Origin: a plasmid
DNA length: 64,000 bases
Reading direction: 5' to 3' (one strand)
Sequence record: CP063550.1
Below the pieces are notes generated by a model. The model searched no databases and was not told where the DNA came from. It saw only the letters and a list, made by a program, of their open reading frames with translations. The position numbers were made by a program, and so were the translations under genes. Below, piece after piece: positions 1 through 64,000 of this stretch; positions within the stretch are counted from its first letter, which is position 1; each line of letters starts with the position of its first letter.

Positions 1-165
1 TAGAGCGTTTCCTAGTATCCATCTTTGATACATACAATCAAAAATTCTTAAATAGAAGCCATAAAGGCTTCCAACAAGTGACGGATACATTAGCTTCAAT
101 GTTTACTGAGTAACCCATTATTTTGCAGAAGGACGAGTTATTTACACAAAATATTTTACGCTATC
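1..165 (+). mobile_element. 3' end of an IS256-family insertion sequence. It holds the transposase C-terminus (...FLVSIFDTYNQKFLNRSHKGFQQVTDTLASMFTE) and the right terminal IR. The element is cut by the window start.
   Basis: The translated sequence is near-identical to the C-terminus of the 20540-21718 transposase. The terminal sequence ttatttacacaaaatattttacgctatc is the inverted complement of the left IR of the 20446-21770 copy. Confidence 0.8.
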
Positions 166-940
166 TTTGTTTTAAATACTCTTCTACATCAAACAAGTTT
201 TTCTTATCATAATCTTCCAACAATTTGTAATTCTTATGCTTTGTAATATCAAATTTATCAGATAGAAAAGGTCTTGCTCCTCTTAGCTGGTAAATACACT
301 TACCACCATCCATTACAGTTATTTCATCTTGACTCATAAGTTCCTTGCCAGTCTTTTGATAATTTAGACCAAAAGATTTTTGATTTGATCTTGTTTCTGA
401 TGTGTTATATAGGTCTATGGTTTCTTTTCCTAAGGTTTCTGATAATTCTTTTACTGTTGTTTTTTCTTTTCCTCCTAGAAAAAGTGTAGAGTCACAGTTA
501 CCAACTATTGTATCTGCATGGTCTTTATAAATTGCTTTTAATTGAGATTGTGCTTGCAGTATTATACTTGCCGATATTTCTCTTGAACGAATTGTCGCTA
601 TTAGTTTTTCAAATTTAGGAATCAAACCGATATTTGCAAACTCATCAAGTAGACACCTAACATGAACTGGAAGTCTTCCACCATACACATCATCTGCCTT
701 ATCACATAGTAGATTAAATAATTGAGAATACATTATTGAAACTACAAAATTAAATGTATCATCTGTATCTGATATTATTACAAACAAGGCAGTTTTTCTA
801 TCTCCAATTTTATCGAGTTCTAGTTCATCTTCGCTCATTAGTTCTCTAAGCTCTCTTATATCAAAAGGTGCAAGTCTTGCTCCACAAGATATTAGAATTG
901 ACTTAGCAGTTTTTCCTGAGACGTGTTGTAAAGGACTTTT
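161..940 (-). pseudogene. Type IV secretion coupling protein (VirD4/TraG family) remnant. The N-terminal half is missing, and the C-terminus runs into the IS256-family IR.
   Basis: It has a Walker-B-like CLLDEFANIG motif followed by a QSQLKAIYG...NCDSTLFLGG block typical of T4CP C-terminal domains. The extended ORF is only about 260 aa, and its stop codon lies inside the IS terminal repeat. Confidence 0.6.
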
Positions 941-965
941 TTATATTTTTTCGATTTTAGGGCAA

Positions 966-1006
966 AAAAGTGAGCAACCGTTTTTCGACTGCTCACTTTC
1001 TTCATT
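966..1006 (-). terminator. Rho-independent terminator downstream of the carboxypeptidase gene.
   Basis: On the minus strand the hairpin aagtgagca...tgctcactt is followed by TTTTTT. Confidence 0.6.
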
Positions 1007-1055
1007 CTCAAACTTTTCAAAGAAACTTTAGATACGCGCTTAAAGGCACGAAATT

Positions 1056-1985
1056 TCAAGGCAGATTATGCAATAGATTTTGAACATCTACATAACGCCT
1101 ACTATCACTCTCTGAACCAAAACTTACAAGTAAATAGTGGTTATCAGAACTAGATGTATAATACACACATAGATTGTATCTCCCATCAAACGATCCAGTT
1201 TTTACACCTTTTACACCTTCAGTAAAGTATCTATTATCTTGTTGCATAAATTGATTCGTAGTATTCCAGTTATAAACATTTCCCTTAATTGATTTTGCTC
1301 TATAAGTTTCCTTGGCAACTATTTCTGCAAATTTATCATTCTTTAGTAGCTTTGCAGCTACTTTTGTCAAATCTTCCGCTGATGTTGTAGCATTGGAGTC
1401 ATAGCCAGCAGCGTCAGTAAAATGAGTATGTTTATAGCCTTGCTCACTTAGATAACGATCTAAGTTTTTCATGAAGCTTTGATAGCGTTCTTCATCATTC
1501 TTTGCATCAGGATCAAGTTTTCCACCTGTATAAATTGCCAAACTATAAGCTGCATCATTTCCTGAGGGTAAGACCATAGCACAGATAATGTCATAAACAG
1601 ATAAAATATCTCCTTCTTGAAGATGTGCAGTAGATGAGTCAGCTTTCTGCATGTCAAGTGCAGTAGGACTAATTGTAATCTGTTCATCTAAACTTAGGAC
1701 ACTAAGCGCATAATCAATCGTAAATAATTTGCTCAATGAGGCGGGTAATTCTTCTTGGTCTTTTTTCATATAGCTATGAATATCCATTGTATCAAGGTTT
1801 ATTATTTCAAATGAAGAACCTAGATATAGATGGTCATAAAAATCTTTGTCAAGAATGCGTTTAATCCTATCATAAACAGCTCTTGCATACGGCCGATTCA
1901 CATAAGAAATAACAACCGCTGTACACATTAGAATCACAATCAAAGACGCTAAAAGAACAAGCCCCCATTTTAAGAATCTTTTCAT
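1056..1985 (-). CDS. Serine-type D-Ala-D-Ala carboxypeptidase (peptidase S11, PBP-like).
   Basis: It has an N-terminal TM/signal segment and the SxxK (SKLF), SxN (SGND) and KTG motifs in the correct order. Confidence 0.75.
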   Translation of the reverse strand: MKRFLKWGLVLLASLIVILMCTAVVISYVNRPYARAVYDRIKRILDKDFYDHLYLGSSFEIINLDTMDIHSYMKKDQEELPASLSKLFTIDYALSVLSLDEQITISPTALDMQKADSSTAHLQEGDILSVYDIICAMVLPSGNDAAYSLAIYTGGKLDPDAKNDEERYQSFMKNLDRYLSEQGYKHTHFTDAAGYDSNATTSAEDLTKVAAKLLKNDKFAEIVAKETYRAKSIKGNVYNWNTTNQFMQQDNRYFTEGVKGVKTGSFDGRYNLCVYYTSSSDNHYLLVSFGSESDSRRYVDVQNLLHNLP

Positions 1986-2057
1986 ACTTCCTCCTTTCCA
2001 GAGTTGTGTACAAGAATATTCTTTCTCAACTCAAACTCATTATTTTCTATGGAATTA

Positions 2058-2669
2058 TCAGGATAATACTTCAAAAGCAAACCAGAAAGGAAAATACAGT
2101 AAGAATTTTCCGGTAAAACCAATCAATATATAAATATAAGGTTCTAAATAATCTACTGTAGATGACTTGTCCTTCAAGGACACCACTCTACTTAAAACAG
2201 CCCACAGTATAAAGCCTATAACCGCACCAAAGGTATTTGCTATTAAATCATCAATATCTGTTGCTCTTGTAGTTATAATTTGTGAGACTTCAATAATTAG
2301 TGAAAATAGAGCCCCAGCCAAGAAAACAGGAACTATTTTCCTATAACTTTTCCATATGATTGGTAGTAAGAATCCTAAGGGCACACACATTACTATATTT
2401 AATATAAAGCTAATGTTTAGTCCACTGAATGGTACAAGATTAACACTGCCCTGTACTAGAGAAAATTTCCTACCTGTATCAGGTCTATAAAAAATATCTG
2501 TTAGTCCACCTGTACCAGTCAATTCAAAAACTTTCCAACAGTACAGCATAAAAATCAAAATCAGGATATTGTGTTTCAGGGTATTTTTTTTGCAAAAAAA
2601 TACCATATAAATAATACATGGTGCCATTACACATAAAAGGCTATAAAGTGTAGGTAGTATAAAATACAT
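2058..2669 (-). CDS. VanZ-family membrane protein.
   Basis: It is multi-TM and carries the conserved E..Q....R..D.DD...N..G..IG block (IEVSQIITTRATDIDDLIANTFGAVIG). Confidence 0.65.
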   Translation of the reverse strand: MYFILPTLYSLLCVMAPCIIYMVFFCKKNTLKHNILILIFMLYCWKVFELTGTGGLTDIFYRPDTGRKFSLVQGSVNLVPFSGLNISFILNIVMCVPLGFLLPIIWKSYRKIVPVFLAGALFSLIIEVSQIITTRATDIDDLIANTFGAVIGFILWAVLSRVVSLKDKSSTVDYLEPYIYILIGFTGKFLLYFPFWFAFEVLS

Positions 2670-2773
2670 TTATTTTCCTCCTTCCAATATAAATTAAATT
2701 TTATAACTTCATATAAACTTCAAGCTTCTATTTCTTGTAAAAAAATGCCTATAATACATTTTATTATATCATA

Positions 2774-3813
2774 ACCCGTGGTGCTAGTTAATTTTTTCCT
2801 AGAGGGAAATGTCTAAACATGTTGGTAAATCAACAAAAAAACGCATATAGTAGTCTCAAAACTCCCAAGAAATGAGGACTACATATGCGTTCATCAAAAT
2901 ATACTGAACATTATACAGATACTTTTATAACATTCAAGGAAATTATGAGAACTGTTTCTAACATATACCACAATTGTGTACCAGATAAGATTAAAAACCG
3001 AAGAAATACTGATCAACTGAAGCAACGCGATACAGTGATTATTGCTTGTGTTATATGGGGCATAATTAATGGCTATACTAGCCAAAGAGCCACGTATAGA
3101 GCGGTTTGTTCCGTCTTATTTCCTAATGGTGACTTTCCTAGTAGGAGTCGATTCACTCGCTTAAGTTCAAACTTAGCTTACACTATCAAGATTATTCGAT
3201 ACTTTTTCATCAAGAAGCTCACCAAAGGTGAACTAGTCGGAATTATAGATAGTTTTCCTAGTCCATTATGTAAACCAGTTAGAAATAGACAAGCAAAACT
3301 ATTGAATCAAATAGCCAAAGTTGGCTATAACTCAACAAAAAAATCTTATTTTTATGGTCTTAAAATTCATATGATCGTTACTAAGACTGGCTTTCCGATT
3401 ACTTACTCAATCACGAATCCAGGTGTCCATGACGTGAAAGTGTTAGAGACTTTATCGGAAGAAGCGAATCTTCCCAATATCCTAGGGGACAAAGGATATA
3501 TTAGCCATAAAATCCATGAAAAGCTTGCCCTTAAGGGCATTACTATATCCGTTCCGCCACGTAAAAACATGGATAAATCAGAAAAACTAGACCACAGCTT
3601 ACTTGGAAAACAAAGAAAAACAGTTGAGACTGTTTTTTTTTCCTTAGAAAAATTAGGTTGTCAAAATTTCAACTCACGTTCTGTTAAAGGGCTAGAGAGT
3701 AGATTTGAAAGCATATTACTGGCTTACAGTGTTCTATTAAGTCGAGCACAACGACGTTTTGAAGGAACTTTGAGATATTCTTTAGGATATTAAAATTAAC
3801 TAGCACCACGGGT
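2774..3813 (+). mobile_element. IS982-family-like insertion sequence, copy 1 (ISEfm1-like). It carries a 302-aa DDE transposase (2885-3793).
   Basis: It has 22-bp terminal IRs, acccgtggtgctagttaatttt and aaaattaactagcaccacgggt. A near-identical copy lies at 38245-39284 in the opposite orientation. Confidence 0.7.
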
Positions 3814-3846
3814 AAAATAAATAGTTTTTCTATCAAGTATATTGAA

Positions 3847-4857
3847 CTACGATAAATTTGTTATTTTGTTTTGTTTAATTTCGTTGTACTTATTGGCTTT
3901 GACTTCGATTTCTTTAAATACTGGGTAATCGGTGTCCGGCAAAGCTAGCAAATCTGTTTTTTCTGTGTTCCATAGATCATTGATAATGACATGTTTTTCG
4001 TAATGGATTCGCTCTCGATCGTGTGACAGCTCCACCGCTAATGCCTCGTTGAAACTGGCGAAATCCTTCATAATCGGTGTAGATGAAAAGAAGTTGTACC
4101 GTACATAGCCGACTTTGTTTTCCATACTACCTTTCTCGTTTCCGCTACGTGGATTGCACACCTGTGTCTCAAAACCATAGTGCATAGAAAATCGGAGGAA
4201 ACCGTCAGTCAGCACCGCTTGTTCAGTCTTTGTTTTTGTCTAAGTAACGGCCGTTGACATATTATCAATCCGTATTTTCCGAGGAACGCCACCTGATTGG
4301 CTGAAGAGTTCTTTCATGCCTTCCAACAAACATTCTTGATTCTCGGCGGGGAGTACAACGGCGAATCCTGCATTACTAAAAGGGAAAGTCATCACTAATA
4401 CCTTCACATCTTTAAACGCTCCATCGTGACAAACTTCCATCGTACCAAAATCAAGTTGCGCTTCTGCTGGCGGGTGTTCAAGACGCTCAAAGCCTTGGTC
4501 TTCCAGTGTTTCCAAGTAGTGTGTCGCTTTCCAATCTTGAATGAATACACAGACTGTTCGGTAGGATCCTGGAAAGCCATCGGCTTTTAAAGCAGTAGTC
4601 ATTGCTTCAGCAGTCCTACGCTTTTTATTTGGCAGCTTAGCATCTTCTGAAAGCCATAGGGAAACGATGCCTCCCCACTTTTCTGTATACATCATACCAG
4701 TCTTTTTGCGTGCTTTAGGTTGCGGCAGCAAATCATCATCTGCATATTTTTTAGCCGTGCGCCAATTTACATCTAGCTCCTTTGCAATATGATTAATGGA
4801 TTTATCATGATTATTTCGTAAATTTCTGATAGTATTAATATCGGTCATTGTGAGCAT
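3847..4857 (-). pseudogene. IS21-family IstA transposase remnant. It is frameshifted and its 3' end is truncated by the IS982-like insertion.
   Basis: It has an N-terminal HTH. A second frame carries CNPRSGNEKGSMENKVGYVRYNF, the IstA DDE signature. The two overlapping frames span 4215-4240, and no istB follows. Confidence 0.65.
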
Positions 4858-5251
4858 ACCTTTCTTACCTCCAGTTACAGTGTCGAGACTATAACTTTAG
4901 AGGAGTTTCAGGTTGCCCGCAATGGCTTTTTATCTTAACTTAATCGATTTGCGGAGTTGTGTAGTTTTTCGTTGCACTTGTATGTACTTTTATTCTGCCA
5001 TAAACAGCTTAATGAATGTCCACTTGAAAAAGTGAATAAACGAAATAGATGACTCGATTTAATAAGGAAGTAAACCCACACAGAAATATAGGTGATTTTC
5101 CTTGAATGACCAAGATATTGAAAGTTAGTGAAAAAACACAAAAAGGTAGCCCTATTCACAGAAGGTCTGCCTTTTGTGTTATCGCCAGCAAACATTAGAG
5201 GGGGTATTTCATATAGCTTTTGTCCTCTCGACAGTCCTATCAGTTTCTCTT

Positions 5252-6094
5252 TTAACTTATCTCTAAGTGCTGTCCAGTTTTAATAGCTTCTAGCTTGTTT
5301 CCTAACTGTGTTTTTAATATGTTGAAGGCTTTTGAACCTGTGCAGTGGCAAGTAAGGATTTTTTCTACTCGTGAGTCATTCAATTTATTTCCAATTTTCA
5401 TTACCTCTTGCTCAGGTAGACCTAAATTATTTATATAAGGTATGCCAATCATATGGAAGCCACCAATTAGGTATTTTATGGGTTTAGTCGGAAATGTTTC
5501 AAGAGCAATTTCCATCATATCGATAATGCCATGATGACTACAGCCAGTAAAGACAATCAGACCGTCTTCTTGCTCAATTACGACCAATAATTCATCTGAA
5601 AAATCATCATAAACAAATTTATCATCCATCTTTTTGTATAAATTCTTGGTGGTCGAGTTTGCTTTGCCTAGGGGGATGATATGGAAGCTCGGAGCAAGTT
5701 CTGTTTTCGTTTTTATTGTATGTAAATTCTCATGCATTTTAAGGATTTCATTTTTAGGAATACCAACATACAGAAACGTGGTTAAAATCTTTAAATAATG
5801 GGGTAAAGTTACACCTTCAGCTGTATAAATAGGGGCGTTTCCTGATTTTAAATATCTTAACCCGCCGGTGTGGTCAGAATGACCGTGTGAAATAATCACT
5901 GCCTCCAGATCATTCAAAGTTTCCCCCATTTTAGTCGCATTATAGACTAATTTTTTATTAGCGCCAGCATCGAAGAGATATTTCTTCCCTGAGTAGTTAA
6001 TTAAGAGAGATAACCCATGTCCACTTTTAAAGTTCAAATTTATTCTTGAGTTTTCAAATAAAACCTTGATTTCCACTATAACATCTCCTTTCAC
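5252..6094 (-). CDS. MBL-fold metallo-hydrolase.
   Basis: It has the HxHxDH motif (ISHGHSDHTGG) and a downstream GCSHHG block. Confidence 0.6.
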   Translation of the reverse strand: MKGDVIVEIKVLFENSRINLNFKSGHGLSLLINYSGKKYLFDAGANKKLVYNATKMGETLNDLEAVIISHGHSDHTGGLRYLKSGNAPIYTAEGVTLPHYLKILTTFLYVGIPKNEILKMHENLHTIKTKTELAPSFHIIPLGKANSTTKNLYKKMDDKFVYDDFSDELLVVIEQEDGLIVFTGCSHHGIIDMMEIALETFPTKPIKYLIGGFHMIGIPYINNLGLPEQEVMKIGNKLNDSRVEKILTCHCTGSKAFNILKTQLGNKLEAIKTGQHLEIS

Positions 6095-6370
6095 ATGAAC
6101 GTGTATTCATATATTGTAGCACATTAAGTTCTATTTTTTGTTGTAATTACCGAAAAAAATATTAATGGACGCTTTTTACGCTTTATTTCGTATGTGGAAG
6201 AAAATTTCTTAGGATGTGGCGGGGGATTGGGGCAAAGCTAAATTCCAATTACAGTGATCATTTAATTAGACACCTTTAAATACCCACACTTTCATCAACA
6301 CTATAATTTAGGGAAAGAAAAGTGTTGGCATGATATAGAAAAACCTTTAATTAACAGCGTTTCCTAAAAT

Positions 6371-6387
6371 TGGCACGCATCTTGCTT
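6371..6387 (+). promoter_or_regulatory. Sigma-54 (-24/-12) promoter, TGGCAC-N5-TTGCT, upstream of the PTS operon.
   Basis: It matches the TGGCAC N5 TTGCW consensus exactly and lies about 30 bp upstream of the EIIA start. A bEBP (LevR-like) gene sits in the same locus. Confidence 0.75.
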
Positions 6388-6412
6388 ATAGAAAAGCGTA
6401 AGGATAGGAGGA

Positions 6413-6835
6413 ATGAAAATGGCAACTATAATTCTTGCCAGCCATGGGGAATTTGCTCAAGGATTAAAGCAAACAGCGACAATGATTATTGGAGATAGTG
6501 TACCAATTCATGCCTTGTCAGCATTTAGAGATGAAGATGAATCTATTTTGGTACAAATAAAAAAACTTTTAGCCACAATAGATATAGAAGAAACCTACAT
6601 TTTAACTGATATTCTAGGTGGTAGTGTGAATAATGATATGCTCACTATTATTAAAGAGTATGAGGGATTGCAATTAATTACTGGAATGAACTTACCTTTA
6701 GTTATTTCTATTGCAACCTATAATGGAAAAATTGGGGAAAGTGAGCTAGAAAAGCTTATTAAAGAGAGTCAACAATCAGTGATTGATTGTAGAAAATTAT
6801 TAGTAGAACAACTTACTGGAGGAGATGACCTATGA
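6413..6835 (+). CDS. PTS mannose/fructose/sorbose-family EIIA component.
   Basis: The N-terminal IILASHGEFA contains the phospho-His motif of EIIA-Man. Start is likely the ATG at 6419. Confidence 0.75.
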   Translation: MKMATIILASHGEFAQGLKQTATMIIGDSVPIHALSAFRDEDESILVQIKKLLATIDIEETYILTDILGGSVNNDMLTIIKEYEGLQLITGMNLPLVISIATYNGKIGESELEKLIKESQQSVIDCRKLLVEQLTGGDDL

Positions 6836-7302
6836 TTAAGTTAGTACGTATTGACCATCGTTTGTTGCACGGACAGGTAGTATTTTCTTGGAGTAAATCA
6901 TTAAATATCAATCGTATTATTATTGCCAATAAAGAGGCAGCGAATGATGAATTCAAAAAAATGTCTTTGAATTTATCTAAACCGACTGGCATTAAATTAA
7001 CAATTTTTTCAGTTGAACAGTTACTAGAAAAAATGCCTAAAATCGAAACACTTAACGAAAATATCATGCTTATTTTTGGTAATACAAAAGAAATTCGTCA
7101 ATTTTGTGAAGCCTATCCTAAAGTACAAGAAATCAACTATGGAGGGATAATCAAAAAAGAAGGTTCCAAGCAATTTAGTAATGCCATTTTCTTGAATGAA
7201 TCTGAGCAAGAAGATGCCAAAAAATTAAAAGCTCTTGGCATTAAACAATTTATTCAACAGGTACCAACTTCTAAAAAAGAAGATTTGAATACAATGTTAT
7301 AA
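6832..7302 (+). CDS. PTS mannose-family EIIB component.
   Basis: RIDHRLLHGQV is the EIIB-Man phospho-His signature. The gene overlaps the EIIA stop. Confidence 0.8.
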   Translation: MIKLVRIDHRLLHGQVVFSWSKSLNINRIIIANKEAANDEFKKMSLNLSKPTGIKLTIFSVEQLLEKMPKIETLNENIMLIFGNTKEIRQFCEAYPKVQEINYGGIIKKEGSKQFSNAIFLNESEQEDAKKLKALGIKQFIQQVPTSKKEDLNTML

Positions 7303-7309
7303 AGGAGGA

Positions 7310-8089
7310 ATGAAAATGCTCGTTCAGTCAATTGGTTTAGGGTTAATCGGTGTTTTTTGTATTTTAGACTCAAGGCTTTTAGGAAGAATGAATTTTGAAC
7401 GACCGTTGATTGTCAGTACGCTTGTTGGTTTGGTACTTGGAGACATGGAAAAAGGATTAATTGTTGGAGCCTCTTTGGAATTGATGTCCTTAGGATTAGT
7501 AAATATCGGAGCTGCTTCACCACCTGATATGAATATGGCATCAATTATTGCTACAGCCTTTGCCATTTTATCAAATGCGAATGCAGAAGCAGCATTAACG
7601 ATTGCCATTCCAATTTCAGTGTTAGGTCAAATACTAGGTATCTTAATGCGGACGATTTTGTCAAATTTGACTCACGTTGCGGATCGCTTTATCGAACAAG
7701 GAAAATTTAGCCAAGCAAGGAGAATTCATATACTTTATGGCTCGGGATTATATGCTCTCATGTATTTTATTCCTATTTTTCTAGCAATTTATTTTGGAAC
7801 GAATCTTGTTTCTCAGATTGTTGATGCGATTCCTGAGTGGCTAACAAATGGCTTAACGGTTGCAAGTAAAATTTTACCAGCATATGGGTTTGCGTTGTTA
7901 TTACAAACGATGTTAACGAAAAAAATGGTGCCATTTTTATTACTTGGATTTTTAATTACTGCTTATTCTGGATTGGGAATCATTGGTATTGCAGCCTTCG
8001 CATGTATTGTTGCGTTTGTCATGGTTCAAGTTCAAGGTAAAAACTCAAATGGTAACCAAAATGAGCCAGATCCATTAGATGACTTATAA
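7310..8089 (+). CDS. PTS mannose-family EIIC component.
   Basis: It is multi-TM and sits between the IIB and IID genes. Start is likely the ATG at 7316. Confidence 0.75.
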   Translation: MKMLVQSIGLGLIGVFCILDSRLLGRMNFERPLIVSTLVGLVLGDMEKGLIVGASLELMSLGLVNIGAASPPDMNMASIIATAFAILSNANAEAALTIAIPISVLGQILGILMRTILSNLTHVADRFIEQGKFSQARRIHILYGSGLYALMYFIPIFLAIYFGTNLVSQIVDAIPEWLTNGLTVASKILPAYGFALLLQTMLTKKMVPFLLLGFLITAYSGLGIIGIAAFACIVAFVMVQVQGKNSNGNQNEPDPLDDL

Positions 8090-8102
8090 GGAGGTAGATT
8101 AA

Positions 8103-8915
8103 GTGAAAGAGAAAGATCAAAATGCATGGAAATATCGGCAGTTCTTATGGCGTTCATGGGCAATTCAAGCCTCATGGAACTATGAACGACAAATGAACAT
8201 GGGTTTTATGTACGGAATTGCACCAATTCTAGATAACATTTACAAGAATCCAGAAGATGAAGCAATGAAGAAAGAAGCTTACGAGCGGCATATGATGTAC
8301 TACAACTGTACCCCTCAAACAAGTGCATTTGTGTTAGGGTTAACTGCTTCTATGGAGGAGCAATACTACGAAGACCAAGAAAACTTTAATCCGGAATCAA
8401 TCAGTGCAGTGAAGACTTCTCTGATGGGACCGCTATCTGGTGTTGGTGATTCTTTCTTTCAAGGAACGATTCGGGTATTAGCCTTTGGACTAGGAATTAA
8501 TTTAGCCCAACAAGGTAGTATTTTAGGTCCAATTCTAGCAATGTTAATTTCCTTTGTACCTTCCTTTTTAGTTACTTACTATGGTGGGAAAATTGGCTAT
8601 AACATGGGGAATAAATACTTGTCTAAACTGTATCAAGAAGGTTTGATGGATAAAGTAATGTATGTTTGCTCCATTGTGGGGTTGATGGTCATTGGTTCGA
8701 TGATTGCCAGCATGATCGGGATTACAACACCAATTCAAATGGGTAAAGCTTTTGTCTTACAAGATGTATTAGATAGTATTATGCCACAATTTTTACCATT
8801 AGGATTAACCTTCTTCATGTACTGGTTATTGCAGAAAAAGGTCAAAACAGGATGGATGTTGGCAATCTGTTTAGTCGGAGGAATTATTTTTAGTTTGTTA
8901 GGTATCTTACAATAA
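8103..8915 (+). CDS. PTS mannose-family EIID component.
   Basis: The WNYERQMN...FNTHP-like N-terminus matches IID-Man, and the C-terminus has TM segments. Confidence 0.75.
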   Translation: MKEKDQNAWKYRQFLWRSWAIQASWNYERQMNMGFMYGIAPILDNIYKNPEDEAMKKEAYERHMMYYNCTPQTSAFVLGLTASMEEQYYEDQENFNPESISAVKTSLMGPLSGVGDSFFQGTIRVLAFGLGINLAQQGSILGPILAMLISFVPSFLVTYYGGKIGYNMGNKYLSKLYQEGLMDKVMYVCSIVGLMVIGSMIASMIGITTPIQMGKAFVLQDVLDSIMPQFLPLGLTFFMYWLLQKKVKTGWMLAICLVGGIIFSLLGILQ

Positions 8916-8965
8916 GGGAATAACCAATAAATTTGGTTGAATAATATAAATAAGGAGGAATTCAA

Positions 8966-9934
8966 TTGATGAATTCAAAAGAAATTGTTAAAGAAATCGT
9001 AGCGAAAAAAGAGGTAAAATCAATCGTATTTGTTGGCTGTGGCGCTTCAAAAGCGGACCTTTATCCTGCAAAGTATTTTCTAGACCAAAATGCGAAGCAG
9101 TTACGGATTAGTCATTACACAGCCAGCGAATTTAACTATGCAACACCAGCATCTGTAGATGAGTCAACTGTCGTTATTTCAGCTTCTTTAGGAGGTACGA
9201 CTCCAGAAACAGTTGAAGCTAACGCAGTAGCTAAAGAAAAAGGTGCTACAGTTATTAGTCTAACACGAAGCATTGACTCACCGTTAACAAAAGATGCAGA
9301 TTATGTAATTTATCATCGATTTGCAGAGAACTATGCTGCTAAATTAGAAAAAACAGGCTACTGTTTAGAATTGGCAGTAGAACTTTTACATCAAGTAGAA
9401 GGTTATGACCATTATGAAGCAATGCAAGAAGGATTTGCTACTATCTATGATCTTGCCCAAAAAAGTGCAGAATCAGCTCGTAAAGATGCGAAGAAATTTG
9501 CTGAACGCTTTAAAGATGAAAAAGTTATTTATGTAATGAGTAGTGGTGCTACACATGAAGTAGCATACTCAACATCAATTTGCTTGATGATGGAAATGCA
9601 ATGGATTAATTCTGGTACCTTCCATTCAGGAGAATTTTTCCACGGACCATTCGAAATTGTGGATAAAGACGTACCGTTTATATTATTAATGAATGATGGA
9701 AAAACTAGAAATATAGATGCTCGAGCATTAACTTTCCTTGAACGCTTTGATACGAAAACAGAAGTTGTAGATGCCTTGGATTATGGCTTGTCTTCACATA
9801 TTGCTAAAGAAGTCTTAGACTACTTTAACCCATTCGTGATTACTGCAGTATTTAGAGTTTATGCAGAAGAATTGTCAGAAGCAAGAGAACATCCATTAAC
9901 TAAGAGACGTTATATGTGGAAACTAACTTATTAA
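8966..9934 (+). CDS. SIS-domain sugar-phosphate deglycase/isomerase (FrlB/GfrF-like).
   Basis: About 320 aa with two SIS-type blocks (VGCGAS..., SSGAT...). It resembles fructoselysine-6-P or glucoselysine-6-P deglycases and is linked to a mannose-family PTS. Confidence 0.6.
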   Translation: MMNSKEIVKEIVAKKEVKSIVFVGCGASKADLYPAKYFLDQNAKQLRISHYTASEFNYATPASVDESTVVISASLGGTTPETVEANAVAKEKGATVISLTRSIDSPLTKDADYVIYHRFAENYAAKLEKTGYCLELAVELLHQVEGYDHYEAMQEGFATIYDLAQKSAESARKDAKKFAERFKDEKVIYVMSSGATHEVAYSTSICLMMEMQWINSGTFHSGEFFHGPFEIVDKDVPFILLMNDGKTRNIDARALTFLERFDTKTEVVDALDYGLSSHIAKEVLDYFNPFVITAVFRVYAEELSEAREHPLTKRRYMWKLTY

Positions 9935-9953
9935 AAAATAGATCAAACTAAAT

Positions 9954-9990
9954 AAGGTGGCTTGAGAAATTAAGCCACCTTGTTTTCTTC
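9954..9990 (+). terminator. Rho-independent terminator after the SIS gene.
   Basis: The hairpin aaggtggcttgagaaattaagccacctt is followed by a T-run. Confidence 0.7.
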
Positions 9991-10070
9991 AATGTGATTT
10001 TATACATATGGTAAAATAACTAGTACATATGGTAAAATAACTAGTACATATTGTGAAAGCAGGTGGCAAG

Positions 10071-12794
10071 ATGCAGCGATTAAATGACTATCTTTATCAA
10101 CTAACATTGCTTTTGAAATCTACGCCTTCAGATAATTATTCAGCTCGCAGTATTTCGCAAGCTCTACAGTTGAATAGAAGTACAATCAGTAGCTACTTAA
10201 ATGAAGGTGTTCGTGAAGGGCTTTTCATAAAAGTAAAAAGTTACCCGGTTTTATTTTTACATAGAACAGCTCTTGAAGAACTACATATCACACTGAATAA
10301 CTCCGAAATAGAATCAATTGAAAGCTTGTTAACAATTTCTCAAAAACCCGCATTAGATCAAGTAATTGGCTCTAAAGGAAGTTTGAAAGAAGCAATTGAT
10401 CAAATTAAAACGGCAGTCTTATATCCTGGAAAAGGGTTGCCTTTATTATTGATCGGCGCTAGTGGATCAGGGAAAACCTTTCTAGCGAATAAAATATATG
10501 AATATGCAGTAGAAGAAAAGGTCATTCACACATCGGCACCTTTCATAGATTATAATTGTGCACAATATGTGAGCAATCCAGAGTTACTATCCTCTGCTTT
10601 ATTTGGCTACACGAAAGGAGCATTTACCGGAGCAAGCCAGGAGCATACTGGTTTGCTAGAAAAAGCCGATGGAGGAGTATTGTTTTTAGATGAAGTGCAT
10701 CGCTTATCTGAAGAAGGGCAAGAGAAATTATTTACATTTATGGATACGGGTGAATTCTCTCCTATGGGGGATAATAGTATTCGGAAAAAAGCCGATGTTC
10801 GATTAGTCTTTGCAACAACAGAAAATATATATACGACTTTCTTACCAACTTTTCTTAGGAGATTGCCAGTTATTGTTAATCTACCTAGATTTCAACAACG
10901 TCCGTCGTTTGAACGTCTGTCATTGATTGATGAATTTTTTGTTTCTGAGAGCCAAATTTTAGCTAAGGAACTATCTGTTTCTGATGCATTGATTCATTTC
11001 TTAATGAATAGTGATTTTGAAGGTAACGTGGGGAATATTAAAAATATTATCAAGTATGCTTGCGGAAACGCATATATCCACCAGAAGAGTCAGCAAACAA
11101 TTCAAGTTAAATTATTGGATATGCCTTTAGAGTACAGTTATAAATTCAAGGAGCAACTAAATAAACCCAGAAAGAAAAGAGCAGATCGAATCTACTATCC
11201 AGAAGAAACACGACAAGTGCAACTAGAAAGAAACAATCAGCTTTTTGTTCAATTTTTTGACCAATTACTTACTGGATTCTCTGAAGTGATTGAAAATAAC
11301 AAGGATATTAAACTATTTTTAGAAGAAATGGTTACCAAGGTAACACAAGTAATGGATACGCTTATTTTTCAAGAGGATTACGAAAAAGAGCAGTCTTTAT
11401 ACGCCATTCTAAACTATCATATTCGTCAAAGTATTGATTTTATGCGAGAAAGCTACGGGTTTGAACAAGATGGTAACCGGGTAGTCGCTTTGGCCAACTA
11501 TCTATATGTCAAGGATAATCAAGTGATTTTTGAAAATAGTCTTCAAGAAAAGAAAACCAAAGATCAGCTTAACGAATTTTTTGCTAATGTTCTTGAAACC
11601 CCTTATTGGTATGCAAAAAAAATCTTAAGCCTTTTATCTGAGTGTTTAGATCAACCTGTGTATGAAGAGGACATTTTCTTTATTACGCTATATTTTTATA
11701 GTTTGAATGTCACGAATGTTAAAACAGGTATTAAGAGTATTGTGCTAGCTCATGGTTATTCTACAGCTAGTAGTATGGCGAATGTTGCCAACCGTATGCT
11801 GAATAAGAACGTTTTTCAAGCTTATGATATGCCTTTAGATATTACATTAGAGAAAATTGAAGCAAAATTGATTCAATTCCTTGGAGATTATCGAACAGAT
11901 TCAGGCTTGATTTTATTGGTAGATATGGGTTCACTAAACCAACTAGGCGGTTTATTAGTGAATCATCTAAATGGACCACTGTTAATCATTGATCATATCA
12001 ATACACCGTTATTATTGGAAGTCGGCCAACAAGTATTAAACAATAAAAGTATCACCGAAATAGGAGCAGAAATTGAAACAAGTCTTACTTTCAAAAAGCA
12101 GTTACTACTTCCCAAGAAAAAGAAAAAGAAAGCCATCATTACTTGTTGTTATACAGGGATTGGTAGTGCGACCCAGATTCAGGAGATTTTAACGAAATGC
12201 TTGAAAGATGCAGTTAGAGAATTAGTAATTATTCCGTATGATTACAAAAAGCTGTTAGAAAACAAGAATTTTGAGACTCCTTTTCAATTATACGATGTCA
12301 TCATGATTGTAGGTACAGAAGATCCCAAAATTAATCAGATTCCATATATTGGATTAGATCGCCTGATTAATGGGGGAAGCATTGGCGAATTTGTTCATTA
12401 CTTGGAAAAAGAGCTGACTATTGAAGTGAACGATTTACAAAAAGAATTAATTTTCAATTTTTCAATTAGTAAAATTGTCGAAAATTTAACCATTTTGGAT
12501 CCAGATAAGGTGCTATCTTTTGTACAAAAAGCAATTAAAGAATTATCGAAGTTATTAAATTTTGATTTTTCTAATAATCAGCTGTTTTTGTTGTACCTTC
12601 ACTGTAGTTGTATGATTGAACGAATTGTACGTAAAGAAAGTGTGGATGAGCAAGAGGACATTGAAGAATATATGCAAGCAAATGGAGAAATAATGGATAA
12701 AATTCATAGCGCTTTTTTTGAGATTGAAAGGGAATACACAATTGAAATACCAGATTTAGAGTTGCGATTATTGAGCGATATTGTTCAAGGATAG
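10071..12794 (+). CDS. Sigma-54-dependent transcriptional activator of the LevR family (HTH, AAA+ sigma-54 interaction domain, PRD and EIIA/EIIB-like domains).
   Basis: It has the Walker A motif GASGSGKTFLA and the GAFTGA motif (KGAFTGAS). It is about 900 aa with PRD-like repeats, and sits next to a sigma-54 promoter and a mannose-family PTS. Confidence 0.8.
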   Translation: MQRLNDYLYQLTLLLKSTPSDNYSARSISQALQLNRSTISSYLNEGVREGLFIKVKSYPVLFLHRTALEELHITLNNSEIESIESLLTISQKPALDQVIGSKGSLKEAIDQIKTAVLYPGKGLPLLLIGASGSGKTFLANKIYEYAVEEKVIHTSAPFIDYNCAQYVSNPELLSSALFGYTKGAFTGASQEHTGLLEKADGGVLFLDEVHRLSEEGQEKLFTFMDTGEFSPMGDNSIRKKADVRLVFATTENIYTTFLPTFLRRLPVIVNLPRFQQRPSFERLSLIDEFFVSESQILAKELSVSDALIHFLMNSDFEGNVGNIKNIIKYACGNAYIHQKSQQTIQVKLLDMPLEYSYKFKEQLNKPRKKRADRIYYPEETRQVQLERNNQLFVQFFDQLLTGFSEVIENNKDIKLFLEEMVTKVTQVMDTLIFQEDYEKEQSLYAILNYHIRQSIDFMRESYGFEQDGNRVVALANYLYVKDNQVIFENSLQEKKTKDQLNEFFANVLETPYWYAKKILSLLSECLDQPVYEEDIFFITLYFYSLNVTNVKTGIKSIVLAHGYSTASSMANVANRMLNKNVFQAYDMPLDITLEKIEAKLIQFLGDYRTDSGLILLVDMGSLNQLGGLLVNHLNGPLLIIDHINTPLLLEVGQQVLNNKSITEIGAEIETSLTFKKQLLLPKKKKKKAIITCCYTGIGSATQIQEILTKCLKDAVRELVIIPYDYKKLLENKNFETPFQLYDVIMIVGTEDPKINQIPYIGLDRLINGGSIGEFVHYLEKELTIEVNDLQKELIFNFSISKIVENLTILDPDKVLSFVQKAIKELSKLLNFDFSNNQLFLLYLHCSCMIERIVRKESVDEQEDIEEYMQANGEIMDKIHSAFFEIEREYTIEIPDLELRLLSDIVQG

Positions 12795-12806
12795 GAGTGA
12801 ATTCGA

Positions 12807-13439
12807 ATGACAATGGGAGTAATTTTTGATATGGATGGGGTACTCATAGATAGCGAGACATTTTATTTTGAGAGAAGAATGAACTTCTTTCAAGAACTGG
12901 AGATAGATCCAGGATCAAACCAGATTGATGATTATGTGGGGAAAACAGAAGCTGCAATATGGGAAACATTAGTTCCTGAGGACAAATCATTAAGAGAGGA
13001 ACTTTATCCGAAATATGTAGATTATCGAAAAACGCATCCAATTGATTTCGCTAAAGCTTTACGAAAAGAAGTGAAACCGTTACTTGACTTCCTCAAGAAG
13101 CGGGATATACCATTGGCACTGGCATCTTCTTCTCCAGCTGTCGAGATAGAGAGTATGCTCATTCAATGTGAACTTACTGAATATTTTTCCTTTGTTATAA
13201 GTGGTGAGTCATTAAAACAAAGCAAACCACATCCCGAAATATATTTAAAAGCGAAACAGCAATTAGACTGTGACTTCTTTATTGCAGTAGAGGATTCAAC
13301 GATTGGTATTAAATCAGCAAAGGCAGCAAATATCTATACGGCGGCACTAAAACAACCAATGCAAATCGATCAGAGTGAAGCAGACATACAAATTGAAAGT
13401 CTACAAGAACTGGAACAAATTGTTTTAGAAAAAGGTTAG
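12807..13439 (+). CDS. HAD-IA family hydrolase/phosphatase (beta-phosphoglucomutase-like).
   Basis: It has the DxDG motif (IFDMDGVLIDSE), a distal sS/T block and a DxxxG(v/i)xxA block. Confidence 0.7.
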   Translation: MTMGVIFDMDGVLIDSETFYFERRMNFFQELEIDPGSNQIDDYVGKTEAAIWETLVPEDKSLREELYPKYVDYRKTHPIDFAKALRKEVKPLLDFLKKRDIPLALASSSPAVEIESMLIQCELTEYFSFVISGESLKQSKPHPEIYLKAKQQLDCDFFIAVEDSTIGIKSAKAANIYTAALKQPMQIDQSEADIQIESLQELEQIVLEKG

Positions 13440-13646
13440 TGAATTAATGGAAATAAGGCTATATATCTGTGCTAGCTATTTTGACTAACCAAAAAAACTT
13501 GCTATAATTCAGGTGTAGTAAAAGGTGCTGGTAACACCTTTTACGAAAATGCTTCGGCAGTGATAATGGGATTGGCTTTTTAAGTTTTTTATTTTGTTCG
13601 CAATCCCTAAGGTCATGTGAATGATCCTAGGGATTGCTAGAATATT

Positions 13647-13871
13647 TTGCAACAGAACCAAAATACGAATAGTTATCAAGCAGCCATATTGACTGCGGTC
13701 AATTTAGGAGGGGATACTGATACTACTGCTGCCGTAACTGGTGCTCTTGCGGGTATTCTTTACGGGGGTGAAGTGATCCCTGAAAATTGGAGAAAATCGC
13801 TTCAAAATGACCAGCTTCTTAAAACGATCAGTCAGAGATTTTGCGATACCGTGCTATCTCAAAGAATTTGA
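13647..13871 (+). pseudogene. C-terminal fragment of an ADP-ribosylglycohydrolase family protein.
   Basis: NLGGDTDTTAAVTGALAGILYG...IPENW is the conserved C-terminal block of that family. Only 74 aa remain. It is preceded by a solo IS6-like IR remnant. Confidence 0.55.
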
Positions 13872-13912
13872 ATAATGGATATGATGCAAATCTTGTTTGT
13901 ACTAACGTTGTA

Positions 13913-13941
13913 TTGACAAAAAGGATTTTATTTAGTACAAT
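13913..13941 (+). promoter_or_regulatory. Sigma-70-type promoter (TTGACA-17-TACAAT) for the relBE-like operon.
   Basis: Consensus -35 with 17-bp spacing to a near-consensus -10, about 30 bp upstream of the antitoxin start. Confidence 0.6.
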
Positions 13942-13972
13942 GTTAGTATAAATGATGAACGGAGGTAGAATC

Positions 13973-14206
13973 ATGTCTCAATCAACCATTACATTTAGGA
14001 TTCCCGACGATGAAAAAGAACTGGTATTAGAATATGCAAAAGCACACAATTCTTCATTGACCGAACTTTATCGAAATGCTGTACTGGATAAAATCGAAGA
14101 TGAAATCGATCTACGGACTTTACGGAGTGCAATTGAAGTTTCCAAAGAGAAAAAAGAGAGTGGTATTTCTCAAGAGGAAATGGAGAAACTGCTAAATGAA
14201 TTATAA
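13973..14206 (+). CDS. relB: RelB/DinJ-type (ribbon-helix-helix) antitoxin.
   Basis: 78 aa with an RHH-like N-terminus and an acidic C-terminus. It overlaps the toxin gene by 11 nt. A GGAGG RBS lies 7 nt upstream. Confidence 0.65.
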   Translation: MSQSTITFRIPDDEKELVLEYAKAHNSSLTELYRNAVLDKIEDEIDLRTLRSAIEVSKEKKESGISQEEMEKLLNEL

Positions 14207-14465
14207 AGTCATCTACATGCCGCAAGCCCAGAAGCAATTAAAAAAAATGGACAGAAACCAAGCTAAAATAATTGTCGCCTGGATCAGAAAGAATTTAGAA
14301 AACACGACTGACCCGCGTCAGCACGGAAAAGGTTTGACTGGAAATAAGAGTGGGGAATGGCGCTATCGAATTGGAAACTATCGAATATTGGCTAATATTT
14401 GTGATTCTGAAATTGAAATCCAGATATTCTCAATTGGACATAGAAGTACAATATATAAAAGATAA
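14196..14465 (+). CDS. relE: RelE/ParE-family toxin (type II TA).
   Basis: 89 aa with a ...WRYRIGNYRILANI... core typical of RelE/ParE. Its start overlaps the antitoxin stop. Confidence 0.7.
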   Translation: MNYKVIYMPQAQKQLKKMDRNQAKIIVAWIRKNLENTTDPRQHGKGLTGNKSGEWRYRIGNYRILANICDSEIEIQIFSIGHRSTIYKR

Positions 14466-14576
14466 CCGTTTTTGGAACGAAGTAGAGTTTCGAAAGTCAA
14501 TGTATAATCTTTTGAATTTTGCATAATACCACAGGTAGAAACTACCCGATACTATCGGTTGGTTTCTGCTTTTTTA

Positions 14577-16070
14577 TGGCTCTTTGTCAAATAGGACTGA
14601 TAGAGTGAGATAAGAACATCTAAGGTAGAATTCCTTTTCTACTTTAGATGTTTTTTGATTCATAGGTAATCAGATTATTTAGTAAGAAAATTCTGGTCTT
14701 CATTTTCCGAAAGCTTCGAAAGCCATAAGCGACTCGTTTCAATGCTTTGATGTGGGTATGCAGATTTTCTATTTTGGCATTTGAATAAGGCAATTCGAGG
14801 GCTAAACGAATGCCGGATTCATAGTTTATAAAAGCTTTTTTTATAGAATGCAGTTCTTTTGGAACGGAATTGGGCATCGTTCTTACAAGTTTAAAGAAAG
14901 TGTCCGCCTCTTTGTCGTGAAACGCTTGAAGAATTTCTTGATAGTAAAAATAGGCGATTCGTAATTCGTCAGAGATCGAAAGCAGACGATCCACCACTTC
15001 ACTTTCGGTGAGATACGCCCAACCAAAATTGCGCCATTTGGTCCATTTGTCATAAACAAGCTTGTCCTGTCGTTTGATCAGAAGCCGAGACAACGCCTTT
15101 AATTGTCGATAATATTTGGCTTGTGTTGGATCGTTTCGATCAAAGCTTTTCATGATTCGTACGCGAATATCCTCAAATTTACGAATGAGATGTTTGACAA
15201 TGTGAAAACGATCCACAACGAGTTTTGCCTTTGGAAAACATTCCTTTATCAGAGAGGCATAAGAAACATTCATGTCCGTCACGATGACCTTTACCTTCAA
15301 TCGTGCGCGTCGTTCAAATTGCATAAAATAAGAAACGAGAGCCTTTTTCTTCCGTGAAGGAAGAATATCCAGTAATTTTCCAGTATCGCCATCCATACAA
15401 GAAAAGGAGTAGGGACCGACTTGATTTTTCAGTGAACGAAATTCATCCATTAATAAACAACGCGGTAACCAATTTCTTTTTACTTTTGTCATGGGGATCA
15501 GAGAAGCGAGTGTCCGAGAAACGGTCGACCAAGAAACGCCGCAATGCTTAGCAATTGTCGTCATTGCTTGTTTTTCAGTTAGCTCTTCTAAAATTTTATA
15601 GCGCACTTGTTTAGCGATAAAGCAGTTTCTATCGACAATGTAGGTATTCGCCGTAAAATAGGTGTGGCAGCCACGACAGTGGTAGCGTTGTTTCGCTAAA
15701 GCAAGATAAGTCAGTTGGTTCGCACATTTATTAAGTTGAATGAGCGATTTTTTCTTTCCGTTCTTAACGATCATGCCTTCATGATTCATCTGTTTACACA
15801 AAGGACAGCGACGAATTTCTTTACTTAACGTCGCAGAAACAACAAGACTCTTGATATTCTTAATGCTCTTCGATTCCACATTTGTGATGAAAATGTTTTT
15901 ATCTTTGATTCCAAGTAGTAGTTTGATATGATGAAGATCAGGCATACAGAACGCTCCTTTGATTGTGTTGTGGTGATTCAATTCTAACGGAGCTTCTGTA
16001 TGTTTTGTTTTTTCATGCTCAAAAGGGACCGATAGAATGATTTTCTATCAGTCCTAGAAATTATAGAGCC
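14577..16070 (-). mobile_element. ISL3-family insertion sequence (445-aa transposase at 14644-15981) with terminal IRs and an 8-bp TSD, TTTTTTAT.
   Basis: The IRs are GGCTCTTTGTCAAATAGGACTGATAGA and GGCTCTATAATTTCTAGGACTGATAGA. The direct repeats ttttttat lie at 14569-14576 and 16071-16078. Confidence 0.8.
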
Positions 16071-16097
16071 TTTTTTATTTGGTCTTGAAGAAGAAAA

Positions 16098-18442
16098 GTA
16101 AGCGCCCCATAGAACAGTACCTGTACGTCAAATAACCCGACCTATAGAATAGAATCGGGAATGTTTGGCGTTTTTAGTTACGAGAAAAATGTTGTTGTAC
16201 ATCCTTGTTCCAAGGCAACAGTTGATCTAAAGTTTCTGCTGAAAGTACGGGAAGATTTGGTATCTTATCAAATAGAAACTCTAGATACTTTACAGGATTC
16301 AATCCGTTAAGTTCTGCTGTTTTATATACACTCAGAATGATTCCTGAAGTTCGTGCTCCTTCAAGACTTGTGGAATGCAACCAATTTTTCCGTCCTATCA
16401 CCAGCTCTTTGATATTTCGCTCCGCACGATTATTTGTGAGTTCTAAACGACCATCTTCAAAAATAGGTTCAAAACCACTTCGTAGTTTACACGCATATTG
16501 AACGGCTGCATCCAACTTGGATTTTGCAACAGGATCTATCGTTGCCATCCACTCATAAAAAGCAATAAATAATGGACGCAGTTCTTGTTGCCGACAGCTT
16601 AATCGCTTCTCAGGAGAAAAGTCTTTCCATTTCTTTTCTAGGACAAACCATTTATCCAATTGTTTGACTGCTTGAGCTGCGGGAATATCCGTGTTTTTCT
16701 TTCCTTTTGGAATTGCTTCGAAAAATTTCCGCCGAACATGCGCGAAACAATAGACAAGTCGTACACTTTCCACGGCATTATACCCGCTATAGCCGTCACA
16801 GTGTAAATACCCTGTAAACTCCTTGAGAAAAGTTTTCGGAACATCTCCAGCACGACTTTCGTCGTGGTGATAATAAACGATGGGATGCTGACTGTCTTTT
16901 CCTGTACAAAACTGCCAGTAATAGGTATCTGTTTTGGCACTTTCAATCACACGATAACTTGTTTCATCCCCGTGTAGAATCTCTTCTTGATTAAGATAGA
17001 CTCTTAATCGTTCTCCTAAAGGGTCTAACGCGTTTTGCACTGCTTTAATATGCCAATTGGTGATATTATCTCTCGAAATATCCAACCCATGTGTTTGTTT
17101 CCAATAGTTCTCTTGCCGATAGGCAGGAACTTTCTGACCAAATTTCATCCGGATCGTTTCCGCCACTAAACTATTGGAACCTAAGCTATTAGAAATCAAA
17201 GGTTTAGGAACGATCGCTTTTTTAAAAGAAGAAAGTCCTTCTTTTTCGCAGCTTTTACAACAATAGGTATGTTGATAATGGGTGAGACAATCCAACATAG
17301 CCTGATGGAAACGAATTTCTTCTCGTACTTTTGTCCGTCCGATATCTTTCATCTGTGAACCGCAATGTTCACAAAATTGTTCTTCCAAAGGAAGGAGATG
17401 TTCTTTCTCTGTTATAGGTAAGTGTTTGATTTTGTCTGCTTTCGTTCCTACAACTCGTTGATGTCCTTTTACTGGAATAATGGTGGCAGCTGCTTCTGGA
17501 ACACTTACAGAAATTTCTTCATCACTAAAAAGATTCAATTGCCCATTCGTTTCCTCAAAGAGAGTCTCTTTAGAGCGTCCAAATAATTTGTTGGTTAAAT
17601 AATTGACCTTTTCATTCAATAGTTGGATTTCAGTTGTAAGATTCTGAATGGTTTGTTGTTGTGCTTGATTGGTTTTATGGGCTTCTTGAAGCAACTGAAG
17701 CAACGTATCTGTAGTTTCCAAAATTTTTCACCACCTTGAATCGAACTGATTTTGTTACAGAATACCACAAGAAACGCACAAGAAATAGGGGTTCAACACA
17801 TTTTTTGTGTTAACCCCCCAGCTTAAAAAACTCCTTTTTTTCCTGGCAAAATAGCTCGAGGTTGATCGATACTTAATCCTTCTAACAACCATCGAACCTG
17901 TTGGTTCGTTAAGGTTCGAACTTCGTCTTTCGTCCGAGGCCATTTTAACTTGCCGTTTTCTATCCGCTTATAACAGAGAAGAAAACCATCACCGTCCCAA
18001 TAGAGAAGTTTGAAACGGTCTTGACGGTTCCCGCAAAATAAAAAAACGGCATCTTCGTAAAGCTCGAGTTGATACTCTTGTTGAATAAGACTGGCAAGAC
18101 CATCAATTCCTTTTCGCAAATCTGTTTTTCCGCACACAATATAAATATGTTTGGTTTGAAGTAAATCATAAAGCATTGGACAACAGTTCTTTCAAAATAG
18201 CTTGAAGAATATAATTGTTAATACCGTTATAGATCAAAACTTCAGAACCATTCTCTCTTTTGATGCGCATCGCTAACTTGGCAGCCGCGGGTTTACCTTT
18301 TTCTGGTGCACTCTTTTCGTTTCCTAATTGGACAGGAACAATCTCATTTAATTTATACATAGAAGACCTCCAGACTTCTTGATAGCTCAAGTATATCTTG
18401 AGGTGCATTTGTTAGTAAGGTACTGTTCTATGGGGCGCTTAC
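16098..18442 (-). mobile_element. IS66-family insertion sequence: tnpC 16174-17721, tnpB 17823-18176 and tnpA-like 18166-18408, all on the minus strand.
   Basis: The three-ORF organisation is typical of IS66. The terminal IRs gtaagcgccccatagaacagtacc sit at both ends (inverted). tnpC is 515 aa with a zinc-finger-like region and a DDE region. Confidence 0.75.
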
Positions 18443-19731
18443 GTTAAAAATGTTTTGCTATGACGAATCATAATTCGTAGTTTGAAATTGTAAAAGTTGC
18501 GAAAGCCGTACGCATTGCGTTTTAATACTTTGATGTGGTTGTTTAAGCATTCCAATGGTCCGTTTGAATAGCTGTAGTGAAGCGCATTTTGGATCTGTGG
18601 CAGAAACTTTTTAAACGTTCGTAAAGTGGTTGTATAGGTTTCTGGCAGACCGCTAATGTCTCTAGTTAAACAATCCTCAAATAGTGACTGATCTCTTTTC
18701 TTTACCGCATAAAGAATGTCTTGGTATAACTGATAGCCTTGGCGTAAGTTGGGACAAGCAGCTAACAGTCGATCGGCAATCTCACTTTCAGTCAAATAAT
18801 CTTTAAAACTGGCACGCCAAACCCGTTTTTCATAGTTTAACTTTGCTTCTTCTTTTTGTAGGAGTTTCCAATAGCGCTTCAATTTTTTCCCTAACCCTCG
18901 TTGAGAGTGGGAATTTCCTTTAAGTCGTACCGTGGTTTCTTTCACTCGATGATTCAAGAAAGTTCTGCCAATATGTTGGACGATGTGGAAACGATCGATG
19001 ATCAACTGAGCATTCGGGAAAAGCTTTTTCACCAACGAAACATAAGGCGCATACATATCAATAACAATCAATTGAACGGCTTCACGAGTCGCTAATGAAA
19101 ACCGAGAAAAATAGCGTTCTAAATAAGGCAAGCGTCGATTTTCGACAATATCCAATAATGCATGGCTTTGTCCGTCCATCATGATAAAACTCATTGCACT
19201 GGCAACACTTCGAACCGATTTGAATTCATCAAAGCATAAGACCTTTGGCAAAGTCTGTTTGAAAGGATTCAATGGGCGGTAGAATCGCTTCATGACACGA
19301 TAGACCGAAGAAGTGGAAATATTTTTCTGACGAGCGATTTCCGTCATGGAAGTATTCTCTTTTAAGCGAGCAATGACAGACCAACGAACTTTTTGACTAA
19401 TGAAACAGTGTTTTTCAGCAACAGAGGTATCCGCTACGAATGTTCTTTGGCAAGACTTACATTTAAATCGTTGTTTCTTCAGCTCCAGATAAGTGCGATA
19501 CTCAGACACATCATTCAGTAACAACCGAACGGTTGTCGTCCCCCAACGAATGATCCTAGAGGGGACGACACAAAGACAATGGGAACACTCTTCTGGCTTG
19601 TACAGAAGAGTTCCTTTGTAAATCAAGCAAATTTGCCCTTTGTATTTTTCTTTAGTTAAACAATTTTCCTCGAAATAGATATTTAGGTCTAGAATATTTA
19701 GGGTATCTTTGATAAGCTGAGTATGAGACAT
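18439..19731 (-). CDS. ISL3-family transposase (second, distinct ISL3 element). Its 3' terminus abuts or is truncated by the IS66 insertion.
   Basis: 430 aa with the ISL3 architecture (zinc-finger N-terminus plus DDE). The stop codon is formed by the IS66 IR sequence. Confidence 0.7.
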   Translation of the reverse strand: MSHTQLIKDTLNILDLNIYFEENCLTKEKYKGQICLIYKGTLLYKPEECSHCLCVVPSRIIRWGTTTVRLLLNDVSEYRTYLELKKQRFKCKSCQRTFVADTSVAEKHCFISQKVRWSVIARLKENTSMTEIARQKNISTSSVYRVMKRFYRPLNPFKQTLPKVLCFDEFKSVRSVASAMSFIMMDGQSHALLDIVENRRLPYLERYFSRFSLATREAVQLIVIDMYAPYVSLVKKLFPNAQLIIDRFHIVQHIGRTFLNHRVKETTVRLKGNSHSQRGLGKKLKRYWKLLQKEEAKLNYEKRVWRASFKDYLTESEIADRLLAACPNLRQGYQLYQDILYAVKKRDQSLFEDCLTRDISGLPETYTTTLRTFKKFLPQIQNALHYSYSNGPLECLNNHIKVLKRNAYGFRNFYNFKLRIMIRHSKTFLT

Positions 19732-20445
19732 CTTGAATCCTCCTATGAATTGGTAGCCAAATTAATTCTAAAGGATTTCAGGGTGTCTTTTCTATATTTT
19801 TTTTATACAAATAATTCACCAAAAAGGTGAGTAATGCCATTTTTGAAAATTGAGCTTGTTTTATGTCTACATCTGTATCCGTATATAATCCAAAGGATTA
19901 TAAACTCAGAAGAGTCTTTATTTTTTCTGAATATAACTACTGTATCAAAAACAATCGATTATGAGACAAAACAAAATGACCTCTTTTATTTAAGAAAGGA
20001 GGTCATTTTTTGTATCATAAATTGTATTAAAATCAATGTATCACTTTTTAATCAGTTTTAAGACCATAAATTGCGTACTAAAAGAAATTCTGCAATTCAA
20101 AATAAAGCATTTTAAGCCATTTTCAAATTTAAGTGCACCCATCTACCCGTCAAATCACTTTATTTTCCACTCCAGTAGTTTCCTAATTCAACTGTGTGCA
20201 AAAACGATTTCTTCTAAACAAATCAAGACAAACTTATAAACCTTCATCCCAGCACCATAATTATTTAAATCATAGGCATTTTTCGAAATTAGTATATGTA
20301 CTCAAGTTTCACTGCAGATTATTTATATTTTTTAGAGAAATAAATTTTTCCTATTGACAAACACAAAGAAAGCGGATACAATGCAATTATGTCACATGAC
20401 GTTATATGACGTTATGTGATATCTTTACATTTAATCAGTTACTTT

Positions 20446-21770
20446 GAGAGTGTAAAATATTTTGTGTAAATAGAAAAAAGGAAGTCCCTTCTGTAGAATA
20501 GAGTTACCACAACACATTCACAGAAAAGAGGACTTCCATATGAACGATTTTACTACAGAAATTCTAAAGACTCTAGCGAACAAAGGCGATTTGAATGAAT
20601 TATTCCGTGTCCATTTGGAAAAAGCTGTCAATACGCTTCTCAAAACGGAGTTAACGGCTTTCCTCGATTACGAAAAGTACGATCGCATTGGTTTTAACAC
20701 GGGTAATTCTCGTAACGGCTCCTATGACCGTACGGTCAAGACCGAGTACGGGGAACTTCATCTCCAGATTCCGCGCGACCGCAACGGCGAGTTCAAGCAA
20801 CAGACTGTTCCTGCTTATAGACGGACGAATGATACCTTAGAGGAGACCGTCATTCACTTCTTCCGAAAAGGTATTACCATGTCGGAAATCGCAGACTTGA
20901 TTGAGAAAATGTATGGGCATCACTACACGCCCCAAACCATGTCCAACATGACTAAAGTGCTGACTGAAGAAGTAAATGCATTTAAAGTTAGAACTCTAAA
21001 TGATAAGTATGTCGCTATTTTCATGGATGCTACTTATATTCCATTAAAACGGCAAACCGTCTCCAAAGAAGCAATCTATATTGCCATTGGTATACGAGAA
21101 GACGGCACTAAAGAAGTACTAAGTTATGCGATTGCTCCGACTGAATCGACCTACGTTTGGAATGAGTTGTTACAGGACATTTACTCCAGAGGGGTTCATG
21201 ATGTCTTACTGTTTATTACCGATGGCTTAAAAGGCATGAAAGATACGATTCACCAGATTTATCCTAAAGCTAAATACCAACATTGCTGTGTTCACGTTTC
21301 CCGTAATATTGCTCATAAAGTACGTGTCAAAGACCGAAAAGAAATCTGTGATGACTTTAAGGCTGTTTATCAAGCTAACTCAAAAGAAGAAGCGAATACC
21401 TTCTTATCCGGCATGATTGAGAAATGGAAGAAAAACTATCCTAAAGTGACGCAGTCACTCATAGAAAACCAAGACTTATTAACTTTTTATGATTTTCCAC
21501 CTAGCATTCGTAGAACCATTTACTCAACCAATCTAATCGAGTCTTTCAATAAGCAAATTAAAAGATACAGCCGTAGAAAAGAGCAGTTTCAAAATGAAGA
21601 ATCACTAGAACGCTTTCTAGTCAGCATTTTTGATACATACAATCAAAAATTTCTAAACAGAAGCCATAAAGGTTTTCAACAGGTAACCGATACATTAGTT
21701 TCAATGTTTACTGAGTAACTAATTATTTTGCAGGAGGACAATTTATTTACACAAAATTATTGACGCTCCC
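20446..21770 (+). mobile_element. IS256-family insertion sequence (transposase 20540-21718) with intact IRs and an 8-bp TSD, GTTACTTT.
   Basis: It is a 392-aa Mutator-type transposase. The IR gagagtgtaaaatattttgtgtaaatag has its inverted complement at 21743-21770. The direct repeats gttacttt lie at 20438-20445 and 21771-21778. Confidence 0.8.
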
Positions 21771-21820
21771 GTTACTTTTATTTTGGATAAAATTAACATT
21801 TTTAAAATTTTAAGGAGGAA

Positions 21821-22795
21821 ATGTTGATGGATGTAGCAAAAACGGTTAACGCAATTGTAGAAAAAAATGATGGAGAGATTTCTGGAATTTATTTGGTGGC
21901 TTGTGGCGGTTCGCTGGTAGATATGTATGTCTCAGATTATTTTCTTAAAGCCGAAGCATCGAAGTGTATTACAGGCTTATATACAGCGAACGAATTTAAC
22001 CATGTAACCCCAAAGCAATTAGATGATAAATCTGTTGTCATTCTATGTTCTCATGGAGGAAATACAGCAGAAACGGTAAAAGCAGGAGAAGTCGCTCAAG
22101 CTAGAGGAGCTGTGACTGTTGGTCTGACTCATAATAAAACTGCGGATTTATTAAAGGTTTCTGATCATAGTTTCCTTTACGAATGGGGAGATGATGCAAA
22201 AATAGTCAATAATCCTATGGCCATCATTCTTGATTTAACTGTATCTTTGGTCAATGTTACCGAAACATTTGAACATTACGGTAAATTCAGAGAAGGCATG
22301 AAGGTTATCGATACCGTAATTGAAAATGGCATTAAGCAGGTGCAGGATCGTATTAAAGTGTTTGCTGATAAGTACAAAGATGAAACAATGTTTTATATCT
22401 TAGGTAGTGGACCATCATATGGACATGCTTATGGTTTTTCAATTTGCTCTTTGATGGAAATGCAATGGCTTGATTCAACTTCTGTTCATTCTGGAGAATT
22501 CTTCCATGGACCTTTTGAAGTAACAGACAAAGATACGAATTTTATTCTCTTGATGAGCATTGGACGCACTCGTGCTTTAGATGAACGGGCAAAACGATTC
22601 CTTGATAAATATGCAGAAAGAGTAGAAATCGTTGATGCAAAGGAACTAGGATTGGATATGATATCAGATGAAGTTTCTGAATTCTTCAATCCCATTTTAT
22701 TCTACAGTATTCTTTCAGAATATCGTTCAGCTTTAGCAGATGTACGCAATCATGATTTAGATGTTCGTCGCTATATGGGGAAAGTGGAGTACTAG
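21821..22795 (+). CDS. SIS-domain deglycase/isomerase (FrlB-like), second copy in the window.
   Basis: It is homologous in architecture and in blocks (ACGGS..., LGSGPSYG..., SGEFFHGPFE) to the protein at 8966-9934. Confidence 0.6.
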   Translation: MLMDVAKTVNAIVEKNDGEISGIYLVACGGSLVDMYVSDYFLKAEASKCITGLYTANEFNHVTPKQLDDKSVVILCSHGGNTAETVKAGEVAQARGAVTVGLTHNKTADLLKVSDHSFLYEWGDDAKIVNNPMAIILDLTVSLVNVTETFEHYGKFREGMKVIDTVIENGIKQVQDRIKVFADKYKDETMFYILGSGPSYGHAYGFSICSLMEMQWLDSTSVHSGEFFHGPFEVTDKDTNFILLMSIGRTRALDERAKRFLDKYAERVEIVDAKELGLDMISDEVSEFFNPILFYSILSEYRSALADVRNHDLDVRRYMGKVEY

Positions 22796-22805
22796 GAGGA
22801 TTAAA

Positions 22806-23621
22806 ATGAAGGTATTAGGCTTAGGTGATAACGTCGTCGATAAATATGAAAATCTGGGAATTATGTATCCTGGAGGAAATTCATTGAATTTTGCAGTTTT
22901 TGCAAAAAAACTGGGACATGAAAGTAGCTTTATGGGAGTTTTTGGCTCAGATGAGGAGGCAGCTCATGTTTTATCAGCAATAAAAGAAATAGGACTGGAC
23001 AACAGTCACTCTCGCTTTGAAAAAGGCGAGAATGGCTGTGCCAGAGTGAAGATTGATGAGGGCGACCGGATTTTCCTTGGCAGCAATTCGGGAGGTGTTA
23101 CTCGTGAATACCCGATTCAGCTTACTGAAGAAGACAGAGAATATTTAAACCAGTTTGAATTGATTCATATGGGATTATATAGCCATGTCAATCATCTATT
23201 AGAAGAGTTACAAAATGTTTCTGGAAAGATTTCTTATGATTTTTCTGACGACTTTACGGAAGAAGAGGTTCAGCGGGCAATTGATAAAGTTGATTTTGGC
23301 TTCTTTTCTATAGAAGACTTTTCCGATGAAGAAGTAAAGCAGTTTTTGATGAAGCATTTTTGTGAGCGAAATGATGTATTGATTGCAACCCGAGGAGAAA
23401 AAACGGCTATTGGTTATGATGGAGCAAAGTTTTATGAAGTGAACCCCGTGCTAGAAGAACCAGTTGATACAATGGCAGCGGGAGATTCTTTCTTAACAGC
23501 TTTCCTACTTTATTTTCTCGAAGGGGACGATATAGTCACCGCGATGAAAAAGGGGAATGAATTTGCTGGGAAGTCTTGTCTGGTTGACGGTTCGTTCGGC
23601 TTTGGTATTCATTACGATTGA
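22806..23621 (+). CDS. PfkB-family sugar kinase (fructoselysine 6-kinase FrlD-like).
   Basis: It has an N-terminal LGDNVVDKY...PGGNSLNFAVF block and the C-terminal DTMAAGDSF (DTxGAGD) motif. Its layout is very close to the FrlD layout. Confidence 0.65.
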   Translation: MKVLGLGDNVVDKYENLGIMYPGGNSLNFAVFAKKLGHESSFMGVFGSDEEAAHVLSAIKEIGLDNSHSRFEKGENGCARVKIDEGDRIFLGSNSGGVTREYPIQLTEEDREYLNQFELIHMGLYSHVNHLLEELQNVSGKISYDFSDDFTEEEVQRAIDKVDFGFFSIEDFSDEEVKQFLMKHFCERNDVLIATRGEKTAIGYDGAKFYEVNPVLEEPVDTMAAGDSFLTAFLLYFLEGDDIVTAMKKGNEFAGKSCLVDGSFGFGIHYD

Positions 23622-23688
23622 GCTTGTTTTAAATTCCTGCATTTGATAACCTAAAGAAAGAAATCCCGGTAAAGTGGAGGTTAAAAAA

Positions 23689-24399
23689 ATGCTGGATACA
23701 AATGCACAATTACCATTGTACTTACAATTAAAAGAAATATTAAAAAATAAAATCAATACAGGGGAGTATCCCGAGAATACGAAAATTCCCGCTGAATCAG
23801 AGCTGATAGAAAGTTATGAGGTCAGCCGAATCACAGTGAGAAAAGCAGTAGAAGAACTGGTAGAAGAAGGGTACCTACTTAAAAAACAAGGGAAAGGAAC
23901 TTTTGTCAACCGGCATAAAGTTTTTCGTAAAATTGAATATATTATGGGTTTCAGTGAGAGTTGTAAATCTAATGGTTTTACACCGACTAGCATTGTTTTG
24001 GAACGCAAGATCATTCCAGCAACTGAAGGGATGGCAAAAAAACTCGATATCGCTCAAGGTGATGATGTTTTATATATCCAGAGAAAGCGAATGGCGGATA
24101 ACATCCCCATTATGTTAGAAAACAATTATTTTTCTTATGAAAGATATAGTTTCTTAATGGAGGAAGAGCTGACTGATTCTTTGTATGAAGTACTTAAAGT
24201 CCAAGGTACCTTAGCCATCAATCCTGGGGAAACTGCACTTGAAATTGTCACAGCTGATGACCAAATTGCCAAAATAATGGAAGTAGCTGTTGGGACGCCC
24301 TTTTTCTTTATGGATACTTTAATCAACGATCAAAACAACATACCAATTCATGTAGGTAATCAATATTACCTGGGAGAAGTATATCGTTTTTACTTATGA
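23689..24399 (+). CDS. GntR/HutC-family transcriptional regulator (FrlR-like; wHTH plus UTRA domain).
   Basis: It has an N-terminal GntR HTH (LPSERELAEKLGVSRITVRKAV-like) and a C-terminal UTRA-type region. Confidence 0.65.
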   Translation: MLDTNAQLPLYLQLKEILKNKINTGEYPENTKIPAESELIESYEVSRITVRKAVEELVEEGYLLKKQGKGTFVNRHKVFRKIEYIMGFSESCKSNGFTPTSIVLERKIIPATEGMAKKLDIAQGDDVLYIQRKRMADNIPIMLENNYFSYERYSFLMEEELTDSLYEVLKVQGTLAINPGETALEIVTADDQIAKIMEVAVGTPFFFMDTLINDQNNIPIHVGNQYYLGEVYRFYL

Positions 24400-24434
24400 T
24401 TTCCTGTTTGGATTTCAAGGAGTAGATTTTATTT

Positions 24435-25563
24435 ATGAAGCAAATATTGCGGTCAAAAATGATTTTTGATGGAGAGCAGCCACCTTTCAAAGGTTATATT
24501 GTAATCAATGAAGGGATCATTGAAAAGGTGGAAAACAACTGGAATTACAGTGATCTATTAAATGAAAACACGGAATTAATTGCTTATGATGATCAATTCG
24601 TTATGCCAGCAATTCATGATAATCATGTATTTTTCAGTGGTTATTTGGCTATGAATGCTGGCATAGATTTAAGCGATACATCTTCAGCTAACGAGGCTGT
24701 AGAGCGTATTAAAGCTGTAATGAACCATAAAAAAGCAGATGAACCAATTTATGCTCATGGCTGGGATGCTGCCCTGTGGAAAACTGACCCATCAGAAGAG
24801 CTATTGAATGAAATAAACCACTTTGGTCCAATCACAGCGATCGACAAAAATCGCAGCCATTGTTGGATGAATGCTATTGCTAAGCAGACTTATGGTTTTA
24901 CAGAAAAAGAAACCAGTGCTGAAAGTCGAGTATTATTAATTAAGGAAATGCTAGCAAACAAAAAGCTTTTAGCAGAGGTTTACGCTGAATTTGAAGCATT
25001 ACTGCTTTCAAAAGGTGTTATATCAATGAAAGAAATCGTTTTTGATGACGCAGAATTTCTTTCTAATATACCTCAGAGGAAAATACTTAGTAACCTATAT
25101 GTGCAGGCAGTCCAAGAACCTCTACAGCATGAACTTCTATATGAGTATAAGGAAAAAGTTTTCCCTGAAAAGGTCCGCTTTGGTGGAGTGAAGATCATGG
25201 TAGATGGTGTTGTTGCGGATAGAAGTGGAGATATTTACGGTGTTTATCAGTCAGGAGTAGCTTCACCCGAGATTGACTATGAGGCAATTAAAGCAGAAGT
25301 TGCTGCATTCAATGAAGTAGAGATTCCTTGCTGTTTGACAACGGAAGGAGATAAAGCGGGTTATAAAGCTGCGTCAATTCTTGTCGAATTTGGAAAGCGG
25401 TTACCTGAAGGCGTTTTTAATTCGATTAGTGATTTGGAAATGGTTACTCAAAAGACAGCAGAAAAAATGAACGAAGGACAAGTAGTAGCAGAGGTATATC
25501 CACAAATTCTCGGCTTGAATCAAACGTTAGAAGAGGCTTACATGTCAACTGTTATAAAAAATG
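24435..25563 (+). pseudogene. Amidohydrolase-family gene, 5' portion, interrupted by an IS256-family insertion. The 3' portion is at 27030-27408.
   Basis: The reading frame continues across the junction (...MSTVIKN | VSTEDFFNYC...SGTDLPLF...) once the IS and one copy of the 8-bp duplication AAAAAATG are removed. Confidence 0.7.
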
Positions 25564-27029
25564 AGTCAAGTCCACAATCTTGTGTAAAAGTTCAACCTCA
25601 TCAAAAGCACAATGTTTTGCGTTGTGAACCTAACTGCCATGCCTTTCTTTCTGAGGAGAGAGGTCAGGAGCAGTAGCGCAGCGACTCTTGATGTCTCTCC
25701 TCAGAAAGAAGAGACTCGCACAGGTTCATGGTGCTAAATGTTATTCGAATTAAATTCTAAATATTTTCGTGGAGAAGCCAGCCACTCAGTGTCTTTTTCC
25801 ATCAAAAGTGTTCCAATTATCCGAGTGATGGAATTGATATTTGGAAAAATCCGAATCACTCGTTCTCTCCGGCGAATCTCTTCGTTCAACCGTTCCAACA
25901 CATTGGTTGTACGAATCCTTCGGCGGATATTTTCAGGAAAAGACAAAATTTGAATAGCATCTTCAAAGCCGTTTTCTAAAATGTCGCAAGCAGCACTTAA
26001 TTTTGAATCACAACCATATTTTTCCAAGAAGTGCTCTTTTCTTTCACGTGTCAATTCAAGTTCAGAGGCTTTAAAGATACTCTTCAACTCGTCTTTTACA
26101 TCAGAAGAAACTTTCTTTGGCAGCTTATCAAAAATATTTCTCAAAAAGTGGGCTTGGCATCTTTGCCAGCTCGCACCTAAAAAGTTCTTGCGAACAGCCT
26201 TAACTAACCCTTTGTGTGCATCAGAAATGACCAGTTTTACACCGAACAAACCTCGTTGAACGAACGATTGAAAAACGGTATCCCAATTATCTTCCGATTC
26301 GCCGTCTTGAACATCAAAACCAAGAATCGTACGTCGTCCATCAGAATCAATGCCGATACCAATATATACACCTTTTGAGACAATACGATGATTTTCCCTT
26401 ACTTTCATATACAGGGCATCACACATGAAAAATGGATATTCCGAGCCTTCTAGGCTCCGGTTTCTCCACTCAAAAACAAATGGATCCAACTGTTTCATCA
26501 GATTTGAAACGAATGATTTAGAAACAGTCGCACCATCCGTTAGCAGTTCAACTGTTTTAGTTACTTTGCGAGTGGAGACACCAGAAATGACCATTTCAAT
26601 CATGGCAGCGATCAAAGCTTTTTCGCTTCGCTGATATCTTTCAAAGATAGTAGGACTAAACTTACCGTCTCTGGTTCGTGGAACATGAAGTTCTAACGTA
26701 CCAATTCGAGTTGTAAACGAACGATCGTAGTAACCATTTCTTTGTGATTGCCGTTCTTCTGAACGTTCATAGGCATTTGCCTGAATATATTGATTTCGTT
26801 GTTCTTCCATCAGCTGATTAAACATGATAGTCATAAGTGTTTTTGCGGTATCATTCGCACCGCTTTCGTTTATAATTGCTTGAATTTCTTCGCTTTCAAA
26901 AGTAAAATGTACTTGAGTCATTGATATCAGTCCTATTCGAGTATGTTTTCTGCAAAAAACATTGTACTCCTAACTGAGATCAATGGCTTTTTTGATGCTT
27001 CACTTTTACACAATTATATGGACGTAATC
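25564..27029 (-). mobile_element. IS256 or a close relative (transposase 25734-26921, 395 aa), inserted in the amidohydrolase gene with the 8-bp TSD AAAAAATG.
   Basis: The transposase N-terminus MTQVHFTFESEEIQAIINES is highly similar to IS256 Tnp. The IRs GAGTCAAGTCCACAATCTTGTGTAAAAGT (25565-) and gattacgtccatataattgtgtaaaagt (inverted complement, ends 27029) resemble IS256 IRs. TSD copies lie at 25556-25563 and 27030-27037. Confidence 0.8.
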
Positions 27030-27408
27030 AAAAAATGTTTCCACAGAGGACTTCTTTAATTATTGTCGATTAGAGGAAAGTGGTGTAACAGTCACTAGCG
27101 GTACAGATTTACCGCTGTTTATTACTGATATTCCTGAATCGATTATAAGAGCAGTATTCCGTCGTTTTCCTGAAGGAGAAGAAGTCTGGGAGAAAGAAAC
27201 AAGCTTCACGACAACCGAGCTGCTGAAAAGTTTTACAAGCAACAGCTTCAAAGTAAATGGTTTATCGGAGTACGGAGAAATAAAAGTAGGGAAAAGCGCC
27301 AGCTTAGCTGTTTTCAGCGAGGACCTCTGTACTGATGACTGGCAAAAAGTGATGGCTGCGGAAGTTATCGCTACCTATCTTGATGGTGACTTAGTTTACA
27401 AGAAATAA
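27030..27408 (+). pseudogene. Amidohydrolase gene, 3' portion (C-terminal about 125 aa), downstream of the IS insertion.
   Basis: It is in frame with the 24435-25563 part when the IS is removed, and ends ...ATYLDGDLVYKK. Confidence 0.65.
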
Positions 27409-27455
27409 TGCTTTTCGATATAACGTTATAAAACGAATTAAAGAGAGGTTAAAAA

Positions 27456-28856
27456 ATGGAAACAATGAAAAGAAAATTCACCTTCCCACATAGTTATACA
27501 TTGATTTTTATCTTAATTATTTTGGCTGCAATTTTAACTTGGATAATTCCTAGTGGTCAGTTTGAGACAGTTGTTGAAAACGTCGCAGGTATGGAAAAAA
27601 CAACGGTTGTTCCGGGAACCTATCACCAAATCGATAAGGCAGATTATGGACAAGGTTTTTCCTCTATACTAATGGCACCAGCTGAAGGGATTATTTCAGC
27701 TGTTGAGGTTGTTGCTTTTGTTCTCATCGTTGGTGGTGCCTTCGGGATTATCCTAAAAACGGGAGCCATCGATCGAGGGCTGTTTACCTTAGCAAAAGTT
27801 CTGGGAGACAAGGGGATCTTAGTTATTCCGATGTCGATGATTCTATTCAGCTTAGGAGGATCAACCTTTGGCATGAGCGAGGAAGTCATTCCCTTATTTG
27901 CGGTGTTTATTTCTCTGATGTTTTCTCTTGGCTATGATTCCATGACTGCGATCTTGATTCTATTTTTAAGTACACAAGCGGGATATGTTGGGTCGACGAT
28001 TAATCCCTTCAACGTTTTAATCGCACAGGGAGTAGCTGGCGTTTACGGAAATCCCCTGCTTTGGTTTCGGATGCTATCCTGGATTGTCATTACTGGGATT
28101 TCAATTGTTTTCACCATGCTTTATGCTAGCAGAGTCAAAAAGAATCCACTGTCCTCTATTGTTTATGAGAGTGATTTAAAGGTTAAGCATAAGTTTCAAA
28201 ATTTTGACACTGAAAAAGAGTTTTCAACACAAGATAAACTAATTATCGCCGGTTTTATCGTAGGTTTAGGAATCATGATTTGGGGTATCATTTCCAAGGG
28301 ATGGTATATGGTTGAAATTTCTGCACTATTCTTAGGATTAGGTCTTTTTGCTGGGGGCATCGCTAGATTTTCTCAAAAGGAAATTGCTGAAGCTTTTGTC
28401 GAAGGCTGTTCAGATTTCGCCTATGCTGCTGTAATCATTGGGCTAGCTAGAGGAGTCTTGGTAATCTTGGAAGGTGGAATGATTATTGACACTATTCTAA
28501 ACAGCTTGGCTAACCTTTTAGGTGGTCTTCCAAAATTCCTGTTCACTACGATTCTACTCATTTCTCAAGTAATTGTTTCCTTTTTTGTTCCATCCTCCTC
28601 AGGAGCTGCGGCATTAACGATGCCGGTTATGGCACCATTGGGTGATCTAATGAATGTAAGTCGTGATGTTGTTGTTCTAAGTAACCAGTTTGGAAATGGT
28701 TTAATGAATATTATCTCCCCAACTAGTGGTGTATTACTGGCAGGATTAGCCATCGCAGAGATTAATTTCTCTAAATGGTTTAAGGTTGGCTTCAAAATAT
28801 TTGCCATCTTAACCCTTGTTTCTGCTGTTTTGTTATACATTGCTACACTCTTTTAG
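27456..28856 (+). CDS. YfcC-family membrane transporter (putative basic amino acid/C4-dicarboxylate carrier family).
   Basis: 466 aa with about 12 TM segments. The N-terminal FTFPHSYTLIFILI...TWIIPSG block is typical of YfcC/DcuC-like proteins. Confidence 0.55.
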   Translation: METMKRKFTFPHSYTLIFILIILAAILTWIIPSGQFETVVENVAGMEKTTVVPGTYHQIDKADYGQGFSSILMAPAEGIISAVEVVAFVLIVGGAFGIILKTGAIDRGLFTLAKVLGDKGILVIPMSMILFSLGGSTFGMSEEVIPLFAVFISLMFSLGYDSMTAILILFLSTQAGYVGSTINPFNVLIAQGVAGVYGNPLLWFRMLSWIVITGISIVFTMLYASRVKKNPLSSIVYESDLKVKHKFQNFDTEKEFSTQDKLIIAGFIVGLGIMIWGIISKGWYMVEISALFLGLGLFAGGIARFSQKEIAEAFVEGCSDFAYAAVIIGLARGVLVILEGGMIIDTILNSLANLLGGLPKFLFTTILLISQVIVSFFVPSSSGAAALTMPVMAPLGDLMNVSRDVVVLSNQFGNGLMNIISPTSGVLLAGLAIAEINFSKWFKVGFKIFAILTLVSAVLLYIATLF

Positions 28857-28887
28857 TCTTAATCATCCATTAATAGGAGGCAATAGT

Positions 28888-29036
28888 TATGATTAAAATA
28901 AATCAATTAGCAGGAATGAATATCCACTATTTATTTTATTCTCTCAAAGAATTTTTCGCTTATCAACAGAAAATTGGTATTTCTTCTGTTGAACTTTGGG
29001 GAGGTGCTCCGCATTTTTTCATAGATGCTTTTACTG
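28888..29036 (+). pseudogene. N-terminal fragment of a sugar-phosphate isomerase/epimerase (TIM barrel, xylose-isomerase-like), truncated by IS1216.
   Basis: About 50 aa (MIKINQLAGMNIHY...VELWGGAPHFF) run directly into the IS6 IR ggttctgttgcaaagttt. Confidence 0.45.
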
Positions 29037-29844
29037 GTTCTGTTGCAAAGTTTTAAATCTACTATCAAATAAGGTAGAATAATAGAAAAAGATAGCAGGA
29101 GGAATGACGATGAATCATTTTAAAGGAAAGCAATTTCAGCAGGATGTGATTATTGTAGCCGTGGGCTACTATCTTCGTTATAACCTTAGCTATCGTGAAG
29201 TTCGAGAAATCTTATATGATCGTGGCATTAACGTTTCTCATACGACGATTTATCGTTGGGTGTAAGAATATGGCAAACTACTCTATCAAATTTGGAAAAA
29301 GAAAAATAAAAAATCCTTTTATTCATGGAAAATGGATGAAACGTACATCAAAATTAAAGGAAAATGGCATTATTTGTATCGAGCCATCGATGCAGATGGT
29401 TTAACCTTGGATATTTGGTTACGTAAAAAACGGGACACACAAGCAGCCTATGCTTTTCTTAAGCGGTTAGTGAAGCAGTTTGATGAACCGAAGGTTGTAG
29501 TCACAGATAAAGCCCCCTCTATTACAAGTGCCTTTAAGAAACTAAAAGAATACGGCTTTTATCAAGGGACAGAACATCGTACCATTAAATACCTGAATAA
29601 TTTGATTGAACAAGACCATCGTCCAGTAAAGAGACGCAATAAATTCTATCGAAGTTTACGCACTGCCTCTACCACGATTAAAGGCATGGAAGCCATCCGA
29701 GGATTATATAAGAAAACCCGAAAAGAAGGCACTCTCTTCGGGTTTTCGGTCTGTACTGAAATCAAGGTATTATTGGGAATCCAAGCTTAAATCATAGATA
29801 CCGTAAGGGACTTTATTCTTTATTTAAAACTTTGCAACAGAACC
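29037..29844 (+). mobile_element. IS1216-like (IS6 family) copy A, 808 bp. The transposase (29104-29790) is inactivated by a nonsense mutation, CAA to TAA, at 29263.
   Basis: It has 18-bp IRs ggttctgttgcaaagttt and aaactttgcaacagaacc. The translated ORF breaks at ...TTIYRWV* where the intact copy reads WVQEYGK. Confidence 0.85.
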
Positions 29845-29921
29845 TAAAGCATTCCCAAAGAAAACATGCTAAAATCGAGACAGAAATGATTTTCGTGTGA
29901 GGTCTGATTGGAGAGAAAATA

Positions 29922-30782
29922 ATGAACATTGAAAAATTTATTACGGCAAGAAAGGCTGCCAACTTATCTCAAAAAGAAGTGTCTGAAGGAATTTGTACAC
30001 AAGCAACATTAAGTAAATTTGAGAACAATGGTCAAGTCCCTTCGTTAAAAATTTTAATCAAATTATGTAATCGAATCAATCTTCCGTTAGTTGAACTTTT
30101 TTCTTCGATGAACGTGATCAATACACAACTTGATGAACAGCTAGAAAAAGCAGAGTTTTCACTGATTACGAGTGAATATGAACAATTGACACAGATTTTA
30201 GCAGCCATTGATCCCAAGGTAATTGACGAGTCTGAGCTGATTGCACGTTACTACTATCTAAAAGGATTTGAAATGATTTTTACGAATGCACCAATTACGG
30301 ATGTGTTGTTCCATTTTGATCAGTTGTTGATGGCAGAAACAGCCAACACGTTGTTTCGTTTATTGGCATATACAGGTATTGGAATGGTCTATGCTAGAGA
30401 AAAAGAGTTGGAAAAAGCAGAAGTTTATTTCAATCGAGTGTTTGAAAAAATTTATACGTATCCGATTCGTACAACAGAAGATATCTGGCGGGTGTTAAAT
30501 ATCGTCTTTCATTGTGGTGTTTTTTTTGCGCAAGACGGTGATTTGGAAACAAGTGATGCACTACTAAATTACGCAATCGATATTTGTTCGGATAACCATT
30601 TGACTTATTACTTAGCACGAGCTGCTGCCCAATTAGCGAAGAACGCACAGGCTAAAAATAAGTCGAAGGCAGAAGTGCTCGAATTGATTCAAGATGCACT
30701 AGCTTTTGCTAAAATTAATAAAAACAAAAAATTAATTGATGAATTAAATCATATGAAAAAAATGATACTATTGATTAACTAA
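29922..30782 (+). CDS. Rgg/GadR/MutR-family (RRNPP-type) transcriptional regulator.
   Basis: It has an N-terminal XRE-type HTH (ARKAANLSQKEVSEGICTQATLSKFENNGQVPSLKIL). The rest of the roughly 286-aa protein is helical and TPR-like, the size typical of Rgg. Confidence 0.65.
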   Translation: MNIEKFITARKAANLSQKEVSEGICTQATLSKFENNGQVPSLKILIKLCNRINLPLVELFSSMNVINTQLDEQLEKAEFSLITSEYEQLTQILAAIDPKVIDESELIARYYYLKGFEMIFTNAPITDVLFHFDQLLMAETANTLFRLLAYTGIGMVYAREKELEKAEVYFNRVFEKIYTYPIRTTEDIWRVLNIVFHCGVFFAQDGDLETSDALLNYAIDICSDNHLTYYLARAAAQLAKNAQAKNKSKAEVLELIQDALAFAKINKNKKLIDELNHMKKMILLIN

Positions 30783-31201
30783 GGAAAAAATACTTATTTT
30801 TGTTATGCTAACTTTGAAAAAATTCACCAAAGATGATTAGGGATAGACGGGTATGGCAGCAAGATAGAGTAATAAAATAAAGTCGTAATTATCGTAAAAT
30901 ACGTTACAAAGCATGCTTGATCTCCGTTTGTCGTTGCAGTATTTATTTTAAGTAGGTTAACCATCAAATAGAAAACGATAGTTAGAGGGAAATAAGCAAC
31001 ACACAAAAATGTGTTGTTTGTTTCCCTTATTTGTTTTTTACAATATAAAATTTTATATTAAAATTACCTTATTATATAAAAAAATATATAAAATCGGTTG
31101 ACAAATAAATCTAGCAGGCGTATCATCTGGTTGTGAAAACAGTAACAAAAATAAAAACTAATTACTCATGTAATCCGTAGTTCAAGTAAAGAAGGTACAA
31201 A

Positions 31202-32134
31202 ATGAATCAGGTGATCGAAGAAACGAAAATCTGGCAAATGATGGGGACAACAATTACATTACAAGTTGGGCATGAAGAGCCTAGTCGATTACTAGCAGAG
31301 TTAGGCGAATGGTTGCACGTTTATGAACATCGCTTCAGCGCACATGATGCAACTTCTGAATTAATGGCCATCAATCAAGCTGCTGGACGACAAGCTGTGA
31401 TTGTACATCCTGAACTTTTTGAGCTCATCAAATTAGGAAAAGCACATAGTTGTGCAAGAAATAGTTATCTGAATATTGCTATTGGTCCGGTTGTACAAAA
31501 ATGGCACATTGGATTTGAAGATGCATTGGTTCCAACAAAAGCAGAGATAACTGAGTTACTTCTGCTAACGGATCCACACCAAATTCAATTAGATGAAAAA
31601 ATGAAAACCGTTTTTTTAACCAAACCAGGAATGATGATTGACTTGGGGGCGTTAGCAAAAGGTTACATTGCAGATAAATTAATTACACATTGCCGAGAGC
31701 GAAATGCAGCGTTTGCTTTAGTTAACTTAGGAGGAAATATCGTTGTTTTTGGTGAATCACCAAGACGTTCGGATGGTGCTTGGCGTATTGGTTTGCGAAA
31801 TCCTAAAGGTTCACGTGAAGAGTCGCTTGCGGTGGTTAAACTAAACAACCAATCTTTAGTTACCTCTGGAATCTACGAACGTTATCTACAAAATGGTTCG
31901 TCAGTGTATCATCACATCATTGATCCGAAAACTGGCTTTCCAGTTAAAAATGACGTAGCAAGCCTGACGATTTTGTCTGATTCTTCTGTAGATGGAGAAA
32001 TCTGGACTACACGTTTATTTGGAGCATCTTCTTTAGAAGTGTTGAAAGCGCTTGAAGAACAGCCGGGTATCGAGGGAGCAGTTGTAACAAAAGAGAATCA
32101 ATTCTTGTATACAAAAGGATTTGAAAAAATTTAG
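31202..32134 (+). CDS. apbE: FAD:protein FMN transferase (ApbE family), apparently cytoplasmic (no signal peptide or lipobox).
   Basis: About 310 aa with the conserved DLGALAKGY(I)AD block and a C-terminal HHIIDPKTG block typical of ApbE. The N-terminus MNQVIEETKIWQMMG is not hydrophobic. Confidence 0.7.
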   Translation: MNQVIEETKIWQMMGTTITLQVGHEEPSRLLAELGEWLHVYEHRFSAHDATSELMAINQAAGRQAVIVHPELFELIKLGKAHSCARNSYLNIAIGPVVQKWHIGFEDALVPTKAEITELLLLTDPHQIQLDEKMKTVFLTKPGMMIDLGALAKGYIADKLITHCRERNAAFALVNLGGNIVVFGESPRRSDGAWRIGLRNPKGSREESLAVVKLNNQSLVTSGIYERYLQNGSSVYHHIIDPKTGFPVKNDVASLTILSDSSVDGEIWTTRLFGASSLEVLKALEEQPGIEGAVVTKENQFLYTKGFEKI

Positions 32135-32176
32135 TACGTGCGAACAGTCAGAAATCGATGTTAGAAAGGAAAGAGA

Positions 32177-32788
32177 ATGAAGATGAAATTTATTGGATTA
32201 GTAGGAACAAATTCAACGCGGTCAACAAACCGTGAATTATTACAGTTTATGAAAAATTATTTTGTAAATGAGGCAGAAATCGAAATTGTCGAAATCAAGG
32301 AGCTGCCACTATTTAACAAACCTGAAAACACAGAACTACCAAATGTTGTTAAAGAAATTGCTGGAAAAATTGAACAAGCAGATGGCGTAATCATCAGCAC
32401 ACCAGAGTATGACCATGCGGTTCCTGCTTCATTGATTAACGCATTAAATTGGCTTTCATATGGTATTTTTCCGTTTGTGGATAAACCAGTGATGATTACC
32501 GGAGCGTCTTATGGCACGTTAGGTTCTTCACGCGCACAAGCACATTTGCGCCAAATATTGGATTCACCAGAGTTAAAGGCACGAATTATGCCAAGCTCAG
32601 AATTTTTATTGGGTCATTCACTCCAAGCCTTTGATGAGCAAGGACGACTCATTGATGAAGAACAAGTCGCAAAATTACGTGAACTATTCAAAGATTTCTT
32701 ACTCTTTGTCACAATCACTAGTCAATTGCAACATGCGCACCAAGCAAATAAACGTGAAGCCGAAAGCTTTTCATGGGAAACGATTTAA
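32177..32788 (+). CDS. NAD(P)H-dependent FMN reductase (flavodoxin-like fold).
   Basis: About 200 aa with an N-terminal MKFIGLVGTNSTRSTNREL block followed by ...ISTPEYDHAVPASLINALNWLS..., the NADPH-dependent FMN reductase pattern. Confidence 0.65.
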   Translation: MKMKFIGLVGTNSTRSTNRELLQFMKNYFVNEAEIEIVEIKELPLFNKPENTELPNVVKEIAGKIEQADGVIISTPEYDHAVPASLINALNWLSYGIFPFVDKPVMITGASYGTLGSSRAQAHLRQILDSPELKARIMPSSEFLLGHSLQAFDEQGRLIDEEQVAKLRELFKDFLLFVTITSQLQHAHQANKREAESFSWETI

Positions 32789-32807
32789 TCGAGGGGAGCA
32801 AACAAAG

Positions 32808-34028
32808 ATGAAATTAATAGGTATCGTCGGATCAGCAGCTGAACTTTCATATAACCGTAAATTATTAACATTTATCCAAAAACAATATCATGAACTATTT
32901 AATTTAGAAATCATTGAAATCAAAGATTTACCTCTGTTCAATCAAGATGATGATCAAACAAATAGTCCTGCTATTCAACAGCTAAATCGCAAAATCTTAA
33001 TGGCTGATGGGGTAATTATTGCTACGCCAGAACACAATCATACGGTTCCAGCAGGATTGAAAAGTGCACTTGAATGGCTATCATTTAAAATCCATCCACT
33101 TGAAAATAAACCTGTAATGGTTGTGGGTGCTTCTTACTACGATCAAGGAACTTCACGCGCGCAATTACACTTGCGCCAAATTTTGGACGCACCAGGCGTG
33201 AATGCATTAGTGATGCCCGGAAATGAATTTTTATTGGGAAAAGCAAAAGAAGCATTTGACCAAGAAGATCGCTTGATTGATCCACGAACTGTTGACTTTT
33301 TAGGCAGTACATTAGCAAGTTTTGTAAAATTCATTAAAGTCGTGTCTACCTTAGCAGGGCCTAAAAAGCTTCCACCAGAAGATTTGCATGCGACAGGAAC
33401 AATTGCTACGACAATACCCGATGTTGATATGTCAGATGATCATTGGTTGGAAAAAGCTTCTGAAGCAGTCGGTGCCGTTTCTGGAAATACTTACGTCAAA
33501 TTAAATCGTGGGTTATTGACAGTGGATCAAATCAATTACTTTTTAGATTCGATGCCGATGGAATTAACTTTTGCAGATAATAATAACCAATTTTTATATT
33601 ATAATTTGCGCCAAGAAGCGAAAGAGATGTTAGCTGCTCGTGTGCCCGGTCAGGTAGGGAATCCATTAGCCAACTGTCACCCAGAAAAATCGTATAAAAA
33701 TGTAGAGTGGGTAATTCAACAACTGCGAAGCGGAGCAACAGATGCGGTACGTGTTCATGTACCAAAACAAGTGCCAGAAAAATATATTGTGCATAATTAC
33801 CAAGCAATGCATGATGAAAATGGAGAGTATGCTGGAATCAATGAATACATTCTTGATTTCAAACCAATCATTGAGTGGTATTTACAACAAACGGGTCAAC
33901 AACTTGTTGGAAATGAAGATGCGGTTTCAAGTGCATCTGTTCATGGTGGAAAAACAGATGCAGTAACCAGCGCCAGCACACACGATGAAACTGCAGTAGA
34001 TGCAGTTTCGAGTGCTTCTGTAAAATAA
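32808..34028 (+). CDS. Fusion protein: an N-terminal NAD(P)H-dependent FMN reductase domain, a central domain of unknown function, and a C-terminal tail with three tandem D-A-V-[ST]-S-A-S flavinylation-like motifs.
   Basis: The start is placed at MKLIGIVGSAAELSYNRKL (RBS gagggg), because the longer ORF overlaps the previous gene by about 160 nt. Residues 1-190 parallel the 32177 protein. The C-terminus reads ...EDAVSSASVHGGKTDAVTSASTHDETAVDAVSSASVK. Confidence 0.6.
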   Translation: MKLIGIVGSAAELSYNRKLLTFIQKQYHELFNLEIIEIKDLPLFNQDDDQTNSPAIQQLNRKILMADGVIIATPEHNHTVPAGLKSALEWLSFKIHPLENKPVMVVGASYYDQGTSRAQLHLRQILDAPGVNALVMPGNEFLLGKAKEAFDQEDRLIDPRTVDFLGSTLASFVKFIKVVSTLAGPKKLPPEDLHATGTIATTIPDVDMSDDHWLEKASEAVGAVSGNTYVKLNRGLLTVDQINYFLDSMPMELTFADNNNQFLYYNLRQEAKEMLAARVPGQVGNPLANCHPEKSYKNVEWVIQQLRSGATDAVRVHVPKQVPEKYIVHNYQAMHDENGEYAGINEYILDFKPIIEWYLQQTGQQLVGNEDAVSSASVHGGKTDAVTSASTHDETAVDAVSSASVK

Positions 34029-34031
34029 AAA

Positions 34032-34840
34032 GGTTCTGTTGCAAAGTTTTAAATAAAGAATAAAGTCCCTTACGGTATCTATGATTTAAGCTGGGATTCC
34101 CAATAATACCTTGATTTCAGTACAGACCGAAAACCCGAAGAGAGTGCCTTCTTTTCGGGTTTTCTTATATAATCCTCGGATGGCTTCCATGCCTTTAATC
34201 GTGGTAGAGGCAGTGCGTAAACTTCGATAGAATTTATTGCGTCTCTTTACTGGACGATGGTCTTGTTCAATCAAATTATTCAGGTATTTAATGGTACGAT
34301 GTTCTGTCCCTTGATAAAAGCCGTATTCTTTTAGTTTCTTAAAGGCACTTGTAATAGAGGGGGCTTTATCTGTGACTACAACCTTCGGTTCATCAAACTG
34401 CTTCACTAACCGCTTAAGAAAAGCATAGGCTGCTTGTGTGTCCCGTTTTTTACGTAACCAAATATCCAAGGTTAAACCATCTGCATCGATGGCTCGATAC
34501 AAATAATGCCATTTTCCTTTAATTTTGATGTACGTTTCATCCATTTTCCATGAATAAAAGGATTTTTTATTTTTCTTTTTCCAAATTTGATAGAGTAGTT
34601 TGCCATATTCTTGCACCCAACGATAAATCGTCGCATGAGAAACGTTAATGCCACGATCATATAAGATTTCTTGAACTTCACGATAGCTAAGGTTATAACG
34701 AAGATAGTAGCCCACGGCTACAATAATCACATCCTGCTGAAATTGCTTTCCTTTAAAATGATTCATCGTCATTCCTCCTGCTATCTTTTTCTATTATTCT
34801 ACCTTATTTGATAGTAGATTTAAAACTTTGCAACAGAACC
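34032..34840 (-). mobile_element. IS1216-like (IS6 family) copy B with an intact 228-aa transposase (34086-34772).
   Basis: It has the same IRs as copy A, and the transposase is near-identical to the IS1216E type. Confidence 0.85.
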
Positions 34841-35119
34841 AAAGAACTCATCAAGCTGGCTAATAAGGGTCAAGATTATGAACATCTAGCAGATGAGATT
34901 GATGAGCTGAGAGACAAGCGACAGCTCCTTTTAGTAGAAGATGCCTCCCTCAGTGGCGAGAACGAGCGAATCAATGAGCTGATTGAATTTATCCGCAAGA
35001 ACAAATTCCGTACCTTAGAGTACGATGATAAGCTTGTAAGGAAGATAATCCAGAGCGTTACAGTCTATGAAGAACACTTCGTCATATCCTTCAAATCTGG
35101 CATCGAAATGGAAATATGA
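34841..35119 (+). pseudogene. C-terminal fragment of a large serine recombinase, truncated by IS1216 copy B.
   Basis: The remaining ...DELRDKRQLLLVEDASLSG...LEYDDKLVRKIIQSVTVYEEHFVISFKSGIEMEI is the typical coiled-coil/C-terminal tail of large serine recombinases. There is no catalytic domain. Confidence 0.5.
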
Positions 35120-35261
35120 AAACCAGAAGTAAATAGCCCATGATTCTACAGTAGAGTCGTGGGTTTTCTTTTGCTTGCTGATTATAATAATATTTTAATA
35201 ACTATTGTTATTATAAACCAAATGATTTATAATATTCTTAGCGTAAACTTGGAGGTGCTGT

Positions 35262-35483
35262 ATGACTACGGCAGAAATGATTAAAGAACTGTGTGAGCAA
35301 ATGAATATAAGTGTTTCCGAACTTGCTAGACGTATTGGACAGACTCCACAGAATTTCAATAAGAAATTACAACGAGAAACGGTAACCTTAGATGAGTTGA
35401 AAGCGATTGCTGATGTGCTAGGTGTCAAGTTTGTGCAGGCTTTTATATTGCCTGATGGCAATGAAATAAAGATAGGTAATTAG
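35262..35483 (+). CDS. XRE-family helix-turn-helix transcriptional regulator (Cro/CI-like).
   Basis: 73 aa, with the HTH ISVSELARRIGQTPQNFNKKLQ. Confidence 0.65.
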   Translation: MTTAEMIKELCEQMNISVSELARRIGQTPQNFNKKLQRETVTLDELKAIADVLGVKFVQAFILPDGNEIKIGN

Positions 35484-35498
35484 GAGGTGTAATTTGTA

Positions 35499-36341
35499 TT
35501 GAAAATCATAACAATAAATGATGTTGAGTATGCTGTATTTGCTGCTAATGAAGGTACTTCCAAACCACAACCTCATATCATAGAAACGAAATCTGGTACT
35601 ATTCCAGAAGGAAAACAACTGAGTTTATTAAAAGAATATCTTAAGCAGAATGATATTTCCCCAATAAAAGGAGCAACAACATATTGGTGCATTGACAAGG
35701 TTCTTAAGCTTGATTCAAGTAAAGAAAAAACTATAAGTGAAACAATCCATAAACAAAAATACTTATCTTTAACTGAAGAAAATATTGAGAAACAGCATAA
35801 GTTTGTAGGTGCAAGCTCTAATTATGGGAAAGAAGGTCTAATAATACATGATGTTTTGAATGCATTTCCTCTTCATAATGATTTAAATACTATTGCGATG
35901 AAGATTGCGGTAATTGATGTAACAAATTCAACACATCTTTCTCAATATAAGAGCAGGTTGTCTCTATATGATTTGGCTAAAGTAATTCTGGAGATTCCAA
36001 ATTTTGATGATCGGTTGGCAAAAGGAGATCCTCAGTTGATAAATATTATCGCAAGGAACATTGGTGCAGTTAATATGTTCTCATTTGCATCCAAGTACTG
36101 TACATATCATAATGTGGAAGTGTGTGGGAGAGATGATTACTCCATCTTTGATGGTATCGTTAAAAATACTCTTCCACACTATATCCAAGGACTAACTACG
36201 AATAAGATTGATACGTGGCGAAGAAGTTTTGATTACGAGGCATTTAACGAATGTGTTGGAAAACTACTTGATGAAAATAATATACATATTCCTTTTAGAA
36301 GAAGAAAGTTAGATCACTTCTTGTGGTATGCGAATAGGTAG
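35499..36341 (+). CDS. Hypothetical protein of 280 aa with a TTG start and no recognisable domain. Possibly Abi/HEPN-like, unconfirmed.
   Basis: The RBS aggagg lies 11 nt upstream. It is closely coupled to the XRE gene upstream and the exonuclease gene downstream. A C-terminal RRRKLDHFLWY is a weak Rx4-6H-like feature. Confidence 0.4.
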   Translation: MKIITINDVEYAVFAANEGTSKPQPHIIETKSGTIPEGKQLSLLKEYLKQNDISPIKGATTYWCIDKVLKLDSSKEKTISETIHKQKYLSLTEENIEKQHKFVGASSNYGKEGLIIHDVLNAFPLHNDLNTIAMKIAVIDVTNSTHLSQYKSRLSLYDLAKVILEIPNFDDRLAKGDPQLINIIARNIGAVNMFSFASKYCTYHNVEVCGRDDYSIFDGIVKNTLPHYIQGLTTNKIDTWRRSFDYEAFNECVGKLLDENNIHIPFRRRKLDHFLWYANR

Positions 36342-36403
36342 AATATAAGAAAAAGGCATCGTAAAAGTGATTCTGGATAAAATTAATGGGGGAGGAAATA
36401 ATA

Positions 36404-38206
36404 GTGGGATTATTTGATTTTCTAAAGAAAAAACAAGGAAAGGTTAGTAAACACGTTGATTATCAACTGGCTTCTAGTCTATTTCGTACTGGTAAAGTTT
36501 TTGCTGAAAAATTGGAAGTGGACATATCAAATGTAGATGAGTTTCGTAAAACTTTTATCGCTTTTGATGTGGAAACAACTGGCCTAAATTCTTCTTCAGA
36601 TAGAATTGTAGAGATTGGTGCGGTGCTATTTAAAGAAGGAGTTCCAATTCAATCATTCGGAACTCTTGTCAATCCAAAAGTTAGAATTGCAGCCTCAGCT
36701 TCGGCAATAAATAATATAACTAATGAAATGCTAAACTCTGCTCCAAATGAGCAGGAAGTTTACCCCCAGTTGGTAGAATTTTTAGGAGATGCACTAGATG
36801 GAAAAATCACTATGTGTGCACACAATGCAAGTTTCGATTTTGGATTTTTAAGTAACACATTTTCTAGACTTGGGTATGATGCTAAAATTAAGTATGTTGA
36901 TACTCTGAGTCTCTCTAGAAAACATATAAAAGGCATTGTAAATCATAAGCAAGAGACTGTAGCGGAATATTTCGGATTAATAAATGACACTGCCCATAGA
37001 GCGGAATCAGATGCAGATATATGCGGAAAGATTTTTTGGGGTGTTTTAGATATTATTGAGGAGTCGTTGGAAGAACAAAAAAAGCAAATAGAAAAGATGA
37101 CTCCAGACATAAAAGAACTTGAAGCTTGTGCTTTTATTCAAGATATTATTGAGAAAAAAGGATGCGACACCAGTTGGATCAGGTATCGAAAAAACAGTAA
37201 TAATTATGTCGATGTAACTTGTCTATATACATTCTTAAAGTTTAAGTTTGCTAAGAAGGGAAATTACATCATTATTAGAAAAGATGCTACAAATGGAATT
37301 GATTTACCTATAGAACCTTGTACTGTAAGTGAAGGCGGTACAACAAATGTGCGAGTCTATTTTCGTAGCCCCTTTGACTTAACGCCTCTTTCAAATTATA
37401 TTTTCAGTGCTTATAGCGATTGTTATAATTCTATGAATGAATATATGAGTGTTAGTAATTACACTAAAAAAGAAGCAGAGCAAAGCCTTAGTATGCTGAA
37501 ATCTATTTCAAAATCAGCGATGAAAGAGTTATTATTCGATGCAAAAAATCGTGGATATGATGAGACTGAAGTTAACCTAAATATTGAAAAAGTGATATCT
37601 AGAGAAGATGTAATTATTAACGGGTTGCATAATCGAGTTTCATTAAACAAGATACGAAATATAGGGAATTGGGAGAAAGGATTTGATGCAGGTTATCCAT
37701 ATTGGGAACGTGGAGAAACTGCTAGGAAAAATGGCAAAGTAGATGAAGCTATTGCACTTTTTGATAAAGCTCGATATAACGGCTATGATGCTCCTGCGCT
37801 ATATGATTCTTATGCTAAAGCTTATCGAAAAATTAAGGATTACGATAATGAAATTCTCATTCTTGATGAAGGAATTATGCGTAAAACACGGCACGATGTT
37901 GGTACTTTAGAGGCTCGTAGGGATAAGGCAATTAAGCTATTATTTGCTAAACAAGAGGCAGAGCGGATAGCTAAGGAAAAATCTGATTTTCTAAAAGCGA
38001 ACAAAAAAGAGGATGCGATTAGTGAGCCTAGCAAGAAGCGTGGAAGACAGATTATTCAAATGACTGATGATGGAACAATAATAAAAGAATTCGATACTAT
38101 AGCTTCTGCTGTAAAAGAAGTTGGCGTTAACTCAAAAAGTATTAGGGATGCTGCAAATGGAGTTCAAAAACATGCTGGAGGATACTACTGGAAATACAAA
38201 GATTAG
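36404..38206 (+). CDS. DEDDh (DnaQ-like) 3'-5' exonuclease domain fused to a roughly 370-aa helical extension and a C-terminal NUMOD1-like DNA-binding motif.
   Basis: The exonuclease motifs are FDVETTGL (Exo I), HNASFDFGFL (Exo II) and HRAESDADI (Exo III, DEDDh). The C-terminus QIIQMTDDGTIIKEFDTIASAVKEVGVNSKSIRDAANGVQKHAGGYYWKY matches the NUMOD1 pattern of homing-endonuclease DNA-binding modules. GTG start with RBS gggggagg. Confidence 0.6.
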   Translation: MGLFDFLKKKQGKVSKHVDYQLASSLFRTGKVFAEKLEVDISNVDEFRKTFIAFDVETTGLNSSSDRIVEIGAVLFKEGVPIQSFGTLVNPKVRIAASASAINNITNEMLNSAPNEQEVYPQLVEFLGDALDGKITMCAHNASFDFGFLSNTFSRLGYDAKIKYVDTLSLSRKHIKGIVNHKQETVAEYFGLINDTAHRAESDADICGKIFWGVLDIIEESLEEQKKQIEKMTPDIKELEACAFIQDIIEKKGCDTSWIRYRKNSNNYVDVTCLYTFLKFKFAKKGNYIIIRKDATNGIDLPIEPCTVSEGGTTNVRVYFRSPFDLTPLSNYIFSAYSDCYNSMNEYMSVSNYTKKEAEQSLSMLKSISKSAMKELLFDAKNRGYDETEVNLNIEKVISREDVIINGLHNRVSLNKIRNIGNWEKGFDAGYPYWERGETARKNGKVDEAIALFDKARYNGYDAPALYDSYAKAYRKIKDYDNEILILDEGIMRKTRHDVGTLEARRDKAIKLLFAKQEAERIAKEKSDFLKANKKEDAISEPSKKRGRQIIQMTDDGTIIKEFDTIASAVKEVGVNSKSIRDAANGVQKHAGGYYWKYKD

Positions 38207-38244
38207 CAGATAATCTAAGATAACCTAGGATCTTCTTAATAGAT

Positions 38245-39284
38245 ACCCGTGGTGCTAGTTAATTTTAATATCCTAAAGAATATCTCAAAGTTCCTTCAAA
38301 ACGTCGTTGTGCTCGACTTAATAGAACACTGTAAGCCAGTAATATGCTTTCAAATCTACTCTCTAGCCCTTTAACAGAACGTGAGTTGAAATTTTGACAA
38401 CCTAATTTTTCTAAGGAAGAAAAAACAGTCCCAACTGTTTTTCTTTGTTTTCCAAGTAAGCTGTGGTCTAGTTTTTCTGATTTATCCATGTTTTTACGTG
38501 GCGGAATGGATATAGTAATGCCCATAAGGGCAAGCTTTTCATGGATTTTATGGCTAATATATCCTTTGTCCCCTAGGATATTGGGAAGATTCGCTTCTTC
38601 CGATAAAGTCTCTAACACTTTCACGTCATGGACACCTGGATTCGTGATTGAGTAAGTAATCGGAAAGCCAGTCTTAGTAACGATCATATGAATTTTAAGA
38701 CCATAAAAATAAGATTTTTTTGTTGAGTTATAGCCAACTTTGGCTATTTGATTCAATAGTTTTGCTTGTCTATTTCTAACTGGTTTACATAATGGACTAG
38801 GAAAACTATCTATAATTCCGACTAGTTCACCTTTGGTGAGCTTCTTGATGAAAAAGTATCGAATAATCTTGATAGTGTAAGCTAAGTTTGAACTTAAGCG
38901 AGTGAATCGACTCCTACTAGGAAAGTCACCATTAGGAAATAAGACGGAACAAACCGCTCTATACGTGGCTCTTTGGCTAGTATAGCCATTAATTATGCCC
39001 CATATAACACAAGCAATAATCACTGTATCGCGTTGCTTCAGTTGATCAGTATTTCTTCGGTTTTTAATCTTATCTGGTACACAATTGTGGTATATGTTAG
39101 AAACAGTTCTCATAATTTCCTTGAATGTTATAAAAGTATCTGTATAATGTTCAGTATATTTTGATGAACGCATATGTAGTCCTCATTTCTTGGGAGTTTT
39201 GAGACTACTATATGCGTTTTTTTGTTGATTTACCAACATGTTTAGACATTTTCCTCTAGGAAAAAATTAACTAGCACCACGGGT
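38245..39284 (-). mobile_element. IS982-family-like insertion sequence, copy 2 (transposase 38265-39173), inverted relative to copy 1.
   Basis: Same IRs as copy 1. The transposase differs by a few residues (K to M, I to V, ET to GT, FF to FS). Confidence 0.7.
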
Positions 39285-39299
39285 TAAATCTATATTTTG

Positions 39300-39556
39300 A
39301 TATACAAATTACAGCTTCAGATACTAAGTTGCATAAACCTTTTCCGGACCCCATACAAAAGGCAATTGATGAATTGGGCATAAAAAATAAGAAACGATTT
39401 ATATTGGTGATTCATTATATGACATGCAAAGTGCGAAAGCTTGTGGGATAGCATTTGGTTTAGCTAAATGGGGAGCCAAAAATATAGAAAATTTTCAAAG
39501 TGTAGATATAATTATTGATTCTCCTCAAGAAATACTTGATTTGTTAGAAAAATAGA
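39300..39556 (+). pseudogene. C-terminal fragment of a HAD-family hydrolase, truncated by the IS982-like copy 2.
   Basis: It reads ...IGDSLYDMQSAKACGIAFGLAKWGAKNIENFQSVDIIIDSPQEILDLLEK (HAD motif IV region) across a frameshift, and has no N-terminus. Confidence 0.4.
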
Positions 39557-39602
39557 CAAAGAGCGTGAGATAAGGATAGGGTCTCACGCTCTTTGTTTTT
39601 CG
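39556..39602 (+). terminator. Rho-independent terminator.
   Basis: A 15-bp perfect stem acaaagagcgtgaga/tctcacgctctttgt followed by TTTTT. Confidence 0.75.
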
Positions 39603-39633
39603 CCATTTAAAGATTGAAATTTTTGCCATCGCC

Positions 39634-40686
39634 GATTGTAAAATTAAGCTAGACAACTAAAAAAGTCATTTGTGCTACACTCAAAATAGTTCCGACCAAA
39701 GAATTATAAGGAGTGAGTACAAATGACCTATACCCATCTTACAACGGATGAACTTGTAATAATAGAGTCTTATTTCAAAATTAATCAATCTGTTGCTAAA
39801 ACTGCCCATTGCTTGAATCGTTCAAGACAAACGATCCATAAAGTATATCTGTTCTTCAAGCAAGGAAAATCAGCCTTAGAATATTATCAACAGTATAAGA
39901 AAAACAAATCAAACTGTGGTAGACGTCCGCTTGTTTTACCCGAGGAACAATCAGAATATATTCAAAGAAAGGTTGTTCAAGGATGGACACCCGATGTGAT
40001 TGTTGGTCGTGCAGCGTTTCCTATTAGTTGTTCTGCTCGTACCATTTATCGTATGTTCAAAAAGGGGCTATTTGATTCTTCTGACTTACCGATGAAAGGC
40101 AAGCGTAAACCGAATGGACATCAAGAAAGACGTGGAAAACAAACTTTCCGCCGCTCTATTCATGAACGTGAAAAGGATTATAGCCAATTCTCAAATGAGT
40201 TTGGTCACCTTGAAGGTGACACTATCGTAGGTCTGAAACATAAAAGTGCTGTAATTACCTTAGTTGAACGATTATCAAAAGTTATCATCACATTGAAACC
40301 GTGTGGTAGACAAGCGATTGATATTGAAAAAAATTAAATCAATGGTTTGAATCTGTACCGAAAAACCTATTCAAATCCATCACTTTTGATTGTGGAAAGG
40401 AATTTTCAAATTGGAAACAGATCAGTAATGTCAATGATATTGCCATTTATTTCGCTGATCCAGGAACGCCGTCTCAAAGAGGCCTAAACGAGAATTCTAA
40501 CGGATTGTTACGTAGAGATGGTTTATTGAAATCTATGGATTTCAATTCAGTAGATGAATTTTTTATTCAATCTGTCGCATCTAAACGAAATAATATTCCT
40601 AGAAAATCACTGGATTATCGAACACCTTTGGAAGTATTTTTGAGTTACGTAAGTATTGATGATCTGTCTAACTTAATTTGACAATT
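39634..40686 (+). mobile_element. IS30-family insertion sequence. The transposase is frameshifted: 39723-40337 plus the continuation to about 40680 in another frame.
   Basis: The N-terminal HTH and GHLEGDTIVG (DDE start) are in frame 1. FADPGTPSQRGLNENSNGLLRR (IS30 C-terminal signature) is in frame 2. The terminal IRs are cgattgtaaaattaagctagac and gtctaacttaatttgacaat. Confidence 0.65.
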
Positions 40687-40705
40687 AAGACATTTAAAAA
40701 GAAAA

Positions 40706-40951
40706 GTGACAGATAGGAATAAAAACTTATTAAATGTAGTTATGATCTGTTATATTTCATTTCTAATACTAGGTCTTCCACAAGCAGTGTTTCCTGAAAT
40801 GTTTTCTGGAGACTGGGGTATTGTCAGCTATTCTATATTAACATTGATTGCTATGGTTTTAGGTACTTCATTTTATAATGCTTTTGTAAGTAAGCATGTT
40901 GAGGAATATGAAGTATTAATGTACTTAAAAGAGAAAAAAACAAGTAATTAA
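40706..40951 (+). CDS. Small two-TM membrane protein of unknown function.
   Basis: 81 aa with two hydrophobic segments and a charged C-terminus. The start has no clear RBS. Confidence 0.3.
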   Translation: MTDRNKNLLNVVMICYISFLILGLPQAVFPEMFSGDWGIVSYSILTLIAMVLGTSFYNAFVSKHVEEYEVLMYLKEKKTSN

Positions 40952-41104
40952 TATGAGAACACCACGCATAGTTTTTATTTTGAGATATTCTAGAATGAAA
41001 CACATTAAGAACGAAAGCAAAGCAAAAGACGCCAGAACTTCTACTACCTTCTAAGTTTTTTCATATTTGTTTGTTATGCTATACATAGATCTGCATAATT
41101 AGAC

Positions 41105-41146
41105 TTGCGCTGCCCGTTATTGAAGTTTCAGGCAGCGCTCTTTTTG
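41105..41146 (+). terminator. Rho-independent terminator.
   Basis: The stem gcgctgcc/ggcagcgc is followed by tcttttt. Confidence 0.65.
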
Positions 41147-41539
41147 GGGGATCGATAATGGAAGAAGAAAAAATATTTGAGAAACGCTGGCAGCTAGCAT
41201 CAAGTGAACAAAGAGCAAGATACAATAATTTGATCACCTCCTACCCCACTGTTGACTAGACATATAAGGAAAAGAAATACTTACTTTGGCTGTGCCAGTT
41301 AGATATAGATACCTTTGAAACATTTGAAGTGATCCTAGATAAAATTAAACAGAATTGATCAGAAACAAGCGAAGCCTTCTCTCGGTTCGCTTGTTTTGCT
41401 ATTTATTAGTTGGCTCAGGGCAACTCTAAGCTCGTTTGAAAGAAAACCGATGGATAATCCCCTTGTTTGTACCACTTTAGAATACATGGATGTACGTATT
41501 GCCATTGACTCCTATTAGTTACTGAAAAAAAATTTAAAC

Positions 41540-42005
41540 AAGTTGAGTATTGCAGATAAATAGCTCCAGTGAGGTGAATAACTGCTCCACTCAAGGCAAT
41601 AGATAGCTCCATCCAGGGCAACAAACTGCTCCACTTTCATATTTAATAGATGAATAACCTTCTGTATAATAGAAAGGCATACCTTTCGGTATGACAACTT
41701 ATACAGAATGTTATTTTATTGGTTCACTATCGAAAAATTTTGGAGCTTTATTTTTCCGGTATTTCTCAACGAACGATTAGTTTAACTGTGGGAAGCTCCA
41801 GACATACGATTCGAGAAGTTACTTCTCGAGCAGACAGGAAGGGGGTGACTGAACTAACCGCTGATATGAGCGATACTTGGCTGTAGGAATATCTTTTTCC
41901 GGAAAAACAAACAACAGCACGAGGTTACCTTCCTGTAGACTGGGAATATGTTCATAAAGAACTAATGAAAAAGAATATGACATTGAAACTCCTTCATAGA
42001 GAATA
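41540..42005 (+). mobile_element. IS21-family left-end remnant: terminal direct repeats and the 5' part of istA, frameshifted and truncated by a Tn3-family IR.
   Basis: Translation gives ...KILELYFSGISQRTISLTVGSSRHTIREVTSRA (IstA HTH) and, after a frameshift, ...YLPVDWEYVHKELMKKNMTLKLLHREY. Two 37-bp imperfect direct repeats at 41563-41640 (tagctcca...aactgctccact) are consistent with IS21 multiple terminal repeats. Confidence 0.5.
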
Positions 42006-43347
42006 TGGGGTACATGGAACATAGAAACGAAAATGCACGGTAGAAAAGCGAATGAATATAGTATAAATTCTACAAATCATTCGCTTTCTTTATTTTATAT
42101 ATGGTTGGTCGAGAGAGACCATTTTCTTTGGCAATTTCTGCAACTGGAACTCCTTGATTTAACATGTCCACCACAGTTTTAAAGACTAATCGTTTTTGCG
42201 GATCTGTTGAGTTCTCAGAATATTCAATTGGTCGCCCCTTATATCGACCAGCTTTTTTGGCCAATAATACTCCTTGCCGCTGACGTTCACGGATTTTCTC
42301 ACGTTCGTTTTGTGCAATATAACTTAGCAATGATAAAAACATATCGAACATAGCAGTATCTAGGAGTTCATTTCCAGTATTAAAATCTAAAAACTGTGCA
42401 TCTAGTATTTTTAATGCTACTTTTTTCTGTTTCATAAAGGTAACTGTATTTTTTATGTCTTCATAATCTCTGCCTAGGCGATCCAGTGATGCAACAATGA
42501 CACAATCACCTTCTCGGATATAATTTAGTAATTTTTGAAACTCAGGTCGCTGGATATCTTTACCACTGGCTTTTTCTTGGAATAATTTATCAATGTTAAG
42601 GTCTTCCATCATTGCCAATTGTCGATCTAAATTTTGATCTTGTGAAGACACTCTAATATATCCAATTTTTGCCATAAAAACTCCTTTTAAAAAATGATAT
42701 AATTTACATGTAAAATTTACTTGTAGTTTTACTGTTATCATAGCATTTTTAAAAATAAATTTTAAGTCTACTTATAATTTACTTTGGAGGTTTTGAATGA
42801 ATGAAATTAAGCGCAATAAAAATTCTTTTGGTGTTTATTTAGGAGAGCCTAGCTCGGAACAGTTAAATAAAGGTGAAGCTCGTCATGCTCTATGTCGAAA
42901 TATATTTTATGGTAGAAAAGGCAAACTTTATCAAACTTATTACGACGGTATGGAGGAACAGCTCAACGCATTAGGATTAGTAACTAATGCTATCATATAT
43001 TGGAATTCACTATATTTAGAAAAAGTCTTTGAACAAATTAAAACGGAAGGGTTCGACTGTTCCGAAGAAGTGTTACGCAAGCAATTTCCATTAATTAGTG
43101 ATCACATTAATTTTGTTGGCAAATATAGTTTCCGCTATGAAAAAGAATTATCGAATGGAATACTACGTCCGTTAAATATAGAGAATTATTGAGAATGTTC
43201 GTCTTTTGGTTCCTACCGTGCATTTTCGCACGGATGTTCCAGATACTATTTTTGAATGTATAAAATTGAAAACACAAGAATACTAATAAATCAACGATTC
43301 TTGTGTTTTTAATTTTTCACTACCGTGCATTTTCGTTTCTATGTTCC
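42006..43347 (-). mobile_element. Tn3-family remnant with 38-bp terminal IRs, a resolvase gene (42070-42678, minus strand), a res-like palindrome and a 131-aa transposase C-terminal fragment (42797-43192, plus strand).
   Basis: The IR GGGGTACATGGAACATAGAAACGAAAATGCACGGTAG lies at 42006-42043, with its inverted copy at 43309-43347 and a degenerate third copy at 43215-43250. The resolvase has the N-terminal IGYIRVSSQDQNLDRQ catalytic serine motif. The TnpA fragment has the ...LVTNAIIYWNSLYL...ISDHINFVGKYSF Tn3-TnpA C-terminal signature. Confidence 0.7.
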
Positions 43348-43359
43348 ATGTACCCCAAT

Positions 43360-43600
43360 CTTGAAAAATTAATTAAAGACTTAGATAAAGCCATTGACGA
43401 CTTAGTCGTGGTGCTACCGGAGTATCAATGTTTAACCAGTATCCCAGGTATTGGTCCTGTTTAGGCTGCTGGAATACTCGCTGAAATTGGTCCAATTGAA
43501 CGTTTTTCTGATGAAATAAAATTGACAAAGTATGCCGGCCTATATTGGCGACAGAGTCAATCCGGTAAATCTGAATACGAAAATTTTTTTACGAAAAGCT
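43360..43600 (+). pseudogene. IS110-family transposase C-terminal fragment with an internal stop.
   Basis: LTSIPGIGPV*AAGILAEIGPIERFSDEIKLTKYAGL is the IS110-family signature. A premature TAG interrupts it. Confidence 0.55.
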
Positions 43601-43713
43601 TCACGTCTAATATCTATTTTAAAATAAAAATATTCCTGCTAATTTGGAATCGTTTCCTTCTTTTGGTATAATAATACCTGAAATTCTTTTGAGAGGAGTT
43701 GTTCGTGAAGTGA

Positions 43714-44681
43714 AAACTACTATGAAGGATGTTGCTGCGTTAGCAGGAGTTGGTGTGGGTACGGTATCTAGAGTAATAAATGGAGTAAAGGTGAAAGAGG
43801 TTACCAAAGAAAAAGTAATGGCTGCAATTAGTGAGCTTAATTATGAGCCTGATGAATATGCCAGAGGTATGAAAACGAATAGTAGCAATACAATAGCTCT
43901 TATTTTACCTACGATTTGGCATCCCTTCTTTTCCGAGTTTGCCTACTATGTAGAGGAAGCTCTCAGCCAAAAAAATTATAAGCTTTTTTTGTGTAATGCG
44001 AACGGCAGTGCGGAAAAAGAAAAAGAATATATCCAAATGGTCAAGCAGAGTAAAGTAGACGGAATTATAGGTATTACCTATTCAGACATTGATAAATATG
44101 TATCATCAAATTTACCATTTGTCAGTATAGACCGCCATTTTTCGGAACAGGTTTCTTATGTAACGGCAGATAATTATTTAGGTGGGCAAATTGCCGCTCA
44201 AGAACTACTTACTCGTAACTGTAAAAACTTGTGCTATGTTGGGGGTGTTTCACCTTACCCTAACGAAACAAACAATCGTAAAGCTGGTTTTTACAATATT
44301 TGTGAGGAAAATAAAATAGCTGTGAAGGTATTGGATATGCCTGAACCAATTAGCAATTTAGAGGAACAATTGCTCGCTTTTTTTTCGGATAATCCTGAAA
44401 TTGATAGCATTTTTACCATCAATGATTTCATGGCTTTGGATGTGATAAAAGCCCAAAAAAAACTAGGGAAGGAAGCACCTAAGGATTTTCAAATTATTGG
44501 TTTTGATGGAGTCAAGCTATCGTTGCAAAAAGACTATTTACTATCAACGATTGTACAGCCGATAGAGGAAATGGCCAAGGTTTCAGTAGAAACACTCATG
44601 GCGATGATTTTAAATGAAGAACCGCCTAAGCGTGTGGTAGTACCGGTTTTCTTTCACGCTGGAGAGACGACTAAAGAGTAA
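43714..44681 (+). CDS. LacI-family transcriptional regulator (ScrR/sucrose-operon-repressor-like).
   Basis: It has an N-terminal MKDVAALAGVGVGTVSRVING HTH and a periplasmic-binding-fold C-terminus. Confidence 0.75.
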
Positions 44682-44747
44682 AAAACCGGTTTATAACGAT
44701 TTTTTTGAGATAGGTTGACAGAAAGTGATTTCAATGATATCTTAAAA

Positions 44748-44802
44748 CCAATTAATTGGAAACGTTACCAATTAATTGAAAAATAAAACGGAAACGTTTC
44801 AA
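44748..44802 (+). promoter_or_regulatory. Operator-like palindromes upstream of the ABC transporter operon (LacI-family/cre-type sites).
   Basis: There is a perfect palindrome ccaattaattgg and a repeat ccaattaattga. The LacI/cre-like dyads are TGGAAACGTTACCA (44757-44770) and CGGAAACGTTTCAA (44789-44802). Confidence 0.5.
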
Positions 44803-44820
44803 AAAATAGGAGGAACATCG

Positions 44821-46134
44821 ATGAAAAAGAGAATGTTAGCAATTGCAGCAATTTTAGCATTAACAGCTGGAGGACTTGCAGGATGTGGCAGTAAGGAGAA
44901 AAGTTCAGGTAGCAGTGATCCAGGAGAAATTAAGATTTGGGTTCAGTTTTCTGATGAAACGCCTGAAGGAAAAGCTTGGGCAGAGATTGTGAACAATTTT
45001 AATGATGAATACGAGGGTGAATATAAAGCTGTTACTGAGTATATTCCTCGTAGCGGAAGCGGCGGTGGATATGAGGATAAAGTAAATGCTGCAATTACAA
45101 CCAATACCCTTCCTGATGTTATTACGTTAGATGGACCGAATACTGCAGCTTATGCTCATTCAGGAGTCATTGCTCCATTAGATGATTATTTGAAAGATGC
45201 GGACATGGATGATGTATTAGACAGCATTATTCAGCAAGGAACCTACGATGGCAAAATGTATGCGTTTGGTTTCTCAGAGTCCAGTGTGGGTGTCTATTAC
45301 AATAAGTCGCTGTTCAAAGATGCTGGAATTACAGAAGATCAATTGCCGACGTTAGAAGATCCTTGGACTTGGACGGAATTTCAAGCAATTTGCCAAAAGC
45401 TGACTGATAAATACAAAACGCCTGCAATTGATATGCAAATGGCGTCGGGAGACGAAATGCTGACCTACGCATATACACCATTTATATGGTCGAATGGCGG
45501 CGATGTCGTTAATGCTGATGGAACCAAAGCCGAAGACTATTTTAACGGTAAAAAATCCGTTGAAGCGTTGGAATTTATTCAAGAATTGGTTGAAAAAGGT
45601 TACACCACAATCAGTCCTATTGAAAAAGGATTTGAAACTGGCAAATATGCCATGATGCTGAGCGGTTCTTGGACAATGGCAGATTTAGAGGAAAACTATC
45701 AAGAGATTGATTATGGTATTTTGCCTTACCCCGTTTCAGATGCAACTGGGGAGTTAGTTTCACCAACCGGAAGCTGGCAGTTAGCAATGACTGAGAAAAC
45801 AGAGAAAAAGGATGCTTCTGCGGCCTTTATTAAGTTTGCAACCAGTACAGAATCTAGTCGTATTATGAGTTTAGGGAACAGTGTTCTACCTATCAGAAAT
45901 TCAACAGTTGATTTAATTAAAGATGAAGTGTCGGAAGGAATGCAGGTATTAATTAAGCAAAACCAACTTTCTGGACATGCCCGCCCAGTGGTTGTAGCTT
46001 ATCCGCAAGTATCTAGAGCATTCCAACAAGCAGTTCAAGATATTAGCTACTTCGAGGAAAACCCAGATGTACAAAAAGTAGCAGATAGTCGCGCTGCTGA
46101 AATGCAACAGGCAATTGATACTTCACTAAAATAG
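44821..46134 (+). CDS. ABC transporter sugar-binding lipoprotein (family 1 SBP).
   Basis: It has a signal peptide with the lipobox LAGC and is about 440 aa. The RBS aggagg precedes the start. Confidence 0.75.
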   Translation: MKKRMLAIAAILALTAGGLAGCGSKEKSSGSSDPGEIKIWVQFSDETPEGKAWAEIVNNFNDEYEGEYKAVTEYIPRSGSGGGYEDKVNAAITTNTLPDVITLDGPNTAAYAHSGVIAPLDDYLKDADMDDVLDSIIQQGTYDGKMYAFGFSESSVGVYYNKSLFKDAGITEDQLPTLEDPWTWTEFQAICQKLTDKYKTPAIDMQMASGDEMLTYAYTPFIWSNGGDVVNADGTKAEDYFNGKKSVEALEFIQELVEKGYTTISPIEKGFETGKYAMMLSGSWTMADLEENYQEIDYGILPYPVSDATGELVSPTGSWQLAMTEKTEKKDASAAFIKFATSTESSRIMSLGNSVLPIRNSTVDLIKDEVSEGMQVLIKQNQLSGHARPVVVAYPQVSRAFQQAVQDISYFEENPDVQKVADSRAAEMQQAIDTSLK

Positions 46135-46158
46135 AAGTTTCTAAAGGGGGCCAATCAA

Positions 46159-47043
46159 GTGTTAAAAAAACCGACAATGAAAGACAATTTGATAGGTTAC
46201 GGCTTTCTAGCGCCAGCTTTGCTGCTGCTGACGATTTTTCTGATCATACCCGTAATCATGGTAATTTATTATGCCTTTACTGATTATTATTTGTTAACGC
46301 CAGATGCTAGACAATTTATCGGCTTAGAAAATTTTAAGCGACTGTTCGCTGATCCAATTTTTGTAAAAAGTATTTGGAACACGGCTAAATTTGTTGTTTG
46401 GATTATTCCGGTCCAAATAGGGGCAGCTTTAGGAATGGCACTTATTATCAACAAAAATCGTAAAGGAAATATCTTTTTTAAAGTAGCCTTTTTTGCGCCA
46501 GTCGTGATGTCCTTAGTCGTTATTTCGATTTTATGGTTGTACTTGTTAAATCCTAATGAAGGTCTGGTTAATACGCTATTTGCAAAGATTGGAATTGCTT
46601 CGCAGCCTTTTTTGACTAGTCCCAAACAAGCAATGTATACGCTTGTTTTCGTATCGGCATGGCAAGGTGCAGGATATCAGATGCTGCTGTTTTTAGGGGG
46701 AATGCAAAATATTCCGCAAGACGTTTATGAGGCAGCCGAAATTGATGGTTTTTCTAAGTTTCAGCAATTTCGCTATATCACCATGCCATTATTAAAGCCC
46801 ACGGCGATTTTTATTTTACTTACCACATTGATTTCGGCCTTTAAACTAATCATTCAGCCAATGGTAATGACTCAAGGTGGACCAATGAATTCTACTATGA
46901 CAATGGTTTATTACATTTACCAAACTGGATTTACAGACCGTATGGTAGGCTACTCCAGCTCCATTGCGTTAATCTTTACCACTATGATTGGTTTAATTAC
47001 AATTGCTCAAAGAAAATTGGTAAAGGAGGATGATCCAGCATGA
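46159..47043 (+). CDS. ABC sugar transporter permease (MalF/UgpA-like).
   Basis: It has six TM segments and the EAA-like loop (AAEIDGFSKFQQFRYITMP). Confidence 0.75.
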   Translation: MLKKPTMKDNLIGYGFLAPALLLLTIFLIIPVIMVIYYAFTDYYLLTPDARQFIGLENFKRLFADPIFVKSIWNTAKFVVWIIPVQIGAALGMALIINKNRKGNIFFKVAFFAPVVMSLVVISILWLYLLNPNEGLVNTLFAKIGIASQPFLTSPKQAMYTLVFVSAWQGAGYQMLLFLGGMQNIPQDVYEAAEIDGFSKFQQFRYITMPLLKPTAIFILLTTLISAFKLIIQPMVMTQGGPMNSTMTMVYYIYQTGFTDRMVGYSSSIALIFTTMIGLITIAQRKLVKEDDPA

Positions 47044-47888
47044 CCAAGAAATTTGGACCGCTAATGATCGTAGAATATTGTTTGCTGTTCCTTTTAGCGG
47101 CATTATTCATTTTCCCGATGCTGTGGATGGTAGTTTCCTCTATGAAGCCTGAAGCAGATGTCTATCAAAATTTAGCTTCCTTCAAAGCTTTTTTACCTAG
47201 TTTGAATCCAGCTAATTGGTTTAAAACTTATCAAGAGGTTATTTCCCGGTTCAGTGTGGGAACTTATTTATTAAACAGTATTTTTTATGGTTTAACCTTT
47301 GCCTGTGGGTCAATCATTGTAAACTCTTTGGCGGGTTTTGCCTTTGCGAAGGTTAATTTTTCAGGCAAGAAAATTATCTTTGGAGCTTTGTTAGCTCTGC
47401 TGATTGTCCCGATGGAGACGGTTTTAATTCCGCAATTTACCATCGTTAATTCACTAGGCTTAGTGAATACTCGCTTGGCAGTGATTTTACCAGCGATGGC
47501 CAGCGCGTTTAATATCTATCTGTTTAGAAATTTCTTTATCGCGATTCCAGAAGAAATCATTGAATCAGCGAAATTAGATGGTGCAAATATTGTTAAAATT
47601 TTCTTTCACATCATGCTGCCAATGTCTAAACCAGCCATAGCCACAGTAGGTGTCTTATCCTTTATCTCCAGCTGGAATGATTATATTTGGCCGTTAATGG
47701 TCTTAACTGACAGCAGCAAATTTTCAATGCAAGTGGCAATTACTACGATCAATACTACACAGCCAGTTTATATCAATCAAGTGATGGCTGTTTTAACCAT
47801 TGCAACGATTCCACTGATTATTGTTTATATCGTTGCACAAAAATATATTCTGCAGGGACTTGGCGGTTCTGGAACGGGTATAAAATAG
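47040..47888 (+). CDS. ABC sugar transporter permease (MalG/UgpE-like).
   Basis: It has TM segments and the EAA loop (ESAKLDGANIVKIFFHIMLPM). It overlaps the previous gene by 4 nt. Confidence 0.75.
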   Translation: MTKKFGPLMIVEYCLLFLLAALFIFPMLWMVVSSMKPEADVYQNLASFKAFLPSLNPANWFKTYQEVISRFSVGTYLLNSIFYGLTFACGSIIVNSLAGFAFAKVNFSGKKIIFGALLALLIVPMETVLIPQFTIVNSLGLVNTRLAVILPAMASAFNIYLFRNFFIAIPEEIIESAKLDGANIVKIFFHIMLPMSKPAIATVGVLSFISSWNDYIWPLMVLTDSSKFSMQVAITTINTTQPVYINQVMAVLTIATIPLIIVYIVAQKYILQGLGGSGTGIK

Positions 47889-47901
47889 GAGTGAATAGTG
47901 A

Positions 47902-49374
47902 ATGTTGCAAAAACTTTTAAAGGCCAATGAGTTTATTGAGAAAAATGCTCAAACAGTCAATCAAGAATACCGGAATAAATTTCATTTGATGGCTCCGATT
48001 GGCTGGATGAATGATCCAAATGGTTTTGTTTATTATCAAGAGGAGTATCACTTGTTTTATCAATATTATCCTTACGACAGCATCTGGGGACCAATGCATT
48101 GGGGCCATGCTAAAAGCAAGGATCTAATTCACTGGGAGCATTTGCCAGTAGCACTGGCACCAGGTGAAAGCTATGACAAGGAAGGCTGTTTTTCCGGCAG
48201 TGCCATAGAAAAGGATGGCAAGCTGTATTTGATTTATACAGGACACAATGTTGTGGAAGGGCAAGTTCGACAAGTTCAGTGTTTGGCAGTTTCAGAAGAT
48301 GGCATTCACTTTGAAAAATATGCCGGAAATCCAATCATCGCAGAAGATCACTTAGCTTCTGTTGCAACGACCGAAGATTTCCGCGATCCCAAAGTGTTTC
48401 AGCGAAAAGAAGACTATTTTACTGTAGTCGCTACTAAAACTGCAGATGCTCGTGGACAAATTGTGATGTTCCATTCCAAAGATTTACTAACTTGGGAGTT
48501 TTATTCCGTATTGCTGGAGGGAACTCCAGAACAAGGCATTGTATGGGAATGCCCAGACTTGTTTGAACTAGATGGCAAAGAAGTCTTGATTCTTTCTCCT
48601 ATTCAAATGACTCCACAAGGCAATGCTTACCAAAATACGAACTCAACTGTTGCTTTCATCGGTACTGTCGATTGGCAAACAGGCAAATTTCTAGTAGAGA
48701 ATTTTCATGAAATCGATGGCGGTTTAGATTTTTATGCACCCCAGACCTGTGAAAACGAAGCAGGCCAAAGAATAATGATTGCTTGGATGCAAATGTGGCA
48801 GCGTAAAATACCTACGAATGATCTGGGCCATGGTTGGTCAGGTTCCATGACCTTGCCTAGAGAGCTGAGGGTGGCTGATAATCAATTGTTGCAACGGCCA
48901 GTTTCATCAATTTATCAAGTAATTGATCCGCAGGAAAGGATTGAATGGGCGAAGACTGAAGAGAATCGCTTCTTACTGAAGGACTTAGTATATGACCAGC
49001 ACTATTTACGCTTGGAAATCAATTTAAAACAGGCAACGAAACTAGAACTTCACTATGCGAAGGGACCCGACCATACATTACTGCTTAACTATGATGTTGA
49101 ACGGGAGTGCTTTACTGCTTCCAGGGAACACATGCCGTATGATTTATCAGGAGCTGAAAAGGAAGTGTTGAAAAAGCGCAGTGTGACGATTCCTTTGGAA
49201 AATAATTGTCTAACCATCGAAATTTTCCGTGATACTTCAGCTATTGAGCTTTTTCTAAATGATCGTCTGACTATGAGTACAACTTTTTATGAGACAGAAA
49301 AAGGACAGGATTTTCTTTTGCTGGCAGACAGTGAAGTAACCTTTTCATTGGAAAGCGGCTTAATTAATCTATAG
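47902..49374 (+). CDS. Glycoside hydrolase family 32 (sucrose-6-phosphate hydrolase/beta-fructofuranosidase).
   Basis: The GH32 motifs WMNDPNG, FRDPKVF and WECPDLF (EC motif) are all present. Confidence 0.85.
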   Translation: MLQKLLKANEFIEKNAQTVNQEYRNKFHLMAPIGWMNDPNGFVYYQEEYHLFYQYYPYDSIWGPMHWGHAKSKDLIHWEHLPVALAPGESYDKEGCFSGSAIEKDGKLYLIYTGHNVVEGQVRQVQCLAVSEDGIHFEKYAGNPIIAEDHLASVATTEDFRDPKVFQRKEDYFTVVATKTADARGQIVMFHSKDLLTWEFYSVLLEGTPEQGIVWECPDLFELDGKEVLILSPIQMTPQGNAYQNTNSTVAFIGTVDWQTGKFLVENFHEIDGGLDFYAPQTCENEAGQRIMIAWMQMWQRKIPTNDLGHGWSGSMTLPRELRVADNQLLQRPVSSIYQVIDPQERIEWAKTEENRFLLKDLVYDQHYLRLEINLKQATKLELHYAKGPDHTLLLNYDVERECFTASREHMPYDLSGAEKEVLKKRSVTIPLENNCLTIEIFRDTSAIELFLNDRLTMSTTFYETEKGQDFLLLADSEVTFSLESGLINL

Positions 49375-49387
49375 AAGGGAGAGCTCA

Positions 49388-50263
49388 GTGATGATTTATG
49401 GTTCAATCGAAGCAGGCGGCACAAAATTTGTGTGTGCCATTAGCGATGAAGAAATGACGATCAAGGAAAGAGTGAGCTTTCCGACAACGACACCTGAGGA
49501 AACAATACCTTTAGTCATTGACTTCTTCAAACAATACCAAGCAGATTTAGCAGGGATTGGGATTGGCTCATTTGGGCCTATCGATATCCATCGCGATTCC
49601 GCCACTTATGGGTACATTACCTCGACCCCGAAAGTGGCATGGCAAAATTTTGATTTCATCGGTACCATGAAAAAAGAATTTCCGATCCCGATTTCTTGGA
49701 CAACAGATGTCAATGCGGCTGCCTATGGTGAGTATGTCTTCGGCAGTGGCAAAGGATTGAGCAGTGTCGTTTACTATACGATCGGTACGGGTGTTGGCGG
49801 CGGTGCCTTACAAGAAGGGCGCTTTATCGAAGGGTTTAGTCATCCAGAAATGGGGCATATGCTCGTCGTCCCTCATCCAAAAGATGACTTTGCTGGCAGC
49901 TGTCCATTTCATGGCAACTGTTTAGAAGGGATGGCCGCTGGACCCGCCATCGAAAAACGCTTAGGGAAAAAAGGACAAGAGGTTGCAGAAGATGATCCTT
50001 ATTGGGAAATCGAAGCCTCCTATATTGCTCAATGTGCCTACAATACAACCTTGATGTTTTCTCCAGATGTGATCATTTTTGGCGGTGGTGTGATGAAACA
50101 ACGCCATATGCTGCAAAACGTCCACGACGCATTTGCAAAATTGGTCAATGGGTATGTCGAAACACCTGAGTTAAGCAAATATATCGTGACCCCAGCATTA
50201 GAAGACAACGCTGGAACGCTCGGTTGTTTGGCATTGGCTCGAGAAGCGGTCTTACATTCATAA
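49388..50263 (+). CDS. ROK-family fructokinase.
   Basis: It has an N-terminal IEAGGTKFVCAI ATP-binding block and a ROK zinc motif (CPFHGNC). Confidence 0.75.
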   Translation: MMIYGSIEAGGTKFVCAISDEEMTIKERVSFPTTTPEETIPLVIDFFKQYQADLAGIGIGSFGPIDIHRDSATYGYITSTPKVAWQNFDFIGTMKKEFPIPISWTTDVNAAAYGEYVFGSGKGLSSVVYYTIGTGVGGGALQEGRFIEGFSHPEMGHMLVVPHPKDDFAGSCPFHGNCLEGMAAGPAIEKRLGKKGQEVAEDDPYWEIEASYIAQCAYNTTLMFSPDVIIFGGGVMKQRHMLQNVHDAFAKLVNGYVETPELSKYIVTPALEDNAGTLGCLALAREAVLHS

Positions 50264-50464
50264 ACGAAAAAAGGCTCTTCGACATTTAGTGTTGGTAGAG
50301 AAAGATACAACTGAAAATTTAGTCATAACCAGTTAGGCAGAGTGCTTAACTGGTTTTTGTTTTACTTGGAAGATCAAGCCTTGAATGAGATAAGTTCTTG
50401 CTCGAAAGTTATGGAAATTTCGATAGCCGTAGGCTACTTGTATTGTGCAATAGTTTTTTACAAA

Positions 50465-51945
50465 AAAAAGGGGGTGCGGATATTTTTTTTGGACCTTTTT
50501 AACAAATATATCTTTGCTTCTTCCGATATTGAAGAGGGCTTAGCCTTCCTAAAGATAACTTAATTCGTTGATTATTATACCAATGAATATAATCATCCAA
50601 TTTGTTTATAAACTGATTGATTGTTGTATTCTTCCAGTCACGTTGATAAAACATCTCGTTTTTTAATCGTCCAAAGAAACCTTCGCACGCTGAATTATCT
50701 GGTGAATAACTCTTTTTAGACATAGAGTGAAGCAAGTTGGCTTTGTTCCAATAGTCCAACTAACAATAGCACCATCGTAACAATCGACAAGTGGTGATAA
50801 GTAGATTTTCCCTGCGAGAATTCTAAATTCAGTAATATCTGTTAACCATTTTTCATTTGGCTTCTTTGCTTTAAAATTCCGATTTAATAAATTGGGGTGT
50901 GCAGGAGAAATTTCCCCAGCATACGAAGAATACTTTTTTCGTCTAGAAAATTTAACAAATAGATTTTCCTCAGTCATCAATCTACGTACAACTTTTTCAG
51001 AAAGCTTTTTACCCATATTTTTTAAAGCTTGGTGAATTCTACGGTAACCATACGCACAGAAGTTATGATTGAAAATCGTGATAATTAATTTGACGTTCTT
51101 TGTAATACTTATCTGGTTTCTCAAGTGCTTGTTTTTGATAAAAATAGCTGCTTTTAGGAAACTGGAGCTGTTGAAGAAGCTCTTTCAAGGTGAACTGATT
51201 TCGTAAGGCATCAATCAATATCGTTTTTTCTTGATTTGATAGACAAAGAAGATTGACGCCTTTTTCTTTTTTTAGCAGTTCAGCCGCTCCTTCGAGTAAT
51301 GCTTTTTCGAGCTGTAATTGGTGTACTTGTTTTTGTAAGTCTTCTACTTCCTTTAAAAGTAGCTCTTTTTGTTTTTCCTGATTTTTTAAAGTCATACACA
51401 ATGGAAAATCCTTTCCAAGAACCGTGTTTTTCCATTGATATAGAGTAACTCTACTAATTCCTCCAGATTCGGCTAAATTTTTCCTATTAGTTTGCGGTTT
51501 ATAGAATTTTTTCAACACAGCTTCTTTTTGATCTTGTGTTAACTTTACCGCACTTTTTCGGAGTTTTCTAGCTCCTGGTGCAAGTTCTTCACACCGCTGC
51601 CGCAAGGACTCTCTATTAGGATAACCAAGCATGCGAATGGTTCGTGCATAACATTGACCATATTCAAAATAATGATTCACCGCTATTCGTTTTTGTTCTT
51701 CAGAATACTTTGATTTTTTTCGGTGCTCCTGATGGAGCTCTCCGGATTCCAAATACTCTTTATACCATTTCCGTAGTGCACCAATCGACGGATACCCTAA
51801 TTCTCGAATGGTTGCAGCATAAGAGCAATCGTATTTTAAAAATAACTGAATTGCCCTTACACGCTCTTTGTGGGAAAACACACGGACATTCCTCCTAAGT
51901 TTATTTTTTCGTCCAGGATTATGTCCGCACCCCCTTGCTTTCTGA
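50465..51945 (-). mobile_element. IS3-family insertion sequence (IS150-group-like): orfA at 51063-51881, and orfB split over two frames (50663-51124 and 50499-50759).
   Basis: OrfA has an HTH and a leucine zipper. OrfB has KWLTDITEF (DDE D) and SYSPDNSACEGFFGRLKNE (DDE E). There is an extra frameshift inside orfB. The terminal IRs aagggggtgcggatat and atgtccgcaccccctt are imperfect. Confidence 0.65.
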
Positions 51946-52342
51946 TGACTTATTCTGGTTCTTTGAGTGTCAATGCATAGATGTGATGTAGCTAGTTAGA
52001 AAAAAATTTTGAATACTCTTTTTTTCTTTCAGACTCCTTTTTAAGTAAGATTTTGAAGTGTGAGTTACGGGGTCAGAAACTTAAAAGTTTTTGATCCTTT
52101 ATTTTCAAGTCTGATTTGGCAGCTTTTCGGCAGCTCATTTATTTATGGTCAGAAATAGATGCTGAAATTTTAATCTATTAGCAAATAGTCCAGAACGTAT
52201 GAAGAGGAGTCGGATATCATTTGTCATTAACACCATAAATATTTATAAAATTCGTGTTCACCTACAATTAAATTTAATATATAATATTCGTTGTAAGGGC
52301 TTATAATTTTTTGTTAATGAACAAGATAGGAAGAAACATTTA

Positions 52343-52624
52343 ATGGACAGTTTTCAGAGATTGTCACTAGTAAATCAATTTGAGTTATTGGCTAAATTTG
52401 AGGACCAAAACAGATCTTATTATGAAAGAAAAATCGAAATATTGAGAGAAGGTTACGAGTATCATTATGATGATGAAATTTGGAGTGATCTTTCTGAGCC
52501 ATTTCCGAAAGAAGATTCTCGATTTGTATTAGATGTATTGAACATGTATCGAGATATCAATTTTAGTAAATCAAAGCTAAACTTAGATGAAAACCAAATT
52601 ACTAATTCATACTATACTCATTTC
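52343..52624 (+). pseudogene. YfbU-family protein, 3'-truncated by IS1216 copy C.
   Basis: It has the N-terminal LSLVNQFELLAKFED...ILREGYEYHY pattern of YfbU-like proteins. The ORF reads through into the IS IR. Confidence 0.4.
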
Positions 52625-53432
52625 GGTTCTGTTGCAAAGTTTTCCAAAAAATCTATTTTAGTGTAAAATTGAGAAAAAAGACAGAGAGGACAGAGTAATG
52701 AATCATTTTAAAGGCAAACAATTCAAAAAAGACGTCATTATTGTCGCTGTTGGTTACTACCTGCGTTACAATCTAAGCTATCGTGAAGTTCAGGAATTGT
52801 GATATGATCGTGGAATAAATGTTTGTCATACTACGATTTATCGTTGGGTACAAGAGTACAGCAAAGTCCTCTATTATCTTTGGAAGAAGAAAAATAGACA
52901 ATCCTTCTATTCATGGAAAATGGACGAAACCTATATCAAAATTAAGGGACGTTGGCATTATCTTTATCGTGCAATTGATGCGGACGGCTTAACCTTAGAT
53001 ATCTGGTTACGAAAGAAACGGGACACACAAGCAGCCTATGCTTTTCTTAAGCGGTTAGTGAAGCAGTTTGATGAACCGAAGGTTGTAGTCACAGATAAAG
53101 CCCCCTCTATTACAAGTGCCTTTAAGAAACTAAAAGAATACGGCTTTTATCAAGGGACAGAACATCGTACCATTAAATACCTGAATAATTTGATTGAACA
53201 AGACCATCGTCCAGTAAAGAGACGCAATAAATTCTATCGAAGTTTACGCACTGCCTCTACCACGATTAAAGGCATGGAAGCCATTCGAGGATTATATAAG
53301 AAAACCCGAAAAGAAGGCACTCTCTTCGGGTTTTCGGTCTGTACTGAAATCAAGGTATTATTGGGAATCCCAGCTTAAATCATAGATACCGTAAGGGATT
53401 TTATTCTTTATTTAAAACTTTGCAACAGAACC
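52625..53432 (+). mobile_element. Chimeric IS6-family element (copy C). The left third matches the type-2 IS1216-like copies (D/E) and the right two-thirds matches the type-1 copies (A/B). The transposase is inactivated by a nonsense mutation (TTA to TGA) at about 52801.
   Basis: The left IR, the leader and codons 1 to about 110 are identical to copies D/E (…LQSVGLYTKTEH type). From about 53025 the sequence (…LVKQFDEPKVVVTDKAPSITSAFKKLKEYGFYQG…) and the right end are identical to copies A/B. Confidence 0.8.
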
Positions 53433-53446
53433 CATTACGAGTCACA

Positions 53447-53501
53447 GTAATTACTTGTAAATACATTATCTCGTGGTATAATGTATTTACTAAGTAATTA
53501 C
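53447..53501 (+). promoter_or_regulatory. Promoter with an overlapping 23-bp inverted-repeat operator for the downstream TA operon.
   Basis: The arms GTAATTACTTGTAAATACATTAT and ATAATGTATTTACTAAGTAATTAC flank an extended -10 (TGGTATAAT). The -35-like TTGTAA sits in the left arm. Confidence 0.6.
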
Positions 53502-53526
53502 ATACTGTTAGAAATGAGGGATTTAA

Positions 53527-53856
53527 ATGATTACAAAAACAAGAAAACAAGGCAATTCAATCATGTTGACAGTACCTAAAGATTTTAATGTTCCTAATGG
53601 AGTCGAAGTTGAAGCAAAGTTGGTAGAGAATGGTATTCTTTATGAATTTGTTGAACCACAAAAAGAATTTTATGATTTTAGCGAAGATATTTTGTCTGAT
53701 ATAATTGCAGAAGGCTACGATAAAGATGAGATTCTTGTAGAATTTAAGAATAGAAAAAACAAAATGCATTCTTCCTTTAGAGATATTGCTGAAGATACAC
53801 TTACTAATTCTAAAGTAATGACTAAAGAGGAGTTGGCAACAGAAATTGGCTTATGA
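53527..53856 (+). CDS. MazE/PemI-like (AbrB/SpoVT-fold) antitoxin with a C-terminal extension.
   Basis: The N-terminal KQGNSIMLTVPKDF block is the swapped-hairpin antitoxin signature. It overlaps the downstream toxin gene by 11 nt. Confidence 0.55.
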   Translation: MITKTRKQGNSIMLTVPKDFNVPNGVEVEAKLVENGILYEFVEPQKEFYDFSEDILSDIIAEGYDKDEILVEFKNRKNKMHSSFRDIAEDTLTNSKVMTKEELATEIGL

Positions 53857-54133
53857 AATCGTTCCTTCAAAACATGTCATTAAGTATTTAAAAAAGCTAA
53901 AAGAGAAGCCATTGAAAGAAAAATTTTTGAATTTAATTTATGATGAAATTGCGATTGATCCATATAAGGGTGAACAAAAAACTGGGGATTTATCAGGTAT
54001 TTGGTCTAGTGGGTTCAAATATGCGGGCACAACATATAGAGTAGCTTACGAGATTATAGAAAACAAGGTTATTCCAGTATTGTTATGTGGAACGCATGAA
54101 AACTTTTATGAACAGTTGAAAAAATTAATCTAG
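53846..54133 (+). CDS. RelE/ParE-superfamily toxin.
   Basis: 95 aa with a C-terminal TYRVAYEIIENKVIPVLLCGTHENFY block (RelE/ParE-like). It is translationally coupled to the antitoxin. Confidence 0.55.
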   Translation: MAYEIVPSKHVIKYLKKLKEKPLKEKFLNLIYDEIAIDPYKGEQKTGDLSGIWSSGFKYAGTTYRVAYEIIENKVIPVLLCGTHENFYEQLKKLI

Positions 54134-54293
54134 TGATTTGTTGTCGTTCTTAAGAAGGACGGCTTCTTTTTATCGAAAATCTGATTCGTCTACATGACTA
54201 AAGTCGCGAGTATTCTCTGCTTCTCGATAAATTAAATAACGTCATTACTTTGAGGAAAGCTATAAATCAATATATTTCAGCTTTTCCTTATTT

Positions 54294-54332
54294 ATGTACT
54301 ACCTTTTACTTATTAATTATAAGGTAGTACAT
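54294..54332 (+). promoter_or_regulatory. 12-bp perfect inverted repeat (ATGTACTACCTT...AAGGTAGTACAT) upstream of parA. It is a candidate centromere or operator site.
   Basis: The arms are separated by 15 bp. A third partial copy (ggtagtaac) lies at 54349. It sits about 85 bp upstream of the ParA start. Confidence 0.45.
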
Positions 54333-54416
54333 ATATATCTTTTTTTGGTAGTAACTAAAAATAAATATGTTATAATAGTATCAAATGAATATTGCTAAAA
54401 GAAAAGAGGTAGGAAC

Positions 54417-55274
54417 GTGGTAGCGAAGAAATATGTAATCGGTAATTTTAAAGGTGGCGTAGGTAAAAGTACGTGCGCGCAAATGTTAGGGTTTGAATCA
54501 GCAGTTAATGAAGGAAAAAGAACCTTGATAATTGACTTGGATATGCAAGGAAATACTTCTGATGTGATGAACTTAACGCATATGAACTTCACTAACGAAG
54601 AAGGAGGCGGAGAAGGTGAACCGATTGTTTACGAAAATACTGTGACTGACGTGTTGATAAACAATCTTCCACCTAAAGAGGCTGTCTATAAAGTAATCAA
54701 TAACCTCTATATACTTCCAGCAGACATGTCCTTTGAAATGTATGATGATTGGATCAAAGACCAATATAATGATTCATTATCCCAATTCAAATATATGAAA
54801 GAAAAGCTAGAACCATTATTTGATGAGTTTGACGTCATCTATTTAGATGTCCCACCTTCTATTTCTGTATATAGTAAATCCGCGATGTACATTGCGGACT
54901 GGGCAATCGTCGTCTTACAGACCCAAGTAAAATCGATGAGAAATGCGATGCAATATCTTGAGTATATGGACTTTTTTGTGAAAGAATTTGATACAAATTT
55001 ATATGTTGCTGGTGTTATTCCTTTCATGTTGGAAAGCGGTGACGCAGTAGATCAGGAAATGTATAAACAAGCCCAAGAGATTTATGGGGAACATTTGATT
55101 AAAAATGTTGTACTCAAAAATGCGCGCTTAAAACGATACGACGGATCAGGTATTACGATGGAGAAGACAAAGAAAGGTCTCTTAAAACAATGGGATCGCA
55201 AAAGCCACGAATTATTTATCAGTATTTTGAAAGAATTGGAAGAACACGAGAATTGGTATGCGGAGGTGGAGTAA
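54417..55274 (+). CDS. parA: ParA/Soj-family partition ATPase.
   Basis: It has the deviant Walker A motif NFKGGVGKST. GTG start with RBS agaggtagg. Confidence 0.8.
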   Translation: MVAKKYVIGNFKGGVGKSTCAQMLGFESAVNEGKRTLIIDLDMQGNTSDVMNLTHMNFTNEEGGGEGEPIVYENTVTDVLINNLPPKEAVYKVINNLYILPADMSFEMYDDWIKDQYNDSLSQFKYMKEKLEPLFDEFDVIYLDVPPSISVYSKSAMYIADWAIVVLQTQVKSMRNAMQYLEYMDFFVKEFDTNLYVAGVIPFMLESGDAVDQEMYKQAQEIYGEHLIKNVVLKNARLKRYDGSGITMEKTKKGLLKQWDRKSHELFISILKELEEHENWYAEVE

Positions 55275-55823
55275 TTGGCTGACATCAAAGGACTTGATAT
55301 TTTTGGGAACAACAAAGGACTCGCCAAAATAAAAAAAGAAGCAGAAGCAAAGAAAAAGCAGCAAGCAATTACACCATCTGAAAATAAGCAATTAGAAGTG
55401 CACCAAGTTCAAGAAATAAAAACTTCCTCCAATGTTGAAAGACAGAGTAGAGGAAGAACAAAAAAAGTTGGCGCACCAATCAGAAAGTTTGATAAGGTTT
55501 ATTCCACCAAGCATCCTTTAAAACTGTCGACTTTGTTAAATGCGACTTCCAGAGTTTTAGTAGAAAAGTATGAGACTAATATGACAAGAGATGAATTGCT
55601 TAGAAAAGCTTTAGATGAGTATATTAAACAGAATCTTACGCAAGAAGATAAGCAAGATTTGTTTAATGACGTGGTGAAAGAACTAGACTTGTTCAGAGAA
55701 AAATATCCAATTGTTCCAGAATTAGATGATCGTGGAGAAATAATAAGAACTACCAGTCAGATAAAACAAGATACCGAAGACTCACTGCGCAAAGGGTGGG
55801 GAATGAATAATAAAGTTAGATAA
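55275..55823 (+). CDS. Partition partner (ParB/ParG-like centromere-binding protein).
   Basis: It is immediately downstream of parA with an overlapping stop/start. It has a basic N-terminus and helical C-terminus, but no recognisable ParB box. Confidence 0.45.
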   Translation: MADIKGLDIFGNNKGLAKIKKEAEAKKKQQAITPSENKQLEVHQVQEIKTSSNVERQSRGRTKKVGAPIRKFDKVYSTKHPLKLSTLLNATSRVLVEKYETNMTRDELLRKALDEYIKQNLTQEDKQDLFNDVVKELDLFREKYPIVPELDDRGEIIRTTSQIKQDTEDSLRKGWGMNNKVR

Positions 55824-55829
55824 TAATCA

Positions 55830-55885
55830 AAGAAGAACTAAGTAACTACCTTTAAACGGTAGTTACTTAGTTCTTCTTTGATTTG
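55830..55885 (+). terminator. Strong bidirectional rho-independent terminator.
   Basis: A 21-bp stem aagaagaactaagtaactacc/ggtagttacttagttcttctt. Confidence 0.75.
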
Positions 55886-56082
55886 CATGAAATAGAGGGG
55901 ATTTATTTTTCTGGTTACGTGATTAAAAAATCCAAAAAATGAGCATAGGAACGGTTATGATTTTAGGGTGTGTTTTAATGAGATATTGTGATTTCATTAA
56001 CAAGTGTATGATAATCTGTTGTTGAGTTAGTAAATAAGTAATAGAGCTAACTCTAAAATAAAACTATTAGGAGGAGATGTAG

Positions 56083-56244
56083 GTGAAAAAGTTTAAAAAG
56101 AAAATATATTTAGGATTGGTTGTTGGGGTGAGTATGTTTGGGTTCATGGCTCATACTAAACAAGTAACTGCAGATACTAACCAAAAAGAAAGGATTATGA
56201 GCCAATTAGATGACTCTCAAATAAGTATGTACCCAATGAGCTAA
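56083..56244 (+). pseudogene. Signal-peptide-bearing small protein fragment (secreted protein remnant). The downstream reading frame is broken before IS1216 copy D.
   Basis: VKKFKKKIYLGLVVGVSMFGFMAHTKQVTADT is a Gram-positive signal peptide. The ORF stops after 54 aa, and further fragments appear in other frames up to the IS. Confidence 0.35.
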
Positions 56245-56378
56245 TTGTCAGTTTAAAGGCTACACAAAGAATTTCAACAGAGAAAAATAAACCGCAAAAT
56301 TTATTGGGTGTAAAAGTTATGGTGGAAAAAGATTTGACTCTTAGGACAAATGAAAGCGATTGTAATAAGCGAGATCAA

Positions 56379-57187
56379 GGGTTCTGTTGCAAAGTTTTCC
56401 AAAAAATCTATTTTAGTGTAAAATTGAGAAAAAAGACAGAGAGGACAGAGTAATGAATCATTTTAAAGGCAAACAATTCAAAAAAGACGTCATTATTGTC
56501 GCTGTTGGTTACTACCTGCGTTACAATCTAAGCTATCGTGAAGTTCAGGAATTGTTATATGATCGTGGAATAAATGTTTGTCATACTACGATTTATCGTT
56601 GGGTACAAGAGTACAGCAAAGTCCTCTATTATCTTTGGAAGAAGAAAAATAGACAATCCTTCTATTCATGGAAAATGGACGAAACCTATATCAAAATTAA
56701 GGGACGTTGGCATTATCTTTATCGTGCAATTGATGCGGACGGCTTAACCTTAGATATCTGGTTACGAAAGAAACGGGATACGCAAGCAGCCTATGCTTTC
56801 TTAAAACGACTCCATAAACAGTTTGGTGAGCCGAAAGCAATTGTGACCGATAAAGCACCTTCTCTTGGCTCCGCCTTTAGAAAGTTACAGAGTGTGGGTT
56901 TATATACTAAGACAGAGCACCGAACTGTGAAGTATCTTAACAATTTAATAGAACAAGACCATCGACCTATTAAACGACGAAATAAATTTTATCAAAGTCT
57001 CCGTACAGCCTCTTCCACGATTAAGGGCATGGAGACCATTCGAGGAATATATAAAAAGAACCGAAGAAATGGAACGCTCTTCGGCTTTTCGGTGTCTACT
57101 GAAATCAAGGTATTAATGGGAGTAACAGCCTAAGATATTTGGAGTTCAGAGAGGGCGCGTTTGATTTTCAAACTTCGCAACAGAACC
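56379..57187 (+). mobile_element. IS1216-like (IS6 family, type 2) copy D with an intact 226-aa transposase (56453-57133).
   Basis: The IRs are ggttctgttgcaaagttt and aaacttcgcaacagaacc. Confidence 0.85.
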
Positions 57188-57465
57188 ATAAGTTCTCTTA
57201 ATAGAATCGTTGTCATTAAATGGTCTTGCCCATGAATAAAAATTACGCCTACTTCCATTTCGTTCCCTGACGCTTCTTCAGCTAAACATTTCGTTTGTGA
57301 GTTATGCGCTAAGGTTAAATTTTCATCAGCATCCGCTAATAATCGTTCAACATTATCAAAATTACCTTCTCTCACTTCCTTCAACACTGTTAATAATGAA
57401 CTTCTGGCATCTCCTGCATAAGCAACAATTTCAAATCCTAATAATTGCAATTCTTTCCTATCCAT
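57188..57465 (-). pseudogene. lacF: PTS lactose/cellobiose-family EIIA (LacF-like), C-terminally truncated by IS1216 copy D.
   Basis: MDRKELQLLGFEIVAYAGDARSSLL...HGQDHLMTTILL is the LacF pattern. The last approximately 10 residues are replaced by IS-IR read-through. Confidence 0.7.
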
Positions 57466-57487
57466 TTCCTTGCCCTCCTAACTATTT

Positions 57488-58945
<1,458 letters not shown>

Positions 58946-59360
58946 TCACCTCAGCATAATTTTAACATGTATAAGTAAATTTTTTTACACAACGAAAAAC
59001 CGACCTCGAATATCTATTTTATTGCGATATACAAGCACTTATATCCCTTGATGTAAAATAAATATACCATTCAAAAACCGTTTTGTAAACGTTTTTTTGT
59101 AAAATAAATTTATCTTTTTACTAATTTAATTTACACGAAACAAGAAAACGGACTGATTCCCACTAAAATCAATCCCACCTACTAATCATTCTCCAAGTGG
59201 CTATCCATTATCGATTCAATCTTCTCTGTTAATGGATTAGGCTCTCTGCTGATATCAGAGTTTCGTTTCCTGCTAGAAAAAGTAATTTAAGTTACTAAAA
59301 GAGCAGTTTCGATTTACTTTAACAAAGAAAAGGATTATTATATCCCTAGGAGGATGAACA

Positions 59361-60368
59361 ATGGTTACTATTAGAGATATTGCAAAAAAATCTGGTTACT
59401 CAACGGCTACTATATCAAGACTTTTTAAAGGTGATGAGTCACTCTCTATTACATCTGATACTAAAAACAAAATAATCGTTACAGCCAAATCTTTAGGATA
59501 TGATCTGACAAAAATTAAGACTACTCTGTACAAGATTGCCATTCTTTTTTGGATCTCAGAGGAACAGTTAAAAAAGGATGTCTACTATCAACATGTCAAA
59601 GATGATTTGAAAAATTATAGTAAAAAAGCTAATCTAGATTTGATTTTCATCTCTAAAAACGATGGTGTAAAAAGCATTCCTGACGATATTACTGGATTTA
59701 TCGCAATAGGACAATTGACAAAAAAGGAATTGTACTACTTAAATCAAAAAGGGTATAAGGGGGTAATCCGAGGAATAAACCCATTACCTGAACACTTCGA
59801 TACTGTAGAACCTGATTTCCACGAAATGGCCAGACAAGCAATTAACTACTTTATTAATGAAGGTTTCACAAAAATTGGATTTATTGGAGGAAATTTCTTT
59901 AACCTAGAAACGGGTAAAGAAGAGATTGATAGCCGTGAATATGCCTTCCGATATCATTTAGAAAAGAGCGGACTACTCAATGAAAAGTATATTTTCTCCC
60001 AAGGATCATTTACTGTTGACGAAGGGTATCAATTAACTCTTAAAATGAAAGCTGAGTTAAATGAAGATATGCCCGAGGCATGTTTCATACCATCTGACAC
60101 TATAGCTGCCGGCGTTCTTCAGGGCTGCCATGAATTGGGTATTAACATCCCTAAAGATATGGCAGTAATAAGTATTAATGATGACGACATCGCAAAATTC
60201 GTTGCACCACCACTTACAACTTTTAAGATAGATATCGAAGAGATAGCTAAAACCTGTGTAGATTTATTAAGTGATCAACTGGTATATTCGCGGGACATAT
60301 CAAAGAAAACATTAATCGGCGCAAAATTGACCGTTAGGAAAAGTTTTATCCCTAAAGAAGAGGTGTAA
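59361..60368 (+). CDS. LacI-family transcriptional regulator.
   Basis: N-terminal MVTIRDIAKKSGYSTATISRLF HTH. Confidence 0.7.
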   Translation: MVTIRDIAKKSGYSTATISRLFKGDESLSITSDTKNKIIVTAKSLGYDLTKIKTTLYKIAILFWISEEQLKKDVYYQHVKDDLKNYSKKANLDLIFISKNDGVKSIPDDITGFIAIGQLTKKELYYLNQKGYKGVIRGINPLPEHFDTVEPDFHEMARQAINYFINEGFTKIGFIGGNFFNLETGKEEIDSREYAFRYHLEKSGLLNEKYIFSQGSFTVDEGYQLTLKMKAELNEDMPEACFIPSDTIAAGVLQGCHELGINIPKDMAVISINDDDIAKFVAPPLTTFKIDIEEIAKTCVDLLSDQLVYSRDISKKTLIGAKLTVRKSFIPKEEV

Positions 60369-60782
60369 AATAAGTAATTGAAACTTATCTTTAAAACTAT
60401 AATTGTGTCCACATAGTAGCCGAGCAATCGGGTTTATGCCTATTATGTTTTCCATAAATAATTTGATGGTGATATTTTGACGTAAATACAATATGATTTT
60501 TTCATCGCCAAATTGTGCGCGCTAATTTTTGTTTATCATTCAGAACATTTCCTCCTTTTTATCTAAGTATGAGGTTGGATAAACGCTTCATCTTAGTATC
60601 TTGGGGGATTTTTTATCTCGTTGGGAATATATCAAGCATCAGAGCGCGCAAAAAGAACTGGTCGAAAAATCAATCTACCAGTTCAATCTCATTCACTGTG
60701 ATACTATGTTTTATACAGATAACGCCATATTATAAAACAAGTTGTATTCCGCAAATGGGTTCTATTCAACTCTTAAACTATC

Positions 60783-61078
60783 TATAAAAGATTCAGCCAA
60801 CTCCATTAGCCTCTCGTAATTTAGTTGGTGAACAGCACTTTTTTCAAAAAATTTTGAACCAATTCCTACATAAGAGGCTCCATTGTTCAAATAGTTTTGT
60901 GCATTAGTCTGATCTACCCCTCCTACAGCCATCAAAGGTAAACTTCCTAAAGGGGCTTGCACTTGATTGAAATATTCCGGTCCAAGACAGTTGGCGGGGA
61001 ACACCTTAACAATATCAGCACCCATCTCAAACATTTTGAATATCTCTGTGGGCGACATGGCCCCAGGAATTGTTAGAA
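60783..61078 (-). pseudogene. KDPG/KHG aldolase (Eda-like) C-terminal fragment, truncated by IS1216 copy E.
   Basis: ...LTIPGAMSPTEIFKMFEMGADIVKVFPA...LMAVGGVDQTN... matches the aldolase C-terminus. The N-terminus is replaced by IS IR read-through. Confidence 0.55.
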
Positions 61079-61886
61079 GGTTCTGTTGCGAAGTTTGAAA
61101 ATCAAACGCGCCCTCTCTGAACTCCAAATATCTTAGGCTGTTACTCCCATTAATACCTTGATTTCAGTAGACACCGAAAAGCCGAAGAGCGTTCCATTTC
61201 TTCGGTTCTTTTTATATATTCCTCGAATGGTCTCCATGCCCTTAATCGTGGAAGAGGCTGTACGGAGACTTTGATAAAATTTATTTCGTCGTTTAATAGG
61301 TCGATGGTCTTGTTCTATTAAATTGTTAAGATACTTCACAGTTCGGTGCTCTGTCTTAGTATATAAACCCACACTCTGTAACTTTCTAAAGGCGGAGCCA
61401 AGAGAAGGTGCTTTATCGGTCACAATTGCTTTCGGCTCACCAAACTGTTTATGGAGTCGTTTTAAGAAAGCATAGGCTGCTTGCGTATCCCGTTTCTTTC
61501 GTAACCAGATATCTAAGGTTAAGCCGTCCGCATCAATTGCACGATAAAGATAATGCCAACGTCCCTTAATTTTGATATAGGTTTCGTCCATTTTCCATGA
61601 ATAGAAGGATTGTCTATTTTTCTTCTTCCAAAGATAATAGAGGACTTTGCTGTACTCTTGTACCCAACGATAAATCGTAGTATGACAAACATTTATTCCA
61701 CGATCATATAACAATTCCTGAACTTCACGATAGCTTAGATTGTAACGCAGGTAGTAACCAACAGCGACAATAATGACGTCTTTTTTGAATTGTTTGCCTT
61801 TAAAATGATTCATTACTCTGTCCTCTCTGTCTTTTTTCTCAATTTTACACTAAAATAGATTTTTTGGAAAACTTTGCAACAGAACC
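61079..61886 (-). mobile_element. IS1216-like (IS6 family, type 2) copy E with an intact transposase (61133-61813).
   Basis: The IRs are ggttctgttgcgaagttt and aaactttgcaacagaacc. The transposase is identical in protein sequence to copy D. Confidence 0.85.
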
Positions 61887-61949
61887 GAACTTATCAATGA
61901 TTTTGTTGAATTGTACAAAGAAAAATTTGCTAAAGCATAGGAGAAGAAA

Positions 61950-63633
61950 AATGAATACGATTATTAAGCAAATTGAGAAGGGAAAACCGTTTTTTGAAAA
62001 AATCTCACGTAATATTTATTTAGGGGCAATTCGCGATGGCTTTTTAACTGCTATGCCAGCTATTCTATTTTCAAGTATTTTTATTATGATTGCGGCTGTT
62101 CCAGAAGTATTTAACGTGACGTTACCAGAGGCATTCTCGACGTGGCTTTGGAAAGTTTATGGTTATTCAATGGGATTAGTTGGTCTTTTGGTTGTTGCTA
62201 CAACAGCTCGATGTTTAGCTAATTCAATGAACCGTCAATTATCTGATTCAGGTAAGCAGATTAATGAAGTTTCTGTTATGTTAGCGTCAATTTGTGGTTT
62301 TGTAATGATGGCAGCTGATCAAATTGATGGTGGGATAGCTACTGATTATTTAGGGACAAAGGGATTATTAGCAGCTTTCGTTTCTGCGTTTGTTACTGTA
62401 AATGTGTATAAATTCTGTGTTAAAAGAGATTTGACGATCCGTATGCCAAAAGAAGTTCCCGGAACAATCACACAGATGTTTAGAGATATTATCCCCTTTT
62501 CAATTGCAGTATTTATTGCCGTTTTGATTGATACGGGAGTTCGTCAATTTTTTGGAACATCATTTGCAGCAGGTGTAATTCAATTATTGCAGCCATTATT
62601 TAGTGCTGCTGATGGATATGTCGGTATTGCAATCATTTGGGGAGCCATGGCAATGTTCTGGTTTGTTGGTGTTCATGGACCATCGATTGTTGAACCAGCG
62701 ATTGCTGCAATTATTTATGCGAACGTAGAAACTAACTTTGAATTATTTAAAAACGGTGCACAAGCCTCAAAAGTATTAACAGTTGGTCTAGGAAACTTTG
62801 TTGGAACGATGGGTGGTACTGGAGCGACACTAGTTGTTCCTTTTCTGTTCATGTTGTTCGCTAAATCAAAACAATTGAAAGCAGTTGGTAAAGCTTCATT
62901 TATTCCAGTTTCGTTTGCGGTAAATGAACCGTTACTATTTGCTACTCCTATTATTTTGAATCCGTACTTTCTAATTCCATTTTTATTAGCACCAATCGCT
63001 AACGTATGGATATTCAAACTTTTTGTCGATGTCTTGGGGATGAATAGCTTTATATCCGTATTGCCTTGGGCGACGCCCGCACCGATTGGCTTGGTTTTAG
63101 GAACCGGGTTTAGTGTGTTGGCGATTGTATTAGCGGTAGTATTGATTGTTGTCGATGCGATTATTTATTTACCTTTTGTTAAGGCCTATGATTCTGAATT
63201 AGTAGAACAAGAGTTAAAAAACATTGCTGCAGAAGAAGTAAAAGAAGAATTGGTCGAAGAAATCCAAGAAGTTGGTGCAACTGCGGCAGTTATAGTTGAT
63301 GAAGCAAAAGCATCGGTTGGTGAAGGAAAGCGCGTTTTAGTACTTTGTGCTGGTGCCGGAACGAGTGCAATGTTGGCTAATGCATTAGAAGAGGGCGCAA
63401 AAGAGACAGGTGTTAATCTTTCTGCTAAAGCAGGAGCTTATGGTTCTCATTATGATATGATGAAAAATTTTGATTTAATCGTTCTAGCACCTCAAGTGAA
63501 TTCCTATTTGGATGATCTCCGTAAAGATGCAGACAAATTAGGGATAAAAGTAATTGCAACTAAAGGTGCAGAATATATCAATTTAACACGTGATCCTAAA
63601 GGAGCAGTTGATTTTGTATTGAAGCAATTTTAG
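61950..63633 (+). CDS. lacE: PTS lactose/cellobiose-family EIICB fusion (LacE-like).
   Basis: The start is placed at MNTIIKQIEKGKPFF (RBS ggagaag), not inside the IS. It has about 10 TM segments plus a C-terminal EIIB domain with the phospho-Cys block LVLCAGAGTSAMLAN. Confidence 0.75.
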
Positions 63634-63650
63634 AGCTTGCTTAGATTAAT

Positions 63651-63684
63651 AAAGCGCTAGCCAACTTAGCTAGCGTTTTATCTT
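63651..63684 (+). terminator. Rho-independent terminator after lacE.
   Basis: The hairpin aaagcgctagc/gctagcgtttt is followed by a T-rich tract. Confidence 0.65.
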
Positions 63685-63744
63685 AAACACAATGGTAAGC
63701 GCTATCTTTTTTTGCTGTTTAAATTTCGGGTATTCTTTTTGAGG

Positions 63745-64000
63745 CGTCGATTGTAAAATTAAGCTAGACAACTAAAAAGATCATTTGTGCTACACTCAAA
63801 ATAGTTCCGACCAAAGAATTAATAAGGAGTGAGTACAAATGACCTACACCCATCTTACAACAGACGAACTAGTAATCATAGAGTCTTATTTCAATATCGA
63901 GAAACCTGTCGCTCTTGTCGCACAAAGTTTAAATCGCTCTAGACAAACCATTTATAATGTTTATTCGTTTCTCAAACAAGGAAAAAAGTGCTAGATTATT
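63745..64000 (+). mobile_element. Second IS30-family copy (left end and transposase N-terminus), cut by the window end.
   Basis: The left-end sequence cgattgtaaaattaagctagacaactaaaaag is identical to that at 39634. The N-terminus MTYTHLTTDELVIIESYF matches the 39723 gene. Confidence 0.7.

Follow-up and report, generated by a model that had tools for sequence, protein, structure and literature searches.

A leaderless ApbE operon with a tandem-motif FMN reductase on an IS1216-flanked cassette of an Enterococcus faecium megaplasmid

ApbE flavinylation is usually presented as a means of stopping flavin diffusion outside the cell. A four-gene module at 29922-34028 of the Enterococcus faecium megaplasmid CP063550.1 encodes an ApbE beside two FMN reductases, one of which ends in motifs resembling ApbE acceptor sites, and it raises the question of whether such a system could operate inside the cell, and of which kind it would be. 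We analysed the module within a window of 64,000 nucleotides, that is, the whole stretch of plasmid DNA examined, and all four open reading frames were confirmed at their predicted coordinates.

The cassette, its origin and its regulator

The results showed that the module is isolated between two IS1216 copies, as originally predicted. The left copy (29036-29844, plus strand), with perfect 18-nt terminal repeats at 29036 and 29844, and the right copy (34032-34840, minus strand) are both complete at 809 bp with perfect terminal repeats. The transposase frame of the left copy is broken into two ORFs (29104-29265 and 29332-29790); the right copy encodes an intact 228-aa transposase with a Pfam DDE_Tnp_IS240 match and begins 3 bases past the stop codon of the last gene. 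Two IS1216 elements with intact terminal repeats around a cargo form a compound-transposon arrangement, and no target-site duplication was found outside the pair, where the outer flanks GCTTTTACT and AAAGAACT are not alike. The captured segment (29845-34031, plus strand) runs exactly from IS end to IS end and holds the entire module. Over 4189 bases it shares 99.3% identity with E. thailandicus contigs (L093, 7924-12112), where the chromosomal copy is free of IS and has mannosidase/PTS genes on one side and truA on the other. The 64 kb window is 100% identical to E. faecium megaplasmids, and at least 80% of the module is present in 87 PLSDB plasmids. By sequence comparison, the cassette appears to have entered the E. 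faecium megaplasmid after IS1216 captured it from a chromosome resembling that of E. thailandicus.

The first gene (29922-30782, plus strand) encodes an XRE-type HTH regulator with a TPR-like region (HTH_3, E=1.6e-11; weak TPR matches). Its AlphaFold model (pLDDT 88) gave PlcR (TM 0.65), ComR, Rgg2/3 and PrgX as the best Foldseek matches, and the N-terminal HTH followed by an all-helical TPR-like sensor, about 290 aa in all, corresponds to the RRNPP architecture. The fold is thus predicted to be RRNPP-like, with PlcR as its nearest match. This retains one half of the earlier assignment to Rgg/RRNPP and removes the other, since no Rgg-specific model was among the NCBIfam/Pfam matches to the regulator at E<=0.01; its homologues are named only as HTH or TPR proteins. 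No convincing small ORF for a cognate peptide was found at 30783-31201. A terminator-like hairpin with a 19-pair stem and a T run (30985-31028, plus strand) lies 3' of the regulator gene, and a candidate sigma-70-like promoter for apbE and both reductase genes (31098-31126, plus strand; TTGACA-17-TATCAT) was proposed solely from its consensus match at 11 of 12 positions.

ApbE, the reductases and the tail motifs

The second gene (31202-32134, plus strand) encodes the ApbE, an FAD:protein FMN transferase identified by PF02424 (E=1.2e-72), with the match spanning residues 14-291 and profile positions 1-263 of 266. A domain that starts at residue 14 has too few residues before it to accommodate a signal peptide or lipobox, and the N-terminus MNQVIEETKIWQMMGT lacks a hydrophobic leader. 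The same was true of all 55 ApbEs neighbouring related fusions (0 of 55 with either signal), whose in-frame residues before the aligned start numbered at most about 57, mostly fewer than 20, and were never hydrophobic-looking. The earlier claim of an ApbE devoid of both signals was therefore borne out. An N-terminal lipoprotein signal is typical of the ApbE family and not required, and cytosolic members are known. The missing lipoprotein signal groups this ApbE with the cytosolic minority of the family, indicating that it is, by prediction, a cytoplasmic enzyme. The nearest solved homologue was 7esa (E=2.5e-57), which shares the blocks DLGAxAKG, TSGIYERY, YHHIxDPKTG and S(I/V)DG(D/E); in an alignment with 7esa and 4xdt, DLGAxAKG, TSG.YER and YHHIxDPxTG were retained. 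The residues in these blocks that we take to be catalytic were assigned partly from PMC12052999. This ApbE would be expected to transfer FMN from FAD to Ser or Thr in a Mg-dependent manner.

The third gene (32177-32788, plus strand) encodes a 203-aa tail-less FMN_red paralogue (PF03358, E=2.9e-34), the presumed partner subunit. The fourth (32808-34028, plus strand) encodes a fusion, delineated by Pfam and AlphaFold, of an FMN_red domain (residues 1-147, E=7.7e-37), a PAS_10 domain and a flavinylation tail. The profile searches thus agreed with the predicted ApbE and FMN_red identities, and the coordinates of the fusion and its FMN_red domain also stood; its length is 406 aa rather than 407, and the supposed domain of unknown function proved to be Pfam PAS_10 (PF13596, E=1.5e-30), at residues 242-351 (33531-33860, plus strand). 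This domain matches structures 2qkp and 3cax, and in a residue survey His291 was invariant and some lineages carried Val or Thr-Val in place of Cys290. The AlphaFold model consists of two folded domains and a disordered tail (residues 369-406, pLDDT <50). There was no Pfam match to an FMN_bind domain (PF04205) in the fusion, and a secretion leader was likewise absent. Residues 1-185 find their best sequence and fold match in ChrR/YieF-type NAD(P)H quinone/chromate reductases (3svl, 1rtt), which, unlike the fusion, bind FMN non-covalently and have no tail, PAS_10 or ApbE partner.

A motif search of the tail revealed three plus-strand motifs 13-14 residues apart: DAVSSAS at 33918-33938 (presumed acceptor Ser377), DAVTSAS at 33957-33977 (Ser390) and DAVSSAS at 33999-34019 (Ser404, 2 residues from the C-terminus). 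The pattern D..[ST][GS]A[ST] occurs exactly 3 times in the 127,996 six-frame codons of the window, each time in this tail, indicating that the tail is no chance match; nor is it a tandem repeat at the DNA level. Among homologues, 127 of 129 distinct tails bear 1-4 motifs, so conservation of the D-x-x-[ST]-x-A-[ST] tail was confirmed, and in 116 of these 127 the final motif is separated from the C-terminus by 2-3 residues. Relatives with 6-8 motifs on a single chain also exist. Across 310 homologue motifs, in which Asp at position 1 and Ala at position 6 were fixed by the search pattern, position 5 was Gly in 173 and Ser in 136. The Gly and Ser forms alternate at aligned sites and are mixed within some proteins, the canonical form being DAVSGA[ST]. 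The originally described trio of tandem ApbE-type motifs with Ser for Gly at position 5 is accordingly genuine, and the two residues interchange within the family. These results support the tail motifs as conserved, putative flavinylation-type sites, and we infer that the Ser-for-Gly motifs of this fusion are probably used by ApbE.

Gene set across relatives

The search yielded 1421 fusion homologues at E<1e-5, with both domains present in all of the best 120 of the 1421; FMN_red proteins with a tail and without PAS_10 also occur. We found 490 genomic loci and made neighbourhood counts on 80 of them. The tail-less paralogue lies immediately upstream of the fusion in 79 of the 80, and none of these 79 paralogues carries a flavinylation motif. 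A leaderless ApbE was present within 7 kb in 55 loci and none was within that distance in 25, indicating that co-occurrence of the fusion with apbE is frequent and that constant adjacency does not hold. In loci of S. suis, Lactiplantibacillus and Furfurilactobacillus, 2-4 motifs persist although ApbE is missing at this range. No other neighbour was common to more than 21 of the 80 loci. A regulator homologue adjoins apbE in 21 of them, with a small or absent gap in several relatives, and most loci lack one. An orthologous operon in L. lactis has the same order (apbE, FMN_red, FMN_red-PAS_10-tail), and in it the fusion orthologue is 403 aa long and 55% identical, with PAS_10 and two DATSGAS motifs, and a Crp/Fnr regulator occupies the equivalent position. 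The domain identities, the absence of export signals and the conservation of the motifs and gene set were all computed results.

A published class and the role of the tail

The system had been regarded as an unusual, unrecognised kind, and this view did not survive comparison with the literature. Huang, Meheust, Barquera and Light (2024, mSystems) defined a class of FMN_red proteins that are associated with ApbE and bear flavinylation motifs at the C-terminus, and demonstrated covalent flavin on two Lactococcus FMN_red proteins, L. lactis WP_021723379.1 and L. taiwanensis WP_205872264.1, which was ApbE-dependent and lost after Ser/Thr-to-Ala mutation (PMC11334425). The operon has the PF03358 domain, the C-terminal extension with motifs (Ser for Gly) and apbE in the cluster, and it belongs to this already published, experimentally tested class of ApbE substrate. 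Both are Firmicutes FMN_red proteins encoded beside apbE with a long unstructured C-terminal region bearing ApbE-type motifs; the paper models a homodimer and speaks of one or two motifs, whereas each of the fusion's three motifs has Ser at position 5. This likeness follows the paper's description rather than sequence, and its proteins may or may not share PAS_10 or equal the L. lactis orthologue. The paper is silent on cytoplasmic location, PAS_10, the constant tail-less partner and the all-Ser variant (PMC11334425).

Other systems are alike in part. According to PMC12052999, a K. pneumoniae ApbE without signal peptide acts on a soluble cytoplasmic oxidoreductase, fumarate reductase, through a folded FMN_bind domain of that enzyme; here the acceptor is instead the disordered terminal tail of an FMN_red/PAS_10 protein without FAD_binding_2. 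Work by Tong et al. on "flavin-tag" and "flavin-fixing" constructs, as covered there, showed that a seven-residue motif at a protein terminus suffices for ApbE and that FMN tethered near a non-covalent site yields a covalent flavoenzyme (PMC12052999). Those proteins are laboratory constructs, whereas the present operon is natural and conserved. The Listeria system of flavin-based extracellular electron transfer, FmnB (an extracytosolic ApbE) with PplA, includes the closest solved ApbE sequence (7esa), and equal chemistry would be expected; however, FmnB is exported as a lipoprotein and modifies FMN_bind domains on the extracytoplasmic side, and the ApbE here and its targets are leaderless. Multi-flavinylated proteins (Meheust 2021) likewise have several ApbE sites per chain, but on repeated folded FMN_bind domains predicted to be secreted, in contrast to the bare motifs without FMN_bind found here; that survey dropped clusters without signal peptides (PMC8238504).

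We consider it likely that the genes form a self-contained cytoplasmic operon for flavoprotein maturation and reduction. The leaderless ApbE would use cytosolic FAD to place FMN, as a phosphoester, on the last Ser of each D-A-V-[ST]-S-A-S tail motif. FMN_red enzymes form dimers whose interface holds the flavin sites, and the 406-aa fusion would use its FMN_red domain to pair with the 203-aa paralogue that lacks a tail, a heterodimer suggested by gene adjacency. Once tethered, the FMN would sit in one or more FMN_red sites as a permanently retained cofactor, and the complex would oxidise NAD(P)H and pass electrons to a further acceptor, probably with involvement of PAS_10; both the docking place of the flavin and the acceptor are postulated. 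Counting against this explanation are the Ser in all three motifs where the canonical form has Gly, and the 25 of 80 loci without ApbE within 7 kb. In addition, 6-8 motifs per chain exceed the flavin sites of a dimer, indicating that simple "flavin-fixing" is not the whole story.

This excess also favours a swinging-arm, multi-flavin relay, in which the tail FMNs would not be resident FMN_red cofactors; reduced at the FMN_red dimer, they would swing to PAS_10 or a bound partner, with PAS_10 and tail as the functional unit. PAS_10-plus-motif units recur, as in protein P0042 (FMN_red, motif, PAS_10, 3 motifs, PAS_10, 3 motifs, partial PAS_10). Three Atopostipes loci have separate PAS_10 proteins with a terminal motif beside the operon, a 7-motif tail in Secundilactobacillus sits on an FMN_red protein whose next gene encodes a PAS_10 protein, and DUF438-type PAS_10 proteins, outside this module, are tail-less. 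However, a Lentilactobacillus locus combines an FMN_red protein bearing 6 motifs with ApbE and has no PAS_10 within 5 kb. PAS_10 has no known cofactor or function, and its CHP motif varies at the Cys. Among database entries with PAS_10 alone, some represent gene fragments, and additional motifs could merely raise the odds of one site being modified. We hold the relay to be a tentative, rather unlikely reading. The originally proposed multi-flavin electron carrier survives as one of two live readings and was overstated, the published reading being a tethered FMN seated in the ordinary FMN_red site (PMC11334425).

The Ser residues bear on a further explanation, that these are poor or dead ApbE sites in a decayed low-complexity linker and that the enzymes are ordinary non-covalent FMN reductases. 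None of the three motifs has the Gly of D-x-x-[ST]-G-A-[ST], and a Gly-to-Ala change reduced flavinylation to about half in a K. pneumoniae enzyme (PMC12052999). Nevertheless, the Ser form makes up 136 of the 310 family motifs, alternating with Gly and mixed with it as described above; the motifs have kept their frame, their spacing and their place at the C-terminus; and the adjoining apbE is intact and 99.3% conserved relative to the chromosomal source, which makes decay improbable. Least probable of all is a redox or oxygen sensor in which PAS_10 would sense a signal, NAD(P)H or O2 would be reported through the state of the flavin, and the readout would fall to the RRNPP-like regulator. PAS_10 elsewhere accompanies hemerythrin/DUF438 domains, a dedicated regulator is kept beside apbE in 21 loci, and the Crp/Fnr regulator of L. 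lactis would fit; yet the three proteins lack an output domain, and most loci lack the regulator.

For this window, the main point is the re-discovery of a class already published and tested. The family is large, with 1421 close homologues and 490 loci; its relatives occur in Enterococcus, Streptococcus, Lactococcus, lactobacilli and Bacillaceae, and megaplasmids of clinical E. faecium carry it. For experiments, concrete starting points are the association with PAS_10 and the constant partner without a tail. It is a doubtful though possible proposal that PAS_10 and the flavinylation tail form a previously unrecognised covalent-flavin module, with tethered FMNs as swinging arms, like lipoyl or phosphopantetheine arms, that would carry electrons from the cytoplasmic FMN_red heterodimer to PAS_10; if true, Lactobacillales would possess a multi-flavin relay in the cytosol whose output, catalytic or sensory, would be new. 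In this operon and its hundreds of relatives, ApbE chemistry is predicted to take place in the cytoplasm, on a disordered tail.

Genes and domains of the module

All four open reading frames of the original prediction were found on the plus strand, and the HMM check that it proposed was run. The 310-aa product of 31202-32134 matched ApbE (PF02424, E=1.2e-72), and both reductases matched FMN_red: the 203-aa protein encoded at 32177-32788 (PF03358, E=2.9e-34), hereafter the partner, and the 406-aa fusion encoded at 32808-34028 (residues 1-147, E=7.7e-37). Residues 242-351 of the fusion, previously regarded as a domain of unknown function, are the Pfam domain PAS_10 (PF13596, E=1.5e-30). Some sources annotate the fusion and the partner as 'fumarate reductase flavoprotein subunit precursor', for which we found no support. 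A terminator-like hairpin lies 3' of the regulator gene (30985-31028) and a near-consensus promoter 5' of apbE (31098-31126). No Rfam match (E<=1) to a riboswitch or other RNA was obtained in the module region.

The 286-aa regulator (29922-30782) carries an XRE-type HTH (HTH_3, E=1.6e-11) and weak TPR matches. It had been assigned to Rgg, but the HMM search returned no match to an Rgg model and on this ground the identity is not supported; its homologues are named only as HTH or TPR proteins. The structural model of the regulator (pLDDT 88) was most similar to PlcR, followed by ComR, Rgg2/3 and PrgX, a likeness that points to an RRNPP fold. No convincing gene for a cognate pheromone peptide was found.

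To assess cellular location, we inspected the N-termini of the three enzymes. The N-terminus of ApbE is MNQVIEETKIWQMMGT and its domain begins at residue 14, in agreement with the predicted lack of a signal peptide. The 55 neighbouring ApbE homologues likewise have at most about 57 in-frame residues before the aligned start (mostly fewer than 20), none of them hydrophobic-looking, and both reductases begin straight at the first beta-strand. Because ApbE, the partner and the fusion all lack a leader, a secreted or extracytosolic system was rejected. The nearest solved ApbE is 7esa (E=2.5e-57), and the motifs DLGAxAKG, TSGIYERY and YHHIxDPKTG are retained.

Flavinylation-type motifs and gene set in the family

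In the AlphaFold model of the fusion (pTM 0.50), residues 369-406 form a disordered tail (pLDDT <50) after two folded domains. This tail carries the motifs DAVSSAS (33918), DAVTSAS (33957) and DAVSSAS (33999), which are the only three occurrences of D..[ST][GS]A[ST] in the 127,996 codons of the six-frame translation of the window. No DNA tandem repeat underlying them was found.

We then examined whether the tail is conserved. The fusion had 1421 homologues at E<1e-5, and the top 120 listed all contain both Pfam domains. Among 129 distinct homologue tails, 127 carried one to four motifs (one in 8 tails, two in 62, three in 46 and four in 11) and 2 carried none, which bears out the predicted conservation. 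In 116 of the 127, 2-3 residues separate the final motif from the C-terminus. With Asp at position 1 and Ala at position 6 fixed by the search pattern, position 4 was Ser in 280 motifs and Thr in 30, position 5 was Gly in 173 and Ser in 136, and position 7 was Ser in 257 and Thr in 53. Either Gly or Ser can occupy position 5 at a given aligned site (e.g., DAVSGAT versus DAVSSAS), so the Ser form of the window copy belongs to the normal variation of the family.

A one-genome-per-species scan confirmed at least 490 relatives among 600 pattern matches listed, and the best 80 loci were kept. In 79 of these best 80 of at least 490, the gene immediately 5' of the fusion encodes the tail-less FMN_red paralogue, and none of the 79 paralogues carries a motif. 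ApbE is encoded within 7 kb of the fusion in 55 of the 80, upstream in Lactobacillales and downstream in Bacillaceae. The expected co-occurrence with apbE holds for these 55 loci, although not as a constant neighbour: the S. suis, Lactiplantibacillus and Furfurilactobacillus loci have no ApbE within 7 kb, yet keep 2-4 motifs. A regulator homologue was present in 21 of the best 80 loci and, as for clues to function, no neighbour besides the four genes was common to more than 21 of them.

Origin of the IS1216-flanked cassette

As predicted, the module lies between two complete IS1216 copies, at 29036-29844 on the left (transposase in two ORFs, 29104-29265 and 29332-29790) and at 34032-34840 on the right. 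They belong to five full-length copies in the 64-kb window, the others being at 52625-53432, 56380-57187 and 61079-61886; a lone IS1216 terminal repeat with 2 mismatches lies at 13642-13659, and the annotation flanking the module is an IS-rich mosaic. From one IS copy to the other, the interval 29845-34031 shares 99.3% identity with the E. thailandicus chromosome (locus L093, 7924-12112), where the same four genes lie between a mannosidase/PTS operon and truA, without IS. This full-length, IS-free match suggests that the cassette is a chromosomal operon captured by IS1216, and in sequence it looks like a clean capture onto an E. faecium megaplasmid. No matching target-site duplication of a compound transposon was found outside the IS1216 pair. 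E. faecium megaplasmids of 200-295 kb contain the module region at 100% identity, and at least 80% of it is present in 87 PLSDB plasmids.

Several features of the surroundings were also recorded. A YfcC/DcuC-family transporter gene (27456-28856) is followed by a 55-aa ORF (28889-29056) that extends into the end of the left IS1216 copy and resembles the beginning of a gene truncated by the insertion. Downstream of the right IS, 35262-38206 encodes a small HTH protein, a 280-aa protein (PF27257 HI_0787_N in related contigs) and a 606-aa protein with an RNase_T-type exonuclease domain, a trio kept together with the cassette on plasmids. Across the assembly collection, 1397 blocks contain the identical 406-aa protein. 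Among them are contigs >1 Mb bearing the same plasmid-type flanks; in some E. faecium genomes the megaplasmid thus seems to have formed a cointegrate with the chromosome or to have been joined to it during assembly.

Published relatives and proposed mechanism

In 2024, Huang, Meheust, Barquera and Light (PMC11334425) mined GTDB for FMN_red proteins encoded alongside apbE. They report covalent flavin on L. lactis and L. taiwanensis proteins, dependent on the motif Ser/Thr, and interpret the tail as putting FMN into an ordinary FMN_red site; the results describe co-expression with the cognate apbE, whereas the methods describe purified Listeria ApbE added to lysates. The sections consulted do not mention PAS_10, a tail-less partner or a cytoplasmic location, all three of which are features of the present module. 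An earlier survey (PMC8238504) excluded clusters without signal peptides, and a review of ApbE (PMC12052999) notes that cytosolic ApbEs are known, e.g., in K. pneumoniae. Our literature search on physiological function returned nothing useful besides the 2024 study and this review.

The L. lactis plasmid pLLN8-1 (locus L081, 4043-7871) carries an operon of Crp/Fnr, ApbE, FMN_red (201 aa) and FMN_red-PAS_10-tail (403 aa), the last being 55% identical to the window fusion and bearing two DATSGAS motifs. Here a Crp/Fnr-family regulator replaces the RRNPP-like one, and nrdEF is nearby. In the PAS_10 of this operon the CHP motif no longer contains its Cys (STVHSSLPP); across PAS_10 domains the His is invariant and the Cys variable. 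The tested accessions WP_021723379.1 (L. lactis) and WP_205872264.1 (L. taiwanensis) were absent from the cluster listings and from the matches of the L. lactis protein search, in which no match was named L. taiwanensis. The tested Lactococcus accessions are likely to share the architecture of the window fusion.

An exhaustive representative search (5752 matches) revealed a broader range of architectures. In one variant the tail follows FMN_red directly, with up to 7-8 motifs. A Lentilactobacillus hilgardii-like locus (L091, 5001-6893) encodes FMN_red with 6 tail motifs and ApbE as the next gene downstream, with no PAS_10 nearby, and Secundilactobacillus pentosiphilus (L092, 5001-6393) encodes FMN_red with seven DATSGAS motifs, a 36-residue repeat and no fused PAS_10, a separate PAS_10 gene being adjacent downstream. 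The metagenomic protein P0042 (711 aa) has the order FMN_red, one motif, PAS_10, three motifs, PAS_10, three adjacent motifs (DATSGASDGTTGASDATTSAS) and a partial PAS_10, giving three PAS_10 units with motif clusters between them. In Atopostipes, separate 210-230-aa PAS_10 proteins beside the operon (L048, 3706-4341; L057, 4004-4636; L027, 3111-3803) end in one or two flavinylation motifs. Such a tail is missing from ordinary DUF438/PAS_10 proteins, and some PAS_10-only database entries are fragments. The solved PAS_10 relatives, 2qkp and 3cax, are both uncharacterised.

These architectures bear on the main rival explanation, in which the tail flavins would act as mobile arms for PAS_10. The recurrence of PAS_10-plus-tail units and motif numbers exceeding the number of flavin sites speak for it, whereas the Lentilactobacillus operon works against it by lacking PAS_10, and we consider it rather unlikely. 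That the motifs of the window copy are dead as ApbE sites is very improbable, since the Ser variant is common in the family and apbE is intact. A seven-residue motif at a terminus is enough for ApbE, and a Gly-to-Ala change in the motif halved flavinylation (PMC12052999).

We favour, as probable when taken as a whole, a reading in which the cytosolic ApbE would flavinylate the fusion tail, the fusion would pair with its tail-less paralogue, the tethered FMN would serve the FMN_red sites, and the complex would oxidise NAD(P)H. The core interpretation of the original prediction was right. This kind of system was already published and tested in 2024 (PMC11334425), and the window copy, carried by IS1216 on E. 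faecium megaplasmids, is a further member of it.

Follow-up and report, generated by a model that had tools for sequence, protein, structure and literature searches.

On the Enterococcus faecium megaplasmid of record CP063550.1, of which we analysed a 64,000-nucleotide stretch (the window), three genes lie between an IS1216 copy and an ISEfm1 copy: a Cro/C1-type HTH gene and two genes that we call gene 2 and gene 3 (Table 1). The same trio occurs in about 90 plasmid records. All three open reading frames are present on the plus strand, co-directional and tightly spaced, as described in the original prediction, which had read them as a candidate novel anti-phage or abortive-infection module. 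The two flanks that it named, a truncated serine-recombinase remnant (103 aa) and an IS982-family element, here ISEfm1, were both recovered. Its lower GC content holds in direction but is slight, with 33-34.5% in the segment against about 36-40% in the adjoining metabolic genes. An Rfam scan of the window returned no RNA family.

Table 1. Features of the captured segment and its edges (gene 3 domains in 606-aa numbering).
Feature	Position	Strand	Basis
IS1216 (IS6 family) transposase	34086-34772	-	DDE_Tnp_IS240 8.8e-42; RefSeq annotation of identical plasmid
Large serine recombinase remnant, C-terminal 103 aa (element backbone)	34808-35119	+	DNA similarity
Terminator-like hairpin 3' of recombinase remnant	35135-35165	+	14-bp stem, then T-run
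Best promoter-like site, TTGTTA-17-TATAAT	35205-35234	+	Consensus match only
Cro/C1-type HTH regulator, 73 aa	35262-35483	+	HTH_26 3.8e-14, 53 bits vs cut-off 22
Gene 2, TTG start, 280 aa	35499-36341	+	ORF; RefSeq gives same start
Gene 2 N-terminal domain, residues 1-75	35499-35723	+	AF2 model: small beta-sheet and two helices
Gene 2 core, residues ~88-280, PF27257 HI_0787_N, helix-hairpin-helix DNA-glycosylase-like fold	35760-36341	+	
Gene 3, 600 aa from GTG 36404	36404-38206	+	DEDDh exonuclease, alpha/beta domain, TPR, NUMOD-like tail
Gene 3 DEDDh 3'-5' exonuclease domain, residues ~50-230	36533-37075	+	
Gene 3 middle alpha/beta domain, residues ~240-400	37103-37585	+	NF005289 aligned over 55-364; phrog_14632 over 49-349
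Gene 3 TPR-like helical repeat, residues ~429-542	37670-38011	+	
Gene 3 C-terminal I-HmuI/NUMOD-like DNA-binding tail, residues ~553-606	38042-38206	+	Profile matches
ISEfm1 (IS982 family) transposase, right edge of captured fragment	38265-39173	-	DDE_Tnp_1 9e-22; RefSeq annotation

The left edge of the captured fragment is IS1216, whose insertion cut short the serine recombinase gene. A Pfam search of the remnant found no remaining domain; at the DNA level, it shares 95-96% identity, from 34841 onward, with the 3'-terminal parts of recombinase genes that are intact in Javan630 and in Caproicibacterium. The promoter-like site is overlapped by a 12-nt inverted repeat (35209-35234), and is, by consensus match only, a putative autoregulated cassette promoter with operator. 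At the other edge, we considered that ISEfm1 might have severed a conserved gene 3' of gene 3; the ~340-aa proteins of loci L003 and L008 proved unrelated, and the idea was rejected.

The HTH gene is not bound to the two genes that follow it here. Elsewhere the same gene, at 87-97% identity, precedes unrelated cargo (antibiotic resistance, metal resistance, toxin/immunity); Javan630 carries a 97% identical copy followed by an unrelated gene, and in loci L008 and L139 second copies head other cassettes. Ahead of differing cargo, all of 35120-35483 is conserved at 88-93% identity. Judged from this distribution, the HTH gene and its promoter form the backbone, or cassette leader, of a serine-recombinase element and do not belong to genes 2 and 3 in particular, so that the dedicated XRE switch originally proposed falls away. 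The 289-aa protein that follows the HTH gene in Javan630 was tried as a homologue of gene 2 and rejected, the BLASTP match (E 0.034) spanning 25 residues only.

The TTG start proposed for gene 2 agrees with the RefSeq annotation. Its product had been described as lacking a recognisable domain, but it carries a PF27257 match, precomputed for the identical protein as for every homologue listed, and the modelled core adopts a helix-hairpin-helix (HhH) glycosylase fold. The N-terminal domain varies across the family: most relatives match residues ~85-280 only, and at the DNA level L128 and L129 have just the core in common with gene 2. Within the core, K135, K199, H204 and D218 are invariant, while D212, D272 and W276 are nearly so. 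D218 follows K199 by 19 residues, which would fit the hairpin lysine of bifunctional glycosylase/lyases and their catalytic aspartate ~18-20 residues after the hairpin. K249 and D268 of hOGG1 are spaced identically. Gene 2 probably encodes a divergent HhH DNA glycosylase, likely a bifunctional one, with K199 as putative nucleophile and D218 as its putative partner. Searches of Pfam, NCBIfam and PDB at the sequence level yielded nothing that would tie gene 2 to HhH-GPD (PF00730) or to a solved glycosylase, and a literature search on HI_0787 found nothing. The HEPN/Abi role suggested from a C-terminal Rx5H was rejected: the fold matches glycosylases and not HEPN, and H273 of the motif lies outside the conserved columns, which include the neighbouring D272 and W276.

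Gene 2 resembles the Dag defence-associated glycosylases of the HhH superfamily (Getz et al., bioRxiv 10.1101/2025.10.29.685425). Its core is likewise of ~190 aa, HhH-folded and unlinked to known glycosylases by sequence profiles; its conserved Lys, Asp and D-x3-W set recalls K118, D132, D184 and W188 of Dag1; and it occurs in the same mobile, AT-rich, defence-rich context. It differs in its Firmicutes source, as opposed to Vibrio integrons, and in its extra variable N-terminal domain. Among the entries listed in the supplement of that study, which holds locus tags only, none gave a motif or accession match. The Ogg2/AGOG 8-oxoguanine DNA glycosylase/AP lyases (Tm1821, Pa-AGOG) are only 11-19% identical to gene 2, which is no core-genome gene and is found in defence islands and on mobile elements. 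Brig1 and Brig3 share with our reading of gene 2 the concept of immunity via base excision from modified phage DNA, but they are of the UDG superfamily and target a modified cytosine. By analogy with the Dag glycosylases, gene 2 would cut a non-canonical base out of the DNA of an invading phage and leave the strand nicked; among the literature matches listed, no paper supports modified-base enterococcal phages as its target. If gene 2 does work in a Dag-like manner, glycosylase immunity, so far found in Vibrio integrons and soil metagenomes, reaches Gram-positive pathogens, and PF27257, with at least 615 sequence clusters, acquires a function.

The reading frame of gene 3 is open from an ATG at 36386 (36386-38206, the 606-aa numbering), and GGGGGAGG at 36389-36396 precedes the GTG at 36404. 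This GTG is the likely start: RefSeq calls it as well, and homologues begin with MGLFDF. The complete DnaQ-like exonuclease predicted for the gene was borne out. PF00929 matches with 102 bits against a cut-off of 24, the fold is that of RNase H-like exonucleases, and the D-x-E of Exo I, the D of Exo II and the H-x4-D of Exo III are all in place, their residues D61, E63, D151, H204 and D209 being invariant across 43 homologues. The nearest relatives of the domain are the proofreading domains of PolC, epsilon and DinG, and gene 3 encodes an intact PolC/DnaQ-type DEDDh exonuclease, predicted to be active.

The architecture beyond this domain is not a housekeeping one, as had been foreseen. The middle alpha/beta domain is common to exonucleases of the NF005289/PRK06807 type and of phrog_14632, and is dispensable in some relatives: the 430-aa variants L098-L107 do without it. 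In the NF005289 alignment, residues 55-364 fall onto positions 8-307 of 313; the score of 191.9 bits stays below the equivalog cut-off of 335, and gene 3 is twice as long. The phrog_14632 proteins (clostridial prophage 'DNA polymerase III epsilon', C. tetani phages) sit at prophage ends, as relatives of gene 3 do, but like the NF005289/PRK06807 proteins they are devoid of the TPR block and of the NUMOD-like tail. The tail itself scores 23.1 bits (5.4e-5) against PF22083, under the Pfam gathering threshold of 27. It is also matched by the PADLOC homing-endonuclease model HEase (4.3e-9) and by phrog_20162, an HNH-endonuclease tail (2.5e-5); several homologues have precomputed PF22083 matches, and I586, R587, A589, A590, G592, Q594, G598 and W602 are near-invariant. 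These profile matches and conserved columns support the predicted tail, whose Pfam score is sub-threshold. Its 50-65 aa resemble the I-HmuI/NUMOD modules of HNH and GIY-YIG homing endonucleases, but they are fused to an exonuclease and not to an endonuclease catalytic domain, and no intron or intein association was seen.

DEDDh enzymes are known from defence contexts, often with an auxiliary domain as in gene 3: the PADLOC candidate PDC-S48, Cap18 of CBASS and the TONDO/ISG20-like proteins. A PADLOC search, proposed in the original prediction, gave a divided answer, with domain-level matches for gene 3 and no matching model for gene 2. Those to PDC-S48 cover the exonuclease domain only, at model positions 4-170 (411) and 14-172 (512), short of full length. 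TONDOs, which are shorter than 500 aa and act as exonucleases on RNA, belong to another DEDDh clade; for gene 3, the PolC/DnaQ likeness and the DNA-binding tail suggest DNA as the substrate. The novelty claimed for the locus is smaller than supposed, since defence glycosylases of the HhH type (Dag) had already been described, and so had DEDDh exonucleases with a role in defence.

Are genes 2 and 3 parts of one system? The gap between them is 44-62 nt with no terminator, and the pair is kept in Enterococcus, Vagococcus, Caproicibacterium and Clostridiales, even where gene 2 alleles differ (89% versus 96%) beside the same gene 3. Among 80 species-level loci with a relative of gene 2, however, gene 3 is found in two, both more than 90% identical copies of one element. 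Conversely, gene 2 is absent from all six divergent gene 3 loci and from all 15 viral contigs (~20 loci). Unknown proteins encoded upstream or downstream of gene 3 relatives (in L093 one of 186 aa, in L090 one of 228 aa), considered as hidden relatives of gene 2, gave no HMM and no Pfam match. Elsewhere each gene occurs without the other, its neighbours being Lamassu, GmrSD, Gabija-like, AbiE or RloB genes. Adjacency of genes 2 and 3 is, on these counts, a trait of one recently spread element and not of a conserved system. The two travel independently and are probably defence genes themselves.

Cooperation of the two genes, in which a glycosylase/lyase would remove a modified base from phage DNA and leave a nick with a blocked 3' end for the tethered exonuclease to resect ('excise and resect'), is a possibility, though an unlikely one. 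Beyond the tight spacing and the retention over several genera, it draws on Granulicatella, where gene 2 appears to have been deleted and to have left a scar; the paired arrangement would then be older than the 95% clade, yet gene 3 is still intact there. The spread of the pair across genera is accounted for by horizontal transfer of one element. The Brig3-BapA operon offers a precedent for a defence glycosylase with an accessory gene, although BapA is a glucosyl hydrolase and gene 3 an exonuclease; against this, Dag1 alone suffices for defence and DNA fragmentation (bioRxiv 10.1101/2025.10.29.685425).

We give a similarly low chance to a broader variant, that PF27257 glycosylases work with interchangeable nucleases: DEDDh-TPR-NUMOD here, GIY-YIG in Mollicutes/Bacilli, GmrSD or PD-(D/E)XK elsewhere. 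Some relatives of gene 2 are indeed tightly flanked by nucleases (GIY-YIG at +1 in nine loci, GmrSD in L011 and L046, PD-(D/E)XK in three loci), but most gene 2 loci have no nuclease partner. Were cooperation true, a base-excision-repair pathway would have been rewired into a two-enzyme antiviral system.

The single three-gene module of the original prediction, an abortive-infection system made of an XRE switch, a HEPN/Abi-like gene 2 and an exonuclease effector, appears extremely improbable. It fits the close co-directional spacing and a promoter probably common to all three genes; some defence systems do come with an XRE regulator, and the HTH gene has weak PADLOC matches (e.g. capH, 0.012). 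The glycosylase-like fold of gene 2 and its unconserved histidine speak against it, as does the absence of a conserved trio outside one element. In general, a conserved system of XRE regulator, gene 2 and exonuclease was rejected on the co-occurrence counts and on the other cargo that the HTH gene heads.

The neighbourhoods of the relatives bear on what the genes do. They are hypervariable and defence-rich, which upholds the proposed defence association, with relatives of both genes among known defence genes; the carriers are plasmids, ICE-like elements and prophage ends, in accord with the predicted status of mobile-element cargo. Relatives of gene 3 adjoin recombinases at element ends as well as defence genes. 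The original prediction had named a phage replication gene as the case that would tell against it; neither gene lies in a phage replication module, nor in a conjugation one. A proofreading subunit of a phage replisome was likewise rejected for gene 3: it does not lie in a replication module with polymerase, helicase or primase, and a search of 50,697 phage genomes found no full-length relative.

This context makes it quite unlikely that the genes serve the DNA metabolism of the element or its host, with a glycosylase for repair and an exonuclease for proofreading or processing that would help the element's replication, transfer or integration. Such a role would suit the repair-enzyme fold of gene 2, the kinship of the gene 3 exonuclease with polymerase proofreading domains, and the PHROGs and RefSeq labels of its relatives as DNA polymerase or exonuclease subunits. 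Housekeeping glycosylases, however, are core-genome genes and gave no defence, and the variable N-terminal domain and allele exchange of gene 2 fit an arms race. Counter-defence or competition between elements by one or both genes, for instance by degrading the DNA of rivals or defence-made nucleic-acid signals, is very unlikely. Carriage on mobile elements would allow it, and DEDDh enzymes of defence pathways, Cap18 for one, target nucleic-acid signals or accessory substrates. Neither gene, though, resembles an anti-defence family known so far, long DNA is the substrate indicated by the DNA-binding tail and by the PolC-like active site, and the co-localisation is with defence systems and not with leading-region anti-defence genes.

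We consider it moderately probable, as one joint reading, that the 3.4 kb caught between two IS copies on a pLG1-type megaplasmid are a piece of a large-serine-recombinase mobile element, and that genes 2 and 3 are stand-alone, independently mobile defence-type cargo on its backbone. The backbone would comprise the recombinase 3' end, the terminator, the promoter with its inverted repeat and the HTH regulator; both cargo genes would probably be transcribed from the backbone promoter, presumably together. While gene 2 would act as set out above, gene 3 would be tethered to DNA by its homing-endonuclease-type tail and digest foreign DNA, starting at a nick or a 3' end, the TPR block probably serving regulation or partner binding. 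Hospital lineages carry E. faecium megaplasmids of the pLG1 type, and vancomycin-resistant enterococci are a current target of phage-therapy efforts. Generic HTH-led cassettes in serine-recombinase elements can, moreover, mimic an operon-encoded system out of unrelated cargo. The uncharacterised exonuclease-TPR-NUMOD family of gene 3, with more than 1,000 relatives, is a good candidate for a new single-gene defence because its members recur beside Gabija-, AbiE- and RloB-type systems.

The window is part of a pLG1-type megaplasmid of Enterococcus faecium. Many E. faecium plasmids of 190-300 kb match its segment 34700-38300 at 100% identity, and at least 80% of this segment is present in about 90 plasmid records. 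The three open reading frames of the original prediction, an XRE regulator (HTH gene), gene 2 and gene 3, were all found where it had placed them; the local GC content is indeed lower than in the surrounding genes, but only marginally. The ribosome-binding site GGGGGAGG preceding GTG 36404, the RefSeq annotation and the N-termini of homologues make this codon the most likely start of gene 3.

Features of the plasmid segment around the three genes
Feature	Coordinates	Strand	Remarks
NAD(P)H-dependent oxidoreductase (annotated)	32631-34028		just left of IS1216
Left flank of the trio			IS1216, plus 103-aa C-terminal remnant of a large serine recombinase
Terminator-like hairpin	35135-35165		after the recombinase remnant
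Best promoter-like site	35205-35233		overlapped by a 12-nt inverted repeat
HTH gene	35262-35483
Gene 2	35499-36341		TTG start
Gene 3	ORF open from 36386		most likely start GTG 36404
Right flank of the trio			ISEfm1
IS30-family transposase gene	39723-40682		frameshifted
Small serine recombinase/resolvase	42070-42741	-	few kb right of the trio
Fragment resembling a Tn3-family transposase C-terminus	42797-43192	+	few kb right of the trio

Most likely, a backbone regulator is followed here by two independent defence-type cargo genes: the first would encode a Dag-like helix-hairpin-helix (HhH) glycosylase of family PF27257 (HI_0787_N), the second an uncharacterised, DNA-tethered DEDDh exonuclease. 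We infer their defence function from the fold, the conservation of catalytic residues and the genes found nearby. Neither is a component of a phage replisome, the outcome that the original prediction had named as refuting it; its observation is confirmed, its interpretation only in part. Genes 2 and 3 are two testable candidate defence genes on clinically relevant plasmids, not a new category.

The XRE gene had been taken for a dedicated switch of its two neighbours, but the same HTH gene fronts unrelated cargo elsewhere. In Javan630, a Streptococcus 'prophage' record, the recombinase 3' end and HTH gene match window 34841-35474 with 95% DNA identity (97% for the HTH protein), and are followed by an unrelated 289-aa protein and the aadE/apt/spw resistance genes. 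Caproicibacterium has three serine recombinase genes, then HTH, gene 2 and gene 3; a second HTH copy (94.5% identical) 5 kb on heads a SUKH/Tox-GHH pair. In Vagococcus fluvialis, one copy heads a Crp/P-type ATPase/HMA cassette and another genes 2 and 3. In all of these, the 364-nt promoter-plus-HTH segment retains 88-93% identity. Since the same segment stands before differing cargo, the HTH gene reads as element backbone, a generic cassette leader or regulator. No terminator-like site was found between the three genes in the window, and co-transcription of the cargo from the HTH promoter is plausible.

In two comparison loci, the element has two copies of the ~73-aa HTH gene together with the 140 nt in front of it (L008 7764-7985 and 12818-13042; L139 1683-1907 and 5764-5994). 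The paired copies head different blocks (defence-type genes, SUKH/Tox-GHH, metal resistance), which suggests that these serine-recombinase elements are organised in HTH-led cassettes or grew by tandem accretion.

Profile searches of local copies of Pfam, NCBIfam, PADLOC and PHROGs gave no match for gene 2, and it had been described as lacking a recognisable domain; PF27257 is nevertheless on record in a large protein database for a protein identical to its product and for all relatives. An exhaustive search placed these in 615 clusters at 50% identity. Most align only to residues ~85-280, which makes the N-terminal stretch of ~75 residues a variable addition. Across 50 aligned sequences, K135, K199, H204 and D218 are invariant; D212, D272 and W276, within the motifs FSFASKYCxYHN, DDYSI(F/Y)D and D-x3-W, are nearly so. 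The AlphaFold model has high confidence (pLDDT 93.7), and its ten best Foldseek matches, all short of E 0.001, include Tm1821, MagIII, hOGG1 and Clostridium Ogg. D218 follows K199 at a distance of 19 residues, the spacing of the catalytic Lys/Asp pair in HhH enzymes that are bifunctional (hOGG1 K249/D268, EndoIII K120/D138). The proposed HEPN/Abi-like role is ruled out by the fold, which differs from HEPN, and by the unconserved histidine of its 'Rx5H'.

Dag proteins are small HhH-superfamily glycosylases, unrecognisable by sequence, whose genes travel on integrons and mobile elements; they confer protection from phages whose DNA carries 7-deazaguanine modifications. Dag1 alone fragments modified DNA, appears bifunctional and requires K118, D184 and W188, with a contribution from D132 (Getz et al., bioRxiv 10.1101/2025.10.29.685425). 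The spacing of K199/D212/D272-x3-W276 in gene 2 is almost equal (13 vs 14, 73 vs 66, x3 in both): a suggestive likeness, not proof, drawn from the published Dag residues.

As predicted, gene 3 joins a complete DnaQ-like exonuclease to a tail resembling that of homing endonucleases. Its DEDDh residues D61, E63, D151, H204 and D209 (606-aa numbering) are invariant among homologues, and the domain is closest by sequence to the PolC proofreading exonuclease (4.8e-36), then DnaQ and DinG. Next come an alpha/beta domain (residues ~240-400) that NF005289/PRK06807 and phrog_14632 proteins also have, and a TPR-like region (~429-542). The final ~55 residues are nearly invariant and match the tail with which I-HmuI/HNH homing endonucleases bind DNA. 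Proteins of this complete architecture are widespread (>1,000 matches), and dozens of relatives with 50-75% identity are full-length. Variants lack the middle domain (ten prophage-like contigs) or the TPR, or join a divergent exonuclease to the same tail; the core under selection is therefore exonuclease plus tail.

That the three genes form one module, as proposed, does not hold. Only 2 of the 80 loci with a gene 2 relative, drawn from different species, have a gene 3 relative within 8 kb, and both are copies of one element (>90% identity). Conversely, no gene 2 relative was detected, even by HMM, at six divergent gene 3 loci and fifteen viral contigs. As far as co-occurrence shows, genes 2 and 3 are not a system. 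Gene 2 relatives of the 75-77% identity class lie behind SIR2+LmuB (Lamassu-type) and NOV_C genes in a Tn916-like element (L009), between HTH and a GmrSD-like gene (L011), beside IS21/Mu-type transposases (L142) or three genes from HTH (L128). Gene 3 relatives are found immediately inside serine recombinases or close to mobilisation genes; their neighbours vary upstream as well as downstream and include a Gabija-like OLD/TOPRIM+UvrD pair, AAA_21+RloB, AbiEi/AbiEii and an AAA_13 gene. DNA homology between elements stops at gene borders. Even where the two genes adjoin their histories are separate, since in Vagococcus and locus L015 identity to the window is 99-100% for gene 3 and the spacer and 89% for gene 2. 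In Granulicatella, HTH is followed at once by an intact gene 3 (75% identical), and ~25 nt resembling the end of gene 2 are left, which suggests loss of gene 2 by deletion and retention of gene 3.

The two proteins might still cooperate: where a bifunctional glycosylase has acted, the strand is left nicked with its 3' end blocked, and such a nick is a natural place for a 3'-5' exonuclease to enter. The pair is closely spaced with no terminator between, and was kept together through exchange of the gene 2 allele. Elsewhere the gene 2 family is closely coupled to nucleases, with GIY-YIG at +1 in nine Mollicutes/Bacilli loci and GmrSD or PD-(D/E)XK nucleases beside it at further loci; as Brig3-BapA shows, defence glycosylases can have helpers. 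Against the co-occurrence counts we consider such cooperation unlikely, and prefer independent cargo genes.

The GIY-YIG gene (~253 aa, LEM-3-like) follows the PF27257 gene in L030, L031, L035, L041, L047, L049, L051, L066 and L077, in most of them after 2-110 nt (e.g. L035 8612-9373); the two possibly form a conserved two-gene unit. AAA_13 ATPase genes (~760-800 aa) lie directly upstream of a gene 3 relative in L004-L007 (5456-7855 in L004) and, in another lineage, of a gene 2 relative (L083 5335-7623). In a Treponemataceae locus (L017 4327-11556), a gene 2 relative of 50% identity overlaps by 4 nt the end of a gene for a 1225-aa DUF6079 protein, and a gene for an 889-aa DNA methylase starts 13 nt downstream; it appears to lie inside a larger methylase-containing defence-type operon.

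On the plasmid itself, the oxidoreductase gene is grouped with an FMN transferase and an FMN reductase, and its product ends in a short Ser/Ala-rich repeated tail (…AVSSASVHGGKTDAVTSASTHDETAVDAVSSASVK). A frameshift near codon 204 interrupts the IS30-family transposase gene (…DIEKN* vs …DIEKKLNQW… in the intact 320-codon copy of plasmid NZ_CP025426); either the gene is a pseudogene or the shift is a sequencing error in a homopolymer. The resolvase and the Tn3-like fragment mark this plasmid stretch as rich in IS and transposons.
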